Assembly (NCBI RefSeq): GCF_006345805.1
Contig: NC_043010.1
Location: 32,302,001 to 32,366,000 of the forward strand
From: Octopus sinensis
Lineage: Eukaryota
Direction of reading: 5' to 3'
DNA: 64,000 nt
Position numbers and translations under genes: made by a program. Below are positions 1-64,000 of this stretch, piece after piece. The notes under the pieces are model-generated. The model was given only the letters and a program-made list of their open reading frames with translations. It did no database searches and had not been told where the DNA came from. Position 1 is the first letter of the stretch. The number at the start of each line of letters is the position of its first letter.

Positions 1-1190
1 GTTGACCAAGGATTATCCAAATCAGTATAGGGGATTTTTACCTATATATACTGAGGGAGCATTGCATTTTGCTCAGACCTACACTGAGATTAGTGATGAG
101 ACCATATTCATTTTAGGGATTAGTCCAGGCCAAGTACTTAGACTCAAAAGGTTTCAATGTAATGATAGATGCCGTCAAAAGTGCTGATGTGGCAGACCTT
201 ATTGGCTTTTTTTTCTTGGATTTATTTAAGAAGAAATTTCCCTCTACTAGATTTAGCCTCTTTAGAGATAATGATTTGACAATGGTTACACACTCATTAG
301 GCTTACGAAGAACCTAAACCATACTCTGAATTCTCTTGGCTAAACTTAAGATGGTTCTATTTCTTGGTGTGACCCTTGATATAGACTCTTTTCAAAGCCA
401 AATGAAAGGCTAACATACATTAACACACCTTATCCATCCATAGTGTTCAGGAACCTAGTAGAGAGGTTCAGTAGAAGAATCTCTAGTCAGTCTTCAAGTT
501 AAGAGATTTTTTATGATGCTGCCAGTGGTATTAGGGATGAGATTAGTTATACATATGACCCTAATCCCACTAAGAAAATGCTACTGGAAAGTGTTGTGGT
601 TCACCCACCATTCTAAATCATAAAAAACTTTTTTGGTTAAGATTTTTTTTAGCTTAGTGGATAAACTCTTTCCTCATATGAATAGGTTCTGTAAAATATT
701 TGACAGAAACACTTTGAGAGTTTCTTTTAGCTGTGTGCTCAATATAAAGAAAATATATGTCTCACACCTGAGACAGAGGCAGGATGTTCATGCAGAGGCA
801 CCTTCATGTCCCTTTAATACAAACAAACAGTTGCATTTTAGGTGGAGGTAATGTCAGAGGACCCTAGCATTCAGTGAAATGTAAGGAGGTATGTGTTCTT
901 TCAGAATCAGATTTAACAAAAATGAGTCCTCCTATAATATCCAGGAGAGACACGATGTCACAATTCTGCCTAGGCCTTTATGGTTGTTGAAGGAATACAT
1001 CACAGATTACATCATGTGGAGAAACCTGGCAAAATGCAAGCTTTATTTTAGCAGTTGCAGAAAGTGCAAGATATGCCTAGCCAAGAGTAGAATTATGTTA
1101 AAAACCTTTTTCCATTGAGATACCTAATTGATCTGCAGGAGTGAAATTTTTTATTGATCTCCACATGAGAGAAGATTCATGGTTGCTTAC
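1..1190 (+). pseudogene. Degenerate Penelope-like retroelement (RT + GIY-YIG), truncated by window edge
   Basis: Broken frames give ALHFAQTYTEISDE, SRRISSQSSS, KIFFSLVDKLFPHMNRFCKIFDRNTLRVSFSC and CRKCKICL, colinear with the PLE ORF at 37269-39340 (ALDFAKQYVSIDSS, RRISSISS, KHFKQGHKFYRIFNRKTLKVSYSC, CNLCLLE). Confidence 0.8.
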
Positions 1191-1399
1191 CTACAGGCTC
1201 CATTATGCTTATAAATGCTAGGATCTCCATAAATCAGTTGTTTAAAAATTACAGATAAGAATTTTACTTTGTGCTTAATAGAAGCTTAGATACTTTACAT
1301 CGCAATAGTTAATCATTTACTTATTATATTAAACACTTTAATAGGAATTAACCTTATTATATAATAATTTTAAAATTATCATTATAAATAATTGAAATA

Positions 1400-3130
1400 T
1401 TTGAATGTCTTTCTAAATTTATGATAATATCTTAAAGTAAAGTGCCTATTAAAATTCAATAAAATTAATTTAGAAGTAATTATATAATACATTTCTTTGA
1501 GGCAAAGATCACAAGTAGAATTACCAGTATTATACAATGGTGCATAGCTAATATTGGACCACTTTAAATCATATTTAATATTCTTATCCAAATGCATTTA
1601 CTAAAATTAGTAGAATTACATTTTCTTCTATATTTAAAGGAATTAGAATGATCATAAAATCTAGATTTCCATCTATTAGCAGAAGAACCAATATACCAAA
1701 ACCTATAATGTCTGGTTATTACTTTACATTGATATTTTATATTCATCTGTAAACACTGTTTTTCTGAAGGGTATAGAGTTTTGTTTACACAATTACACAT
1801 GGATTTATTCACTTGTAAATTGCACTCATAGTTGAAAGAATTTCTATTAGCACCCATCTGCAAATAGGTGTTAAAGTAGGATTATAATAATTATCATTAT
1901 TAGAATTAATATTAACAGCATTTTGATCAATTAAAGAATCTAAACCTTGTTCCAAATGATTATCAATTACATTACTTTCAGTAGACTTATAATCAGTTCT
2001 ACAATTATCAATAGATTTAGAATTTAGGTATTCTCTAATTCTCTGTTTATTGTGTGCTGCAATAATATCAGCTAAATTCCTAGTAGTTGAATACAAAAAA
2101 AGGACTTAATGAACCCTAGTATATTCATTTTCTATAGTAATAGAATAGTAATAGACCAAGATGTTTAAAGAATCTATAAAGATGTTTTCTACACCTTTCT
2201 AAACTGACCATATATGAAATCTATATATAAGGAAAAGAGTGTCATCTCTATATAATCAACCTCTTTATTCTGGAAATTCAGTATGTATACAATAAAAAAT
2301 ATAATAAAAAATGAACTAAATCGGTAACATGGGCTGAATCACTTGATCCCATGGTGATATTGATAAAATCAGGTCTACCAAATCTAGTCCAATATTACCC
2401 ATCGAATTCAATAACGATTTTTCTAGCCTCTAGTATTATATGAACCTCACTTTTTGATAAATCTGAATTCTTCATAGTAAAAAGTAAAGCTTTATTCAGT
2501 AGGGTAGGGTTGATAGATGAGTTATGATTAGAAATACCCAACTGAATAAATTTAGTATGTTGTTTACCATTAATGCTTGAGAATCAATCAATAACATTCA
2601 AAGAATTTGACCATAAAGATAACCTAATATATTGTTTAAACCTAAGAATATGTTTATCAATAATAAAGGTACTAATCTTACTATGATTTGAAATGAAGGT
2701 TAATTCCTATAAAAGGATTTAATATGTTAAATAAATTGGTAATCAATTATTACATCATAATGTATCTAAGTTTCTACTAACCATTACATAGAATTATTAT
2801 CTGTAGTTTTTATTCTTTAGTTATCTATTAAGCATAGAGTAAGATTCTTGTGTATAATTTTTATTCTTTAGTTATCCAGTGACGTCAATAATTGAATATA
2901 AAAATATTCATCCTTTAGGTTATATTTTTTAGATTATTTTTTAAAATCATTTTCTGTGTAGATTTCAAATTGTCAAAAAATATACAATTAGTATGGTTTT
3001 TTTAATCTTTTATTTTTATAAAGTAAATTCAATGACGTCACTATGGGTTGAATGAATGAATGTCTTAAGTTAAATCTGATTTAGGCATTTCTTTTTGTTA
3101 GCGTTTATTAATGGCTAAAAGTTTTTGGAT
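1400..3130 (-). pseudogene. Degenerate Penelope-like retroelement, tail-to-tail with the 1-1190 relic
   Basis: Minus ORFs give CNC..., WYIGSSANRWKSRFYDHSNSFKY (GIY-YIG), WSNISYAPLYNTGNSTCDLCLKE and YSTTRNLADIIAAHNK. The upstream AT-rich part is RT-like but heavily decayed, so the 5' boundary is approximate. Confidence 0.75.
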
Positions 3131-3332
3131 GTTCAGTTGGAATTTCACCAATTTGTATTATTACCTTGATAATATTGTGTTGACATATATTTTCGAAGTT
3201 ACTATAAATTTTAATAATATATGTGTGTGTGTGTGTGTGTGTATCTCTCTATATATGCATGTATTAAGTTAGACTTGGCCCAGGCCAATACCAGCCGAAA
3301 TCTATCAAAGTATATCTATATACATATAGTAT

Positions 3333-3628
3333 AGATTATTTGCCAACATAATGTAGGGGCAATTGTTACTGTTATTTAGCCCCAGGAAACATCGTCTCCA
3401 GCTGACTATATGATTCACTATCTGCGTCCTTATATTTTTGAACAAGAAAGTTTACCGTCCTCACTCAGTTCAAAGCAATATTTGCATACCAATGGTTCCT
3501 GGGTTATTTCCCTTCATGAGCACAGAATAACTGTGTTGTATAGCCAGCTGGAGATGATGTTTCCTGGGGCTAAATAACAGTAACATTCGTCCTAACCAGG
3601 ACTGCCACATTATGTTGGCAAATAATCT
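3333..3628. repeat. Fold-back inverted repeat (arms ~3333-3410 and ~3539-3628)
   Basis: AGATTATTTGCCAACATAATGT...TGTTACTGTTATTTAGCCCCAGGAAACATC.TCTCCAGCTG.CTATA is mirrored on the right arm; ~128-bp spacer. Confidence 0.9.
3483..3524 (-). ncRNA. Degenerate hammerhead ribozyme motif in the IR spacer
   Basis: Minus RNA UGUG-CUCAUGA-AGGG(AAAUAA)CCCA-GGAAC-CAUUG-GUA-UGCA has the type-I layout but two core substitutions (G5C, A13G). Confidence 0.55.
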
Positions 3629-3902
3629 TTAATCTAGAGTACTGTTACTGAATGTCTCTTGTTCAGAGATTTAGAAATAATAATTTTCTATTTATATATA
3701 TGCATGTATATGTGTGTGTGTGTGTGTGTATGAGTGTGTGTATGTATGTATTTATATAAGCATACGTATGTGTGTATATATAAAAGCATGTATATATTAA
3801 TGTAATTGAAACAATTGTTGCATTTCGGAGGTGCGATCTAAAATAAAGATATGATTTTCTTCATACATATTATTTGTATTATATATATATTGTATATATA
3901 TA

Positions 3903-4205
3903 GTGGAGGTGCAATGGCCCAGTGGTTAGGGCAGCGGACTCGCGGTTGTAGGATTGTGGTTTCGATTCCCAGACCAGGCGTTGTGAGTGTTTATAGGGCG
4001 AAAACACCTAAAGCTCCACGATGCTCTGGCAGGGGGTGGTGGCGATCCCTGCTGTACTCTTTCGTCACAACTTTCTCTCACTCTTTCTTCTGTTGGCCTG
4101 CTCGCTTAGCCAGTGGGGTGGCGTCATTTGAAGGCTAAAACAATGCTAAGCGCATTGTGACCAGCGATGTGTAGCAACATCTGATAGCCTGGTCGGTCAC
4201 GTGAT

Positions 4206-4213
<8 letters not shown>
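3903..4213 (+). mobile_element. tRNA-derived SINE
   Basis: A-box TGGCCCAGTGG and B-box-like GGTTTCGATTCCC; body shared with 45036-45342 (GCGAAA(A)CACCTAA(A)GCTCCACG, CACAACTTTCTCTCACTCTTTC); flanked by (TA)n. Confidence 0.85.
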
Positions 4214-4279
<66 letters not shown>

Positions 4280-4289
4280 TTGTGTATAC

Positions 4290-4552
4290 ATTTTACAGAC
4301 AAGAAAGTAATAGTTCAAATGCAGTATAGTCGTGAAAATGGCAGAAAGATTGGGTATTTACCCTTATAAGATGGAAAAAGTTGTCAGCAGACAGCCACGG
4401 GACTTGTACCCACATCCACACTAACTGGCCCACTGACAACAATCTCTTTCAAATTAAGTGTGAAATATAGCTTTTGGAATGCAACAACATTTTGTTTCTA
4501 CAAACTTTGGGAGTGTCACTGTGTATCATATTTTACAGACAAGAAAGTAATA
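4290..4552. repeat. 23-bp direct repeat flanking a 217-bp segment
   Basis: ATTTTACAGACAAGAAAGTAATA occurs at 4290-4312 and 4530-4552. Confidence 0.85.
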
Positions 4553-4559
4553 ATATTAA

Positions 4560-5850
4560 CACATACTGATCCCCAAGTCTCTCACAGCCTATGACTCTGA
4601 GAGTACAGTGCCTTTGGGCAGTGGTGCTTTTGTGAGTTGATAGTGCAGTGCTTGAAATTTTCCAGCATTAAACTGCATGTTCTGTACTTTAGCCCACTTG
4701 TATATTACTTTCAGGTCCTGTCGCAAGCTTGTGACATCATCTGGATTCTTTATTGCCTGTAATAATTTTGTATCATAGCTAGTGACAGTGGCCATTTGAG
4801 TGACCATGAGCATGTCTAAGTGAGCTATTATAAACAGTAATGGTTTCAAGAGAGTTTCCTGGGGAACACCACTTAGAATTTGAGTTTCTTCAGAGAAGGC
4901 AACTGCCTAACTTATATCCTTTGGGAATTCATGCAGTCACTCTCTCAGTTTATCAACTATGTCAAGGTCTCACAGCTTCTCATATCATGTCATGATCTAT
5001 CTTATTAAATGTTTTTGTGAAGACAAGATATATCCCATTGACATCAAGCAACTGTTTCAAAATTTTGTTCTAGGGCTGTAAGAGCTGTGTGGGGCAGCTT
5101 CTTCCTGGATGTAAGCCATGCTATCTATTGTTCAGTAAGTCAATTTTTTTTAGGAATATTATCAGTTTGATTCTGATGATTCATTTCATTACTTTACTGA
5201 TGTGTGAAGCCAGAGAGATTGGCCTGTAGTTTTTGGCCTCTGCTCTACTTCCACCTTTGTGGATAGGGCATATAATGCCACCTTTTAGCTTTTTAGGAAG
5301 TTTATCACTTGCAAGGAATTTCTGGAAAAGTATCTGAAGTGGTTTCACTAAAGCCTACTTACATGATTTGAGGAGAATAACTGGGAAGCTATCAGGACCA
5401 GTCGCTGAGCTTGAGCTCATTTTATCTATGGCCACTGTTATATCTGCCTCTTCAATGCTGATGTAATCATCTGTAGGTTTGCAGTATTAAAGAATTCAGC
5501 CAGGTTTTTATCTGCATGTGTCCCAGTGGGGAGGTAAAGACACTTTGAAACTGTTCACTGAGAACTTCACTTGCCCTTTTTGGGTTGACAGACAGTGAGC
5601 TATTCCCTTGGAACACCAGTCCTATTTTATATTGTACAGTGGCTGTTTCTTTTGCAAATACATAGAAAGCTTTAGGGTTTGTTTTTATGCTTTCTACAGC
5701 TCTGTTCCCTCTCCCTGCTCTTTCCTTTCCATGAGTGAGTTTGAGTTTGTTTTCGATTTCCAGGAGTGTCCATCTTAAAATAGATTTCTCTCTTTCCTTC
5801 AGTTGCCTAATCAGCCAGTTTGAAACTTTTTATATGCATTCTGGAGATCT
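4560..5850 (-). pseudogene. Degenerate CR1/Jockey-group LINE reverse transcriptase
   Basis: Minus frames give GPDSFPVILLKSCK, IICPIHKGGSRAEAKNYRPISL, GVPQ..L.PLLFII, a decayed YADDTK (SYDTKL) and LRQDLKVIYKWAKVQNMQFNAGKF. Confidence 0.8.
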
Positions 5851-5882
5851 TGTTTGTTGGTATGCTGGCCATGTGTGTGTTT

Positions 5883-5952
<70 letters not shown>

Positions 5953-5960
5953 CGTGTGTG

Positions 5961-5994
<34 letters not shown>

Positions 5995-5997
<3 letters not shown>

Positions 5998-6103
5998 TAG
6001 GGAGTATATCCAAACTTACAGGGAAAAATTAGATTTAGGATTAAATCAAATTTCACAGTATAAATATAAATTAAATTAATAGTGGTTTTATCTCTAATTT
6101 AAT
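5995..6103. repeat. Short dispersed repeat inserted in (TA)n, with inverted terminal piece (copy 1 of 3)
   Basis: TATTAGGGAGTAT..CCAAACTTACAGGGAAAAATTAGATTTAG...TTTCACAGTATAAAT also occurs at 34456 and 53273; 6079-6099 is the reverse complement of 53358-53378. Confidence 0.85.
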
Positions 6104-6158
<55 letters not shown>

Positions 6159-7519
6159 TGAAGTGCACAAACCTGTGAGGAATAAAGTATACACATGTAC
6201 AATTACATTTAACATGTATGTGCATTTAAATGTAGAAAGACCTTTTGCTTCTCATGAGGAAGTTCTCTTCATGGACAATATATGAAAATTCATTTGGTTA
6301 TGAATGACATCAATGGCTCATAGGATGCATGTGTTTCTGCATTGTTATACTTTATCAGCTATGTATGTATGTATGTATGTTTGAATGTATGTATGCATGC
6401 ATGCACACACGCACACAGATGCAATTATGTTTAAAACAACTAGGATTATGTAAGATAAGGTTCAAGGAAATGTGAATGTGTTCATTACTTCTGTTAAAGC
6501 AATTAAGATAATTTGTAACTTTATATGATAAACCATTATAAAAGGTGTTTACTTAAAACTGTATAAATATACAGATATATAAGCATTTGTGTTAAAAAAT
6601 GGAACCCGCCCAGAAATCAATATATAAGGTAGGATTTATTTGTCTAAAATATTTGTGATAAGAACAAGAATAAAAAGGTTATGAAAGATGCAGATATATA
6701 AACAATCTCATAAATGTTTGTGTAATTTCAATAAAATTTATGTGTGTAAACCAGCTGTTGTTACTGAAAGCAATTTTTTAGTATATTAAGCTATGACATT
6801 ATGAAATAAAACCAAGATTGTTTTACATACAAATATTAAAATAGAAGCAAATTTGGATCAAGAACAAGTGATGTAATTTGAAAACAATATAGTTAAGTAA
6901 CTGTATCTCACTGAAGATTTCTATTGGTAGTTGTGTGAAATCGTGAAGGGAAAATTTTAGGCAATTGGTACTGAAAAGCATCCAATTATGTTTAAGAGAA
7001 ATTATGAAAACATATAGAGTGAGAACAACTTGGGTGGGTTAAATTTAGAAAAGGAACGTTGGTATTGAACTTTGATCACTAAATCTTGAGCAAATTAAGA
7101 CGTACAAACTTATGTAAATTTCATTTCAAAATATGGTTAGTGAAACATATATGCCTCAGGGCAGTTTCCTACTAGTTGCTGAATGACGTTTACACATTTA
7201 ATTTACAATCTGTGTAATTTTTCTGATATTTCTACATCTAATTTTTCCTTGAACCCTTTATTTGTTTAATAGTACTCACTTACAGAGAAATGTGCTCTGC
7301 TCAATTTGTTTCCTCATAACTTTCTAAAAAGGGATATTTATTAATGAAAGCTTCTTCAAATAAATTTCAGATGTGTAGCAAACCACATCGAACATAGGAG
7401 TGGAATGAGAACATAGATACCATGCTCAAACCTTTTGGTAATGTGTTGTGTCTTGTGGTGCACTTTTAGTGTGTATGTCTTTCTGTCTGTCTGTCTGTCA
7501 GTCAGTCAATCAGTCAGTC

Positions 7520-8890
7520 ATTATTCAATTTAATCCAAGATTTCTTGCAGATAGAAAAAAAAACAGTTTCTAACCTAGATGCAAGGTTCTTTCATTGGAA
7601 TTCCAACATCAACGACAAGGTATTTTTGTTTGTATGTATGTGTGTATGTATGTATGTATGTATGTATGTATGTATGTATGTATGTATGTATGTATGTATG
7701 TATGTATGTATGTATGTACGTTCGTTTGTTCGTTCATTCGTTCAGATTTGTATGTTTTATGTATGTATTCTCATGCAATATAGTTACATATCTGGACATG
7801 CTCATATATATTTAAATAATAAACTGGAAAGTTTTGCAGAATTTTACAGTTCCAGTGATGGATTGGATCTGTAGTCTTCGAATTAGCTTTCTCCTCTCTG
7901 GTTTTGAGAAGCCTAATTTCTCAAGATTGTTATTTAGGCTGTGTGTTACATATAAACCTGAACTTGTAATCTGGATAGAGTAACTGCAGGTTTCTCAGTA
8001 GTTCAGCATATTTCTCAATAGTTCTCTTTTTCACTGATCTTCAGCTTTATGTTAACATCCACTGGGCAGCTAAGTTCCACAACTGTGCACAGTTTCTCTT
8101 CTCTATCCCAAATCATTATATCAGGTCTGTAGTGTTTATATTTTATTGAGGTCTTCACTGGTGCATTCCACCAGTATTCCTTTTCATTAATAGTGGCTAT
8201 GGCTTCTACTATATTGTGGGTTTTTATTTCTTTGTCCTCGGGATTATCCTTCTGATGGAGTTCATTATAGAGTGTCCTAGCTAGACTGTCATGTCTCATT
8301 GGCACATATATTACCATGATGACATTTTCAGGCAATTGCTTATGATGTAGGTGATATCTTCAGTGTGAACTCCACAAAGTCTGCATCGTTTGTTGCATTT
8401 TATAGCTTACCCTGCATCTCAATCTCTTTTGTGCATCAGGTACTTGGTTGATATTTCCTGTTCCTGGATTGCAAATGCATACCCTTCAAAGTGGGAGGTA
8501 GTAGTCCGGCTATTGGTCCATGATAGATTGCTTTGATAATTGATGTTACTATCATCACAGAGCTTTCTACAAATATATCCATGCATAGTTTTCTGCTCAT
8601 ATAGGCTCATCCTTTCATGTTGCAGTAGAGTCATGTGACTTCTTTGGGCATGTATTCTAGGTTATCAGATAAAGAATGTTGCTCAAGGAGATGCCTTCCA
8701 AGTCTTATGATATTATTAACCTCGTGTATGCAAACTTGGTGAAGGGATGCACTTCGATGCTTGGTAGGTAAAAGATGTTGCTGAAGGGATATGATGGGAC
8801 ATTCAAAGGCATTTTGGATTGATGTTAAGCCTTCCCACCTTAAGCAGAGGTGATCTATATCATTGTTTATGTGGAAATTATGTGTGCTGT
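7520..8890 (-). mobile_element. 3' portion of an R4/Dong-like non-LTR retrotransposon (restriction-like endonuclease)
   Basis: Minus frames give HGYICR, FEGYAFAIQEQEISTKY, a CRLCG zinc-knuckle remnant, RHDSLAR and RPDIMIWDREEKLCTVVELSCP (PD-(D/E)xK-type RLE). The 3' UTR contains (TATG)n. Confidence 0.8.
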
Positions 8891-8926
8891 ATGTATATAT
8901 GTATGTATGTATATATGTACGTATAT

Positions 8927-9420
8927 GTCAGGTTACTTTTGAGTGCTACTGGTAACATGTAACCCAGTACAACCTGTTGCATGGTCGGGTCGTTGGCGAC
9001 TAAACCGGCAACCCCACCAAGCTTGCGTGGTGAAGAGGGTGTTTATTGGACACCCTGCAGGATGAAAAATAAAATCCATCAAAGGGCGGAGGAACTCTTG
9101 AGAGTCAACAGCCATCTAATAAATGTCTTAAGGCTGTATCATGCGTGGGGGCATAGAAATAATCGGACTAACTGCCCGATCGTGCGGTTAAACCATTGGG
9201 AGTGAAGGACTCCTAGCCTTTGTTAGGGCATCCTTCTAGGAGAAGGTAACTCAGGTAACTGGGATAACTCCGACATAAAACCTGCGGCTCAGTGGTTACC
9301 AATGATGTTGACTTGTTCTTCTTTTCAGATTATGGCTGCTGTTGCTTTGTGAGTGGGATTGACTCAGTGCACAGCCTTTCCTCACTTTAAAAAAAAAATC
9401 TTCTTGCACAGACATTGCAT
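8927..9420 (+). mobile_element. GC-richer repeat beginning GTCAGG right after TATG repeats; probable 5' UTR of a non-LTR element, or a SINE
   Basis: Composition changes abruptly after the microsatellite; the same 14-nt start recurs at 11420; no credible ORF. Confidence 0.45.
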
Positions 9421-10764
9421 GATAACAACATTGATTAAGCTTTGTGCAATGGCCATACTCGATAACGAGGGGGCAGCCACCATGTATGTACGTACATACA
9501 TACATATGTATGTGAGTGAGTGTATAGACTGATGGGTGGATAGAAAGACAGATATATATTTCTATATGTAATGTCTGCAGAAAAATGCAGTGGAAATTGA
9601 AATATTTGGTAGAACGAAACACTTAATTTTTTTGCAAAGAATCCTAATATTTAGTTATTCATGTATGCACTATCTATTTTACTACAGTTTTCTCTTGAGA
9701 ACTATTGGCTATTTGGTGAAACATTGAAATTATTAATTAGAAAGCACCATAAATGAAATATTATCAAATTAAAAGAAATTGTGTAAAAATGAATATATAG
9801 ATGATCCTAATCCTGAGCATTGATTAAAAAAGTTAGAGAATAGAATTCCATATGACTTTGGAGTGCAATGTTTGCTTGGTTTATAATTGTCAGTATAAAG
9901 CTTTGTAACGAATAGAATTTAAAAAAAATTTTATATGGAAAAGCATGGTGGTCAACTTTAAACTTCAAATTTGACTTAACAGCCTTTCTGTTTTGGTTTC
10001 TAAACAAGGTGTGTATTGATAAAATATTTGATTTCTATCAACAAATTTTTTCCAGCCATCAAAACAAAGCACTCAGGTGTACCTTCTACACAAAAATAAA
10101 ACACCATTGGAATCCAATTTCAACACTTATTACTAACAGAAGGAGACATAGAGTAATATAGTCTGCTGTTAAACTTGCAAGTTTTAATACTGATTTTTAC
10201 ATACTCCCACTGAAACACTTTCCTCTAAAACACAAACACCAAATTTTCCTAAGATAAAAAATTATAATGAATAAAATAAAATTAAAATTACATGTGCAAC
10301 CACCTATAACTTTGTACATCAAACCTAACAAATGCTAGACATTGAAGCTAAACCCCAGACATATATACTACCTAAATACTTCTACTTGTTATAGTATTAA
10401 CATTAAAAATGGTCTGTCTGAAGGAAATTATAAAGCTAAAAATTGGTTTACTATGTCAGTTTTAACACTAACATAACTTCAATTTTGTATATGAGTTTCA
10501 TTGCTTAATTCATTCAAAATGAAATTTTATCAGCACATATGTTTTGGTGACAGGATGAAAACACTGACACTTCACTATTGGATCATAATTGGAACTTAAA
10601 CTGAATCAATATACCATTTAATATGAAATGGCAAATTTATGTATTTGTTTTGCAAGAAAATTTTATCTTACACCAACAAGCAATGTTCAGAATCACATGA
10701 AATTATCTTTTCAAACCTTCCACTTAATCAACAATCAGACTTAGTCTTAGCTCATAGACAGTTT

Positions 10765-11079
10765 TGTATGTATGTATGTATGTATGTATGTATGTATGTA
10801 TGTATGTATGTATGTATGTATGTATGTATGTATGTATGTATGTATGTATGTATGTATGTATGTATGTATGTATGTATGTATGTATGTATGTATGTATGTA
10901 TGTATGTATGTATGTATGTTATGTATGTATGTATGTATGTATGTATGTATGTATGTATGTATGTATGTTATGTATGTATGTATGTATGTATGTATGTATG
11001 TATGTATGTATGTATGTATGTATGTATGTAGTATGTATGTATGTATGTATGTATGTATGTATGTATGTATGTATGTATG

Positions 11080-11111
<32 letters not shown>

Positions 11112-11418
11112 TGTATGTATGTATGTATGTATGTATGTGTATGTATGTATGTATGTATGTATGTATGGATGTATGTATGTATGTATGTATGTATGTATGT
11201 ATGTATGTATGTATGTATGTATGTATGTATGTATGTATGTATGTATGTATGTATGTATGTATGTATGTATGATGTATGTATGTATGTATGTATGTATGTA
11301 TGTATGTATGTATGTATGTATGTATGTATGTATGTATGTATGTATGTATGTATGTATGTATGTATGTATGTATGTATGTATGTATGTATGTATGTATGTA
11401 TGTATGTATGTATGTATG
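10765..11418. repeat. ~650-bp (TATG)n microsatellite
   Basis: Near-pure tetranucleotide array with few interruptions. Confidence 0.97.
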
Positions 11419-11419
11419 T

Positions 11420-11498
11420 GTCAGGTCACTTTTTATTTCTTTGTCCTCAGGATTATCCTTCTGATGGAGTTCATTATAGAGTGTCCTAGCTAGACTGT
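11420..11498. repeat. Chimeric fragment: GTCAGGTCAC head fused to a 69-bp copy of 8221-8289
   Basis: 11420-11433 matches 8927-8940 at 13/14; 11430-11498 matches 8221-8289 at 68/69. Confidence 0.85.
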
Positions 11499-11805
11499 TC
11501 AAGGAAATTTTAGCACACTAAAACACTTTAAAACACTTTAAGCCTATTATATTTCCAAACAACTAAAAATCTGTGGAACACAACCTCACACATATTTATC
11601 ATATTAAAAATTTTTTAGTATTCTAATACTATATTTTAAATCTATTTTATCTTCATGTACATTGTAAATGCTTTCAATATTAAATTCTTTGTTACTGACA
11701 GCAACAGTACAATTTTGCTAATAATTATTACTGCATTCTTAGACAATAGAAAATAGCTTTTTTGTTGTTATAATATATAAAAAGGAATATACAACACTAA
11801 ATAAT

Positions 11806-12023
11806 CTTTTCTACTATAGGCACAAGGCCTGAAATTTTTGCAGAGTGGGAGACAGTTTATTACATTGACCCCAGTGCTTGACTGGCATTTATTTCATCAT
11901 CCTTGGAAGGATAAAAGGCAGAATCAACCTCAGCAAAATTTGATCTCAGAAAGAAAAGACGGATGAAATGCCACTAAGCATTTTACCTGGTGTGCTAACA
12001 ATTCTGCCAGCTCACCACCTTAC
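11806..12023 (-). mobile_element. SINE with 15-bp target-site duplication
   Basis: ACAACACTAAATAAT at 11791-11805 and 12024-12038; body is similar to a degraded plus-strand copy at ~23350-23530. Confidence 0.75.
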
Positions 12024-13574
12024 ACAACACTAAATAATAAACCCAGCATTTTTATTATAATAAGGTTCCACCTGACCCCACTCATTTTATCATTTAAACC
12101 TAGACTCAGTTTCTACTCAACTAGTTTTTATACCCATGAATTAGCTACCTGCAAATTTCTATTATTTTTAATGTAATTTCATTTATGTATTTTTTCATTT
12201 CTTCCATGACAGTTTTTTTCTTTTAATTACTTATAAATCAATTGATTAAATAGGTACATACCACATAATTATTTCAGCTCATACAATCTTCATTTCACTT
12301 TGGTTAAACAGCTAATTATTCCCCTTGACATTCTTCCATTATCTTTACTCCTCCCACTTAAATTTTATTTCAACTTTGTTTAATCCACTTCAAAATTACT
12401 TATGATAATTTAATCCACCTTAAAGATACCATTTAATAATTTATATTTTATCTGTCATTCTAAAGCAATGACATCTACACACTTCCTTCAACTTTGATGG
12501 TATTTTGCATATATTTTTTGCTTTGTATATCAGTGTTCATATAAGTTATTTATACACCCTTTTATCCACATTTTAATCTTTTGTAGACCAATACTATTTT
12601 AATCCTCATTTTTATACCTTATAATCTTTTATCATCAATCATATATCCCAATGTAATTTATATTCCAGCATAACTTAAACTCCAATGTAACTTATATTTC
12701 AATATAAAATATTCTAATATAACTTGCCTTTCAGTGCAGTCATTATTACACTCTTTTATTTGGATGTCATGTGTTTTATGTTTTTTCTTATTTAATAATT
12801 CTATTGTTCTAGCATAAAACATGTTTCTCTCAATAACAAACAGTAGTTTATAAATATAAATTTGACACAACCTCTGTAAAAGCTGTTATTTTATGATATG
12901 GACATTTTATATTCATCTTTCTCCTTCATATGTGTGTGTGTGTGTACAGGCGTGGTTGTGTTGTTGAAAATTTACTTCTCAACCATATGGTTTCAGATTC
13001 AGTCTTACTGCATTACTATATGATATCTTGGGCAAGCTCCAGGCCATGTGTGTGTGTGTGTGTGTGTGTGTTTGGGTGTGTGGCAAGGGAGACAACAGGG
13101 AGCTAGCATTGCCAGGTTACTGTCATCTCCCTTGCCACACACACCTCAAGCCTGCCTTGGCCTTTTAACTCAGGTTTGTCTATTTTTTCCCAGCTTTTTT
13201 TATCTCCTAATCTATTCTCTCTGTAAAAAAGTTCACACTCAAAGTATTAAGGACATTTTCCATTTTTCCTGAACATCAACCTAATACACTTTGACCTCAT
13301 CTTTGTGTTTTCTTTAATTTTGGACCATATATTTTATACGCTCATGTGGTCATCCCAGTGTGATCTTCCCTGATTGAACCTTCTCCTCTCTTGGACTCCC
13401 ATCTCCTTTACGACCTATTTCTTGGATTATTGCCACCTCTCAAAGACTACCTTACCATCAAACTCCATCCAGATTACCTCTTGAACTTTATACTACTTGG
13501 ACTACCACCTTCCTGAATCCAACTCTGCACTCTCGTTTGTGTGTAAATATATATAAATATATATATATGATCTG

Positions 13575-13760
13575 GCAGTGTTTCTACAGCCGGATGCCCT
13601 TCCTAACGCCAACCACTCCGTGAGTGTAGTGGGTGCTTTTAACGTGCTACCTGCACAGGTGCCAGACAAGGCTGGCGAATGGCCACGATTGGATGGTGCT
13701 TTTTACATGCCACCGGCACAGAGGCCAGATGAGGCTGGCAACGGCCACAATCAGATGTCG
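13575..13760 (-). mobile_element. RTE-LINE 3'-tail repeat fragment
   Basis: GTTTCTACAGCCGGATGCCCTTCCTAACGCCAACCACTCC is shared with ~15830, 24630, 43120, 48440 and 51860. Confidence 0.7.
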
Positions 13761-13764
13761 CTTT

Positions 13765-13886
13765 ACATATGTATGTATGAGTATATATATAATGTATGTA
13801 TATATGTATATGTGTATATATATATATATGTATGTATGTATATATGTATATATTTATATATATATATATATGTATGTATATGTATG

Positions 13887-13927
<41 letters not shown>

Positions 13928-13990
13928 ATATATATATGCACATACATATATATATACATACATATATATATACATATATATATATGTATA

Positions 13991-14044
<54 letters not shown>

Positions 14045-14106
14045 GTATGTATATATATGTATATGTATATATATATATGTATATGTATGTATATATATTA
14101 TGTATG

Positions 14107-14139
<33 letters not shown>

Positions 14140-14310
14140 GTATATATATATATGTATGTATATATATATGTATATATATACATATATATGTATATATATG
14201 TATATATATTTTTAATGTATATATATGTGTATATATGTATATATATATATGTATATATGTATATATATATGTGTGTATATATATATATATATTATATATA
14301 TATATATATA
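13765..14310. repeat. Compound (TA)n/(TATG)n microsatellite
   Basis: Directly visible low-complexity tract. Confidence 0.95.
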
Positions 14311-14358
14311 GTAGAAATATGTTACAAAAAGAAAATATAAAATACACGTGGAAATGTA

Positions 14359-14743
14359 AGGGGAAAATATGAAAAATCAACGAAAATGCACATTGTAAAT
14401 AAAAAAAGGCTTTTTATGACAGGTAACGACAAATATATACATTTAGATGGACTGAGGTAGTAATAAAAGTCATAAAAGTCATTATTATGAGATGAATATA
14501 AAGTCAGAAAACAAAGCGAACCATTGTTTCCGCAAAGCTAAGCAATGAATAGCTTTGCGGAAACCATGGTTCGCTTTGTTTTCTGACTTTATTATCATCT
14601 TATAATCATCTCATAATAATGACTTTTATGACTTTTATTACTACCTCAGTCCATCTAAATGTATATATTTGTCGTTACCTGTCATAAATAGCCTTTTTTT
14701 ATTTACAATGTGAATTATCGTTGATTTTTCATATTTTACCCCT
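14359..14743. repeat. Near-perfect long hairpin (arms 14359-14540 and 14550-14743, 9-nt loop)
   Basis: ...TTTCCGCAAAGCTA-AGCAATGAA-TAGCTTTGCGGAAA...; arms pair for ~180 bp with few mismatches and one indel; lies between TA-rich microsatellites; the right arm has the hammerhead 3' half GAAAC-CAUG-GUU. Confidence 0.95.
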
Positions 14744-14748
14744 ATATA

Positions 14749-14791
<43 letters not shown>

Positions 14792-14796
<5 letters not shown>

Positions 14797-14920
14797 GCTG
14801 AAAGACAATGGAGATCTACACATAATATCATGGAAGCTTCTTGAAAATTCAGGCCCCTACGTAAATGAGACTAAGCATTATAAACTGCATAGCCAAACAG
14901 ATGAGGCTACTAAAGAACTC
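14792..14920 (+). pseudogene. Small PLE GIY-YIG C-terminal fragment
   Basis: WQLKDNGDLHIISWKLLENSGPYVNE resembles WELKEKETPPFNVTWSILDRAALYSNG of the 37269 ORF; starts right after (TA)n. Confidence 0.5.
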
Positions 14921-15234
14921 CCTTAACCCAGGGAACATCCTTAATTCCAGGTCAGAAGTCTTTTGACCCTGCATGCTCCTCAGGAAATACCTGCTGGCAG
15001 TCAAAGGGAAACAAGCTCTTGTTATTGTCAGAGTAGCAAAGTCTTTTCTTCTTCCATTTTCTAGAGAGGCCACTTGCTAGAGAAGCCATAGGCCAAGGGT
15101 CTGAAGAAATACTGTAAAGCTAAGCACTTTGTGGATGTGAAACTCAGGGTAACCCGCATCTATCTTTATTTATATACTCTACTGCTCTATAACTTAGAAT
15201 ATGCTTTTTGTTTTGGATTTGTGATTTACTGACG

Positions 15235-15278
<44 letters not shown>

Positions 15279-15299
15279 ATGCGCACATGTGTGTATCTA

Positions 15300-16090
15300 T
15301 TTATATAGAAGGCTGCTGCCTCTGTCTCTTAGAGTGAAAGACATATTGTATGATGTTTGTGTGAAAACAGCTGTGCAACAGGGTAGTGAAATGTGGGCTG
15401 TGAATCCAGAAGATATTTGAAGATCAGAAAGAAATCATCCTAGCATGCTCCACTGGATGAGCAATGTCAATGTGCATGTACAATGAAATTAAAATGTGTT
15501 GGGAGAAAAATTGGGCCTTAGAGGCATCAGATGTAAGAGAGAAGACTGCTCAGGTATCATCATCATCATCATCGTTTAACGTCCGCTTTCCATGCTAGCA
15601 TGGGTTGGACGATTTTGACTGAGGGCTGGTGAACCAGATGGTTGCACCAGTCTCCAATCTTGATTTGGCAGTTTCTACAGCTGGACGATTTTGACTGAGG
15701 GCTGGTGAACCAGATGGTTGCACCAGTCTCCAATCTTGATTTGGCAGAGTTTCTACAGCTGGACGATTTTGACTGAGGGCTGGCGAACCAGATGGTTGCA
15801 TCAGTCTCCAATCTTGATTTGGCAGAGTTTCTACAGCTGGATGCCCTTCCTAATGCCAACCACTCCGAGAGTGTAGTGAGTGCTTTTTACATGCAGATGA
15901 ATAAGGAGAGTTGTATAAAGAAATGCTGATTGCTAAATGTGGATGGAACTTATGGAAGAGGGAGACCTAGGAAGATGTGGGACAAAATAGTGAAGTCTAA
16001 CTTCAGGTAGTTGATCCTCATGGAGAAGATGACAAAATACTGAGATGAATGGTGATTTGCTGTTCTTGAGAAGAGCTATCCATCTCAGTA
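15300..16090 (+). mobile_element. Degraded RTE LINE 3' region interrupted by an opposite-strand RTE tail (~15557-15890)
   Basis: LPLSLRVKDILYDVCVKTAVQQGSEMWAV then GRGRPRKMWD-like frames; homologous to 42440-43310 and 51755-52770. Confidence 0.7.
15607..15842. repeat. Tandem triplication of a 76-78 bp unit inside the RTE tail
   Basis: TGGACGATTTTGACTGAGGGCTGG..AACCAGATGGTTGCA.CAGTCTCCAATCTTGATTTGGCAG(AG)TTTCTACAGC occurs three times; it is single-copy in the homologue at 24660-24745. Confidence 0.92.
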
Positions 16091-18389
16091 AAAAGGAGGT
16101 CCTAGAGGCACATCATTTATATTTATGCCTGTGAAGCCTTTCCAGCCACACCCACCCTTCCCTCACACCACTAACTATGACAGCATTTCTCAGCTACTAT
16201 AATTATATGACAGCAGTATTGTACATGTTCCTTTTCCTTTTTGTATTACCAGTAATTCCTCTTCTTGGAACAACTTCCCCTACCACCCATCCTGTACTCC
16301 CAATATCATCCCTTATCACTGCATGTCCACTGAATGCTCCTTTCCTTTGAACACTCTCTAATATCTGCCATCAATGCCCTTTTTTTCTATCTCACTATAT
16401 CCACCGCTGTCTTCTGTCTCTGTCTACCTCTGTCCTTGTTCCTCTGCACCTTCTCTCTACTCCAAACTTCTTCCTATTTCTCATCTATCAACGCTTTTAT
16501 TATACTGTTGTTCTCCATTTTCATGTATTATCACCAATTACCCTTTGCTCCATGACCCATTCTTATCTTCTTTACATTCCCCCAAACTGAGACTCCCCAT
16601 TGCCCATGATTCCATCAATGACCATCATTGCTTTTGCTTCTGTATTCATTTCTACTGTCTGTTTCTTTCTTTCCTTTCACATTATCACAAACCTACCTCC
16701 CCACTTAGCCTTCCTTGATTCCTTGCCCTATTCTGTTTCTGTCCAACTTCTTGTACTCTGCAAGTACACCCTGATACATCATATTCACCATCATTTCTCT
16801 CTTTCCTACAGGGGTAGCCATGTATCTCTTTTACAGCAAGACACTTGTTCCTGTCCCTCTTTCCTACTTTAGCCTCCCTATACCTAGCAAAAATCACCTC
16901 CCTCAATACTGCACTTCCCCACACACTTTGTAAAGAGGACTTGTCTTGTGAGTTATTTGGTGACATCACTACTGCAGGTGCCAGAAAAATGTTCTCGATT
17001 TACTAAGAAAAGTGGTTGACATCAGCAAAATATTCAACTGTAGAAACCTTACCAGAACCCAAAATAGACATTAGAGACTAATACAGAGCTTAGGCTAGTC
17101 AGATCCTGTTGAACCATCCAACCCATGTTTGCATAGGATATATACATTAAATGATGATCAGGAGGAGGAGGATAATTTCCATTTCTGTTTAATGAGGAAT
17201 TTTTAATTACCAACTGGTTAAAATAGTTTATGTCCCACTAAATGAATTCACCATAGCTTTAAATATAGTTAATTAAAAAGCAGCACCTATTCATCAACAC
17301 TAAAACTTTATAAACAATTGCAATCTTTCTTGTTATTGCGTAGTTTATACAATGGATACTGAAAATAATAAAATGTCCTGTGTTATTGCATGGAATGGAT
17401 GACTACATCACATCTTCTGAGCATGAAAATTGAATACTTGGATATGAAATGCATTTTCCAAGTTTGTTTTCAGCAACTAATTCTAATTAGATTTCCTGTT
17501 GTTGTTTCGTCTCAAGTCTTGTTAGAGCTTACTCATGACATTTCAGTCATGACCATCCCATCATCTTTTATAGCCACAACTACATGGTCATATGTATTTT
17601 TATTCTTTTAAAAACAGTAAAGTGTGATTTTGGAGAGATTTGTCTGCTACTTCTAGCAGGGTAAACAACTGCATGTTGGTTATCTTTGCAGCAGCTACAG
17701 GTGAATAAATATTTGTGAGCCACCCCACAATCTACCTTTCTTTGAGAATCTGTCTCTCTGTCTGTGTCTCTCTGTCTGCCTGCTTGTCAGTCTGCCCATC
17801 TGTCATTCTGTTTTGTTTATTGTTTGTTTATCTGGCTTATTGCATGTCTGCCACTGGATGTAGACAAAAATAAATAACCAAAACAAAAGATCTCTGTCTA
17901 TGCCTCTGATTTCTGTTGTTGCTCCAGTTCTTGTCATTGTTGCATCAACAGCAGTAGAGTTAATGGTGGTGATGGCAATGGTTGTACTACTGCTAGCTAT
18001 AGTAGTGGTAGTAGTAATAGTAGTACATTACTACAACTGTTGAAAACCTCAAAACTTACATGTCTGTTTTCCACCTTATTACTATCTCTACTACTGCCGG
18101 TATCTTTCAGATACAGTTCACTTCATCATTTCAACTAGAACATTCCTTCACTACCACCACCCCTTACTTCCTTCTGAAAATTCTGATATATATATACATA
18201 TATAGATGAATGTATGTGTATGGATATATGTGTATGAATGTATGTGTATGCTTACATACACATATATACATATATGTGTGTCTTTCTCTCTATATATATG
18301 CATGCATGTATGTACATTTGTATATGTGACAAACACATTTATGATATATATGTGTGTATATGCAAATATGCATGTGTACACACAGATAC

Positions 18390-18424
<35 letters not shown>

Positions 18425-18672
18425 TATGTATATACATGTATATATGCATATACACACACATATACATATATGCAAATAAATAAAAGTACATTTAAATATA
18501 TATGCATATATGTGTATGCGTGTGTGTGTGCTCATGTGTGTGTGTTTAACTTTGTATTTGTGACAGTTCTCCACTGACAGCATGGTCTGACATATTGGCA
18601 AAAATATCCAGGAGATACTAGAAAAGTTTTGTGTCAATCTTTCCCTGGGCTGTCTTGTTTAATTTTTTATCA

Positions 18673-18709
<37 letters not shown>

Positions 18710-18806
18710 TTACTAACAATGCCACCACCACCACAACCATCATCATCATCAACATTCAAAAATGACATGCTAACTGATCAAATGCCATTCTTAGTAAGTA
18801 CATGTA

Positions 18807-20071
18807 CAGGGGTTGGACAAAATAATGGAAACACCTTAAAATTTCAAACAAATTTATTTTAATATGGGATAGAACTGCTTTTGGAAGTAATTACAACATG
18901 AATTCTATGAGGTATGGACTCATACAAAGTTTGAATTGTTTCCATAGGAATTTTTGTCCATTCTTCAGCTAAAACAGTCTCCAGTTCATGTAGTGATGAT
19001 GGTGGAGGATATCGACTCCTTACTTGTTTTTCTAAAATGCACCATAAATGTTCAATAATATTGAGATCTGGGGACTGTGGTGGCCAGATAAGATGTTCAA
19101 CTTCACTCAAATATTTCTTGTGCCATTCAGTAACAACTTTAGCTGTGTGAATTGGTGCATTATCATCCTGAAAGATTGAGTTTCCTTTTGGAAACAGTTC
19201 CGCAACCATAGGATGAATTTGATTAGATAAAATGCTTGAATAGTCTTGACTATTAATTCTGCCATAAAGGGAAACTATTAGGTGAGTAGATTTTCAAGAT
19301 ATATCCCCCCAGGTCTTCACAGATCCTCTTCCATGTTTAACAGTTGGAAGAAGGCAGTCTGAGTCAAATGCTTCTTTCGGCTGTCTCCACATGTATACTC
19401 GGCTGGTGGTCAGAAATAAGATCAAAGATGACTTGTCTGAGAAAATGACATTCTTCAACTGCTCCATGGACCAATTCTGTAGGTTTTTACTCCATTTTAA
19501 ATGCTTTGCAACGTTTGTTTTTGAAAGTAGTGGTTTTCTGATTGCAGCCATCCCATTAAATCCAGCTTTGTGCAGCTCCTGGTGAACAGCTTTTTGTGGA
19601 AACTGCGTTCTTGAGGTGATCATTAAGCTCTGCAGTAATTTTGGGAGTTGTACTTTTGTGATCCTTTCTAAAAATTTGTGTATGAGTCCGACAGTCCCTA
19701 TCTGGAAGTTTTGGTTTTCTGCCGGAATTTTGTTTTGACGAGGAGGTTTTTCTATCTTTCTCGAAGGCTGTCATTACTTTTGAGACAGTACTTCTTGATA
19801 CACCAAACATTTCGACTTTTTTCATTACACTAGTGCCTGCCATACAAGCACCAACAATTTGAAAGTCTGATAGATTTGTCATTTTAATGAATTTTAATTA
19901 CCTTTCTCTGGTGATATCTGAAAAGAAACAGCAATTTTAGCAAAACATATTAAGCAACACTAATAATAAATCAAAAAACACAAAAATAAACAAGCTTTTG
20001 ACGGTTTTATAGATATTTCAAAATTATGATGCTATGAATGTAGTTATTTCCATTATTTTGTCCAACCCATG
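18807..20071 (-). mobile_element. Full-length Tc1/mariner-superfamily transposon (1265 bp), DD36E spacing
   Basis: TIR CAGGGGTTGGACAAAATAATGGAAA matches the reverse complement of the right end at 24/25; TA duplication at 18805-06 and 20072-73. Confidence 0.93.
18859..19882 (-). pseudogene. Disrupted Tc1-like transposase
   Basis: HTH (FGVSRSTVSKV), SGRKPKL, AIRKPLL, VIFSDKS and IFQDDNAPIH...WPPQSPDLNIIEHLW, split over three ORFs. Confidence 0.92.
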
Positions 20072-20206
20072 TATATATGTATGTGTATAGATGTATACAC
20101 GTACACATCTATATGTTTTTGTATACATACATACATACATACATACATACTTACATATATATATATATATATTATATTAAATTAGAGCTAAAACTACTAT
20201 ATATTA

Positions 20207-20256
<50 letters not shown>

Positions 20257-21554
20257 GTGTTCATGTATATTTGTATTTGTTATATGTATGTGCGTGTGTA
20301 TCTGTATGTGTGTGTGTATGTATTAATGTTTGTTTTTATGCTCACTTATAATAATAATTTTACATTAATCTGATGGGCTACATTTGTAGCATACAAATTT
20401 ATTATTTTTACACAAGAATGTTGTTGACAGTGAATTTGAAGTTTTGGTCAGCTAAACCATTTGATGATGGCTTACTGACCAAAACTTTGAAGCTGCTGTC
20501 AACAACATTCTTGTTTAAGAATAATATATGTGTGTGTGTTTGCATGTATGTGTATTTGTATGTATATATGCATATGATCAGATGGATGGGTAAATCAGTG
20601 TGCACATACAACAAAGTGTAAGTGATTTAAGAGAAAAATAGGATATAAGAGGCATCAAATGTTGTGTGCAAGAGAGAAGACCACACTGGTGTGGTCTTGT
20701 GAAGCATATTGATGAGGACAGCTGAATATAGAAGCGCCAATCTCTAAGAGAGGAGGGAAACTGTGGAAGGGGTAGACCCAGGAAGATGTGGCAAGAAGTG
20801 TTGAGAAATGATCTTCACTGGGGCTGTGCCTGAGATGTTGCATCAAGCTAAGTAAAACCATGACCATCCATACATACAGGCATGTCATCCACAGCCAGCA
20901 CCCCTCCCCCTTGCACACATATTTCTGTGCTCTGTCAATTCCCCCTCCTCGCAAACCATCTTCCCCATACCCCCATCACTTAATGCAGCCCCCGCCCTCC
21001 ACTGTCCCTCATGTACCTATCCACACACTCTCCATGATCTTACATATCTACCATACTCCATCCCAGCCAATTCCAATTCCTCTCAGCACCACCTGCTAAC
21101 ATCTACTATATCCCCTCTACACCACTCCTTTCAACATCACTTTCTATCTCTAATCGGCTCCCCTCCCACTCTTATGGAACATCCCCTATATTCTCTCTTT
21201 ACTACTTATACTCCTCCACCCATTGTTCCCTGTGGGTGGGCCATCTCTCTCTCTCTCTCTTACTCTGATTGTCTCTCTATATATCTCTCTCTCTCCCTAA
21301 CTCCCTCCCATCTTCCTCTCCTTCCTTGTCCTACTGAGATACCCAAGTATCTTCTCTGTTAGTAAGAGGGCTATTTCTGTTATTCTTTTATACTCTAATC
21401 CCAAGCATGGCATAAAGCCACTTCTATCAGTTCCACTCCCTCTCTCAGCTGAGAAGTCTTCGTCTTGCAAGTTACTTCATGACCCTGTGTGTGCTGGTGC
21501 CACATAAAAAACATCCATGTTGGATATCCTTGTTACTTATTTTGAGTATATATC

Positions 21555-21945
21555 TCTTTTACTCTTTTACTTGTTTCAGTCATTTGACTGCGGCCATGCT
21601 GGAGCACCGCCTTTAATTGAGCAACTCAACCCCGGGATTTATTCTTTTGTAAGCCCAGTGCTTATTCTATCGGTCTCTTTTGCCGAACTGCTAAGTAACA
21701 GGGACATAAACACACCAGCATCAGTTGTCAAGCAATGCTAGGGGGACAAACACAGACACACAAACACACACACGCATATATATATATACGACGGGCTTCT
21801 TTCAGTTTCCGTCTACCAAATCCACTCACAAGGCTTTGGTCAGCCCGAGGCTATAGTAGAAGACACTTGCCCAAGGTGCCATGCATTAGGACTGAACCCG
21901 GAACCATGTGGTTGGTAAACAAGCTACTTACCACACAGCCACTCC
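21555..21945 (-). mobile_element. tRNA-derived SINE (dominant family) with internal (CA)/(TA) tract
   Basis: Reverse complement of 30871-31294; partial copies at ~24280, 31350, 33180, 44200, 45590 and 51550. Confidence 0.88.
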
Positions 21946-21960
21946 ATATATATATATTTA

Positions 21961-22545
21961 CACTCTGGCCAAAATAAGTGAAAGACCAATGATGACAGTT
22001 CTATTCCTTCATTAATTTTTTTCAAATAAAACTATATGAGATTATTTTACTTTTTACAGTTTAAGTAGAATTTTTTTGCTCTTTCAAATGATACAGGTGT
22101 TATAAATCCTTCTACAATTCAAATAATTTTAATTCACAATTAATTCAAATGATTAAAACTTGTCAGCAAAATAAATTTAAGACTGTAACAAATTATTTTG
22201 TTTAAATTGAAAATTTATGGCACAAATGATCAATAAACAAAAATGTATTATTAGTCCCAGAGCCATTATTTTCAATTACGGCTTTACAATGGTGGGAACA
22301 TGAAATTTGACAAATGCACGCAAAAATCGGTTGGCCTGTTCTGCCATATTTCTTCGATAAAATTATATAATTGGAGCAAATTTGTTAGTTTTTTAGCATG
22401 AACTCTTTTAGAAACATAATTCCATAAATTTTCTATTGGATTCAAATCTGGGCTCTGCAGAGGCCACTCAGTAACCACTATATTATTGCACTCAAAATAT
22501 TGCAAAACTTTCCTAGCCTTATGAACGGGGCAATTGTGAGTCATT
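21961..22545 (-). pseudogene. Tc1 transposase C-terminal relic (DD34E-like spacing) with one putative TIR
   Basis: NCPVHKARKVLQYF...WPLQSPDLNPIENLW; TA-CACTCTGGCCAAAATAAG terminus at 21959. Confidence 0.75.
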
Positions 22546-23534
22546 CATGAACTGCATTGCATATCTTCAACCAAAACTGATGGATCCCATCTGGGCTGGG
22601 AATTTGCCAGTTTGGTTCCTTAGCCACTTGATCCTTCACTTCACAGTAAGATTTCTTTGTCTATTTCCTCCTCACAATTCTGTCTTGATGATTTATATCC
22701 ACTTAGTATCTTTTCTGGCATTTCCTCATTCCAGAACACTCTGGCCTGGTGAGCATTAGGAACAGCATCCGTCCCACAGTCTCATTCAAAAATGTAGGAG
22801 AATTGTTTTTAAGTTATTTGGAATAATATATTCTTCTCAAACTTTTTATTTCTGTTCACACATCTTCTTATCTTCTGGCTTTACATCAAAATCTTGTTTT
22901 AATTGTTCCATCAATGTATAAAATCCATTGTTCCATAGTTTGTTTCTTGTCTGATGTCTCCTGATCAGCCTTTTCCCCATTTTCCCTTTCTCCCTATAAG
23001 CCATTGCTCAATTTTACTTAAATCTTGTCTTGACCACATTATGTCATTTCCTATGCATCACTTACATCATGGTTCTTTTTTGCCTTACCCTGTTTCAGTC
23101 AGTTGTAATTTCTCCTCAACAAATACAGCAATAGCTTGGATAAGATTCCTTGCATTACGTCCCCTATCTGAATATGTGGTATAACTGTATTCATCTTTTT
23201 TATAATTTCATATATCATAGTCCTATCAACCCTTTTCATATTCATTGGGATTTTTCATGAGCATTCATCAAATCAACTATCCATCTTTGTAATTCAAGCA
23301 ATTCCTCATCTAATTGGCTCCCTCCACTGCAGTTCATTATTATTTGTTAGCACAACGGACAGAATGCTTATGGGTATTTAATCTGCATTTACATTCTGGG
23401 TTCAAATTCCACTGAGGTCAACTTTGTCTTTCATCCTTTTAAGCTCAATAAAATAAGAGCCACTCATGTGGTTGCAAAATCAACTAGCTCCCTCCCCCAG
23501 AAATTCAGGCCTATAATAGAAAGGATAATTATCT

Positions 23535-23571
23535 TCGTCGTCGTTGTTGTTGTCATCATCATCATCATCAA

Positions 23572-23615
<44 letters not shown>

Positions 23616-23725
23616 CCACCACCACCACCACCACCACCACACCATCACCACCACCACCACTACCACCACCACCACCGACATCATCATCATCAACATTATC
23701 ATCATCATCATCATCATCATCATTT
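23535..23725. repeat. (CAT)n/(CAC)n trinucleotide tract
   Basis: Directly visible. Confidence 0.93.
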
Positions 23726-24284
23726 TATTATTGTTATTACTACTATGACCTGTTTTATTTCCAGCTTTATTGTTCATTAAACTTTGGATTAAACTGGACA
23801 TTATTACATAAGTTTGTCACTCCAAGATTCTTTTGGTAAGTAAATCATTTTTATTTTAAAATAATATTCTTATTTCCTTGAATTTTTTATTTCGTATTTT
23901 TAAGTCAGAAGTGAAGGCAATGTTCAAAATGTGTTATAGAGTATTCAAGACTGATGGAAGGGCAGTAGGAGAGTGTCCTTAAACTGGAAACTTGGTCCAA
24001 AATTCTTGCAACAGAGTGGACTCCACTAAAGGCACATATGGAACTACTAGGTGGTGGTATTAATCTGGAGTGTTGAATAAAGTCTAGCATTCAGGAAGGT
24101 CCTGGCAGGATTTGAATTCAGAATGAAAACAGCTGGAATAAACACAGTAAGCTATCTGGTCCAATGTTCCACCAACCCACTACCTTGGACTGGTACCTTT
24201 TTAACGTCTCTTAAAGGATGAAAGGCCAAGGGGACTTTTGATTTTTATAGGATTTGAACACAGAGTGTTTGCTCCCCCCCTCCA

Positions 24285-24800
24285 ACATCACTTGACAACT
24301 GATGCGGGTGTGTTTACATCCCCGTAATTTAGTGGTTCAGCAAAAGAAACCGATAGAATAAGTACTAGGCTTACAAAAGAATAAGTCCTGTGATCGATTT
24401 GCTTGACTAAAGGTGGTGCTCCAGTATGGCCGCAGTCAAATGACTGAAACAAATGAAAAAAAGAATGAAAAAAAAGAGTGGCATGTAAAAGGCACCATTC
24501 GAGCATGATCATTACCAGGATCGCCTTACTGGCACCTGTGTCGGTGGCATGTGTAAAAAGATTCTAGCATGGTCGTTGCCAGTACCACCTGACTGGCCCC
24601 GTGCCGGTGGCACGTAAAAGCACCCACTACACTCTCGGAGTGGTTGGCATTAGGAAGGGCATCCAACTGTAGAAACTCTGCCAGATCAAGATTAGAGCCT
24701 GGTGCAGCTGTCTGGTTCGCCAGCCCTCAGTCAAAATCGTCCAACCCATGCTAGTATGGAAAGCGGACTTTTAAACGATGATGATGATGATGATGATGAT
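24285..24800 (+). mobile_element. SINE 3' half followed by an RTE 3' tail ending in (GAT)n
   Basis: Matches 31110-31270 and the reverse complement of 15560-15890. Confidence 0.75.
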
Positions 24801-25856
24801 ATTTAGCTGCATCTCATTAAGTTTTTCAAGCAAATCACAAGGCCATCTCTACATTTCATCTGCCCATGGCCAATGAAATGAAAAACTAGATCCAATTTAA
24901 ATGACTAACCTCTCCCCCAAATTTCAGGCTTTGTGCCTATATTAGAAAGAATTATCATTGCTTTTGTAGTTAATGTTATTGATGTTAACTCAACAACTCA
25001 ACATCGCCATTAGTATTATAATTATTACTTAATCTTTGTTATGTTGCTCATTCTCTTCCTCAGCCTTCATCACACGGTCTATAACTTCATTTTCTCTACT
25101 GCACTTTTTAACCTCCATTAAAACAGAAGACAGATGCTTGTTAGGAGAAGGTCGATGTTTACTATGTTTTCTATCTATTTTCAGTCATATATCAATTCAT
25201 TTTTCACCTGCCATTATTCTTTTGTAGTTAGTTCTATAATCCTGCACTAGATATTTCTTTAATGACTTCCTAATTCCTGTACATCCCTTTTGTTTGTGTA
25301 TGGTAAATATAATCTCTGAATTTCTGCTTCAGGCATGTGGCACTCTAAATACTGTGATTATCTTTCTATATATTCTGCTATCTTTTATTACACCTCTGTC
25401 TATCAACAGTTATTACTGCTATTGTTACAATTATTGAACTAGTTAACCTCATCTTTCTATCGAGACTGATGCTGTGATTCATCTTCTTAGCTGCCATAAT
25501 AATGTCTAAGTATGTATGCATGCATGTATATGTATGTACATATGTATGTGTATGTATGTGCATATGTGTACGTAATGTGTGCATGTGAATATATGTATGT
25601 GTGTATATATATATATATATGTATACATAGGTATGCAAGTATGAGTGAGCTAAAAGTTATTTGAGTATACACTTGTTTACATATATGTATGTATGCAGAT
25701 ACACACACACGCATACATGCACACATATAAATTAGTCTATCAATGGTGTCTATGCATTAATTATGATACATAGATGCCTATTTTCATTTAATACTGCCTC
25801 AGATGCACAACTCAGACTTTTATTCAGCCAAGTGGCTATTCACTACATTAGTGACT

Positions 25857-25923
25857 GTTTCTTATATGGGTACGTTTCTTATATGGGTACGTTTCTTATA
25901 TGGGTACGTTTCTTATATGGGTA
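25857..25923. repeat. Perfect 17-bp minisatellite x4
   Basis: GTTTCTTATATGGGTAC repeated with no spacers; the last unit is 16 bp. Confidence 0.95.
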
Positions 25924-26070
25924 GATGATGATTAATTGTCCAGTCATGTGCCGCAAGCACCTGTCATTGAAAAGGCCTAAAAGGAATGAAATGCCTGTAG
26001 TATTTTCATTGGACACTACATCAGAGGTATTTTTCATCTACCTCTGATGCATATTGTTTTTGTAACACAG

Positions 26071-26126
26071 TATGTCTACAAGAGATATTATCTGAGGATG
26101 ACTACTGCAGTAACTAGAACTTTGAG
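26071..26126 (+). CDS. Candidate host-gene exon A (YVYKRYYLRMTTAVTRTL-R)
   Basis: ctgat...ttgtttttgtaacacag acceptor and AG|gtatct donor; open frame ends in phase 2, compatible with exon B. Confidence 0.4.
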
Positions 26127-26456
26127 GTATCTCTATACATTAGGTATCATACATAGATGGCTATATGCATGCATGTATGCACATGCCCATGAACACGTGT
26201 GCACACACACACACACGCACAAAGTAAACATAGATGGCATTTAAAATTTAGAACAGCTGTTTCAGTAGAATTTTATTTAATGTAATTGTAAAAGATAATA
26301 TCATAATATACAACCCACCATCACCAGGTAAAATTTTAAATAGGCAATTTTAAATGGCTATGTTCAGACTATGTCCATTTCTTGGCTATGTGATCATACC
26401 TAACCATTTCTGGTGTCTTGTTTATGTGTCTTGATTCTTAAGAATTGCATATAGAT

Positions 26457-26487
<31 letters not shown>

Positions 26488-26599
26488 CTTACATTAAGGG
26501 TATTACTATACATAAATGCCTCATGCTAGGAGGGACTCTTAAAGTCAAAACTACCATAATAAATAAACACATTGTACCAAACTCTGCTGTAATTGTCTT

Positions 26600-27060
26600 C
26601 TTAACTGGTTGCAAAACCACTGTCTGCATTGCTTAAAATTCTTGTGATTGTTTTCTGTCAGATTCTTAGAAAACCATTTTACAAGTTTAGCCACTTCTTC
26701 AAGCCAATACAGATGCCAGTGAATTATTCAGTTACTTGAATTCAACTCCTAGGCTAATTCTTCAACCATCACAGTGCTACTTCACTCAAATTCTGACAAA
26801 AGCAGGTTTTCATTAAACTGAAGAGGATGACCTGTCCATGGAGTACCCTTTAAGATGAAATTCTTCGAACTATCTTTCACTACTTCTTTTGTTTAAGTAT
26901 TCCTCACTATAAATACCATGAATATTTTGCATGGCTTCTGTCACATTGCTTTTCCTGCCTTAAATGCCCTTGGACATGTTCATATTTAGGAGGGTCAAAG
27001 TAATAAGTGAATTGGATAATTCATATTGTAATGACATGAATCTCTTCTTGGCAACTGCAT
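26600..27060 (-). pseudogene. Mariner transposase N-terminal relic
   Basis: MVEELA*ELNSSN*IIHWHLYWLEEVAKLVKWFSKNLTENN resembles the second HTH plus the WVPHEL-motif region. Confidence 0.65.
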
Positions 27061-27303
27061 GACGTCATGGTAATATGTACTGTTGTCATTCAGGTATTTG
27101 GAAACAGTGAAATTATCTCACTTGTAGATATCAGATTCCAGCCATTACTTATGGGATTACCTGATAGCTGTTAACACAAACATTAAAATAATCAATAAAT
27201 ATAACAGAGTGAATCTATATAAATTAATATTAGTGATAATACATTGTAAGTTCATGTTTCATGCTATAATATAAATGACTGTCTGTCTGTCTGATTGTAT
27301 GTA

Positions 27304-27356
<53 letters not shown>

Positions 27357-28865
27357 ATCCATCTACATCTTTATCTATCATATATTTAACGTTTTCCCCA
27401 TGCTTGAATGGATTGAACAGATCTTATCTGTCACAGCATTTCAACTCTTTTTCCAGTATTTTGCCTGTATGAGTTTTATCCTCTTGAGATATCCATTTAC
27501 CACTTCTTTTTAATCTTCCTGTTATGTCTGTGTATGTGTGTATACACACACAGACATAACTCACACAAAACATGATACACACACATGTTACACACACTCA
27601 CACATAACATAGTTTGGTGTATTCAAAGAACTTTCGGAAATGGTAAAAAAGCGACAATTGGTAGATTAGATAAATGGTTTAACTTCCTTATGAAAGCAAC
27701 TTGTTATTTCTAATAAAAGAATTATGAAAAGGAATAAGAATGAGAATAAAAATATATCTGCATAATTCCTTAGTCAAAAAAAAAATTGTTCTATTAACAA
27801 ATTGTTAGAAAGACAAACTGTATGATTAGAGATTATAACAAAGATAATGTGCACATATCCAAAACTTACCAGTTTACATCTGCATATGTACAGTATTTAA
27901 TTTAAGGTGGTTGTGTTCAGTTAAGTAAAATGAACCTATGCACTTGTCTGCATTTGCAGAAACACTTCAAGCATAGCATTTGAATATATCCTATATTCTG
28001 CAGTCCTTAGGATATATCTGGTACTGCCATTTTTATACAGCCTTTATTTTACAATTATCCTCTACTTGATGTTACAGTCCAGTTTTATCTTTTAAAGACC
28101 AGCTTAAAAGCTTTGTTGTATTTCATTCACAATGTTCTTGAAAAAAGAAACATGATTGTAAAATCTTTTTTTTTAACTTCCCTTCTGACATGTCAATATA
28201 ACATCTTATGGTTGCATTCTTACTTGCTAAATGTTATGTCAAACAGCAAAAACCATCCTGAGTTTGATCTGTAAGCTCATTCACACTTATTATACTTAAT
28301 TTGAAGAAAGAAAAAAATAAACAAAATCTATTTAGTTTTCACTAAAGTATTCTTTATTTGAAGATGAAATTGGGTTAATGAATAAGTATGTAGTTTTGTC
28401 ATTATTGTGGAGGTTGTTTGAATTTGATACACATGTAGTGTGTTTGAATGATGTACATATGCGAGAGAAATGGAATCTATATGGTTCCAAACACACACAC
28501 ACACTCACACACACACTCACACACATACACATGCACGTATGCACACATGTGCATACACATAATTGGTATAAATTTTCATTTAACCACCTTATGAAAAGTT
28601 GATTGCACTTAAATGACAGGCTGTTTCTCTCTCCCAGAAAATATCAGTGTGACTACTTTCAATATTCTAGCAAAGCTGAAAGAAGAGTGTTTACTAAATC
28701 CATTTCCTTGGAATTTTACCATACATATCTACTTATTTTACCCACTGTATAGCACTTCAATTAATTCATGTTGCCATCAATTGTACTATTATGAAAATTA
28801 GGTAGAGCAGTTTATTTGTCAGGGTTTGTCTGCACTGTAAACAGCTGTTAACCACCATTCTCACA

Positions 28866-28918
<53 letters not shown>

Positions 28919-29247
28919 TCAACAGTATAAAGTAAACCAACCTCTATAGAAGTATTAGTGATGAAACCAGCCAGAATAACTTCATTTCCTGGCTTCAAAA
29001 AGAGAAAACCTATGGGTTTACTACACTGTCTAATTTTCACAGATGTACAAAATGACCATTACTGGAAACTCTTTTTAATTCACCTTACATTTCTCCACAC
29101 ATACACATGGACAAGCACACACATATTGTGTATATTAGCTCAGGCCACCTTACATCTCATTATCCAAAGATCCATGCACATAGACTGTCTTCAGACAAAA
29201 ATGGTTAGTGTTAGGGTCAGATCCCTAAAAAATTGTGTATTATTCAG

Positions 29248-29304
29248 AGCTTTCCCTCAAGACTTTTCTCTGAAGATTGTTACTGCAGAGAAGGATTGTT
29301 GTAG
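29248..29304 (+). CDS. Candidate host-gene exon B (AFPQDFSLKIVTAEKDCC-R)
   Basis: ttattcag acceptor and AG|gtaatt donor; 57-bp symmetric phase 2-2 exon with an open frame. Confidence 0.45.
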   Translation, partial: SFPSRLFSEDCYCREGLL

Positions 29305-29728
29305 GTAATTCTGAGTAGTGAGATGTAAAGTAGTTTCCACTAACAGATGCAATAAATTCACTTGACTCAAGATAGCTTTTCTGTTTGATTATATCAACCC
29401 CAGAGTTTATTTCAGTTTGGTTATTGATTTTACCATTTTCTATTTGTAAAACTCCTATGTTATAACATAAGAAAACAGAATGGTGTAAATATACACATAA
29501 GTCGACACAGCCACATACATGCTCATTTATATATACATAGGTATGTTTGTATAGATGGCTTTATTAAGTATGCACTTATGAGCTTCTGCATTTCCAGCTG
29601 CCAAGTTACACTCACAAGACTTTGTTCAGCTCAACACTTCAGCAGAAGCCCTTTGCATTTCATGACTGTGAAGTAAATGCTTTAATCAGTCAGTCAAGAC
29701 TTTGCATGTGCATGCACACATGCATGCG

Positions 29729-29791
<63 letters not shown>

Positions 29792-29990
29792 GAATTAAAA
29801 TTGTTGAAATGCATTTCACACTTGAAAAAAAAATCATTTGACATTTATTTCTTTATTTAAAAAAAAAAAACTTATTTGACATTACTTGACTGGTTTCAGA
29901 ATTTCGTGATCTTTGAAAGTAGTGCGACATGAAAATATCTGGATTATGTTGTATTTGTCTCGACTCTGATAATTTGCTGCTTTTTAATAG

Positions 29991-30078
29991 AGAAATTACA
30001 GCTCACATTGCCTCAGATGAGGTTCAGTTTTGGTTGATTGAAGCTATTGATGAGGTCAGAGAGTTACTGACAGTATGA
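29991..30078 (+). CDS. Candidate host-gene exon C (EITAHIASDEVQFWLIEAIDEVRELLTV*)
   Basis: ctgat...ttgctgctttttaatag acceptor; phase-2 start; amphipathic-helix-like peptide; AATAAA at ~30377 and ~30470. It could instead be internal via a donor at 30073. Confidence 0.45.
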
Positions 30079-30870
30079 CAAATAGTTGCACCAAAAGTTA
30101 TGGCTGTACTAGGCCACTAAATGTGTCATGTAATAGCATGGATAATAATTGCTGTCTGCATTTGTAACTTAGATGACATGACAATATGGAAGATTATCAT
30201 GCTAAAAATCAAGACTGTGTTAATCCAATGAATGTGTACATGATAGTATGAACAAGAAGTTGACAGAATAGTTTAAAATGGAGAAACATCTTACGTGCTT
30301 ATGAATATGATTGTGTGTGAGAATTTATTATTTCTGTCCAATATACCACAGCTTATTCTGTTGGAGTGTGTGTTTTAATAAACATATTTTATTTGTTTGC
30401 TGTACATAAGATTAAATGTTCACTTAGCAGAATCTTTCTTGTATCCTGATACAAGAACGATTTATTGCCAATAAATATTGTTTTTCAATACAAGTTTCAT
30501 TTTTCTTACATAATCCTTGTTACAACCATTACATATAATCATATAATAGCATAAATAAAATGTTTTTATGAATAGGTGAAGTGATTTTTTGGCAGTTATC
30601 TAAACTTCATAAGACAGTGGTTTTGTTACCTTCTTTCAGGAGGGGGTTTGGTTGGTCCAAGTCAGCTATCATAAAGTTTGGTGCGTTTCAGAATGAATTT
30701 CAGCAGTCTCCAATGTTGCTGAGTTTGTGTGTTTTACAGGCTAGATTTAGTACAATTAGTCTTAATTTAAAATTGTTGAATGTAGTAGTATGTTATTCAT
30801 GTTTTGAATTCGGAGGAGACCATATATTGATCGTTTTGCCTTAAAATTTCGTTAATAAACATTTTCAATA

Positions 30871-31294
30871 GGCGTAGGAATGGCTGTGTGGTAAGTAGCT
30901 TGTCTACCAACCACATGGTTCCGGGTTCAGTCCTACTGCATGGCATCTTGGGCAAGTGTCTTCTACTATAGCCTCGAGCTGACCAAAGCCTTGTTAGTGG
31001 ATTTGGTAGACGGAAACTAAAAAGAAGCCTGTCGTATATATATATATATATATTTATGCATGTGTGTGTATATGTTTGTGTATCTGTGTTTGTCCCACCA
31101 ACTTCGCATGACAACAGATGCTGGTGTGTTTACGTCCCCGTAACTTAGCGGTTCGGCATAAGAGACCAATAGAATAAGTACTAGGCTTACAAAGAATAAG
31201 TCCTGGGGTCGATTTGCTTGACTAAAGGCAGTGCTCCAGCATGGCCACAGTCACATGACTGAAACAAGTAAAAAGTAAAAGTAAGTAAAAAGTA
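30871..31294 (+). mobile_element. Full-length tRNA-derived SINE
   Basis: GGCGTAGGAATGGCTGTGTGGTAAG head, GGTTCAGTCC B-box-like motif, internal (TA)/(TG) tract and AAAAGT-repeat tail. Confidence 0.88.
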
Positions 31295-31574
31295 ATACAG
31301 ATAAATGAAGATGCTAAATTTCGTCATTGATTTTAATGATTTATCTTTTATTTTTTACTTATTTCAGTCATTGGACTGTGAACATGCTGGGACACTGCCT
31401 AGAAATGTTTAGTCAAACAAATCAACCCCAGTACTTACTTTTTTTAAGCCTAGCACTTACTCAGTTGATCTCATTTTGCTGGACTGCTAGACTATGGCAA
31501 TGTAAACAAACCAGCACCAGTTGTCAAATGGTTGTGTGAGATGAACACAAACACAAGATCACATGCATAGATAA

Positions 31575-32030
31575 CAGTCTCTTAGGGTGGTGTGTGTCAG
31601 GCATTTGAACAAAGTAGCCTGCCCACTTAATCTGTGCTCTCCTCAGCAGTATGTAGATTCTTGGCAGATCAGCTTGGGAGATGACTTCTGTGTCTAGGAC
31701 CTTGTTTTACCAGGTGATTTTCAATAGCTTTCTCAGGTAGTTCTTGTGGAAGCTGTCTAGCTTGGTGTGACATTTATAAATCAACCAAGTCTCATAGGCA
31801 TACAGTACAGTAGACAGTACAACTGCTTGGTACACCTTCAACCTGGTGGTCAGCTTAATGCCTTTGATTCATGTAGCCACCCAAATGGTGAGTTTCTCTT
31901 GGCAATGCACATGTTAACTTCATTATCAATGTTCACAGATATCGAGAGTATACTGATGAGATATATGAACTTATCAACAACCTTTAGGTTTTTACGTTCA
32001 ACAGTGATAGCTTCTGTGGGGCAGGTTGGT
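31575..32030 (-). pseudogene. RTE-clade LINE 3' coding relic
   Basis: LKVYQAVVLSTVLYAYETW...FHKNYLRKLLKITW...IKWAGYFVQMPD. Confidence 0.7.
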
Positions 32031-32039
32031 ACATTACCT

Positions 32040-33150
32040 CTGTCTTCTAAGTACAGATTGTTGTTTTTTAGTTCATTGTTAATTTCTCACTCTTTTTGAA
32101 TGGTGTTGGATTTGGGTTTAGGGTATGATAGTTCAGAATATATGATGTTAGATATTAAAATCACAGAGATTAATGTTTTGTTCCTATCTTTTGTTGGGCT
32201 GTAGTTGCTTTTATTTTGTATAAATGATTTGTCGTTTTCCTTGTCAAAAGTGGAGATATTGCTCCATACTCGAATGAAGTTGGAGTGCTGTGGTGCTAGA
32301 GTGTATTTTATACCTTTTGAGAGGACTTAAATTTGTTCTATTGTAAAAGTTTTGTATGAAAGATTCTTTTATTTATCACACTGCATTTGTGCTGCCTGGT
32401 GTCACAAATTCTGTTGGCTGGATTTGAAACATTATCTTTTAATTTTGTCATTCTGCTATGTTTCTATATTTGCTGACAATTTTCCTGTTTTTATCAAGTT
32501 TTCTATCAAATTATCAAGTAGCATTTGTCTTCATTTTTAGGTTCAGAGTGTGGCTGGTCCTGTCTAAGATTGTTTTTCATATACAAAATCTCAGGAGTTC
32601 TTCAGTATAAAACAGAGCACCTGTTCTTTTGTATCTATTGAAATATGTGATGTAGTATGCAACAATTGTTCCCTGTTTTAAATGTATGGAAATCTTATGT
32701 CAAAGTTCCATATGTCATTGGCATATCTAACTGTTTGGTCATTCTTAACTTGTTCTGAGTTTTATATGTTTGTGGTCTGCTGTTAAATAAGGCAAGTTTG
32801 GATTTAATTTTATGATTTATTACCAGTGTCAACTTACAATCTGTTTTCTGTTCAATGAGATTTTTTATTATGTGTTTATGTGTACTGTCTGGTATGCATT
32901 TCATTGTATGATAGATTTGCTTGTAATATGTATATTTATAGTAGGTTTTTATGGTAGGGGGTACTGTCTAATGTATTTGCTGCATTGTATTTCTTTTTAT
33001 ACTCATCTATAGTTTGTTCTGCTAGAATGGTTGAATATTCTTTCCTAGTCTGTTTTATTCCATGAATTTCTTTGTCTAGTGTTTTCATTTTGGAAGAGAA
33101 TCTAAATGCTCTCCTTAACAACGATGTTATCACTGACATTTCGTAGATAT
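32040..33150 (-). pseudogene. Degenerate PLE fragment (Penelope/Poseidon-like RT thumb region)
   Basis: SVITSLLRRAFRFSSKMKTLDKEIHGIKQ resembles the PLE thumb region; the rest is heavily decayed. Confidence 0.5.
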
Positions 33151-33179
33151 GTAAACATTCATTATTTCCATGTAGGTAT

Positions 33180-33411
33180 CTTTTCTTTCACTTGTTTCAG
33201 TCATTAGACTGCAGCCATGCTAAGTAGAGCACCAACTTAAAGGGTTTTAGTTGAATAGATCGACCCCATGGCTTATTTTTATAAAGCCTGGTACTTATTC
33301 TATCAGTTTCTTATGTTGAACTGCTAAGTTACAGGATGTAAACAAGCCAACACCAGTTGCCCAGCAGTTGTGGGGGACAAACACTCACACATATGTGTGT
33401 ATATATATATA
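33180..33411 (-). mobile_element. 3' half of a SINE split by nested insertions
   Basis: Matches 21560-21785 and stops in the internal (TA)n; the remainder lies at 40137-40250. Confidence 0.8.
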
Positions 33412-34418
33412 TTTCGTTGTGTTAATTGTCCTGTACTCCATTTTTTGTTGTTTTTAAAAAAATGTCCAGTTCCTTTGGTTTGTGTCTATGTTTTCGTTTC
33501 TCTTTGTGTTCGACGTCCCTTTGGTGTCCTGTACTCATATATGCGTGTATATGTACATGTAGAGGTAGGTACGTACATATATGTTTATATATATGCATAT
33601 GTTTTATTTCATTTATTAATATATTATATGACTAAACGCACGCACCCTCTTAAGTAAGATTGTTCTGTATATCAAGTTTTTGTCTTGATATTAACTCTCA
33701 CGCGCACTCTTCACCTTTCTGTCCCATCCCTATTCTTTGATTTTCTTTTTCCCCCACTTAACTCGTCTCTTCCTCTCTCTCCCCCTCACAATTCTTCATG
33801 GTCTCCTCGCAGCCATTCCTCTTCTTCTCTCCCTTCCTCTTGCTCCTCCTCCCCCCTTCCCGTCGTCCACCCGCGACGATACTTCCGCCCTGACTGTCTT
33901 TTTGGCCTGGCCTTCAAGGTAACTGAACGATATTCTTCCTGCTCTCCTGTCGTTCACAAAAAATTCTGCGTTTGCAATACATTTTTCGTTCGGCGCCAAC
34001 AGCCCTTCTTATCTTGTTTTTCCCTGTTCTGTCTTTTACTGTTATATTTTTTTACTGTTTATATTTTTGTACTGTCGTTACTGTCCTGTTTTTTTTACCA
34101 TTTTTTACCCCTCTGCGAAAAGATCTCAGAATTTTAATTGATTTGCTTTTCGCAGGAAGGAAAGTTTCTTGTCGAAGATACGTCTCGCTTTTATCCTTCG
34201 AAACGTAGAGTAGATGAAACCTTAGCGACTGAAGAAGGGGTTTTTTCGTTGTGTTAAATGTCCTGTACTCCATTATTTGTTGTTTTTAAAAAAATGTCCA
34301 GTTCCTTTGGTTTGTGTCCTTTGGTGTCCTGTACTCATATATGCGTGTATATGTACATGTAGAGGTAGGTACGTACATATATGTTTATATATATGCATAT
34401 GTTTTATTTCATTTATTA
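33412..34418. mobile_element. Non-coding ~830-bp unit with terminal direct repeat (pseudo-LTR/retrozyme-like)
   Basis: 33412-33618 is repeated at 34244-34418 (second copy lacks 32 bp); CpG retained; bounded by (TA)n; no credible ORF. Confidence 0.7.
34166..34210 (+). ncRNA. Weak hammerhead-like motif
   Basis: UUC-UUGUCGA-AGAUA...UAUCCUUC-GAAAC-GUA-GAG has palindromic ACGU helix III and a GUA triplet, but the 5' core deviates from CUGANGA. Confidence 0.25.
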
Positions 34419-34420
34419 TA

Positions 34421-34455
<35 letters not shown>

Positions 34456-34461
<6 letters not shown>

Positions 34462-34541
34462 GGAGTATATCCAAACTTACAGGGAAAAATTAGATTTAGG
34501 ATTAAATCAAATTTCACAGTATAAATATCTCTAATTTAATT
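34456..34541. repeat. Short dispersed repeat in (TA)n (copy 2 of 3)
   Basis: Matches 5995-6067, followed by the shortened inverted tail TATCTCTAATTTAATT. Confidence 0.85.
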
Positions 34542-34552
34542 TATATATGTAT

Positions 34553-34601
<49 letters not shown>

Positions 34602-34612
34602 TATATATATAT

Positions 34613-35945
34613 AACGGGAAGCTTTATGAAAATAGACAAAAGACGAAGGCAGGTTTACGGAAATAAACAAAAGACGAAGGCAGGTGGAATACAAACAAAC
34701 AATTGTATTAGTATAGCGCTCAGGAAATATAAATAAAACAAGTCTTTAACGTTTCGAGCCTACGCTCTTCAACAGAAAGATACACAAAGAAAAAAAACAC
34801 AGAAAGGAGAGAAAAAAATGCGTGCAGAGGCTAGCGAATCAACATGGCGATCTGATTTCGGCCAGAAGTCAAAGATCAAACGTGAGACGCAAGAGCGAAA
34901 TTAGGGGAGATAATAGGGTTAAATGACCCCGCTCCAACATAAGAGTGTGTGTGTGTGTATGAGAAGAGTGTGTGTGTGTGTATGAGAGAGTATTAGTGCG
35001 TATGAGAGGTCTGGACGTATGTATGTATATATGATGTGATGTGTAAAGTCGTATGGTGTAGTGTAGAGAGAGGAGATGAGGGAAGAGGGGGGGAGAGGGG
35101 AGGGGGAGAAAGAAACGGGAGAAGAGGGGGGAAGGGGGAGGAGGGGAGAGAAAGGGGAGAAGGAAGGAGAGGAGAGGAGGAGGGAGGATAGAGGGAGAGA
35201 GAAGGGGAGTGAGTGAGCAGAGAGAAAGAGGGAAGAAGGGAAGAGGAGTAGGGGTGAAAGGATAAAGGACTGAAGAGAAGTAGGGGTCGGGGGGAGGTTA
35301 GATGAGGAGGGGGGAGAGTTGAGACCAAATGGCGTATAAAAGCGAAGAGAGAAGATTAATTCCTGTTCACGGCGCAAACGGAAATCCGGATGGCCTCTGT
35401 GTAAGGACAAACCGAACACAGACAGGTGTTGCAAGGAGTGACCGGTGGAGCGGAAATGGCGTGAGACCGGTGTGTCGTTCACAAGGCGGATGTCACGATG
35501 GTGTTCCGCGAACCGGTCAGCCAAGCGGCGTCCCGTTTGTCCGATGTTACAGGGAATGGCAGAGAGAGCAAGAGACGCAATAGATAATATTGCTGGAGGT
35601 GCCGGTGAAGGAGTTGATGATGCGATAGGGTCGATGATGGGTGCCAGTGAGGAGGGTGGTGTTGGAGAGGTAATGGCAAGTACGGCAACGTGGGCGGGAG
35701 CAGGGGAACGAGCCAGGTTGGGAGGTAGGTTCAGGGAAGGAGCTATGGACCAAAAGGTCTCGAAGGTTATGGGCTCGTTTGAAAGAGGGGAGGGGTCGGT
35801 TAGGGAAGAGGTGTGAAGTGGACGGGTCGGACTGGAGATGACGGAAAGCTCGAAGAATGGTGCGTTGGAGAGGTAGGGTCGTGGGGTGGTAAGTGTGGGG
35901 AAAAGGGAGGCGGGAGACTACAGGGCGGGTTCGGGGAGAGAGAGC
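34613..35945 (-). mobile_element. 5'-truncated Neptune-like PLE: Cys linker + GIY-YIG + 3' non-coding region
   Basis: ~35790-35320 reads NLRDLLVHS...FPCSRPRCRTC...SSNIIYCVSCSLC..(frameshift)IGQTGRRLADRFAEH...PVSRHF...RLRREQELIFSL...PFGLN; (TA)n on both sides. Confidence 0.88.
34743..34780 (-). ncRNA. Minimal type-I hammerhead ribozyme motif (A6U variant)
   Basis: UCUUU-CUGUUGA-A-GAGC(GUAG)GCUC-GAAAC-GUU-AAAGA: 5-bp helix I, 4-bp helix II and palindromic ACGU helix III; same strand as the PLE ORF. Confidence 0.65.
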
Positions 35946-35954
35946 AGATACACG

Positions 35955-36003
<49 letters not shown>

Positions 36004-36061
36004 ATGTATATTTATATATATATGTATATATATATACTTTATTTAAAGCAGCAGAAAATTC

Positions 36062-36115
36062 AACAAAATCTGTTACTCTGAGTTTCTCGTTGCCGTTCAT
36101 CAGACAGTTTTTGTT
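36062..36115 (-). ncRNA. Type-I hammerhead ribozyme, intact core
   Basis: AACAAAAACUGU-CUGAUGA-ACG(GCAA)CGA-GAAACUC(A)GAGUA^ACAGAUUUUGUU: helix I 11/12 bp, GNRA-capped helix II, near-palindromic helix III; predicted cut between 36074 and 36073. Confidence 0.85.
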
Positions 36116-37268
36116 ATAATGGAACCGATATATCAATTCAATCCAGACTCTTACAAACGCTACACCTTTAAAAAATGGACTTGTTTGATTGGCCCTTTAG
36201 AAATAACGGTCAATCTTCGAGCGATAAACAAATGAGCTCAAAAATATATATGTATATATATATATTAAAAAAATTATAAAAATTATAAAATTCGAGGAAA
36301 AAACCTTACATTGAATAAAATACATATTGACGTTAATGAAGGAAATATAATTAGTACATGGAAATTAAAACACATTATAAATATTACACTGCAATACATA
36401 TTCATATTAAAGTGTACATATATATATCAACATACACAGAAGGATGCGTGCAAAAGCCATACATATACAGACGTATAAATATAAATCTAAAATATACACA
36501 CAAATGCATGCATACATATGTATACGCAATCTATCTCGCACGCAAGTTAAAATCATGGATGCTAATGTAGCGTTCCTTATTTACGGAGTAAAGTTTAAGT
36601 GAGGGGGGCGTAAAGTTGCATGCACCAGTATCAGTTAGAGAAAAAAAACGAAAGAAAGGAAGAGAGAGAAAAAAGGAACGAAAAAGGGGGAAGGAAAAAA
36701 GAAAAAGGAGGGGTGGGGAAAAACGAAATGAGAAAAATTATGTATACAAGCTGTGTAACCACGTTATTGACATATATATAGAGACAAGTATACAAACACA
36801 CAAGTTCAAATGGATACATACACCTACAGTCGTGTATGTGTGTGCTTAAGCACAAACATACGCTCACTTACACATACACAGAGACGCATGCTTATAAATA
36901 CATATCCATGGCTATACACATATTTACATCAAAATTCTAATTTTTGACAACATTGCTTTTTAAAAAAAAATGGTGAGTGCAATAATGAAAAATATACGAA
37001 AGACATATAAAATACAACACCCTATTTTGGATCATCTATAAATTAAAAATCAAAGTATTCCTATACAATACAATAACATGAAATAAACAAAGCCGAAGGT
37101 TTTTCCTAATGTATATGTAGAAATATAAACAAAATATATGCATGAGACTTTGCTATACGGAATGAAATCTGCATAGCGTGAAACAAATCCATCGTCGCGT
37201 TTACATACTAGTCCAAGAGTCAAAATCAAAATTTAAATTTCAAAAATCAAAAATACAAAATATATACA

Positions 37269-39340
37269 CTATCCATATGGTATATTTATATTTGACATTT
37301 TAAATTTGGTTGCGTGTCTACATAAGTTCATCAGCTCACTTCTTTGATTCAAAGAATTATTGTCTTGGAATAAAATATACAGTTTCTCTAATAGGCAAAG
37401 ATTGCATTTAAAATTATTCCTGTGTGCTCCATTGCTGTATAGTGCCGCTCTGTCCAGAATGCTCCATGTCACGTTGAAAGGTGGGGTTTCCTTTTCTTTT
37501 AGTTCCCAGACATATTTTGCTAGGCTGGTCCTCTTCCTATTCTCTGGGTATCTAATTGAATTTTTATGCGAATAAAATCGTGTTTTAAACGAATTTTCTG
37601 AAGCCCCTGTATATGTCTTGTATTCCGATGAACCTTCTATTTGTACCTTGGCTCTATAAACTACTCCTTTCACTAGACATTTCCCTTCTATCGGACAGGA
37701 GTTTTCATTTTTGCAATTGCATTTCTTAATGGGCTCGGCACCATGTTTAATCTCAATCAGATTCCTATTATGCTGGCTAATGTAAGAGGCGAAATTTCTG
37801 CAACATGAATAGCTAACCTTCAGGGTTTTTCTATTAAATATCCTATAGAATTTATGGCCCTGCTTAAAATGCTTAGAGACTAATCTCAAAAATTCCTTAC
37901 CTATATTAGTCTTTACGGCCAAATTGAAAGCCGGGTTGAACCACAAAACTTTCCTGGTCCTAGTTCTTCGTGCAGCATTATTATCAGCATTAAGCTGGCT
38001 GTATTGGATCTTCTCAGAGAATCCACTATTCTTTAATGCGCTATCGTAATAAGGTGCAGCATTATGGAATGCTGCCTCGTCCGAAGAAATTGATGATATT
38101 CTTCTACCTACATTGCTGACTAAGTTCCTAAAAGTATATTAGCAAAGTTCGAATCTTTGCTAATATACGATAGCTTTTCATTGGGCTTACGGAAAGGTTT
38201 AAATCTATCCGACCTTACATTAAAATTTACGTCTAAAAAATCTACACTATTCAGGTTAGCATCTATTGTAACCCGTAAGCCCATCCTTTGAAAGAAAGCA
38301 ATAAGGTCCTTCCTAAGTCTATCTGATTCATGGCCGTTTAGATTATGCGTGGCTATAAGGCCGTCATCCCTATATAAACCTGCATCTATAAATGGGAATT
38401 CTATTTTCAGATTATGAAGAATAAAGGCTCCTATGAGCATACATAACTCAGCCCCGTCGTATGCCCCCATCGGTACATCGAAAAGAGAATCCTCACTCTT
38501 CTTAATCCAGGTGGAATCCTCGAAAAAAAGAAGCTATTTCCTCGCATGCATAATAATATCAATTTCCGAGCTATCGATGCTGACATACTGCTTGGCGAAG
38601 TCCAATGCCCTTAGGAACAACGTCCTAGATATTGACGGGTAAAAGTCAATAATGTCGAATTGTGTAAAACTGCAAATATTCTTATAGCTAATACCTTTAA
38701 ACCACTCTATGACTGACTTACTATTCTTCCAAATTCTCAAGTATACTTCACTATCTAACTTAGCTAAAATACGGTCCAAAATATTTTTGCTAATAATTCC
38801 TATTTCAGTTTTAGCCGGATTTATCAATCTACATTTGGGGTTTCTATAAAAATTGGCTTTATGGTCTTTTAGAGTAATAAAAGCTGGTCGTGGTGAAAGA
38901 TATTCAATCCTATCGCTAATCTTAAGATCGTTAGCTATTCCTCTTGCTTCTAAGTTCACCTCTTTGTATATATTTGTGTTATCTTTTTTGTATGTATCTG
39001 TGACACTATTCGAAATCAGGCGTTTATAAACGTCCTTATCAAGTGCATATAAGTTCCTTGTTTTATCAGAATTAACGATCTTATTCGAGTTGTAAATCTC
39101 CTTAATTTTTTCTCTCATATTTCTCTGTAATTGGTTGCTATATTTGCGGAATTTAATTTTCCTAATAAGTTCGAAAAGGTCTTCCTCGAAGGCTTCTAAT
39201 TCCGGAATAGGTGGCGGATTTCTGGGAGATTTAAGTCCATATTTGTTTCCGTCTGTAACGAACTTGGTGTGAGTGACTCTCTTGTACTTTCGGGGTACAA
39301 GAAAGCAATCACTAGCCGTTGCTTTAATAATCCAGATTCT
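37269..39340 (-). pseudogene. PLE reverse transcriptase + GIY-YIG endonuclease ORF with one nonsense codon and one frameshift
   Basis: CRLINPAK, FDIIDFYPSI, PMGAYDGAELC, YRDDGL, FLDV, WFNPAF, CNC..CP, GVVYRA..YTGASENSFKTRFYSH and CNLCLLE; TAG at 38534-36 (HARK*LLF) and a frameshift near 38120-38150. Confidence 0.93.
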
Positions 39341-39499
39341 CTACCAGTCAGAAACAACAAGACGCAGACGTAAATAATATATATACTACTTTATTCTCTA
39401 ATGTGGTAACAGTAACAATAAGTGGTTATCTGATGTCCTTGGTTCTGGGCGCGCAAGGCTGAAAGTTAATGGATTGTAATATTTACAATGTTCAGCCGC

Positions 39500-39820
39500 T
39501 AAAACAGAACGGGTTAAAGATGGCGTCGAACAATGGAGACGATGTTGGTCTGCAACAATTTGGTTAAAGGCCTTTTGGTAAGGACTGCTAGAAGCAAGTT
39601 CGAACGGAGAGAAAATATATTGTGACCGTCGCCTTCAGTCGCTGCCGTCCCAAGTCACCGCTGCTGCTGCCAGCGGTCAAACGTTCTACGACCCCCTTGC
39701 CTTGGCTAACTACCACGTAGGCAAAAGGGTCGTGCTTCCGGTGGTTCGCGCATGCGCGAGAGGGCCCTTCCCCGCACGCGCGAAACAGAAATGGACGGTG
39801 CGCGCGCGCACCGTTATAGG
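39500..39820. promoter_or_regulatory. CpG-island-like putative internal promoter of the PLE
   Basis: YY1-like AAGATGGCG (39517-25), ETS-like CTTCCGG (39735-41), NRF1-type palindrome TCGCGCATGCGCGA (39746-59) and a 20-bp palindrome (39795-39814). Confidence 0.5.
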
Positions 39821-40136
39821 ATCACTACACGTCTGTTTTCTGTTTAGTATCAAAGAAGAAGGTTTTCCATCTCAATCTTCGAATAAACTCTTCCGTTTTC
39901 TCTATAAGACCTTTGAGATATTGCTTCCGTGCAGGGATAGGTATATTTTTCTGAGAAAAATCCAGCGGGTAAAGTTCCATCTTTTTCAGCTGTTTGTTCT
40001 TCCTACTTGTGCAGAGTCACTCAAACTTTTATAAGGAGCGGGTTACACCGGAGTAAACACATAAATGTGAAACAAGGTGGAAAAAAGAGTACTCAAATAC
40101 CAGTGGTAGAGTAATATATATATATATATATATATA

Positions 40137-40250
40137 GTGGGTTTCTTTTGGTTTCCATCGACCAGAACCAGCCCAAGGTGCTACATAGTGGGACTGAACT
40201 CGCAACCATGTGATTTGGAAATAAACTTCTTACCATACCTCTACATCTGT
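40137..40250 (-). mobile_element. 5' half of the SINE split at 33411
   Basis: GGGTTTCTTTTGGTTTCCATCGACC...CCCAAGGTGC...GGACTGAAC...AACCATGTG corresponds to 21793-21945. Confidence 0.75.
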
Positions 40251-40579
40251 ACCTATGTATGTGTATTTATTTGTGTTTTTTTTTTATTGTAAACTGGTGA
40301 AATGTATCTACTCTTTTTAATCTCTGTGTTTATGTCTTGAAATGGAATCGTATTAATATTGTTTTGAATGCTGAATTTTATTACCAATTTGTTCTCTTGG
40401 TTCTCCATTACAGCTAGTATATTATCAAGAAACAGATATGAGCAAACTTTAATAAAAACAATTAAATTAGAACATAGCTGTGTTTTCACTGTTGTGATTT
40501 AGATTCATTCATATGAAATTGTTTGCTGAAAGTTCACAGGTAGCAAGTTGTTGTCCTGTTCTTGTATGTTTAGAATATA

Positions 40580-40973
40580 TCTTTATATATAAAAGTGAAG
40601 TTGTGTGTCTGTCTCCTACGATTTAGATTCCTAACTACTCCCACATTTTGCGGTGCAGTGTAACCAAAAGCGGGTATCTTATAGTAGTGATTCATATCGA
40701 GCCCTTCTGGGTATTAGCATGCGGCTACGATGAGTCTATGATTTTAAAAAAGATTTACCATCATTTTTTCCCATTTTTAATGCATTTTTTGCTATTATAT
40801 AAGGGAAGTAACTCTCTAAAAATGTATTATTAAATCTCAGGACGTAAAAAGCTACAGTAACACCCCGCTTTGTGTTTAGCCATATTGAGATGGCTATTAT
40901 ACTTTACATCTCTAAAAATGCTTATATAGTTATTTCCCTTACAAACCCGAGCAACGCCGGGTGATACTGCTAG
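40580..40973 (+). mobile_element. Non-autonomous Helitron (394 bp)
   Basis: A|TC start, subterminal hairpin CCCG-AGCAACGC-CGGG, CTAG|T end, no TSD. Confidence 0.85.
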
Positions 40974-42439
40974 TATATAAATAAATACATACAAACACCC
41001 CACCCCACACATATATATATATAGCTCCCTAGCATATCAGTTTAAAGTCCAACCCGTGCCACCATGGGAAAACAGACGTTAAATGATGATGATGATAATG
41101 ATGATATATGTATGTATGTATGTATGTATATAACTCTCCCAGCTGTAACATTAGTAGGTAGGTTTGTCTTTTATTATGTTCTATTTTGTGAGAAATTCTA
41201 AGTGTTAAATTTTCTCTTTATTCCCTTGAAGAAAACAGATTTTTGCATGATGTAACACCTTTGTTCACCAATAAGGAACACATCTATTACTTCTGCCCAC
41301 TCTACCCAATTTTACTATTCCCTTCACTGATCACTCTACTCCCAATACATTATGTCACCTACTGCTAATCTAACCCACTTCACTAATTGACCTATTGACT
41401 ATTCTACCCTTACTTCAGTAGTTCAACCACTGATCAGACTACCCACCAAATTTATTCCTCCATAACTTGACCACTCTATTCCTTACCTCACTACTCTTAT
41501 TACTGATGATACTGCCTGTTTCTCTATTCCATCAGCTGGTCATTCTATAACTGTCAGACATTCTAGGGACAGAAGGAAAATCTCTCAGACAATAACAATA
41601 TCAATGTAAAATGTATGTAAAACCGATTCTATTATTCCATACTTAATACCTAGTATTCATTCAAACAATGGCAATATTTTATATCTCATTACTTTAATTT
41701 ATCATCAAGTTGACTACAGAGATCCAAGCATCAAGATATGTCATAACACACAATTATATCGCACACAGATGTTTACATTAGCTACTTGAACAAACTTATG
41801 TTGGTATTCACATACACCTATATATACATGTGTGTGTGTGTGTGTGCATATATGTATAATATAGCTACTGCTAAAGTGAAGAGACACATAAAATGAAATT
41901 AAGTTCCATATTGAAATAAATACATTAGATATTCTATAAATATGTTGCTTGATTTTATTTTCGAGTGTCTCTCCATTTTGGCTGCACATATATATATGTT
42001 GTGATTTTAGTAGAGTACCTGTGCTCTCAACAATGATGGTTGGTGTTTTACTAGACTTTGTGATAATTATAACATTTTGGTTTGTATTTATGAACATTAG
42101 ATTTTTCCAATTGGAGGTATTGTTGAAAAATGTACACGATGAAAGTTGTTGATGAGAGTATGAGAATATAAATAAAAATGCCAAAACAAGAAAAATAATA
42201 AAATTATGCTTATCTTCCCTTCCCCCCTCCCAATATTGTGCTGATTTGATTACTCTTAGTATTGGCAATACGTTGTAGACAACAATTTTTCGTTATTATA
42301 CATTTTGTTAATTTCTACTATAAGTTCTTTACCTAACTACACAAATGTTGTACATGTATATATATTCAAAACTAGAAAAATATAGGCATATTTACACATA
42401 GGTGCATCATCTAACAAATGGGTAACACATTTTCTAAAG

Positions 42440-43310
42440 GTTTTCAAGGAACAGCAGGTTTTTAGTATATGTAATGCCAGTGTGCATGCATGACTGAGTG
42501 TAAGTGTCCTGAGAGAAAAGTTGGGCATAAGAGGTATCAGATGTGGTGTGCAAGAGAGAAGACTGTGATGGTATAGTCATGTGATGCATATGGATGAAGA
42601 TAGCTGTGTGAAGAAGTGATGCACTCTAATGGTGAAGGGAACCTGTGGAAGAGATAGACCCAGGAAGACATGGAACAAGTGGTGAAGCACGATCTTTGAA
42701 TATTGGGCCTCATGGAGGCAATGACAAGCAACTGAGATCTTTGGCAATATCCCGTGCTTGAGAAGACCGTCAGACCAAGTGAGATCGTAGTTGTGGCCAA
42801 TGCCATTGATGCATACCTGGCCCGTTAAAAGCACCCTTTAAATATTAGGTAATACGCTGTGCTTATGAAGACCTGTTGAGTCAAGTGAAATCGCAGTCAT
42901 GGCAGATGCTAGTGCTGTCTGACCGGACTTCATTCCAGTGCCACGTAAAAAGTATTATTCAAGTATTGGGCCTCATGGAGACAGTGACAGGTGACTAAGA
43001 CCTTTGACAATATAACGTATTTGTGTAAACCTGTCAAGCCAAGTGAGACCATAGTCGTGGCTGATGTTGGTGTCAGGTCAATGGCACACGTGCCGGTGGC
43101 ATGTAAAAAGTACCCACTACACTCTTGGAGTGGTTGGCATTAAGAAGGACGTCCAACTGTAGAAGCCTTGCCAAATCAGATTGGAATTTGGTGCAGCTCC
43201 CTGGCTTACCAGTTTTCAGTCAAACCATGCAACTGATGCCAGCATGGAAAACAGATGTTAAATCATAATGATGATGAGGAGGAGGATGGTAGTGATGAGG
43301 ATGATGATGT
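42440..43310 (+). mobile_element. RTE LINE 3' end with internally repeated 3' UTR and (GAT)n tail
   Basis: LREKLGIRGIRCGVQERRL*WYSH and GRDRPRKTW-like frames; tail shared with other copies. Confidence 0.75.
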
Positions 43311-44489
43311 AAAAGCTGTGCATTTAAAACATATTTGACATAGTTCATACAAAAACTACAAATAAGCTTTATTATTCACATTCACTGAAAAAATTCCTGG
43401 AGAAAAGCATTTTTTATGAAACAACACCAGTACACCTAGGTCTTCTAAATTTTCAGTCTGTTCTTTCAAATTATTTATGTTTTTTGTTTTACTTAAAGCA
43501 ACATTGAGTTAGCCATGACTAAGCTATGAAGTTTGTATGACTTTTGATGGCCTCAGTGGGAAAAATCAAATCAGACTTAAGTATCATTAGTCTATTGTAC
43601 GGCAGCTACTTACTTCAAAAGAATTCTTCAGGCTACAAGAAAGATTTAGAAATCTCTTATTAATGTGACGTAAGGCAAAAAATGGAAAATATATTATTCG
43701 GGAGCTTTATAATGAGTTGTGTGTATGCTATAACATAATGATTTATGATATCAATGAAATATGTATTTTGTCTCATTACAAGAGTGTTATATATAGAGAT
43801 ACATAGAATCTATTGTATATACACATCTAGTGAATAAGTAAATAAGCTAAAGTCAAATACCCGATACCTTTCAGTAAGTCGAATATAAAATATGATAGTG
43901 GAATAAAGCATAAAACATGACATAGAATAATTAATTGTGCAACGAGTGTTAATACAAATACACATAGCATATTAAATATACATTGATGACATGTAGTGTA
44001 TTGTATGTATTGATTAGATTTACCAATGAGAAAAAGGAGAAAATTATTTTGATCATCAGAACTTGTGCACATAAAAACCTTCAAATACAAAATGTAAATA
44101 GAATGTCTCTAGCCAGTAAGTAAGTAGAGCCTCTGTACAATAATTTAGAAAGTAAATCATATAAAAGTATACAACTTGCACAAGTTGAAATGTTTGCTTA
44201 CACCCCTATAACTTAGTGGTTTTGCACAAAATGGCTGACAAAATAAGTGGCAGGCTTAAAAAGTAAATAAGTACTGGGATTAAATTGTTTGACTAAAACT
44301 CTTGAAGGTGGTGCACCAGCATGGCTGCAGTCTAATGATTGAAACAAGTAAAAGGTAAAAGAAATGTAAAAGGTTGTTCAAGCTAAATTTGACAGTTTGC
44401 AAAAAAGGAAAAGCAGACACAGTCTCCCAAACAAAAATAAACGTATTCAAAAGAATCAAAAGTTATCAACTAGATTATGGCTAGGAGAT

Positions 44490-45030
44490 AACAGTTTGCT
44501 TGAAGTAGCTGCTCTCAGCTCACATCATGGTTTCAAAACAGCTGTAGAACCTGGTGAATGTGTTCCTCACTGTGTCCCTGGGAAGATCTTCAAACACATC
44601 CTTGATCTTAGGCACCAGCTCAGCCTTGGTGGTGCAAGCTGTGGTTGGTGTTTTTGTCAACTATGGTCCACGCATAGTAATCCATGAGATTACACTCATG
44701 GTAATTAGGGGGTTAGAAATCGGGGCTGGTGAAATCATGGAAATTCTCCAACAACTACTTCTAACTTTTTCCAGGGGTAAGGCATGAAGCCGAATCTTGG
44801 TGCTATGCATATTACCTACCAGCAGCAACTCTCTCCAGTCAGGGATTGACCATTGGAACTGAGCTTAAGGCCTTGTTCAAAGACTTGGTGGGTGAATTCC
44901 AGGATGCAGACCCACTTAGAATGCTGTTGTGTCCCCTCCTGCTGCCCAGAACATCATAGTCTCTGTTGCAGCCTTACATGTCTTACAACCTTTAGAGAGT
45001 TCACAGAGCTTTGAGCCTCAGTCATGATGT
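44490..45030 (-). pseudogene. maT/DD37D-like transposase C-terminal relic
   Basis: ECNLMDYYAWTIVDKNTN (SPDLNPLDY-type motif) and KAELVPKIKDVFEDLPRDTVRN. Confidence 0.6.
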
Positions 45031-45035
45031 TGGTA

Positions 45036-45342
45036 GTGGAGACACATGGCCTAGTGGTTAGAGCAGCAGACTCACAGTCAAGGGATTGAGGGTTCGAATC
45101 TCAGACCGGACGATGTGTGTGTTTATGAGCGAAACACCTAAGCTCCACGCGGCTCCGGCAGAAGGTAATGGCGAAACTTCTGCTGACTCTTTCACCACAA
45201 CTTTCTCTCACTCTTTCCTCCTGCATCTTGCAGCTCACCTGCGATGGACCGGAGTCCCGTCCAGGTGGGGAACCTATATGCCAAGAAATCGGGAAACTGG
45301 ACCTTATGAGCCAGGCATGGCTCAAGAAAGAACAAACAACAT
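45036..45342 (+). mobile_element. tRNA-derived SINE related to 3903-4213 with a different 3' half
   Basis: A-box TGGCCTAGTGG and B-box GGTTCGAATC. Confidence 0.85.
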
Positions 45343-45859
45343 GATGTTGGCATTTTAATACCTGCTGCTGAATCACCATGATACAAGTAACTCTTTACCA
45401 GTATTCAGATGGCTTCAAGTCTTCCATGTCAGCTAACTCTTACTCAACTACGACTTTAATCTTCATGCTTTCTGTGTTGTTGACTCTTCACCAGTACCTC
45501 AAGCTGTTCCTGAAAAAGGGAGACAAAAATTTCATCATATTGAGTCTGAACGAACATTCTTTGAATGTGTGTGTGTGTGTGTGTGTATTACTATTTACAC
45601 GTTTCAGTCATTTGACTGCAGCTATTCTGGAGCACCATCTTTAGACGAACAAATCGACCCCAAGACTTATTCTTTGTACTTATTCTGAACTGCTAAGTGT
45701 CTGGGACATAAACACACTAACATCAGTTGTCAGGCAATGGTGGGGGACAAATACAGGCACAAAGACACACACACATAAATATGTACGTTCATATATATAT
45801 ATATATGTATGTATGTATATATGTATGTATGTATGTATATATGTATGTATGTGTGCATA

Positions 45860-46075
45860 CACAGAGTGGGATGGTTAAATTTTTGCCATTTTATATTTTT
45901 AATTTCCTACATGTGCATTGTTTGTCTTTGATTTTGTCAATTACACAGTATAGTAGGGTCAGTTGAGCACCATCTGTGAGGAAAACAGCACCATGATGCA
46001 ATTCACTCTGCCAAAAATTTGGAAACAACATGCTGTACTGCTTGGCATTCATGCTGAAAGCTCCAATACAAACAT
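45860..46075 (+). mobile_element. Probable 5' end of a Tc1/mariner-type element
   Basis: TIR-like start after a microsatellite, then MMQFTLPKIWKQHAVLLGIHAESSNTN, resembling a transposase N-terminus. Confidence 0.4.
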
Positions 46076-46365
46076 GAGTGCACCAAACTTCACGTGTGTG
46101 TATGCCCACATTTTTGTGGATGCTTGTATGAGCGAGTGTACTCGTGCAAAGCAGCTTGCTCGAGGGTGTTTATTCATCCATATGTGTTAACATTTATTTT
46201 TAATACTATTCTCATTGGGTTGCATGTTCGTTTCTCTTTTTGCCATCTGTGATTTTATTTTTTATCTTCTATATAAATGAAGATATTTCCTCTGTCTGGC
46301 TGCTTTTCTCTCTACAAAATGGAAAGTTACATTGTGGAACAGTCATTTTAACCAGTTGTGTGTGT

Positions 46366-46427
<62 letters not shown>

Positions 46428-46467
46428 TATCAGATCAGACTTTCTTGAAGAAATAAATTTTATATCT

Positions 46468-46535
<68 letters not shown>

Positions 46536-47239
46536 AATGTTTATATATATATATAAATAGCTATATATAAAATACATGCATATATATACTAGCTGAATAT
46601 ATCTGTGGTTCTTAAAAACCAATTTTCCTATATTTCTTTTGTTCTCATCAGACTTTTGCCCGTTTTGCTATTTGCGTGCAAATATTATTGCACTTTTTTA
46701 ACTCCTTCCTTTGCTCTCCCTGTTGCTTTGTTGCTATTGTACATTTCTGTCAGTCAGTGTTACTTCTCAGCAACATTAGTTTCATTTTGCTTGATATATT
46801 AGAAATCGAATTTCATATCTACTCCTTTGTAGATTATCAACTTTAAGAATAAATGACTTAATGGCTCTTACATGATTGTTTGATCTGGGCTATCCTTCAA
46901 AAAGCTAAATTATTCTCTTAAATTATCAATATTTCTGAAGAATTTTGAAGGAAAGTATCACAATTTTCACATTTCTGTGGTCTTTCCCATTTAAACAATT
47001 TATATGATATTTTAACCACATTTATTTAGTTTTGTAATAAATATTGCATTGTACTTTTAAAAATATTTTGTTATTTTTGTCAAAATTTCTTAGGGATTCT
47101 CCACTTAAACAGGGCACCTTTTTCCTTTTCTTATATGTTCCTTTTTGTCTCTTTATATGTTACTGTGTAAATATGTTTTCCGCCATGTTAATTGAAAAGC
47201 TGAATGAACAAGTAGATATGTGTGTGTTAATGGTGCAAA

Positions 47240-47633
47240 TCTCTCTATATACAAAGCTGAAGTTGTCTGTGTATGGCAGGCTTGGTAGCCTTCAACTAAC
47301 ACTAACTCCTCCGAGACCCTGTGGCGCAAGTTGACCAAAATTGAGAGTATGATAGAAGAAGGCTTGCTCTTCCTTCCATAAAAGAAAAACTTCAAATCAA
47401 ACCATGTTAAGACCAAAAATTATTTACATCAAAAAGGTGCTTTTTTTTTCTACGAAAATCCCTATTTTTTACGATTTTTTTACTGCTGTGTCGCCATTTT
47501 TCGGTGTATTTCAACCAGAAAAATGTTCACTTAAAGAGAATAACAAGCTACATAATGCAAAATTTTTACTTTTCAAAAATTGCAATTCTAAAGGGTCGAA
47601 ACAAACCCGAGCAACGCCAGGCAATACTGCTAG
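47240..47633 (+). mobile_element. Non-autonomous Helitron (394 bp), second subtype
   Basis: A|TC start and ACAAACCCGAGCAACGCCAGG..ATACTGCTAG|T end, shared with 40580-40973. Confidence 0.85.
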
Positions 47634-48339
47634 TAAAAGAAAAAGTTATCCAGTTAAGTATAACTTAATTTGGTTTGTAAAAAGTGGCTAAAACTCTGAG
47701 CGTATTTTTTATTTACCAAAGACTCATTTGAATCATGCTAGATTCATCGATCATTCATTTTAGCTGAAGACAAACATTAAACGGGATGGACAAAATATGA
47801 TCTTTTGATTGGTCAGTGGGATCAGAAGGTTAATAGGGAGAGAGGAAGAGATACTTTGATGTAGTCAAAATTATAATATATTGAAGTTAAAAATCAAAAT
47901 TAGGTAAAAGTGGGATAACTTGCGTATGGTTAGTAGGTTTGTAGACATGTAATTTTCCTTAATGCATGGGACTTAAGGCAATGAACCCTTAGTTGATACC
48001 AATGACTTCAACATAATATAAAAATATGTGTATTGGCAGGAGAGGCAGTATTATTAACTGCAAAAGGTAATATTTATCTCTATTTAAATATGAATGTTCA
48101 CTCAGGCTCATGGAGCCCGCACTTGCAGACAGCAATCTCCACTAAATGACAGGACTTGACTTTATCCAGAAAAGTAAATATAAACTGGTGGAAATCCAGT
48201 GACAAGATATTAAAATAAGGTGAAAGTTCATATAATTAACTGGCAACTCATATCCAGTAATAGTTCACCTATTACACTGCACCAGCTAACTCAATAAAAA
48301 CAATATTTGGAATTGTATATAGAATTACTGGTCAAAATC

Positions 48340-48760
48340 ACCATCATTTAATGACCATTTCCCATGCTGGCATGGGTTAGATGGCTTGACTGGAGCTGGT
48401 AAGCCAGAGAGTTGCACCAGACTCCAGTCTGTTTTGACTTGGTTTCTACAGCTGGATGCCCTTCTTAATGCCAACCACTCTAAAGAGTGTAATGGGTGTC
48501 CTTTAGATGTCACTGGCCCTGGTGCCTTTTACATATCACCAGAACTAGTACCTTTTATGTGTTATCAGCACTGACCATGACCATGATTTCACTTAGCTTT
48601 ATGCATCTTCTCAAGCACAGCAAATTGCCAGAAGTTTCAGTCACTTGTCACAGATTCCATGAGACTCAACAACCAAAGATCATATTTCCCCACCTTGTCC
48701 CACATCTTGCTGGGTCTTTCCACAATTAGAGATCAGCACTTTTAAACAAGATGAATTCTG
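48340..48760 (-). mobile_element. RTE LINE 3' tail
   Basis: Reverse-complement similarity to 42650-43270. Confidence 0.7.
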
Positions 48761-49166
48761 AAGCAGGTACTTGATAAATTAATATCATAGAATAAGTAAC
48801 AGGCTTCAAATAGAGATAACTACTTGTGTCAGTTTGTTCAAGGCAGTGCATCAGCATGGTTGCAGTCCAATGACTGAAACAAGATATATATATTTCGTTT
48901 TTTGATTTCCTCATAAGGGATTATTTATAACCATCCAGATACCAACTTGTGTTATTAAATATATTGAAAGAAAGTTCCACAATATATATGTATAAACAGT
49001 CCAATAATGTGTAAAGTTAATAAAAGAAAATGGAGAAGAAAAAAGATAGTGGCTACTTGGTTAGATATATTTGTATCACAATGAAAGAGTAATACATATA
49101 AGATTCAGGATATAAAGGGGCTGGATCAACAAAAGAAATAACCAAAGAAATAACTAAAAAAAAAAA

Positions 49167-49263
49167 ATCCTACATGTTTCAATCTAGCTTTAGGTTTGAA
49201 TTATCTGCATTCAAGCTGTTTTAAATGTAAAAAAACCACATTTAGTCATATATCTTCAGGGAT
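49167..49263 (-). ncRNA. Type-I hammerhead motif with 72-nt expanded helix II region
   Basis: AUCC-CUGAAGA-[UAUAUG...UAGAUU]-GAAAC-AU-GUA^GGAU; palindromic ACAUGU helix III. Confidence 0.7.
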
Positions 49264-49885
49264 AGATGTGTACTTTCAGGTGTTGAACAACGAAAGAAAC
49301 TAAGGTGAGGATCGTGTTTTCAAATATTCAAATATAAACAATAATTTATTAGGATACCAAGTTCATGTGAGGAGATATTATACATTGAAATTTTGCTAAA
49401 ATACTATAATGTATTAGAAAGATATACATAAGGGATTAAGGGATATAAATAAGTCATTTGTCATGGACTTTTAAGGGTATTAAAAACAGAATGAGAGATG
49501 AAATAGATTTTTGAGGGGAAAAAACATGAATGATTTTGGGAAATAAAAGAAGAAAATAACTCTATATATACTGTAATAATTATTAATATTTATCATTTCT
49601 ATGTACTAACATAGAAATGATAGATATTCAGAGAAAAGTTATTGTTTACATACTACAGAGATGAATATATCTTTGCGAAAAAAGTAAGTGTACAGAGAGA
49701 AAAGTATATTTTATGAGGGGGGAAAATAAAGAAATGAGACGAAATGGGGAAAAAGTGGGATAAAAACACATGATTTTTTATGTGGAGTATAAGGTAAAAA
49801 AAAAAAAAGATTTACGCTTGAATATTTTTAAACACGGTCCTCACCTTAGCTTATTTCATTGTTCAATACCTGAAAGTACACATCT

Positions 49886-49989
49886 ATTCCTGAAGATATC
49901 TGACTAAATGTGTTTTTTTTTTATTACATCTAAAATAGATTGAATGCTGATAATTCAAACCTAAAGCCAGATTGAAACATATTTTGAAT
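49886..49989 (+). ncRNA. Mirror hammerhead copy with decayed helices I/III
   Basis: AUUC-CUGAAGA-[U-AUCUG...CAGAU-U]-GAAAC-AU-AUU-UUGAAU. Confidence 0.45.
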
Positions 49990-50196
49990 TTTTTTTTTAG
50001 TTACTTCTTTGGTTATTCCTTTCATTGAGCCAGTCCCTTTATATCCTGAATCTTATAAGCATTACCTTTTCATTGTGATACAAATAAATTTAACCAAGTA
50101 TCCACTATATTTTTTCTTCTCCATTTTCTGTTATTAACTTTATATATATTATATGTATGTTTGTATGTATGTATATATATATATATATATATATAT

Positions 50197-50237
<41 letters not shown>

Positions 50238-50315
50238 TAGATAGATAGATAGTTAGATAGATATACATACTTATATATACATATAAAGAATATACACACG
50301 TACATATATACAGAT

Positions 50316-50387
<72 letters not shown>

Positions 50388-50444
50388 TATATACATATAT
50401 ATATATATAAATATACATACATACATATATATATATATATACAT

Positions 50445-50769
50445 GTGAAGGCTTGTGGCTAAGTGGTTAGGGGCATTCAGCTAATGATCGTAAGGTCGTG
50501 AGTTCAATTCGCAGCGGCACGTTGGGTCCTTGAGCAAGACACTTTATTTCACATTGCTCCAGTCCATTCAGCTGGCAAAAATGAGTAGTACCTGTATTTC
50601 AAAGGCTCAGCCTTGTCACTCTCTGTGTCATGCTGAATCTCCCCGAGAACTACGTTAAGGGTACACGTGTTTGTGGAGTGCTCAGCCACTTGCATGTTGA
50701 TTTCATGAGCAAAGCTGTTCCATTGATCATATCAGCTGGGACCCTCAGTGTCACTACTGACAGAGTGCT
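50445..50769 (+). mobile_element. tRNA-derived SINE (third family)
   Basis: A-box TGGCTAAGTGG, B-box GAGTTCAATTC and GTCCTTGAGCAAGACACTT body. Confidence 0.8.
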
Positions 50770-51125
50770 CCTTTTCTTTTATATACATATATCCAATGAT
50801 ATACATACATATATACATACATATATATACACATACATACATACATACATACATACATACATACATACATACATACATGCATGCATGCATGCATGCATGC
50901 ATATATACATAGTGAAACTATTTATAACTTATTCTGTCAAAGGTTTCACTTTCATTCTTCAAATTTTGGGATGTAATATGGAACCATTGCCAATGTTGGA
51001 TTGTTTTAATCCAGAAAAATTACATGGGGTATGATAGTATTACCATGTAAAATTTGATTTGATTTGGTCGAACCATTTGAGAATACATTGGGAACAGCTA
51101 GAGGTACAAAGAATTTTATATATAG

Positions 51126-51371
51126 ATTAACAAATTAGTTGTCTTCACTTCTTATAGCCATTTCAATTAATACTCAATGATTTAATTACAAATTTGTACA
51201 TTAAATTTGCATTTGTTACATGAGTATAAATTTCATCAGAGAAAAAAGATGTACCTTGGGATTATATATGAACCTGTCACATAATTGCAAATTTAATGTA
51301 CAAATTTGTAATTAAGTTATCGAGCATTAATTGAAACAGCTGTAAGAAGCGAAGCTGACCGATTTGTTAAT
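51126..51371. repeat. Fold-back inverted repeat (arms 51126-51211 and 51286-51371)
   Basis: TTAATTACAAATTTGTACATTAAATTTGCA is mirrored exactly; outer parts are imperfect. Confidence 0.92.
51149..51243 (-). ncRNA. Type-I hammerhead ribozyme with 12-bp helix II and 44-nt loop
   Basis: UUCU-CUGAUGA-AAUUUAUACUCA...UGAGUAUUAAUU-GAAA-UGGCU-AUA^AGAA; helix II 11/12 paired; predicted cut at 51153/51152. Confidence 0.75.
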
Positions 51372-51754
51372 GATAAATAATTCTTAACTTCCTTATATCC
51401 ATTTTCTTTTCTTGTTTTAACTGGTAGTTCTAATCAGTTTAATTTATGTATTGAACCAGTGTTTCCTTGGATGCAACCATCTCTTCACAAGGTTAACATA
51501 TCCTCTAATTAAATTTGTGTGTGTGTGTGTGTGTAGATAGATAGACATTTTATTCTTTTACTTATTTCAGTCATTTGACTGCACCATGCTTTGAAAGGTG
51601 ACCCCAGGACTTATTTTTATTTTCAAAGCCTAGTACTTATTCCATTGGCTCTTTTGCTGAACTGCTATGTTGCGGAAACATTAACATACCAACACTGGTT
51701 GTCAAGCGGTGATGGGAGGAAAACAAAGACACACGCACACATAGATATACACAT

Positions 51755-52765
51755 CATCATTTAATGTCCACTTTCCATGCTAGCATGGATTAGACAGTTT
51801 GACAGGGACTGGTATGCCAAAGAGCTGTACCAGGTTCCAGTATGATTTGGCATGGTTTCCACAGCTGGATGCCCTTCCTAATGCCAACCACTCTGAGTGT
51901 GTAATGGGCACTTTTTACGTGCCACCAGCATGGGTGCCATTTACATTAACACTAGTAGTGTTCATGACTATGGTTTCATGGGTGCCATTTACATGACACT
52001 GGCAATGGTCCAACATTTGAGGCCCAATGTTTGATGATCATGCTTCACCACCTTATCCCATGTCTTCCTGTGTCTTCCTCTTCCACAGGTTCCCTCGACA
52101 GTTAGAGATCAGCACTTCTTTACACAACTGTTCTTGCTCATATGCATCATATGACCATACCAACATATTTATCTCTCTTGCTTCTCATATCTGATGTCTC
52201 TTATGCCCAGTTTTTCTCTGAGATACCTATGCTCTGTTGCTCATGCACACTTGCATTTCACATCTAATGAAGTATACTAGTTTCATTTCTTTCAAGCCTT
52301 CACATGTCCTCAGCAGTCACAGCCTATGGTTCACTGCTGTGGAGCATGGCAGTTCACACATAGGCATCATACAATATGCCTTTCAATCTGATGGGGAGGC
52401 CCTTTGTTACTGACAGAAGTGGAAGCTCTCTGAACTTTGCTCAGCCTATTCTTATATTCTAGCAGCTACACTCTCAGAGCATCCACCTCCACTGCTGAAC
52501 TGGTCACATAGATAATGGAAGCTATCAACTACTTATAGTATTCCCCCTGGCGTTTCATGGAGTCTATTTTCATTACATTTCTAGAATTTATTGTACCTGT
52601 ACATCTGCCACACATGAAGACTATTTTCCCAGTTAACCTTCCTATGATATTGCTGCATCTCTTACGTATCCATAACTTGCACCGGGTACATCTTATGGAG
52701 TTTCTACCTATGCCTTTTCTACATATTGAGCAGGGCCATCTACATGACGGGATTTGTGACTTGTC

Positions 52766-52770
<5 letters not shown>
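51755..52770 (-). mobile_element. RTE LINE 3' portion with PHD-like Cys-rich motif
   Basis: WPCSICRKGIGRNSIRCTRCKLWIRKRCS...FMCGRC, then RIRIG*AKFRELPLL-like frames and the shared tail. Confidence 0.8.
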
Positions 52771-52841
<71 letters not shown>

Positions 52842-53103
52842 TCTCTTCTACTTGTTTCAGCCATGTGTTTCAGGATCTAATAAAATTGAAATATTTTGAT
52901 AACAAAGGCATCAAGGTAGAGTTGCGGATAACATATCTTGTATTAACAATGTGTACAGACAGTCATGTACTAAGGCATATACAAATTTGTCTTTCCTGTT
53001 ACAATTACATCCACATGTATAGACCAAATACATCCAACATATACGTCCTATACTATTTGTGTGAAAAATCCTAAATGTTAAATTTTCTTTCTTTTTTTTC
53101 CAC

Positions 53104-53177
53104 CTGAAGAGAACATTTTTTATTTTTACATGATGCAATTGATTCATTTATCAATAAAAAAGATGTCTGAAACAGTC
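53104..53177 (+). ncRNA. Hammerhead core with expanded helix II but no helix I
   Basis: CUGAAGA-GA-ACAUUUUUUAU...AUAAAAAAGAUGU-CU-GAAAC-A-GUC; the downstream flank does not pair with the upstream flank. Confidence 0.5.
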
Positions 53178-53214
53178 TATTTCTGAACCTTATCTTGTTT
53201 GTTTGTTTGTTTGT

Positions 53215-53272
<58 letters not shown>

Positions 53273-53274
<2 letters not shown>

Positions 53275-53410
53275 TTAGGGAGTATGGCTCCAAACTTACA
53301 GGGAAAAATTAGATTTAGTATTAAAACAAATTTCACAGTATAAATGTATAAAATATGAATTAGAGATAAAACCACTATTATGCAACTCAAACAGTGATAG
53401 ACATAAACTA
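53273..53410. repeat. Short dispersed repeat (copy 3 of 3, non-inverted form)
   Basis: Same 5' ~70 bp as 5995 and 34456; continues AATTAGAGATAAAACCACTAT in direct orientation; follows (AAT)n. Confidence 0.8.
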
Positions 53411-53639
53411 ATGCATAAATAACAAATAATATAAATATAATTAATATAATTTATAATATATATGTAATTTTTTTTCCAAAAAGTATAAAAAGAATGATAA
53501 ATATAATATAATAAGTAAATATAATATGATAAGTAATAAGTAATGTAATAAGTAAATATAATAAGTAAATATAATAGAATATAAACTGTTCCTTGATGGT
53601 TTTCTTTTTTATATTTGTTAACATAGTGCACAAATATGA

Positions 53640-54159
53640 GTAATTGACCATTGTTTTAGAACATAAATTGATTCATAAAGTTTTATACTGATTCTTGCAT
53701 GACAGTTTATAATCTCATTGATAACTTGATTTGTCATGTTCTGATTTATATCCTTAAATTTTGGTGTTCAATGTCACTGGACAAAGGCATTAGCTTCAGT
53801 CGCTTCATTGCATCCATTCTCTGTACAGTTTTGTCATTTCCAGTGTACAAGACATTACTTTGCTTTCTTCTGTAGAGTGGGATTTATTTTCTTTAGCAAT
53901 TACACATGAAATTTTGAAGGAAGGTTTGTAAAAGTTTTTTTCTAGAAGGAGCAAATTCCGATACTGATGTAGTTCTTTCTGATCTTAATGAATTCTTTAC
54001 GTGGTCATTTTGGTATCACTGATTTCAGGCTAACTTATTTGACGTCAGGCATGTTAATGCTTCTTTTGGTCTCCCCACCACGTTCTCCTTATTTCTCTCT
54101 CTCACTCTTTCTGTTTATTTGTGTGAGCATTAGCTATGTTCTATGTATGAGTAGTGTCT

Positions 54160-54213
<54 letters not shown>

Positions 54214-54555
54214 TCTGTCACTGTATCTGTATATGTGTATATTTCTGCATGTACACACACACACACAGACATGTATGCGTGCGCGTGTGTGTGTGCCAAA
54301 ACAGGCTGAATGTTCAGTCAGCCGTACCAAATCATTGACATCCAAACAGCTGCACTCAATTGTCTCATTCTAATCATCAATTGAAGTGCTTACCTAATTT
54401 CTTTACTTGCTTTCAAGATGTTTACTCAGCCTTCCTGTCTCCGTATTTTCATTGCTTATTATCAAATTGCAAGCCATGCATCATTGTATTACTTACATCC
54501 TCTTTGTCATACAGATGAAGCTGAAATCAACATATTTCATAATCCACTTCCATTT
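53640..54555 (-). pseudogene. hAT (Charlie/Buster, ZBED5/SCAND3-like) transposase N-terminal relic
   Basis: YVDFSFICM..CMAC..SNENTETGRLSKHLESK (BED-finger-like) and SFKISCVIAKENKSHSTEE...AMKRLKLMPLS; interrupted by (CT)n/(GT)n. Confidence 0.65.
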
Positions 54556-57346
54556 TTGACAAACAATATTTTGTAAAAATAATTCTTTTAAACAATGGAA
54601 AGAAAAACAATCAGCAAATTCCAAATAAAAATTTTAATATCAAATGAAAAATAGTTTTATTGAAGAAATTTTATCATTCACATTGATTTTATTGTACAAA
54701 GATGATACAACAATACAATGTGAATGACTAGTTAGGAAGGCGCCACCATTTTCACTTATTATTGTGAAGACACCTGAATAGACTGAAACTACACAGATAT
54801 GATGAGTAATCTAAACCAGACGAATATCAAGCAGCAGAACATCAGAAATCAGTCTTGCCACTTTGGTATATGCAAATTAGAAGTTTCCAGTTCTCTACAG
54901 CTACTAGATCCGATGTGTATTCATGTTTCTCTGGGACTGGTCAAGTGATGTAGCTACCTCTGAAGAAACCTCTGTAAGAGTCAAAAGTCAATTAAGAATG
55001 TTCATTTGATTTCAGTCTGCAGTTAAATAGGTAAAAATAATGTCTGTGTGTCCACTATGTAGGTTTACATTTAATAATGTTTGTACACATTCTTCAAAAT
55101 TCTGGGTGTTTTTATGACTTATTCAGCTGAGGGATGTGATGAGGTGGCTAGTTTTTGTAGTGCGGGTGGGTGAAAGCTTAAATTTGCCTAATTTGCCTAT
55201 TGGGGTTAGTGGGGTGGAGGGAAAGGAAAGAGAGAAGCAGGGAGTGGAAAAGAAAGAATGGGATTGTTTGAGGGTGCTAGTTGAATATGTATGTATGTAT
55301 GTGTCAGGTGATGTGTAAGTGTGTGTGGGGGTGTGTACATGTGCAGAGAGTAGATTTGTGCAGATATGTGTGTGTTAACATCACAGTATATGTGTGTGTG
55401 GTGGGGTGAAAAGTGGACAAATTGGTATACATATGTGTGCATCACAAGGTAGGCAGGAGACAAGATGGTAGAAGAAACAAGATGTTTAGAATGTCAGAGG
55501 TACAAATGTATGGGAAAGGGGAGTATGACAGGAAGGAGAGTGAGTGTGGAACCGACCTCCTGGTGTGGGTGTCTTAAGGGTATGTGCATGGGTGTGTGCA
55601 TGGTATGGGACGAAATGTAAGGTAGTGGGAGGTGTGAGATGTATGGAGTAAAGTGGCAAAGGGAGTGGAAATGGAGACAAAGGGAAGTGGTGTGTAGCGA
55701 TGGGGCAGATGAAAAGAGAAAAGTTAGAAAAACTGAGAAGAATTCAGACTGAAAGGTGTATTTGTTTGGAGAAAAAAGTGAGCTTTTGATCCTTCCAGAG
55801 GTGAGTAGTGGGAGAGCCAGTGGTGTTGGTCATTTTGAAGGCCGAAAAATTGTGTTTGTATAAGTGATGCATGTGTGTGTATGTGTCTTTGTGAAACAGA
55901 AAGATGTGAGAAGGTGTTTTGGTTAGTATTGTGTCTCTTCTTGCAATCAGTCATAACATGCCTGAAAATCCTGTGCATCCACATGTGGAATTCAGAGTAA
56001 GCAAGAGGTTGACTGAACCAAAATAAAATATATTATGATATATCATAGTAAAGAATTGAACCAGTGTGTGAGTTATTAATATTGGCATAATGACTCTCTC
56101 TCTCCCTAGACACCACAAAATATGGTGTTAATGTCATAGTCATTCTTTAAAACAGTAATACAGTGGTAGAAATGGTAGCATATATATGGGAAAATATTTT
56201 ATGATATTTAGTAGTATCCCTTAAATTGTATGGAGAAAGTTAGTGAGACAATTAGCCATTGTTCTCTGGATGCTGAAGATTTGGCACAGGTGACTGAACA
56301 AGTTAGTGATGAGATGTTTTAATACTGGAGGCAAATATATGCATGTGTGCAAAGAAATATACGCATACAGAATAACAGAGGGAGAGGAGGGAAAGAGATG
56401 ACACACACATATAAAAATGACTAGATGCTCATGCATATAATCAGAGAGAGAGAGAGAGAGAGAACAAGAGAAATCTCTGATGGCAAATAAGACAGAGTTG
56501 AATAAGCAGTGCCAAAATAGCTGTGCCAGAACGTCAATACCCCTTTCGTCTTACTGAGGCCAAATGTTAATTATTGTTGTTTTTGCTGTTGTTGTTGGGC
56601 AATCCCAGGTCAGATGTAATCTAGCAAACCTGTGATCGACTATGTGCTAATCGTGATTATCCCAACTTTTATTCAAATGCTGTGTATCTAAGACTAAATT
56701 GTCCAAAAGTATGCTCACAATTTTTATGCCTGTGTGGTTGAGATGGGATGAAGGTTGGCTGCTTTTTCTAAAGGCTAAGTGACCTTCTATATGGGCTGTG
56801 GATGATGGTTGTAGCAGTCTGATAGAACCAAGGAAACTGTTTCCATTAGTCTGCAGAATTCTGCTTTAAGCATGCCATCTAACCTGTCATAACATTTTTA
56901 TTTTTCGGAATTTTCAGATATTTTTTGAAAATTTGTATTCTACACATGGGAATTCATGTGACTATGAAAAAAAATAATCTTTTTTAATTCCTTTTTTCTC
57001 ATGTATGAACCGACGATAAAGAAGTTATCATCTGCTAAATATTTAGAGTCAATTCACTTTTCTTTTCACAAAGACGTTTCAAGTCAACGTTGAAGGTGAA
57101 ATACCTTATTAATTTCGTTTTTATTATTTATAAAATTATAATCACTCATTCATCTATTCCAAAGTTAGAAAGATAGATTTCTAAAGGGCAGATTGCTATT
57201 ACTTAATATCTTATCCCTTTTGGTGTTGTAGTTTTCCTTCGTGTTCTGCTCACAAAACCATCTAAAGTTTAAATTGAAGGTGAAGTCCCTTACTATATTT
57301 ATTGAAAAATATTCAACAATTACATTAATTTATTAATTTACCCTTT

Positions 57347-57385
57347 AATAAAGTCATGGGTGATGGCAACTGTATGTTCAGAGCC
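57347..57385 (+). other. Isolated OTU cysteine-protease Cys-box remnant
   Basis: NKVMGDGNCMFRA matches the GDGNCLFRA motif; truncated by the adjacent LINE. Confidence 0.45.
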
Positions 57386-57389
57386 AAAT

Positions 57390-59000
57390 TTTTGTGTCTC
57401 TTCTTGCAATCAGCCAGGATAGTCTTATTGATTAGTAATTGATCCTTCGTCCCCTGCTCTTATGTCTACACCCCTTTTGTTTCACTGGTAGTAGATCATT
57501 CTCATCTAGGTACTTATAGATGCTCTTTGATATGATGCCTGTCATCAGTTCCCACATCAGTGGCAAACAAGATATATTGGTTACGAATTTCTAACTGCAT
57601 TCCCTTTACTTGGTTCTTTCTGGCATAGTACCATTCTTCCTTTTACCATCCAGGCTGGTACTTGAATGTCACTATTCAGTATTTTGTCCAACTGTCTCAC
57701 AATTCTCCTGTGCAGAGCTGTCAAATTATTAAGCCAAAAGCCCTAAACCCCATCTGGGCCAGACACTTTCCAGTTAGGAATTTTCCTGCTCTGATCTCTA
57801 ATCATTTCCTCAGTTACTCTCAAATCTTCCTGCTCATACTCTCCATTTTCCTCTTTGAGTGTCTTTCACCACTCTGTTTTAGTTTCATGTTGTTTTTCCT
57901 GAGACCATATGTTTGATCAGAATCTTTTACTTTCTTCAGCATTTGGCATGGCTTTTTCACCTTTTTCTTTCTCATCCAGTTCCTGATAGACTCATTTCTG
58001 ATTTTGTTCAAAAAGTCTGTTTAATCTGTACTGCTCAATTCTCTGTTCATATCTTTTTAGATTATGTGCTTTCGCTTTCAACCTCTGTTTTAATTCCTCA
58101 ATCTCAACGTTGATTTCCTTTCTCTTCACTCTATACTTCCTCTCTAGCTCAACATATTTCTCTTACTGAACTTCATTTCTCTTTTTCCATTCCAGAATAT
58201 CAATATGTTTTCTGGCCTAATTAATAGACTGCGTTATTCTCCTTTTCCACCATGGTTCCTTCAGGTTATGTTGACATTTACCTCTGGCTTTCAAACCTAA
58301 CTTCCAGGCAATAAAGATCAAGATTGCATCTATCAGATTGTTGGTGTCTGTGATGTTGTCAGTCTTGATATCACCAGTGATATCATTCATTGAGTTTCTT
58401 TCTGTCTACTTTTTTAAATCCTGCATGAAAGCTCTATTCACCAGAAGTCTAAATATCAATGATTTAATTTAAAATGGATATCTGTTCATGGTTCTCTCAT
58501 TGCTTTCCTGATCAATAATCATAGCCTTGTGCTCATTTTTTTCTTTTAATTCCACTGCCATAGTTTCCCTATCAGCATTCTTTTCCTCATCCTTCCATTC
58601 ACTACTGGTCTTACTATACCTAAGCACCCGTCTGTTAATGTTTTCTAGTTCAACTGGAGATAACCATTCATACTTTCAGACAGCTCTAGCTTGGTCACAC
58701 AGATTTTGCTCACTTAATTCAAATAGGCCTCTGTCACTCCGTGCCCTGTGCATTCTTTTCATATATCCCCTAGTGGGTACTTTATCATTTCTCAGATTAC
58801 CCAGAAAGTAGCATTCCATTACAGCCATATTCATTTCTTTCATCCACCTTTTAGCAGCTGCTTGATGATGACTGTGCCTACGCTTCTCACCCGTGGGGTA
58901 CCCGCTAGGTGACAGACCTTCACAAGGTGTTCCAGCCTCATTCATGCCATTCTCATTTCTATTTCATGATGAAGGTTAGTGAATTTTAGGTTGCACAACC
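57390..59000 (-). pseudogene. 5' portion of an R4/Dong-like non-LTR retrotransposon ORF
   Basis: KRWMKEMNMAVMECYF...GYMKRMHR..RGLFELSEQNLCDQARAV*..WLSPVELE resembles the Dong/Rex6-type N-terminus; the RT start has GPDGFRAFGL-like and LFATDVGT remnants. Confidence 0.7.
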
Positions 59001-59366
59001 ACCTGTATTTTTTTCCCTCATGACACCATCACTGACAGGATCTCCACCCTAGGATATAGGATTCCTGTAAACCTGGTTTAATTTTTTGAGTTTCAAGTGT
59101 TATGATTGCTTCTGCCTCTTAGGTGTGGCTATTGCCTCGTACGAATTCATTAAAAAAAAAATTGCCTTGCTCCCAGTTTGAATATGAAGAATAGGTGGTG
59201 GGGTGGGGGTGGTCGCATCGACCTCATGGCAAAGTGGTCTTTTCATTACAGTAGTTCCAGTTCAATATAATTCTAGATAGATAGTAATATTCTGAGAAGA
59301 TAAACAAAAAAAAAAGAGGAAGAGGAAATTTTTAACAAACTTTCTTTGCCTCATGGCAAAGCGGTC

Positions 59367-59411
<45 letters not shown>

Positions 59412-59519
59412 CATCTTCTTTCAATTTTGCTTTCATTTTCTTTCCGAGTGTCTTTCTGACACCTAGGGCAGAGAAACTTACTGTATACATTGGTAGGCCA
59501 TCAAAATAAACACATTGGA

Positions 59520-59565
<46 letters not shown>

Positions 59566-60368
59566 TAGCAATATCATTTTAATGGTTGTAGTAATCAACT
59601 GAATGGTTTATGTTTCTATTGCCATCAAATGATGTATTCAGAAAGACACGTCTGACCTGTCAGCTTTTGTGTTGGTCATGTTTTAGAACCCTTTCATATA
59701 AAACAATGGAAAACAGAGGTGGTTTCTTCAAAAGTAAGATTTCTTGTTGAATCTATTTATTCCAGTGACATTGTAGAATATTTTCAACTCCTACCTGTAA
59801 CTGTGTGTGTCATTTATCTCAATCAGAAACAAACAGAAATTTCCAACAAATGGCATCCAATGGAGAATTTCTTGCACTTTGCTTCCTGCTATGTTTTCTA
59901 GATTTGTCTAAAAGACCTGGAACAAATATTTTGATGGAAATTTTTGTTTTTATCCACAACTTCGCTGGTTTTTTTCTTAATTAGTCCTTACATTACTTTG
60001 TTGTTCTTGTTGTTCCATCTTTTGCTTTGTCTTTTAAGCATTTTTTAAGCATAAACACAAATGTGTAGATACACAATTCATACACACACATGATGGAGCC
60101 TACATGTGCCCCATCATGACATTTATGCCATCACACCATTACTCTAAAAATATTTCAACAACTACCATCAGCCATCACCTCCATCAAACCATCACAGCTA
60201 CCATCATCACAATCACTAGCAAGGGTTGCCCATGTTTCTCAGTTAGCCATAGACAGAGTCTTAGCATCAGTAGAATTTATCATATAAGACTTCACCATCA
60301 TCATAATCATCTTTATCCTCACCATTAACCCCATTTTTAACATTATCATCACCATCATCATCATGCTC

Positions 60369-61340
60369 TTTATTACCTCTGCCTTAGCAAAGGTGGAGGT
60401 ATTGTTTTCAGTTGTGTTTGTGTATCTATGGACAAGTTATCTCAAGAACTGCTGGATGGATTCAGATGAAACTTTCAGGGATGTTTGTTCTTACGACTGG
60501 CACAAACTGATTAGATTTTGGGATCGATCTGGTACCGGTCAAGGATTCTGGATTATTTGTTATATTTACTTGAAGTATTACAATCTTACATTGACTTTCA
60601 AGTCCTTCTCTGATTATCTCCCTTAAAAGCATGCTCATGGTTTCCACATAAGTTATGGCAACATTGCTGTTTCCAAAGTTTTATTTTCGTTTCTCAATTT
60701 TACTCACGTCTCTGTCTTAGAAACTGATGGATAAATAAATCAAACTACATAAACAAACAGCAGCAAAACTGTTCAGAAATTAAATAACACTAACATATTT
60801 AGGAACAATAATAAATTTAATTTATCCTCAATAATTTTAGTTTTACCAATTTTAAATATATTTAAAATCTTCCCTACTTGACAAATGCATTTCTAGTTCT
60901 GCCTTGAAGGAAGCTTTACTTCTTGGGCTCCTGCACGTCCTTTCCATTTTCTTTCACACATGGCTAAATTTTTCACTATAGACCTTAATGGTCATAAAGA
61001 TACTATATCAGTGGACAGACTAAAAAAGGTCTTCATGGAGAAAACTGTCCCTGTTCCCACTGCAGATGACACACCCCCAACATTACAAACACAGCCTGTA
61101 CACTTACCTTCACATTCCATGATTACCATTGTGATCGATCAGGTATTGGACAAGGATTCTGGATTATTTTATCAGATGTTTTAGTTAATTTTTGAGAGCA
61201 GTCGGGTTCATTTTCTGTATTCTCATTTGTGAGAGCAGTTGAATTTATTTCAGATATTCTCATTTTAAAAATCATCTCTGACTAATCGTTGAGAGGACAC
61301 TAGCGTTGCCTTGATCGTGGTTTGCGCTCTCTGGGTACTT
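60369..61340 (+). mobile_element. Helentron-associated non-autonomous element (HINE/DINE-like), split by an internal insertion
   Basis: 5' subterminal IR ACCTCTGCC...GGTGGAGGT and 3' GGTTTGCGCTCTCTGGGTACTT; GATCGATC.GGTA..GG.CAAGGATTCTGGATTATTT is duplicated at ~60522 and ~61133. Confidence 0.6.
60960..61125 (+). pseudogene. Ty3/gypsy integrase C-terminal fragment
   Basis: KFFTIDLNGHKDTISVDRLKKVF resembles the TVSIDRLKP motif, followed by a Pro/Thr-rich tail. Confidence 0.6.
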
Positions 61341-61341
61341 T

Positions 61342-61790
61342 TATCATCATTACTATCATCATCATTCTCTTCATCACTGCTATCTTCATCATTCTCTTCA
61401 TCATCCCCATCATTACTATCTCTTTATTATCATTACTATCATCATCATCATCATTCTCTTCATCATCACCATCATCATCATTCTCTTCATCCTCACCATC
61501 ATCATCATCATTGCTATTCTCTTCATCATCACATCATCATTATTCTCTTTATCATGACCATTGTCATCATTCCCTTCATTATCATTATCATCATCATCAT
61601 CATTCTCTTCACCATCATCATTCTCTTCGTCACTACCATCGTCATCATTCCTCCCATTATCCTTACCATCAGAATCATTCTCTTCATCATTACTATCATC
61701 ATTATTTTCTTCTTCCTCACCATTATATTATCATCCCAATGACAATCAACATTTCACTATAATTACCACCAATATCATCATCATCATCCT
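61342..61790. repeat. Degenerate (CAT)n tract with recurring TCTCTT interruptions
   Basis: Directly visible. Confidence 0.9.
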
Positions 61791-62883
61791 TGTTAAATCC
61801 TCCTTTTGTCTGCAGTTGTTATACTAGTTTCTGTGTTTTGTGTGTATGCATGAGTGAGTGTTGATGGTATATTATGCTTTGTCTGTCTGTGTGTTGGAGG
61901 TATGAGTTAGTAGTATTATGTATGCATTGATGGTATTCTTAGTAAAAAGACGTGGAATATAGAAATGTACAGAAGACAACTAGGGAATAAAAATAGTTAA
62001 ATTCTTGCAATAATTTTAATGTTTGTATTTTGATTTTTGTGCTAGCATAGTTTGAACAGTAAAGCATGAAAACACTCATGCACTTAAACACAAACATGCA
62101 TACATACATACGCACTCACACTCATTCACTTAGACATATTAAATGAAAATATAAAAATAGCACACAAAAAATATATAATGAATTCTCATCTGTGTGTTTG
62201 ACCTCAGAAATGATAGCGGGAAGAACCACAGGATTTTTGTGTGAATGAAGAAAAAGAAAAATGTATTGTGAATATTACACTTTCCCTCTCATCCAAGACT
62301 AAGAAGGGAGGTGGATATGAAAAAGAATGTAATGATTATAATAATGAAATAATAGAATAAAAACAGAAATGTTTTCATGATATTGCAGACCTCAAGGAAA
62401 TTCATTTTTAGAATTTTTTTGTTTTATTTTCAAACAAGATCTTAGAATCAGGTTTCAATAACAACAGATATTCTCAGGATAATTTTGATGAAGGTATTTA
62501 GGAGAAATTTTATATTTTGCTCTTGTTATTGTTTAACGCACAACTTTACTCTGATTTAGCATATTTGTGATCAAAAGCATTCCTGCTGTAATCATACCAC
62601 CTTTTTTATTTTCAGACACATTTCATCTAAGACTACATTATTCAATGTGCCTTGCCACTTTTAAAATACTGATATGTAATTTGAGGGAGACCTGGTTCCT
62701 ATTTCTAACATTTGTGGGCTCTGACAGTAGCTATTCATTGCACTTGTATTAGTTATTGAATTTGTTGTTCTATATATACAAGGTTACTACATACCAAATT
62801 AATAGTGGACCAACACTACTTTTTTCTTCTTTCCTAATATACATCATAAATATACTTAAAATTTATTAAAGACCATCATGTAT

Positions 62884-62928
<45 letters not shown>

Positions 62929-63077
62929 TAATAATAGGTAAAATTAATTAATTAACTAGTAATTAATAATTCCACCAAGTAGAATTCAGCATGAAAAAGG
63001 ACCATTTTTCGGTAAACTTAAACAATACTTTATAATTACGAGTATAATTATAAAATATTGTACATATATATACATAA

Positions 63078-63182
<105 letters not shown>

Positions 63183-63323
63183 ATTGTACTGGATACAATT
63201 ATACTTACCTATATGCTGAAAATAGATGTCAAATACATCCAGCCACTGCAAATCGTCACTATATATACTCAGGTTGAAAGTGGGGAAAGCAGACTGATTT
63301 AAAATTCAAAAATAATTCAGATA

Positions 63324-63380
63324 GTTTTGGGTTGATCAATTTCTGGATTAATTTAATAACTTTTCGTTCATCAGTAAAAC
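63324..63380 (-). ncRNA. Degenerate hammerhead motif (left arm)
   Basis: GUUUUA-CUGAUGA-ACGA...UCCA-GAAA-UUGAUCAA-CC-CAAAAC; palindromic helix III, U16.1 lost. Confidence 0.55.
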
Positions 63381-63744
63381 ATACTGAGTGAAATAAATGA
63401 AAATATTTATACACAGAAAAACACAAGCAAATGTGAGTACATATAAATGTTCACAAATATATACACATCGAATTTTCTTAGTTCCCCTCAACATGTGTTA
63501 TTTGGTCAGAATAGTACAGAAGTAAATGAACTGACCCGAAGTAAATGGGAAACACTTAAACATAATTAAAAGATAAAATCATTAAAATTAATGAATTTTA
63601 TCAATGGCCAGCATATAAAAAATAACCTTTTAGGTAAAATACGTATATAGAGATATATAATTATATATTTGTGAATATTTATGTCTACTCACATTTGCTT
63701 GTGCTTTTCAGAGTATAAATATTTTCATTTATTTCACTCAGTAT

Positions 63745-63801
63745 GTTTTGCGGTTGAAGGAAATATTATTAAACTAATCCAGAAATTGATCAAGCTAAAA
63801 C
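63745..63801 (+). ncRNA. Degenerate hammerhead motif (right arm)
   Basis: GUUUUG-CGGUUGA-AGGA...UCCA-GAAA-UUGAUCAA-GC-UAAAAC; 5' core and cleavage triplet are mutated. Confidence 0.4.
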
Positions 63802-64000
63802 TATCTGAATTATTTTTGAATTTTAAATCAGTCCATTTTCCTGCTTTCAACCTGTCTGTATATAGGGAAAATTTGCAGTGGCTGGATGTATTTGATGTCT
63901 GTTTTCATCATAGAGACATGGCAGCCTCCGTGCCCTTCAGTATAATTGTATCCTATACAATTACATAACTTTATATATGTATTTTACCTAAAAGGTTATT

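What the first reader, a model, noticed from the sequence alone, without database searches (positions are those of the whole stretch)
36062..36115. Intact-looking hammerhead at the 3' extremity of the near-complete PLE
Seen: full CUGAUGA/GAAA core, GUA cleavage triplet, 11/12-bp helix I, GCAA-capped helix II and helix III ACUC-A-GAGU, about 25 nt from the (TA)n boundary and next to AATAAA on the same strand. Known: a 1-nt helix III loop implies dimeric cleavage, as described for PLE minimal hammerheads. Inference: self-cleavage helps define the element RNA end.
Basis: partly seen in the sequence, partly recalled or inferred. Interest (0 to 1): 0.7.

Follow-up and report, generated by a model that had tools for sequence, protein, structure and literature searches.

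The report
Hammerhead ribozyme in Hydra-clade Penelope element
The flagged bases are a real copy of the small self-cutting RNA motif already published for this group of jumping genes; here it stands alone in a broken element, is predicted to cut poorly and only in pairs, and its cut site lies 37 bases inside the element's end, so the cut likely does not set that end.

Summary
Observation confirmed on the minus strand: CUGAUGA/GAAA core, GUA triplet (cut 36074/36073), 11/12-bp helix I, ACUC-A-GAGU helix III, AATAAA, (TA)n. The host element fits the Hydra clade of Penelope-like elements (RWK, DKT, CxCX5C, no CCHH, (TA)n flanks). Craig et al. 2021 list 3'-terminal hammerheads for this clade, one with this exact helix III. 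This copy is full length but dead (solo LTR, stop, frameshift) and has no second hammerhead. 10 of 16 protein-selected relatives carry a hammerhead 86-218 nt after the endonuclease match. Public runs show a high-copy family: the core is invariant except U4C (13-57% of depth), and position 11.1 varies. Copies extend 37 nt (41 nt in a related family; 82 of 92 copies, none ending at the cut) beyond the cut site, so cleavage does not set the copied RNA's 3' end unless it is re-ligated. One lead: in the related family 46 of 58 copies start just 5' of the ribozyme. The scan has reported similar Penelope hammerheads in other genomes. Known kind; low interest.

The parts
36062..36115 (-). Type I hammerhead motif with dimer-type helix III
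   Evidence: sequence; descriptor; model R1 38.5 bits
36104..36115 (-). Helix I, 5' strand (pairs with 36062-36073, 11 of 12)
   Evidence: the mismatch at 36108/36069 stays a mismatch (A·A or A·G) in family copies
36097..36103 (-). Core C3-A9 (CUGAUGA); U4 = 36102 is C in 13-57% of family depth
36087..36096 (-). Helix II: two pairs, GCAA loop, A10.1·A11.1 mismatch (11.1 is U in 11-23% and G in 19-38% of family depth)
36075..36086 (-). G12-A14 and helix III near-palindrome ACUC-A-GAGU (36083-36075)
   Evidence: no variant at 5% or more
36073..36074 (-). Predicted cleavage site after the GUA triplet (untested)
   Evidence: hammerhead numbering applied
36037..36073 (-). 37-nt terminal segment beyond the cut, including AATAAA at 36043-36038; present in family copies
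35955..36036 (.). (TA)n/(TG)n target microsatellite, 3' boundary
36037..37268 (-). 3' UTR, about 1.2 kb; C3 lies 1166 nt after the stop, against 86-218 nt after the endonuclease match in relatives
   Evidence: family cover shown only for 36038-36630
37269..38138 (-). RT thumb, CxCX5C linker and GIY-YIG-type endonuclease with CxxC and CxH; frameshift against the upstream piece near 38130
38123..39253 (-). RT core (DKT, YRDD) with an in-frame TAG at 38536-38534
39254..39829 (.). 576-bp solo-LTR-like insertion (TGTA...TACA) with a 4-bp GACG target duplication, interrupting the ORF
39831..39980 (-). ORF start (ATG 39980) with RWK motif
39981..40115 (-). 5' UTR, beginning with a motif like the one that follows the 3' end in relatives; no upstream pseudo-LTR
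   Evidence: by-eye likeness; no second copy of the 3' end
40116..40136 (.). (TA)n, 5' boundary

Best explanation
This is the 3'-terminal type I hammerhead motif of a dead, full-length, single-unit Penelope-like retroelement that fits the Hydra clade, and it is predicted to cut only slowly and only when paired with a second copy, which this insertion lacks. Shown: the motif, its place 37 nt inside the element end, the same arrangement in relatives, a high-copy family, and no partner in the window. Inferred mechanism: active elements are transcribed from tandems, where an upstream 3' end (pseudo-LTR) lies about 170-220 nt before the next ATG. Two hammerheads then swap helix III and may cut, probably with help from the element's protein, and the upstream cut would trim the 5' end of the unit RNA. 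Reverse transcription likely starts at a fixed site about 37 nt downstream of the cut on RNA whose 3' hammerhead is still whole, which is why copies keep the full motif. This lone copy is likely inert as a monomer.
For: Clade motifs RWK, DKT, CNCX5C, CNLC and CRH, and no Cys between VVY and YTG, match PMC8557442 section 11. That paper's File S2 lists sense-strand hammerheads, nearly all near the 3' end, for Hydra families, Penelope-3_HM with actc-a-gagt. 10 of 16 protein-selected loci (10 of the 13 with >=400 nt downstream) have a same-strand hammerhead 86-218 nt after the endonuclease match. In 4 of 16 the hammerhead is followed about 180-220 nt later by the next ORF start; L269 has two identical ones around a 728-aa ORF. 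The predicted monomer fold buries the core (-10.2 vs -4.8 to -5.5 kcal/mol), while the 54-mer homodimer folds as a double hammerhead (-22.6). Copies run past the cut. For an anole Poseidon element, the ribozyme needed protein, core mutants did not change insertion, and no reads ended at the cut (PMC11167929). Minimal hammerheads of Penelope elements were inactive as monomers and weak as dimers (PMC4209133).
Against: No cleavage or RNA-end data: only contigs could be laid. The double-hammerhead minimum is fragile. It is lost or distorted in 3 of 3 longer contexts and in 4 of 5 natural-allele versions, and it is the minimum in 3 of 24 relatives. Within this family the motif is not more conserved than its flank: 4 variable sites in 54 nt against 3 substitutions and 3 indel rows in the next 120 nt. 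U4C is common. The link between the hammerhead and this ORF over 36630-37269 was not checked with reads, and the UTR is about 1 kb longer than in relatives. A cut-and-religated circle would give the same genomic ends. The anole data come from another clade.
Confidence: 0.6

Rival explanations
1. Both hammerheads of a tandem cut, the unit RNA is ligated into a circle, and reverse transcriptase starts at +37 and runs across the junction (the model of Cervera and De la Pena). Cleavage would then define both ends of an RNA intermediate without marking the DNA copies.
For: Proposed in PMC4209133. It is compatible with copies that run past the cut and with tandems in relatives.
Against: In the anole element core mutants did not change insertion and no reads began or ended at the cut. 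This family tolerates U4C in 13-57% of depth and a 2-bp helix II.
Confidence: 0.18
2. In this family catalysis is dispensable or being lost, and the fold works mainly as a landmark for the element's protein: it sets the start of reverse transcription downstream and makes it stop or switch template at the fold's 5' edge.
For: U4C and a variable 11.1 in the family; U4C lowers activity in vitro (PMC3088659). 0 of 86 structured relatives have A·A at 10.1/11.1. 46 of 58 whole-core copies of a related family start within 15 nt of C3, a rate about 30 times that of the next 100 nt. There are 14 head-to-head pairs in 48 loci. The best-supported loose ends here cluster at 36106-36118 (9 of the 24 rows shown, of 238).
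Against: All other core positions, helix III and the triplet have no variant at 5% or more. Two-pair helices II occur in active ribozymes. The related copies were selected for a whole core. AT-rich or palindromic microhomology could explain the breakpoints. Contig depth overcounts fragmented regions.
Confidence: 0.17
3. One reading: the cut at 36074/36073 makes the 3' end of the linear element RNA that is copied.
For: The cut site is near the element end and the core is canonical in this copy.
Against: The copy itself and the family keep the 37 nt beyond the cut. 0 of 92 related copies end within 9 nt of the cut. Cutting would remove the sequence where copying begins.
Confidence: 0.04
4. Chance match in AT-rich DNA.
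For: 7 of 600 simulated windows hold a site of this quality; no Rfam hit; the fold z-score is only -1.6.
Against: Same place and same helix III type as in relatives chosen by protein alone and as in the published table.
Confidence: 0.01

Closest known systems
Hammerheads of Hydra-clade Penelope-like elements (Craig et al. 2021, PMC8557442; seen: passages, section 11, supplement parts 1-2 and searched rows)
   Same: Sense strand, 3'-terminal, type I; 4-bp + 1-nt helix III (Penelope-3_HM has actc-a-gagt; Hydra-2_aMil actc-g-gagt); (TA)n insertion; RWK/DKT/CxCX5C protein. An Octopus family (Hydra-1_Obim, 'no pLTR') is listed.
   Different: Helix II here has 2 bp with A·A at its base, against 3 or more pairs in all 26 Hydra-clade rows of File S2. 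Helix I is longer. The 3' UTR is about 1.2 kb and the unit about 3.5 kb (clade generally under 3 kb). It is not Hydra-1_Obim, whose hammerhead and length (2507 bp) differ.
Minimal and small-palindromic-helix-III hammerheads of metazoan Penelope elements (Cervera and De la Pena 2014, PMC4209133; seen: parts 1-2 of 4). Lunse et al. 2016 not held; known only through reviews PMC6765202 and PMC6466107 (passages)
   Same: Unstable palindromic helix III, predicted dimer cleavage, many dispersed single motifs from truncated copies, opposite-strand pairs.
   Different: The conserved G10.1-C11.1 pair and the long helix II described there are absent.
PAc hammerhead of the anole Poseidon element (Frangieh et al. 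2024, PMC11167929; seen: passages and part 2 of the main text)
   Same: Reverse transcription starts downstream of the ribozyme; copies keep it.
   Different: Another clade; that ribozyme overlaps the ORF start, this one is in the 3' UTR.
Non-LTR retrozymes (bioRxiv 10.64898/2026.07.22.740005; seen: part 1 of 5 and passages)
   Same: Type I hammerhead derived from Penelope termini.
   Different: No short tandem array here; the motif is attached to a coding element.

Membership tests
Type I hammerhead ribozyme | Core CUGANGA...GAAA...UH with A15.1-U16.1 | tested here: met
Type I hammerhead ribozyme | Helix I closing the two ends | tested here: met
   11 of 12 pairs; all 6 counted pairs show two-sided changes among 24 relatives, which were pre-filtered for pairing
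Type I hammerhead ribozyme | Helix II with a paired 10.1-11.1 (usually G-C; U·U tolerated) | tested here: not met
   A·A plus 2 bp; A-U in 11-23% of family depth; 2-bp helices II and U·U are known. This lowers the claim of activity, not of descent
Type I hammerhead ribozyme | Site-specific self-cleavage | not testable with these tools
   no assay; contigs cannot show RNA ends
Type I hammerhead ribozyme | Score above an Rfam hammerhead threshold | tested here: not met
Dimer-type Penelope hammerhead | Short (near-)palindromic helix III | tested here: met
Dimer-type Penelope hammerhead | Sense strand, in the terminal region of a Penelope element | tested here: met
   ORF link across 36630-37269 inferred
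Dimer-type Penelope hammerhead | Second copy in cis (pseudo-LTR or tandem) | tested here: not met
   no second family copy in the window; met in 4 of 16 relatives
Dimer-type Penelope hammerhead | Conserved across family copies | tested here: met
   invariant at the 5% level except U4, 11.1 and two helix I sites, but no more conserved than the flank
Hydra-clade PLE | C-terminal GIY-YIG-type endonuclease without CCHH; CxxC and CxH around E and N | tested here: met
Hydra-clade PLE | RWK, DKT and CxCX5C motifs | tested here: met
Hydra-clade PLE | GxKF/Y motif not conserved | tested here: inconclusive
   GNKY and GLKS both occur near 39250; not aligned to the published motif
Hydra-clade PLE | Insertion into (TA)n | tested here: met
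   both flanks
Hydra-clade PLE | Placement in the RT tree | not tested
   no tree built; likeness to Hydra-1_Obim and Hydra-1_Ajap proteins seen by eye only
Nematis-clade PLE | CX2-5CxxC linker, DKG, CCHH | tested here: not met
Naiad PLE | N-terminal endonuclease | tested here: not met
   endonuclease is C-terminal
Non-LTR retrozyme | Non-coding tandem units each with a hammerhead | tested here: not met

The most novel reading that the evidence does not exclude
In Hydra-clade elements the hammerhead fold is a positioning device for the element's own reverse transcriptase. Copying starts about 40 nt downstream of the cut site and stops or flips at the 5' edge of helix I, so genomes fill with 80-90-nt ribozyme-only stubs and head-to-head ribozyme pairs. 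In this family the fold is kept while catalysis is being lost (U4C, 2-bp helix II).
Probability: 0.17. Interest if true: 0.55.

Novelty: new member of a known kind. Interest (0 to 1): 0.22.

Why it matters
As flagged it adds one family to a published table. The open question in the field is what Penelope hammerheads do (stated as unclear in PMC8557442). The evidence here bears on it in two modest ways: copies do not end at the cut site, and a very abundant family tolerates a weakening core change and a minimal helix II. If the clustering of 5' ends at the ribozyme edge survives an unbiased census, it would point to a non-catalytic role that can be tested in the existing in vitro system.

Tried and rejected
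No whole genome is held for this window, so no copy census was possible. Rfam: no hammerhead. Pfam: no family for the 6 element pieces. Viral contigs: 17 pattern matches, none passing the structure filter. No RNA holder is listed on record; X8 is only guessed to be RNA, so nothing is said on expression. Table 6 is empty, but contigs cannot show RNA ends; bins without cover (36238-36277, 36478-36517) are skipped repeats. My first clade calls, Naiad and then Nematis, were dropped on the motifs; notebook entries 1-3 still say Nematis. The monomer misfold (core CUGA pairing with UCAG of helix III) is in 23 of 24 relatives but follows from the search pattern, so it is not claimed as a conserved switch. 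Pair counts lean towards the structure because rows were pre-filtered; 15 of the 39 distinct motifs were left out by eye as near-duplicates or likely bacterial chance matches. AATAAA as a conserved signal was rejected (2 of 10). Depth ratios are not used as copy numbers. Lunse et al. 2016 is not held, so its constructs and rates were not seen. Earlier findings by sequence and by place gave nothing. Two paper searches for truncation or template switching at Penelope hammerheads (listings only) showed no paper on it; supplements of PMC4209133 and PMC11167929 were not read and may bear on this.

Full report
The observation. On the minus strand, 36115-36062 reads as a type I hammerhead. Helix I has 11 of 12 pairs. 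The core is CUGAUGA at 36103-36097 and GAA at 36086-36084. Helix III is ACUC-A-GAGU at 36083-36075 and the triplet GUA ends at 36074. AATAAA is at 36043-36038 and the (TA)n starts at 36036. What was left out is that helix II is A-CG-GCAA-CG-A: two pairs and an A·A mismatch where most hammerheads have G10.1-C11.1. It is the only descriptor hit in the window. Simulated windows give such a site in about 1% of cases (2 of 150; 7 of 600), so the motif alone is not proof. Rfam has no hammerhead hit here.

The element. Upstream on the same strand lies a Penelope-like ORF in four pieces from ATG 39980 to the stop at 37269; all four pieces match related loci in order. It is broken by a 576-bp solo-LTR-like insert at 39829-39254 with a GACG duplication, a TAG at 38536-38534 and a frameshift near 38130. 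It carries RWK, DKT, CNCX5C, CNLC and CRH, and no cysteines between VVY and YTG. Both ends sit in (TA)n. These are the features given for the Hydra clade in PMC8557442 section 11. No tree was built. The unit is about 3.5 kb without the insert. Its 5' end (40112-40087) resembles, by eye, a motif found 39-51 nt after the cut site in relatives, where the next unit begins. So this looks like one whole unit without an upstream pseudo-LTR. No second copy of its 3' end is in the window. The host was not determined; microsatellite content and likeness to an Octopus family suggest a cephalopod, which is my inference only.

Relatives. A pattern from this site found 130 matches in 120 metagenome loci. 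86 had helices I and II, and 8 of those lay 87-447 nt after a related endonuclease on the same strand, against 0 of the 44 unstructured ones. At 10.1/11.1 the 86 had G-C 64, U·U 15, G·U 3, C·U 2, G·A 2 and A·A none. A test free of that pattern: of 16 loci chosen by protein alone, 13 have at least 400 nt downstream, and 10 of these have a same-strand hammerhead 86-218 nt after the match. One of the 10 (L267) is a contig already used in the model; L260, L261 and L271 are the misses. Their helices III are near-palindromes of several sequences. In L259, L262, L265 and L269 the hammerhead is followed about 180-220 nt later by the next ORF start. File S2 of PMC8557442 lists 26 Hydra-clade rows, one with exactly actc-a-gagt. 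The arrangement is therefore published.

The family in public runs. 20 of 24 listed runs, under four organism codes, hold the stretch. Four were laid on 36038-36630, as contigs only: 5598, 1696, 1311 and 174 contigs. Depth is highest over 36038-36097 and falls by three or more orders of magnitude towards 36630, as for a high-copy, 5'-truncated family; the figures are not copy numbers. Differences at 5% or more within the motif: 36069 (A to G, 48-64%; still a mismatch), 11.1 (U 11-23%, G 19-38%), U4 to C (57, 21, 13, 37%) and 36114 (G, 93-100%). The rest of the core, helix III, the triplet and the two helix II pairs show none. So the weak helix II is a family trait, not decay of this copy. But the flank is as conserved (3 substitutions and 3 indel rows in 120 nt), so this is no sign of selection. 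PMC3088659 says U4C lowers activity in vitro yet allowed viroid infection, and that 2-bp helices II and U·U occur.

Folding. The monomer is predicted to pair the core with helix III (-10.2 against -4.8 to -5.5 kcal/mol for the hammerhead). The 54-mer homodimer minimum is a double hammerhead (-22.6, 2.2 below two monomers). That result is fragile: it does not hold in three longer contexts, holds in 1 of 5 allele versions, and in 3 of 24 relatives. The dimer reading rests more on the 1-nt loop, the conserved near-palindromy and published assays (PMC4209133; reviews) than on these energies.

Does the cut define the RNA end? Not the 3' end of what is copied. This copy and its family keep 37 nt beyond the cut. 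In a 77-match related family conservation stops sharply at +41. 82 of 92 alignments run to +41, which was also the end of the reference, and none stops within 9 nt of the cut. For an anole element, core mutants did not change insertion and the ribozyme needed protein. In a tandem the upstream cut would instead fall about 170 nt before the ATG and could trim the 5' end (inferred). A cut-and-ligated circle would leave the same genomic ends and is not excluded.

A lead. In the related family 46 of 58 whole-core copies begin within 15 nt of C3. That is 0.054 per nt against 0.0018 per nt over the next 100 nt, with 56 of 59 flanks distinct. There are 14 head-to-head pairs in 48 loci. Here, 9 of the 24 loose-end rows shown (of 238) lie at 36106-36118, and two read as an inverted copy of the ribozyme. 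Selection for a whole core and microhomology are untested alternatives. Single and opposite-strand motifs from truncated copies were already noted; two searches showed no paper on the breakpoint itself.

Verdict. A real, published kind of motif in a dead copy of an apparently undescribed Hydra-like family. The dimer reading is plausible but untested, and the 3'-end-defining role is not supported. Earlier scan notes report similar cases in other genomes. Interest 0.22.

Noticed in passing
window 15091-15161 (+): A second hammerhead-like site: CUGAAGA, a long bulged helix II, helix III ACUC-A-GGGU, triplet GUA and a 4-bp helix I, between two microsatellites. It scores only 11.8 bits, E about 1, with a poor fold z-score; perhaps a worn end of another family.
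   Followed up: partly
window 34749-34770 (-): Hammerhead-like core with U in place of C3 near the 3' end of the neighbouring Penelope fragment; single in the window.
   Followed up: partly
window 35950-35300 (-): 5'-truncated second Penelope-like element (GIY-YIG-type region with CxxC motifs, frameshifted) directly beyond the same microsatellite; the Neptune/Poseidon label is recalled, not tested.
   Followed up: no
window 39254-39829: 576-bp GC-richer solo-LTR-like insert with a 4-bp target duplication; family not identified.
   Followed up: partly
window 18862-19770 (-): Tc1/mariner transposase remnant (DDE_3 E 2e-13, HTH_Tnp_Tc3_2 E 4e-6).
   Followed up: no
window 52532-52876 (-) and 55727-56032 (-): Weak PHD-finger and FERM_N matches below the Pfam cut-offs; may be exons or chance.
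   Followed up: no
L017, L020, L021, L258-L273: Several bacterial genome bins contain Penelope-like elements with (TA)n and hammerheads, likely animal DNA contamination.
   Followed up: no
window 36096-36087 (-): Helix II matches 9 of 10 letters of the loop 2 cap listed for Penelope-2_NV, and all 10 in the 11.1U allele; it may be a helix II that lost its basal stem, or coincidence.
   Followed up: no
L266, L272: Several different hammerhead families clustered within a few kb, in both orientations.
   Followed up: no
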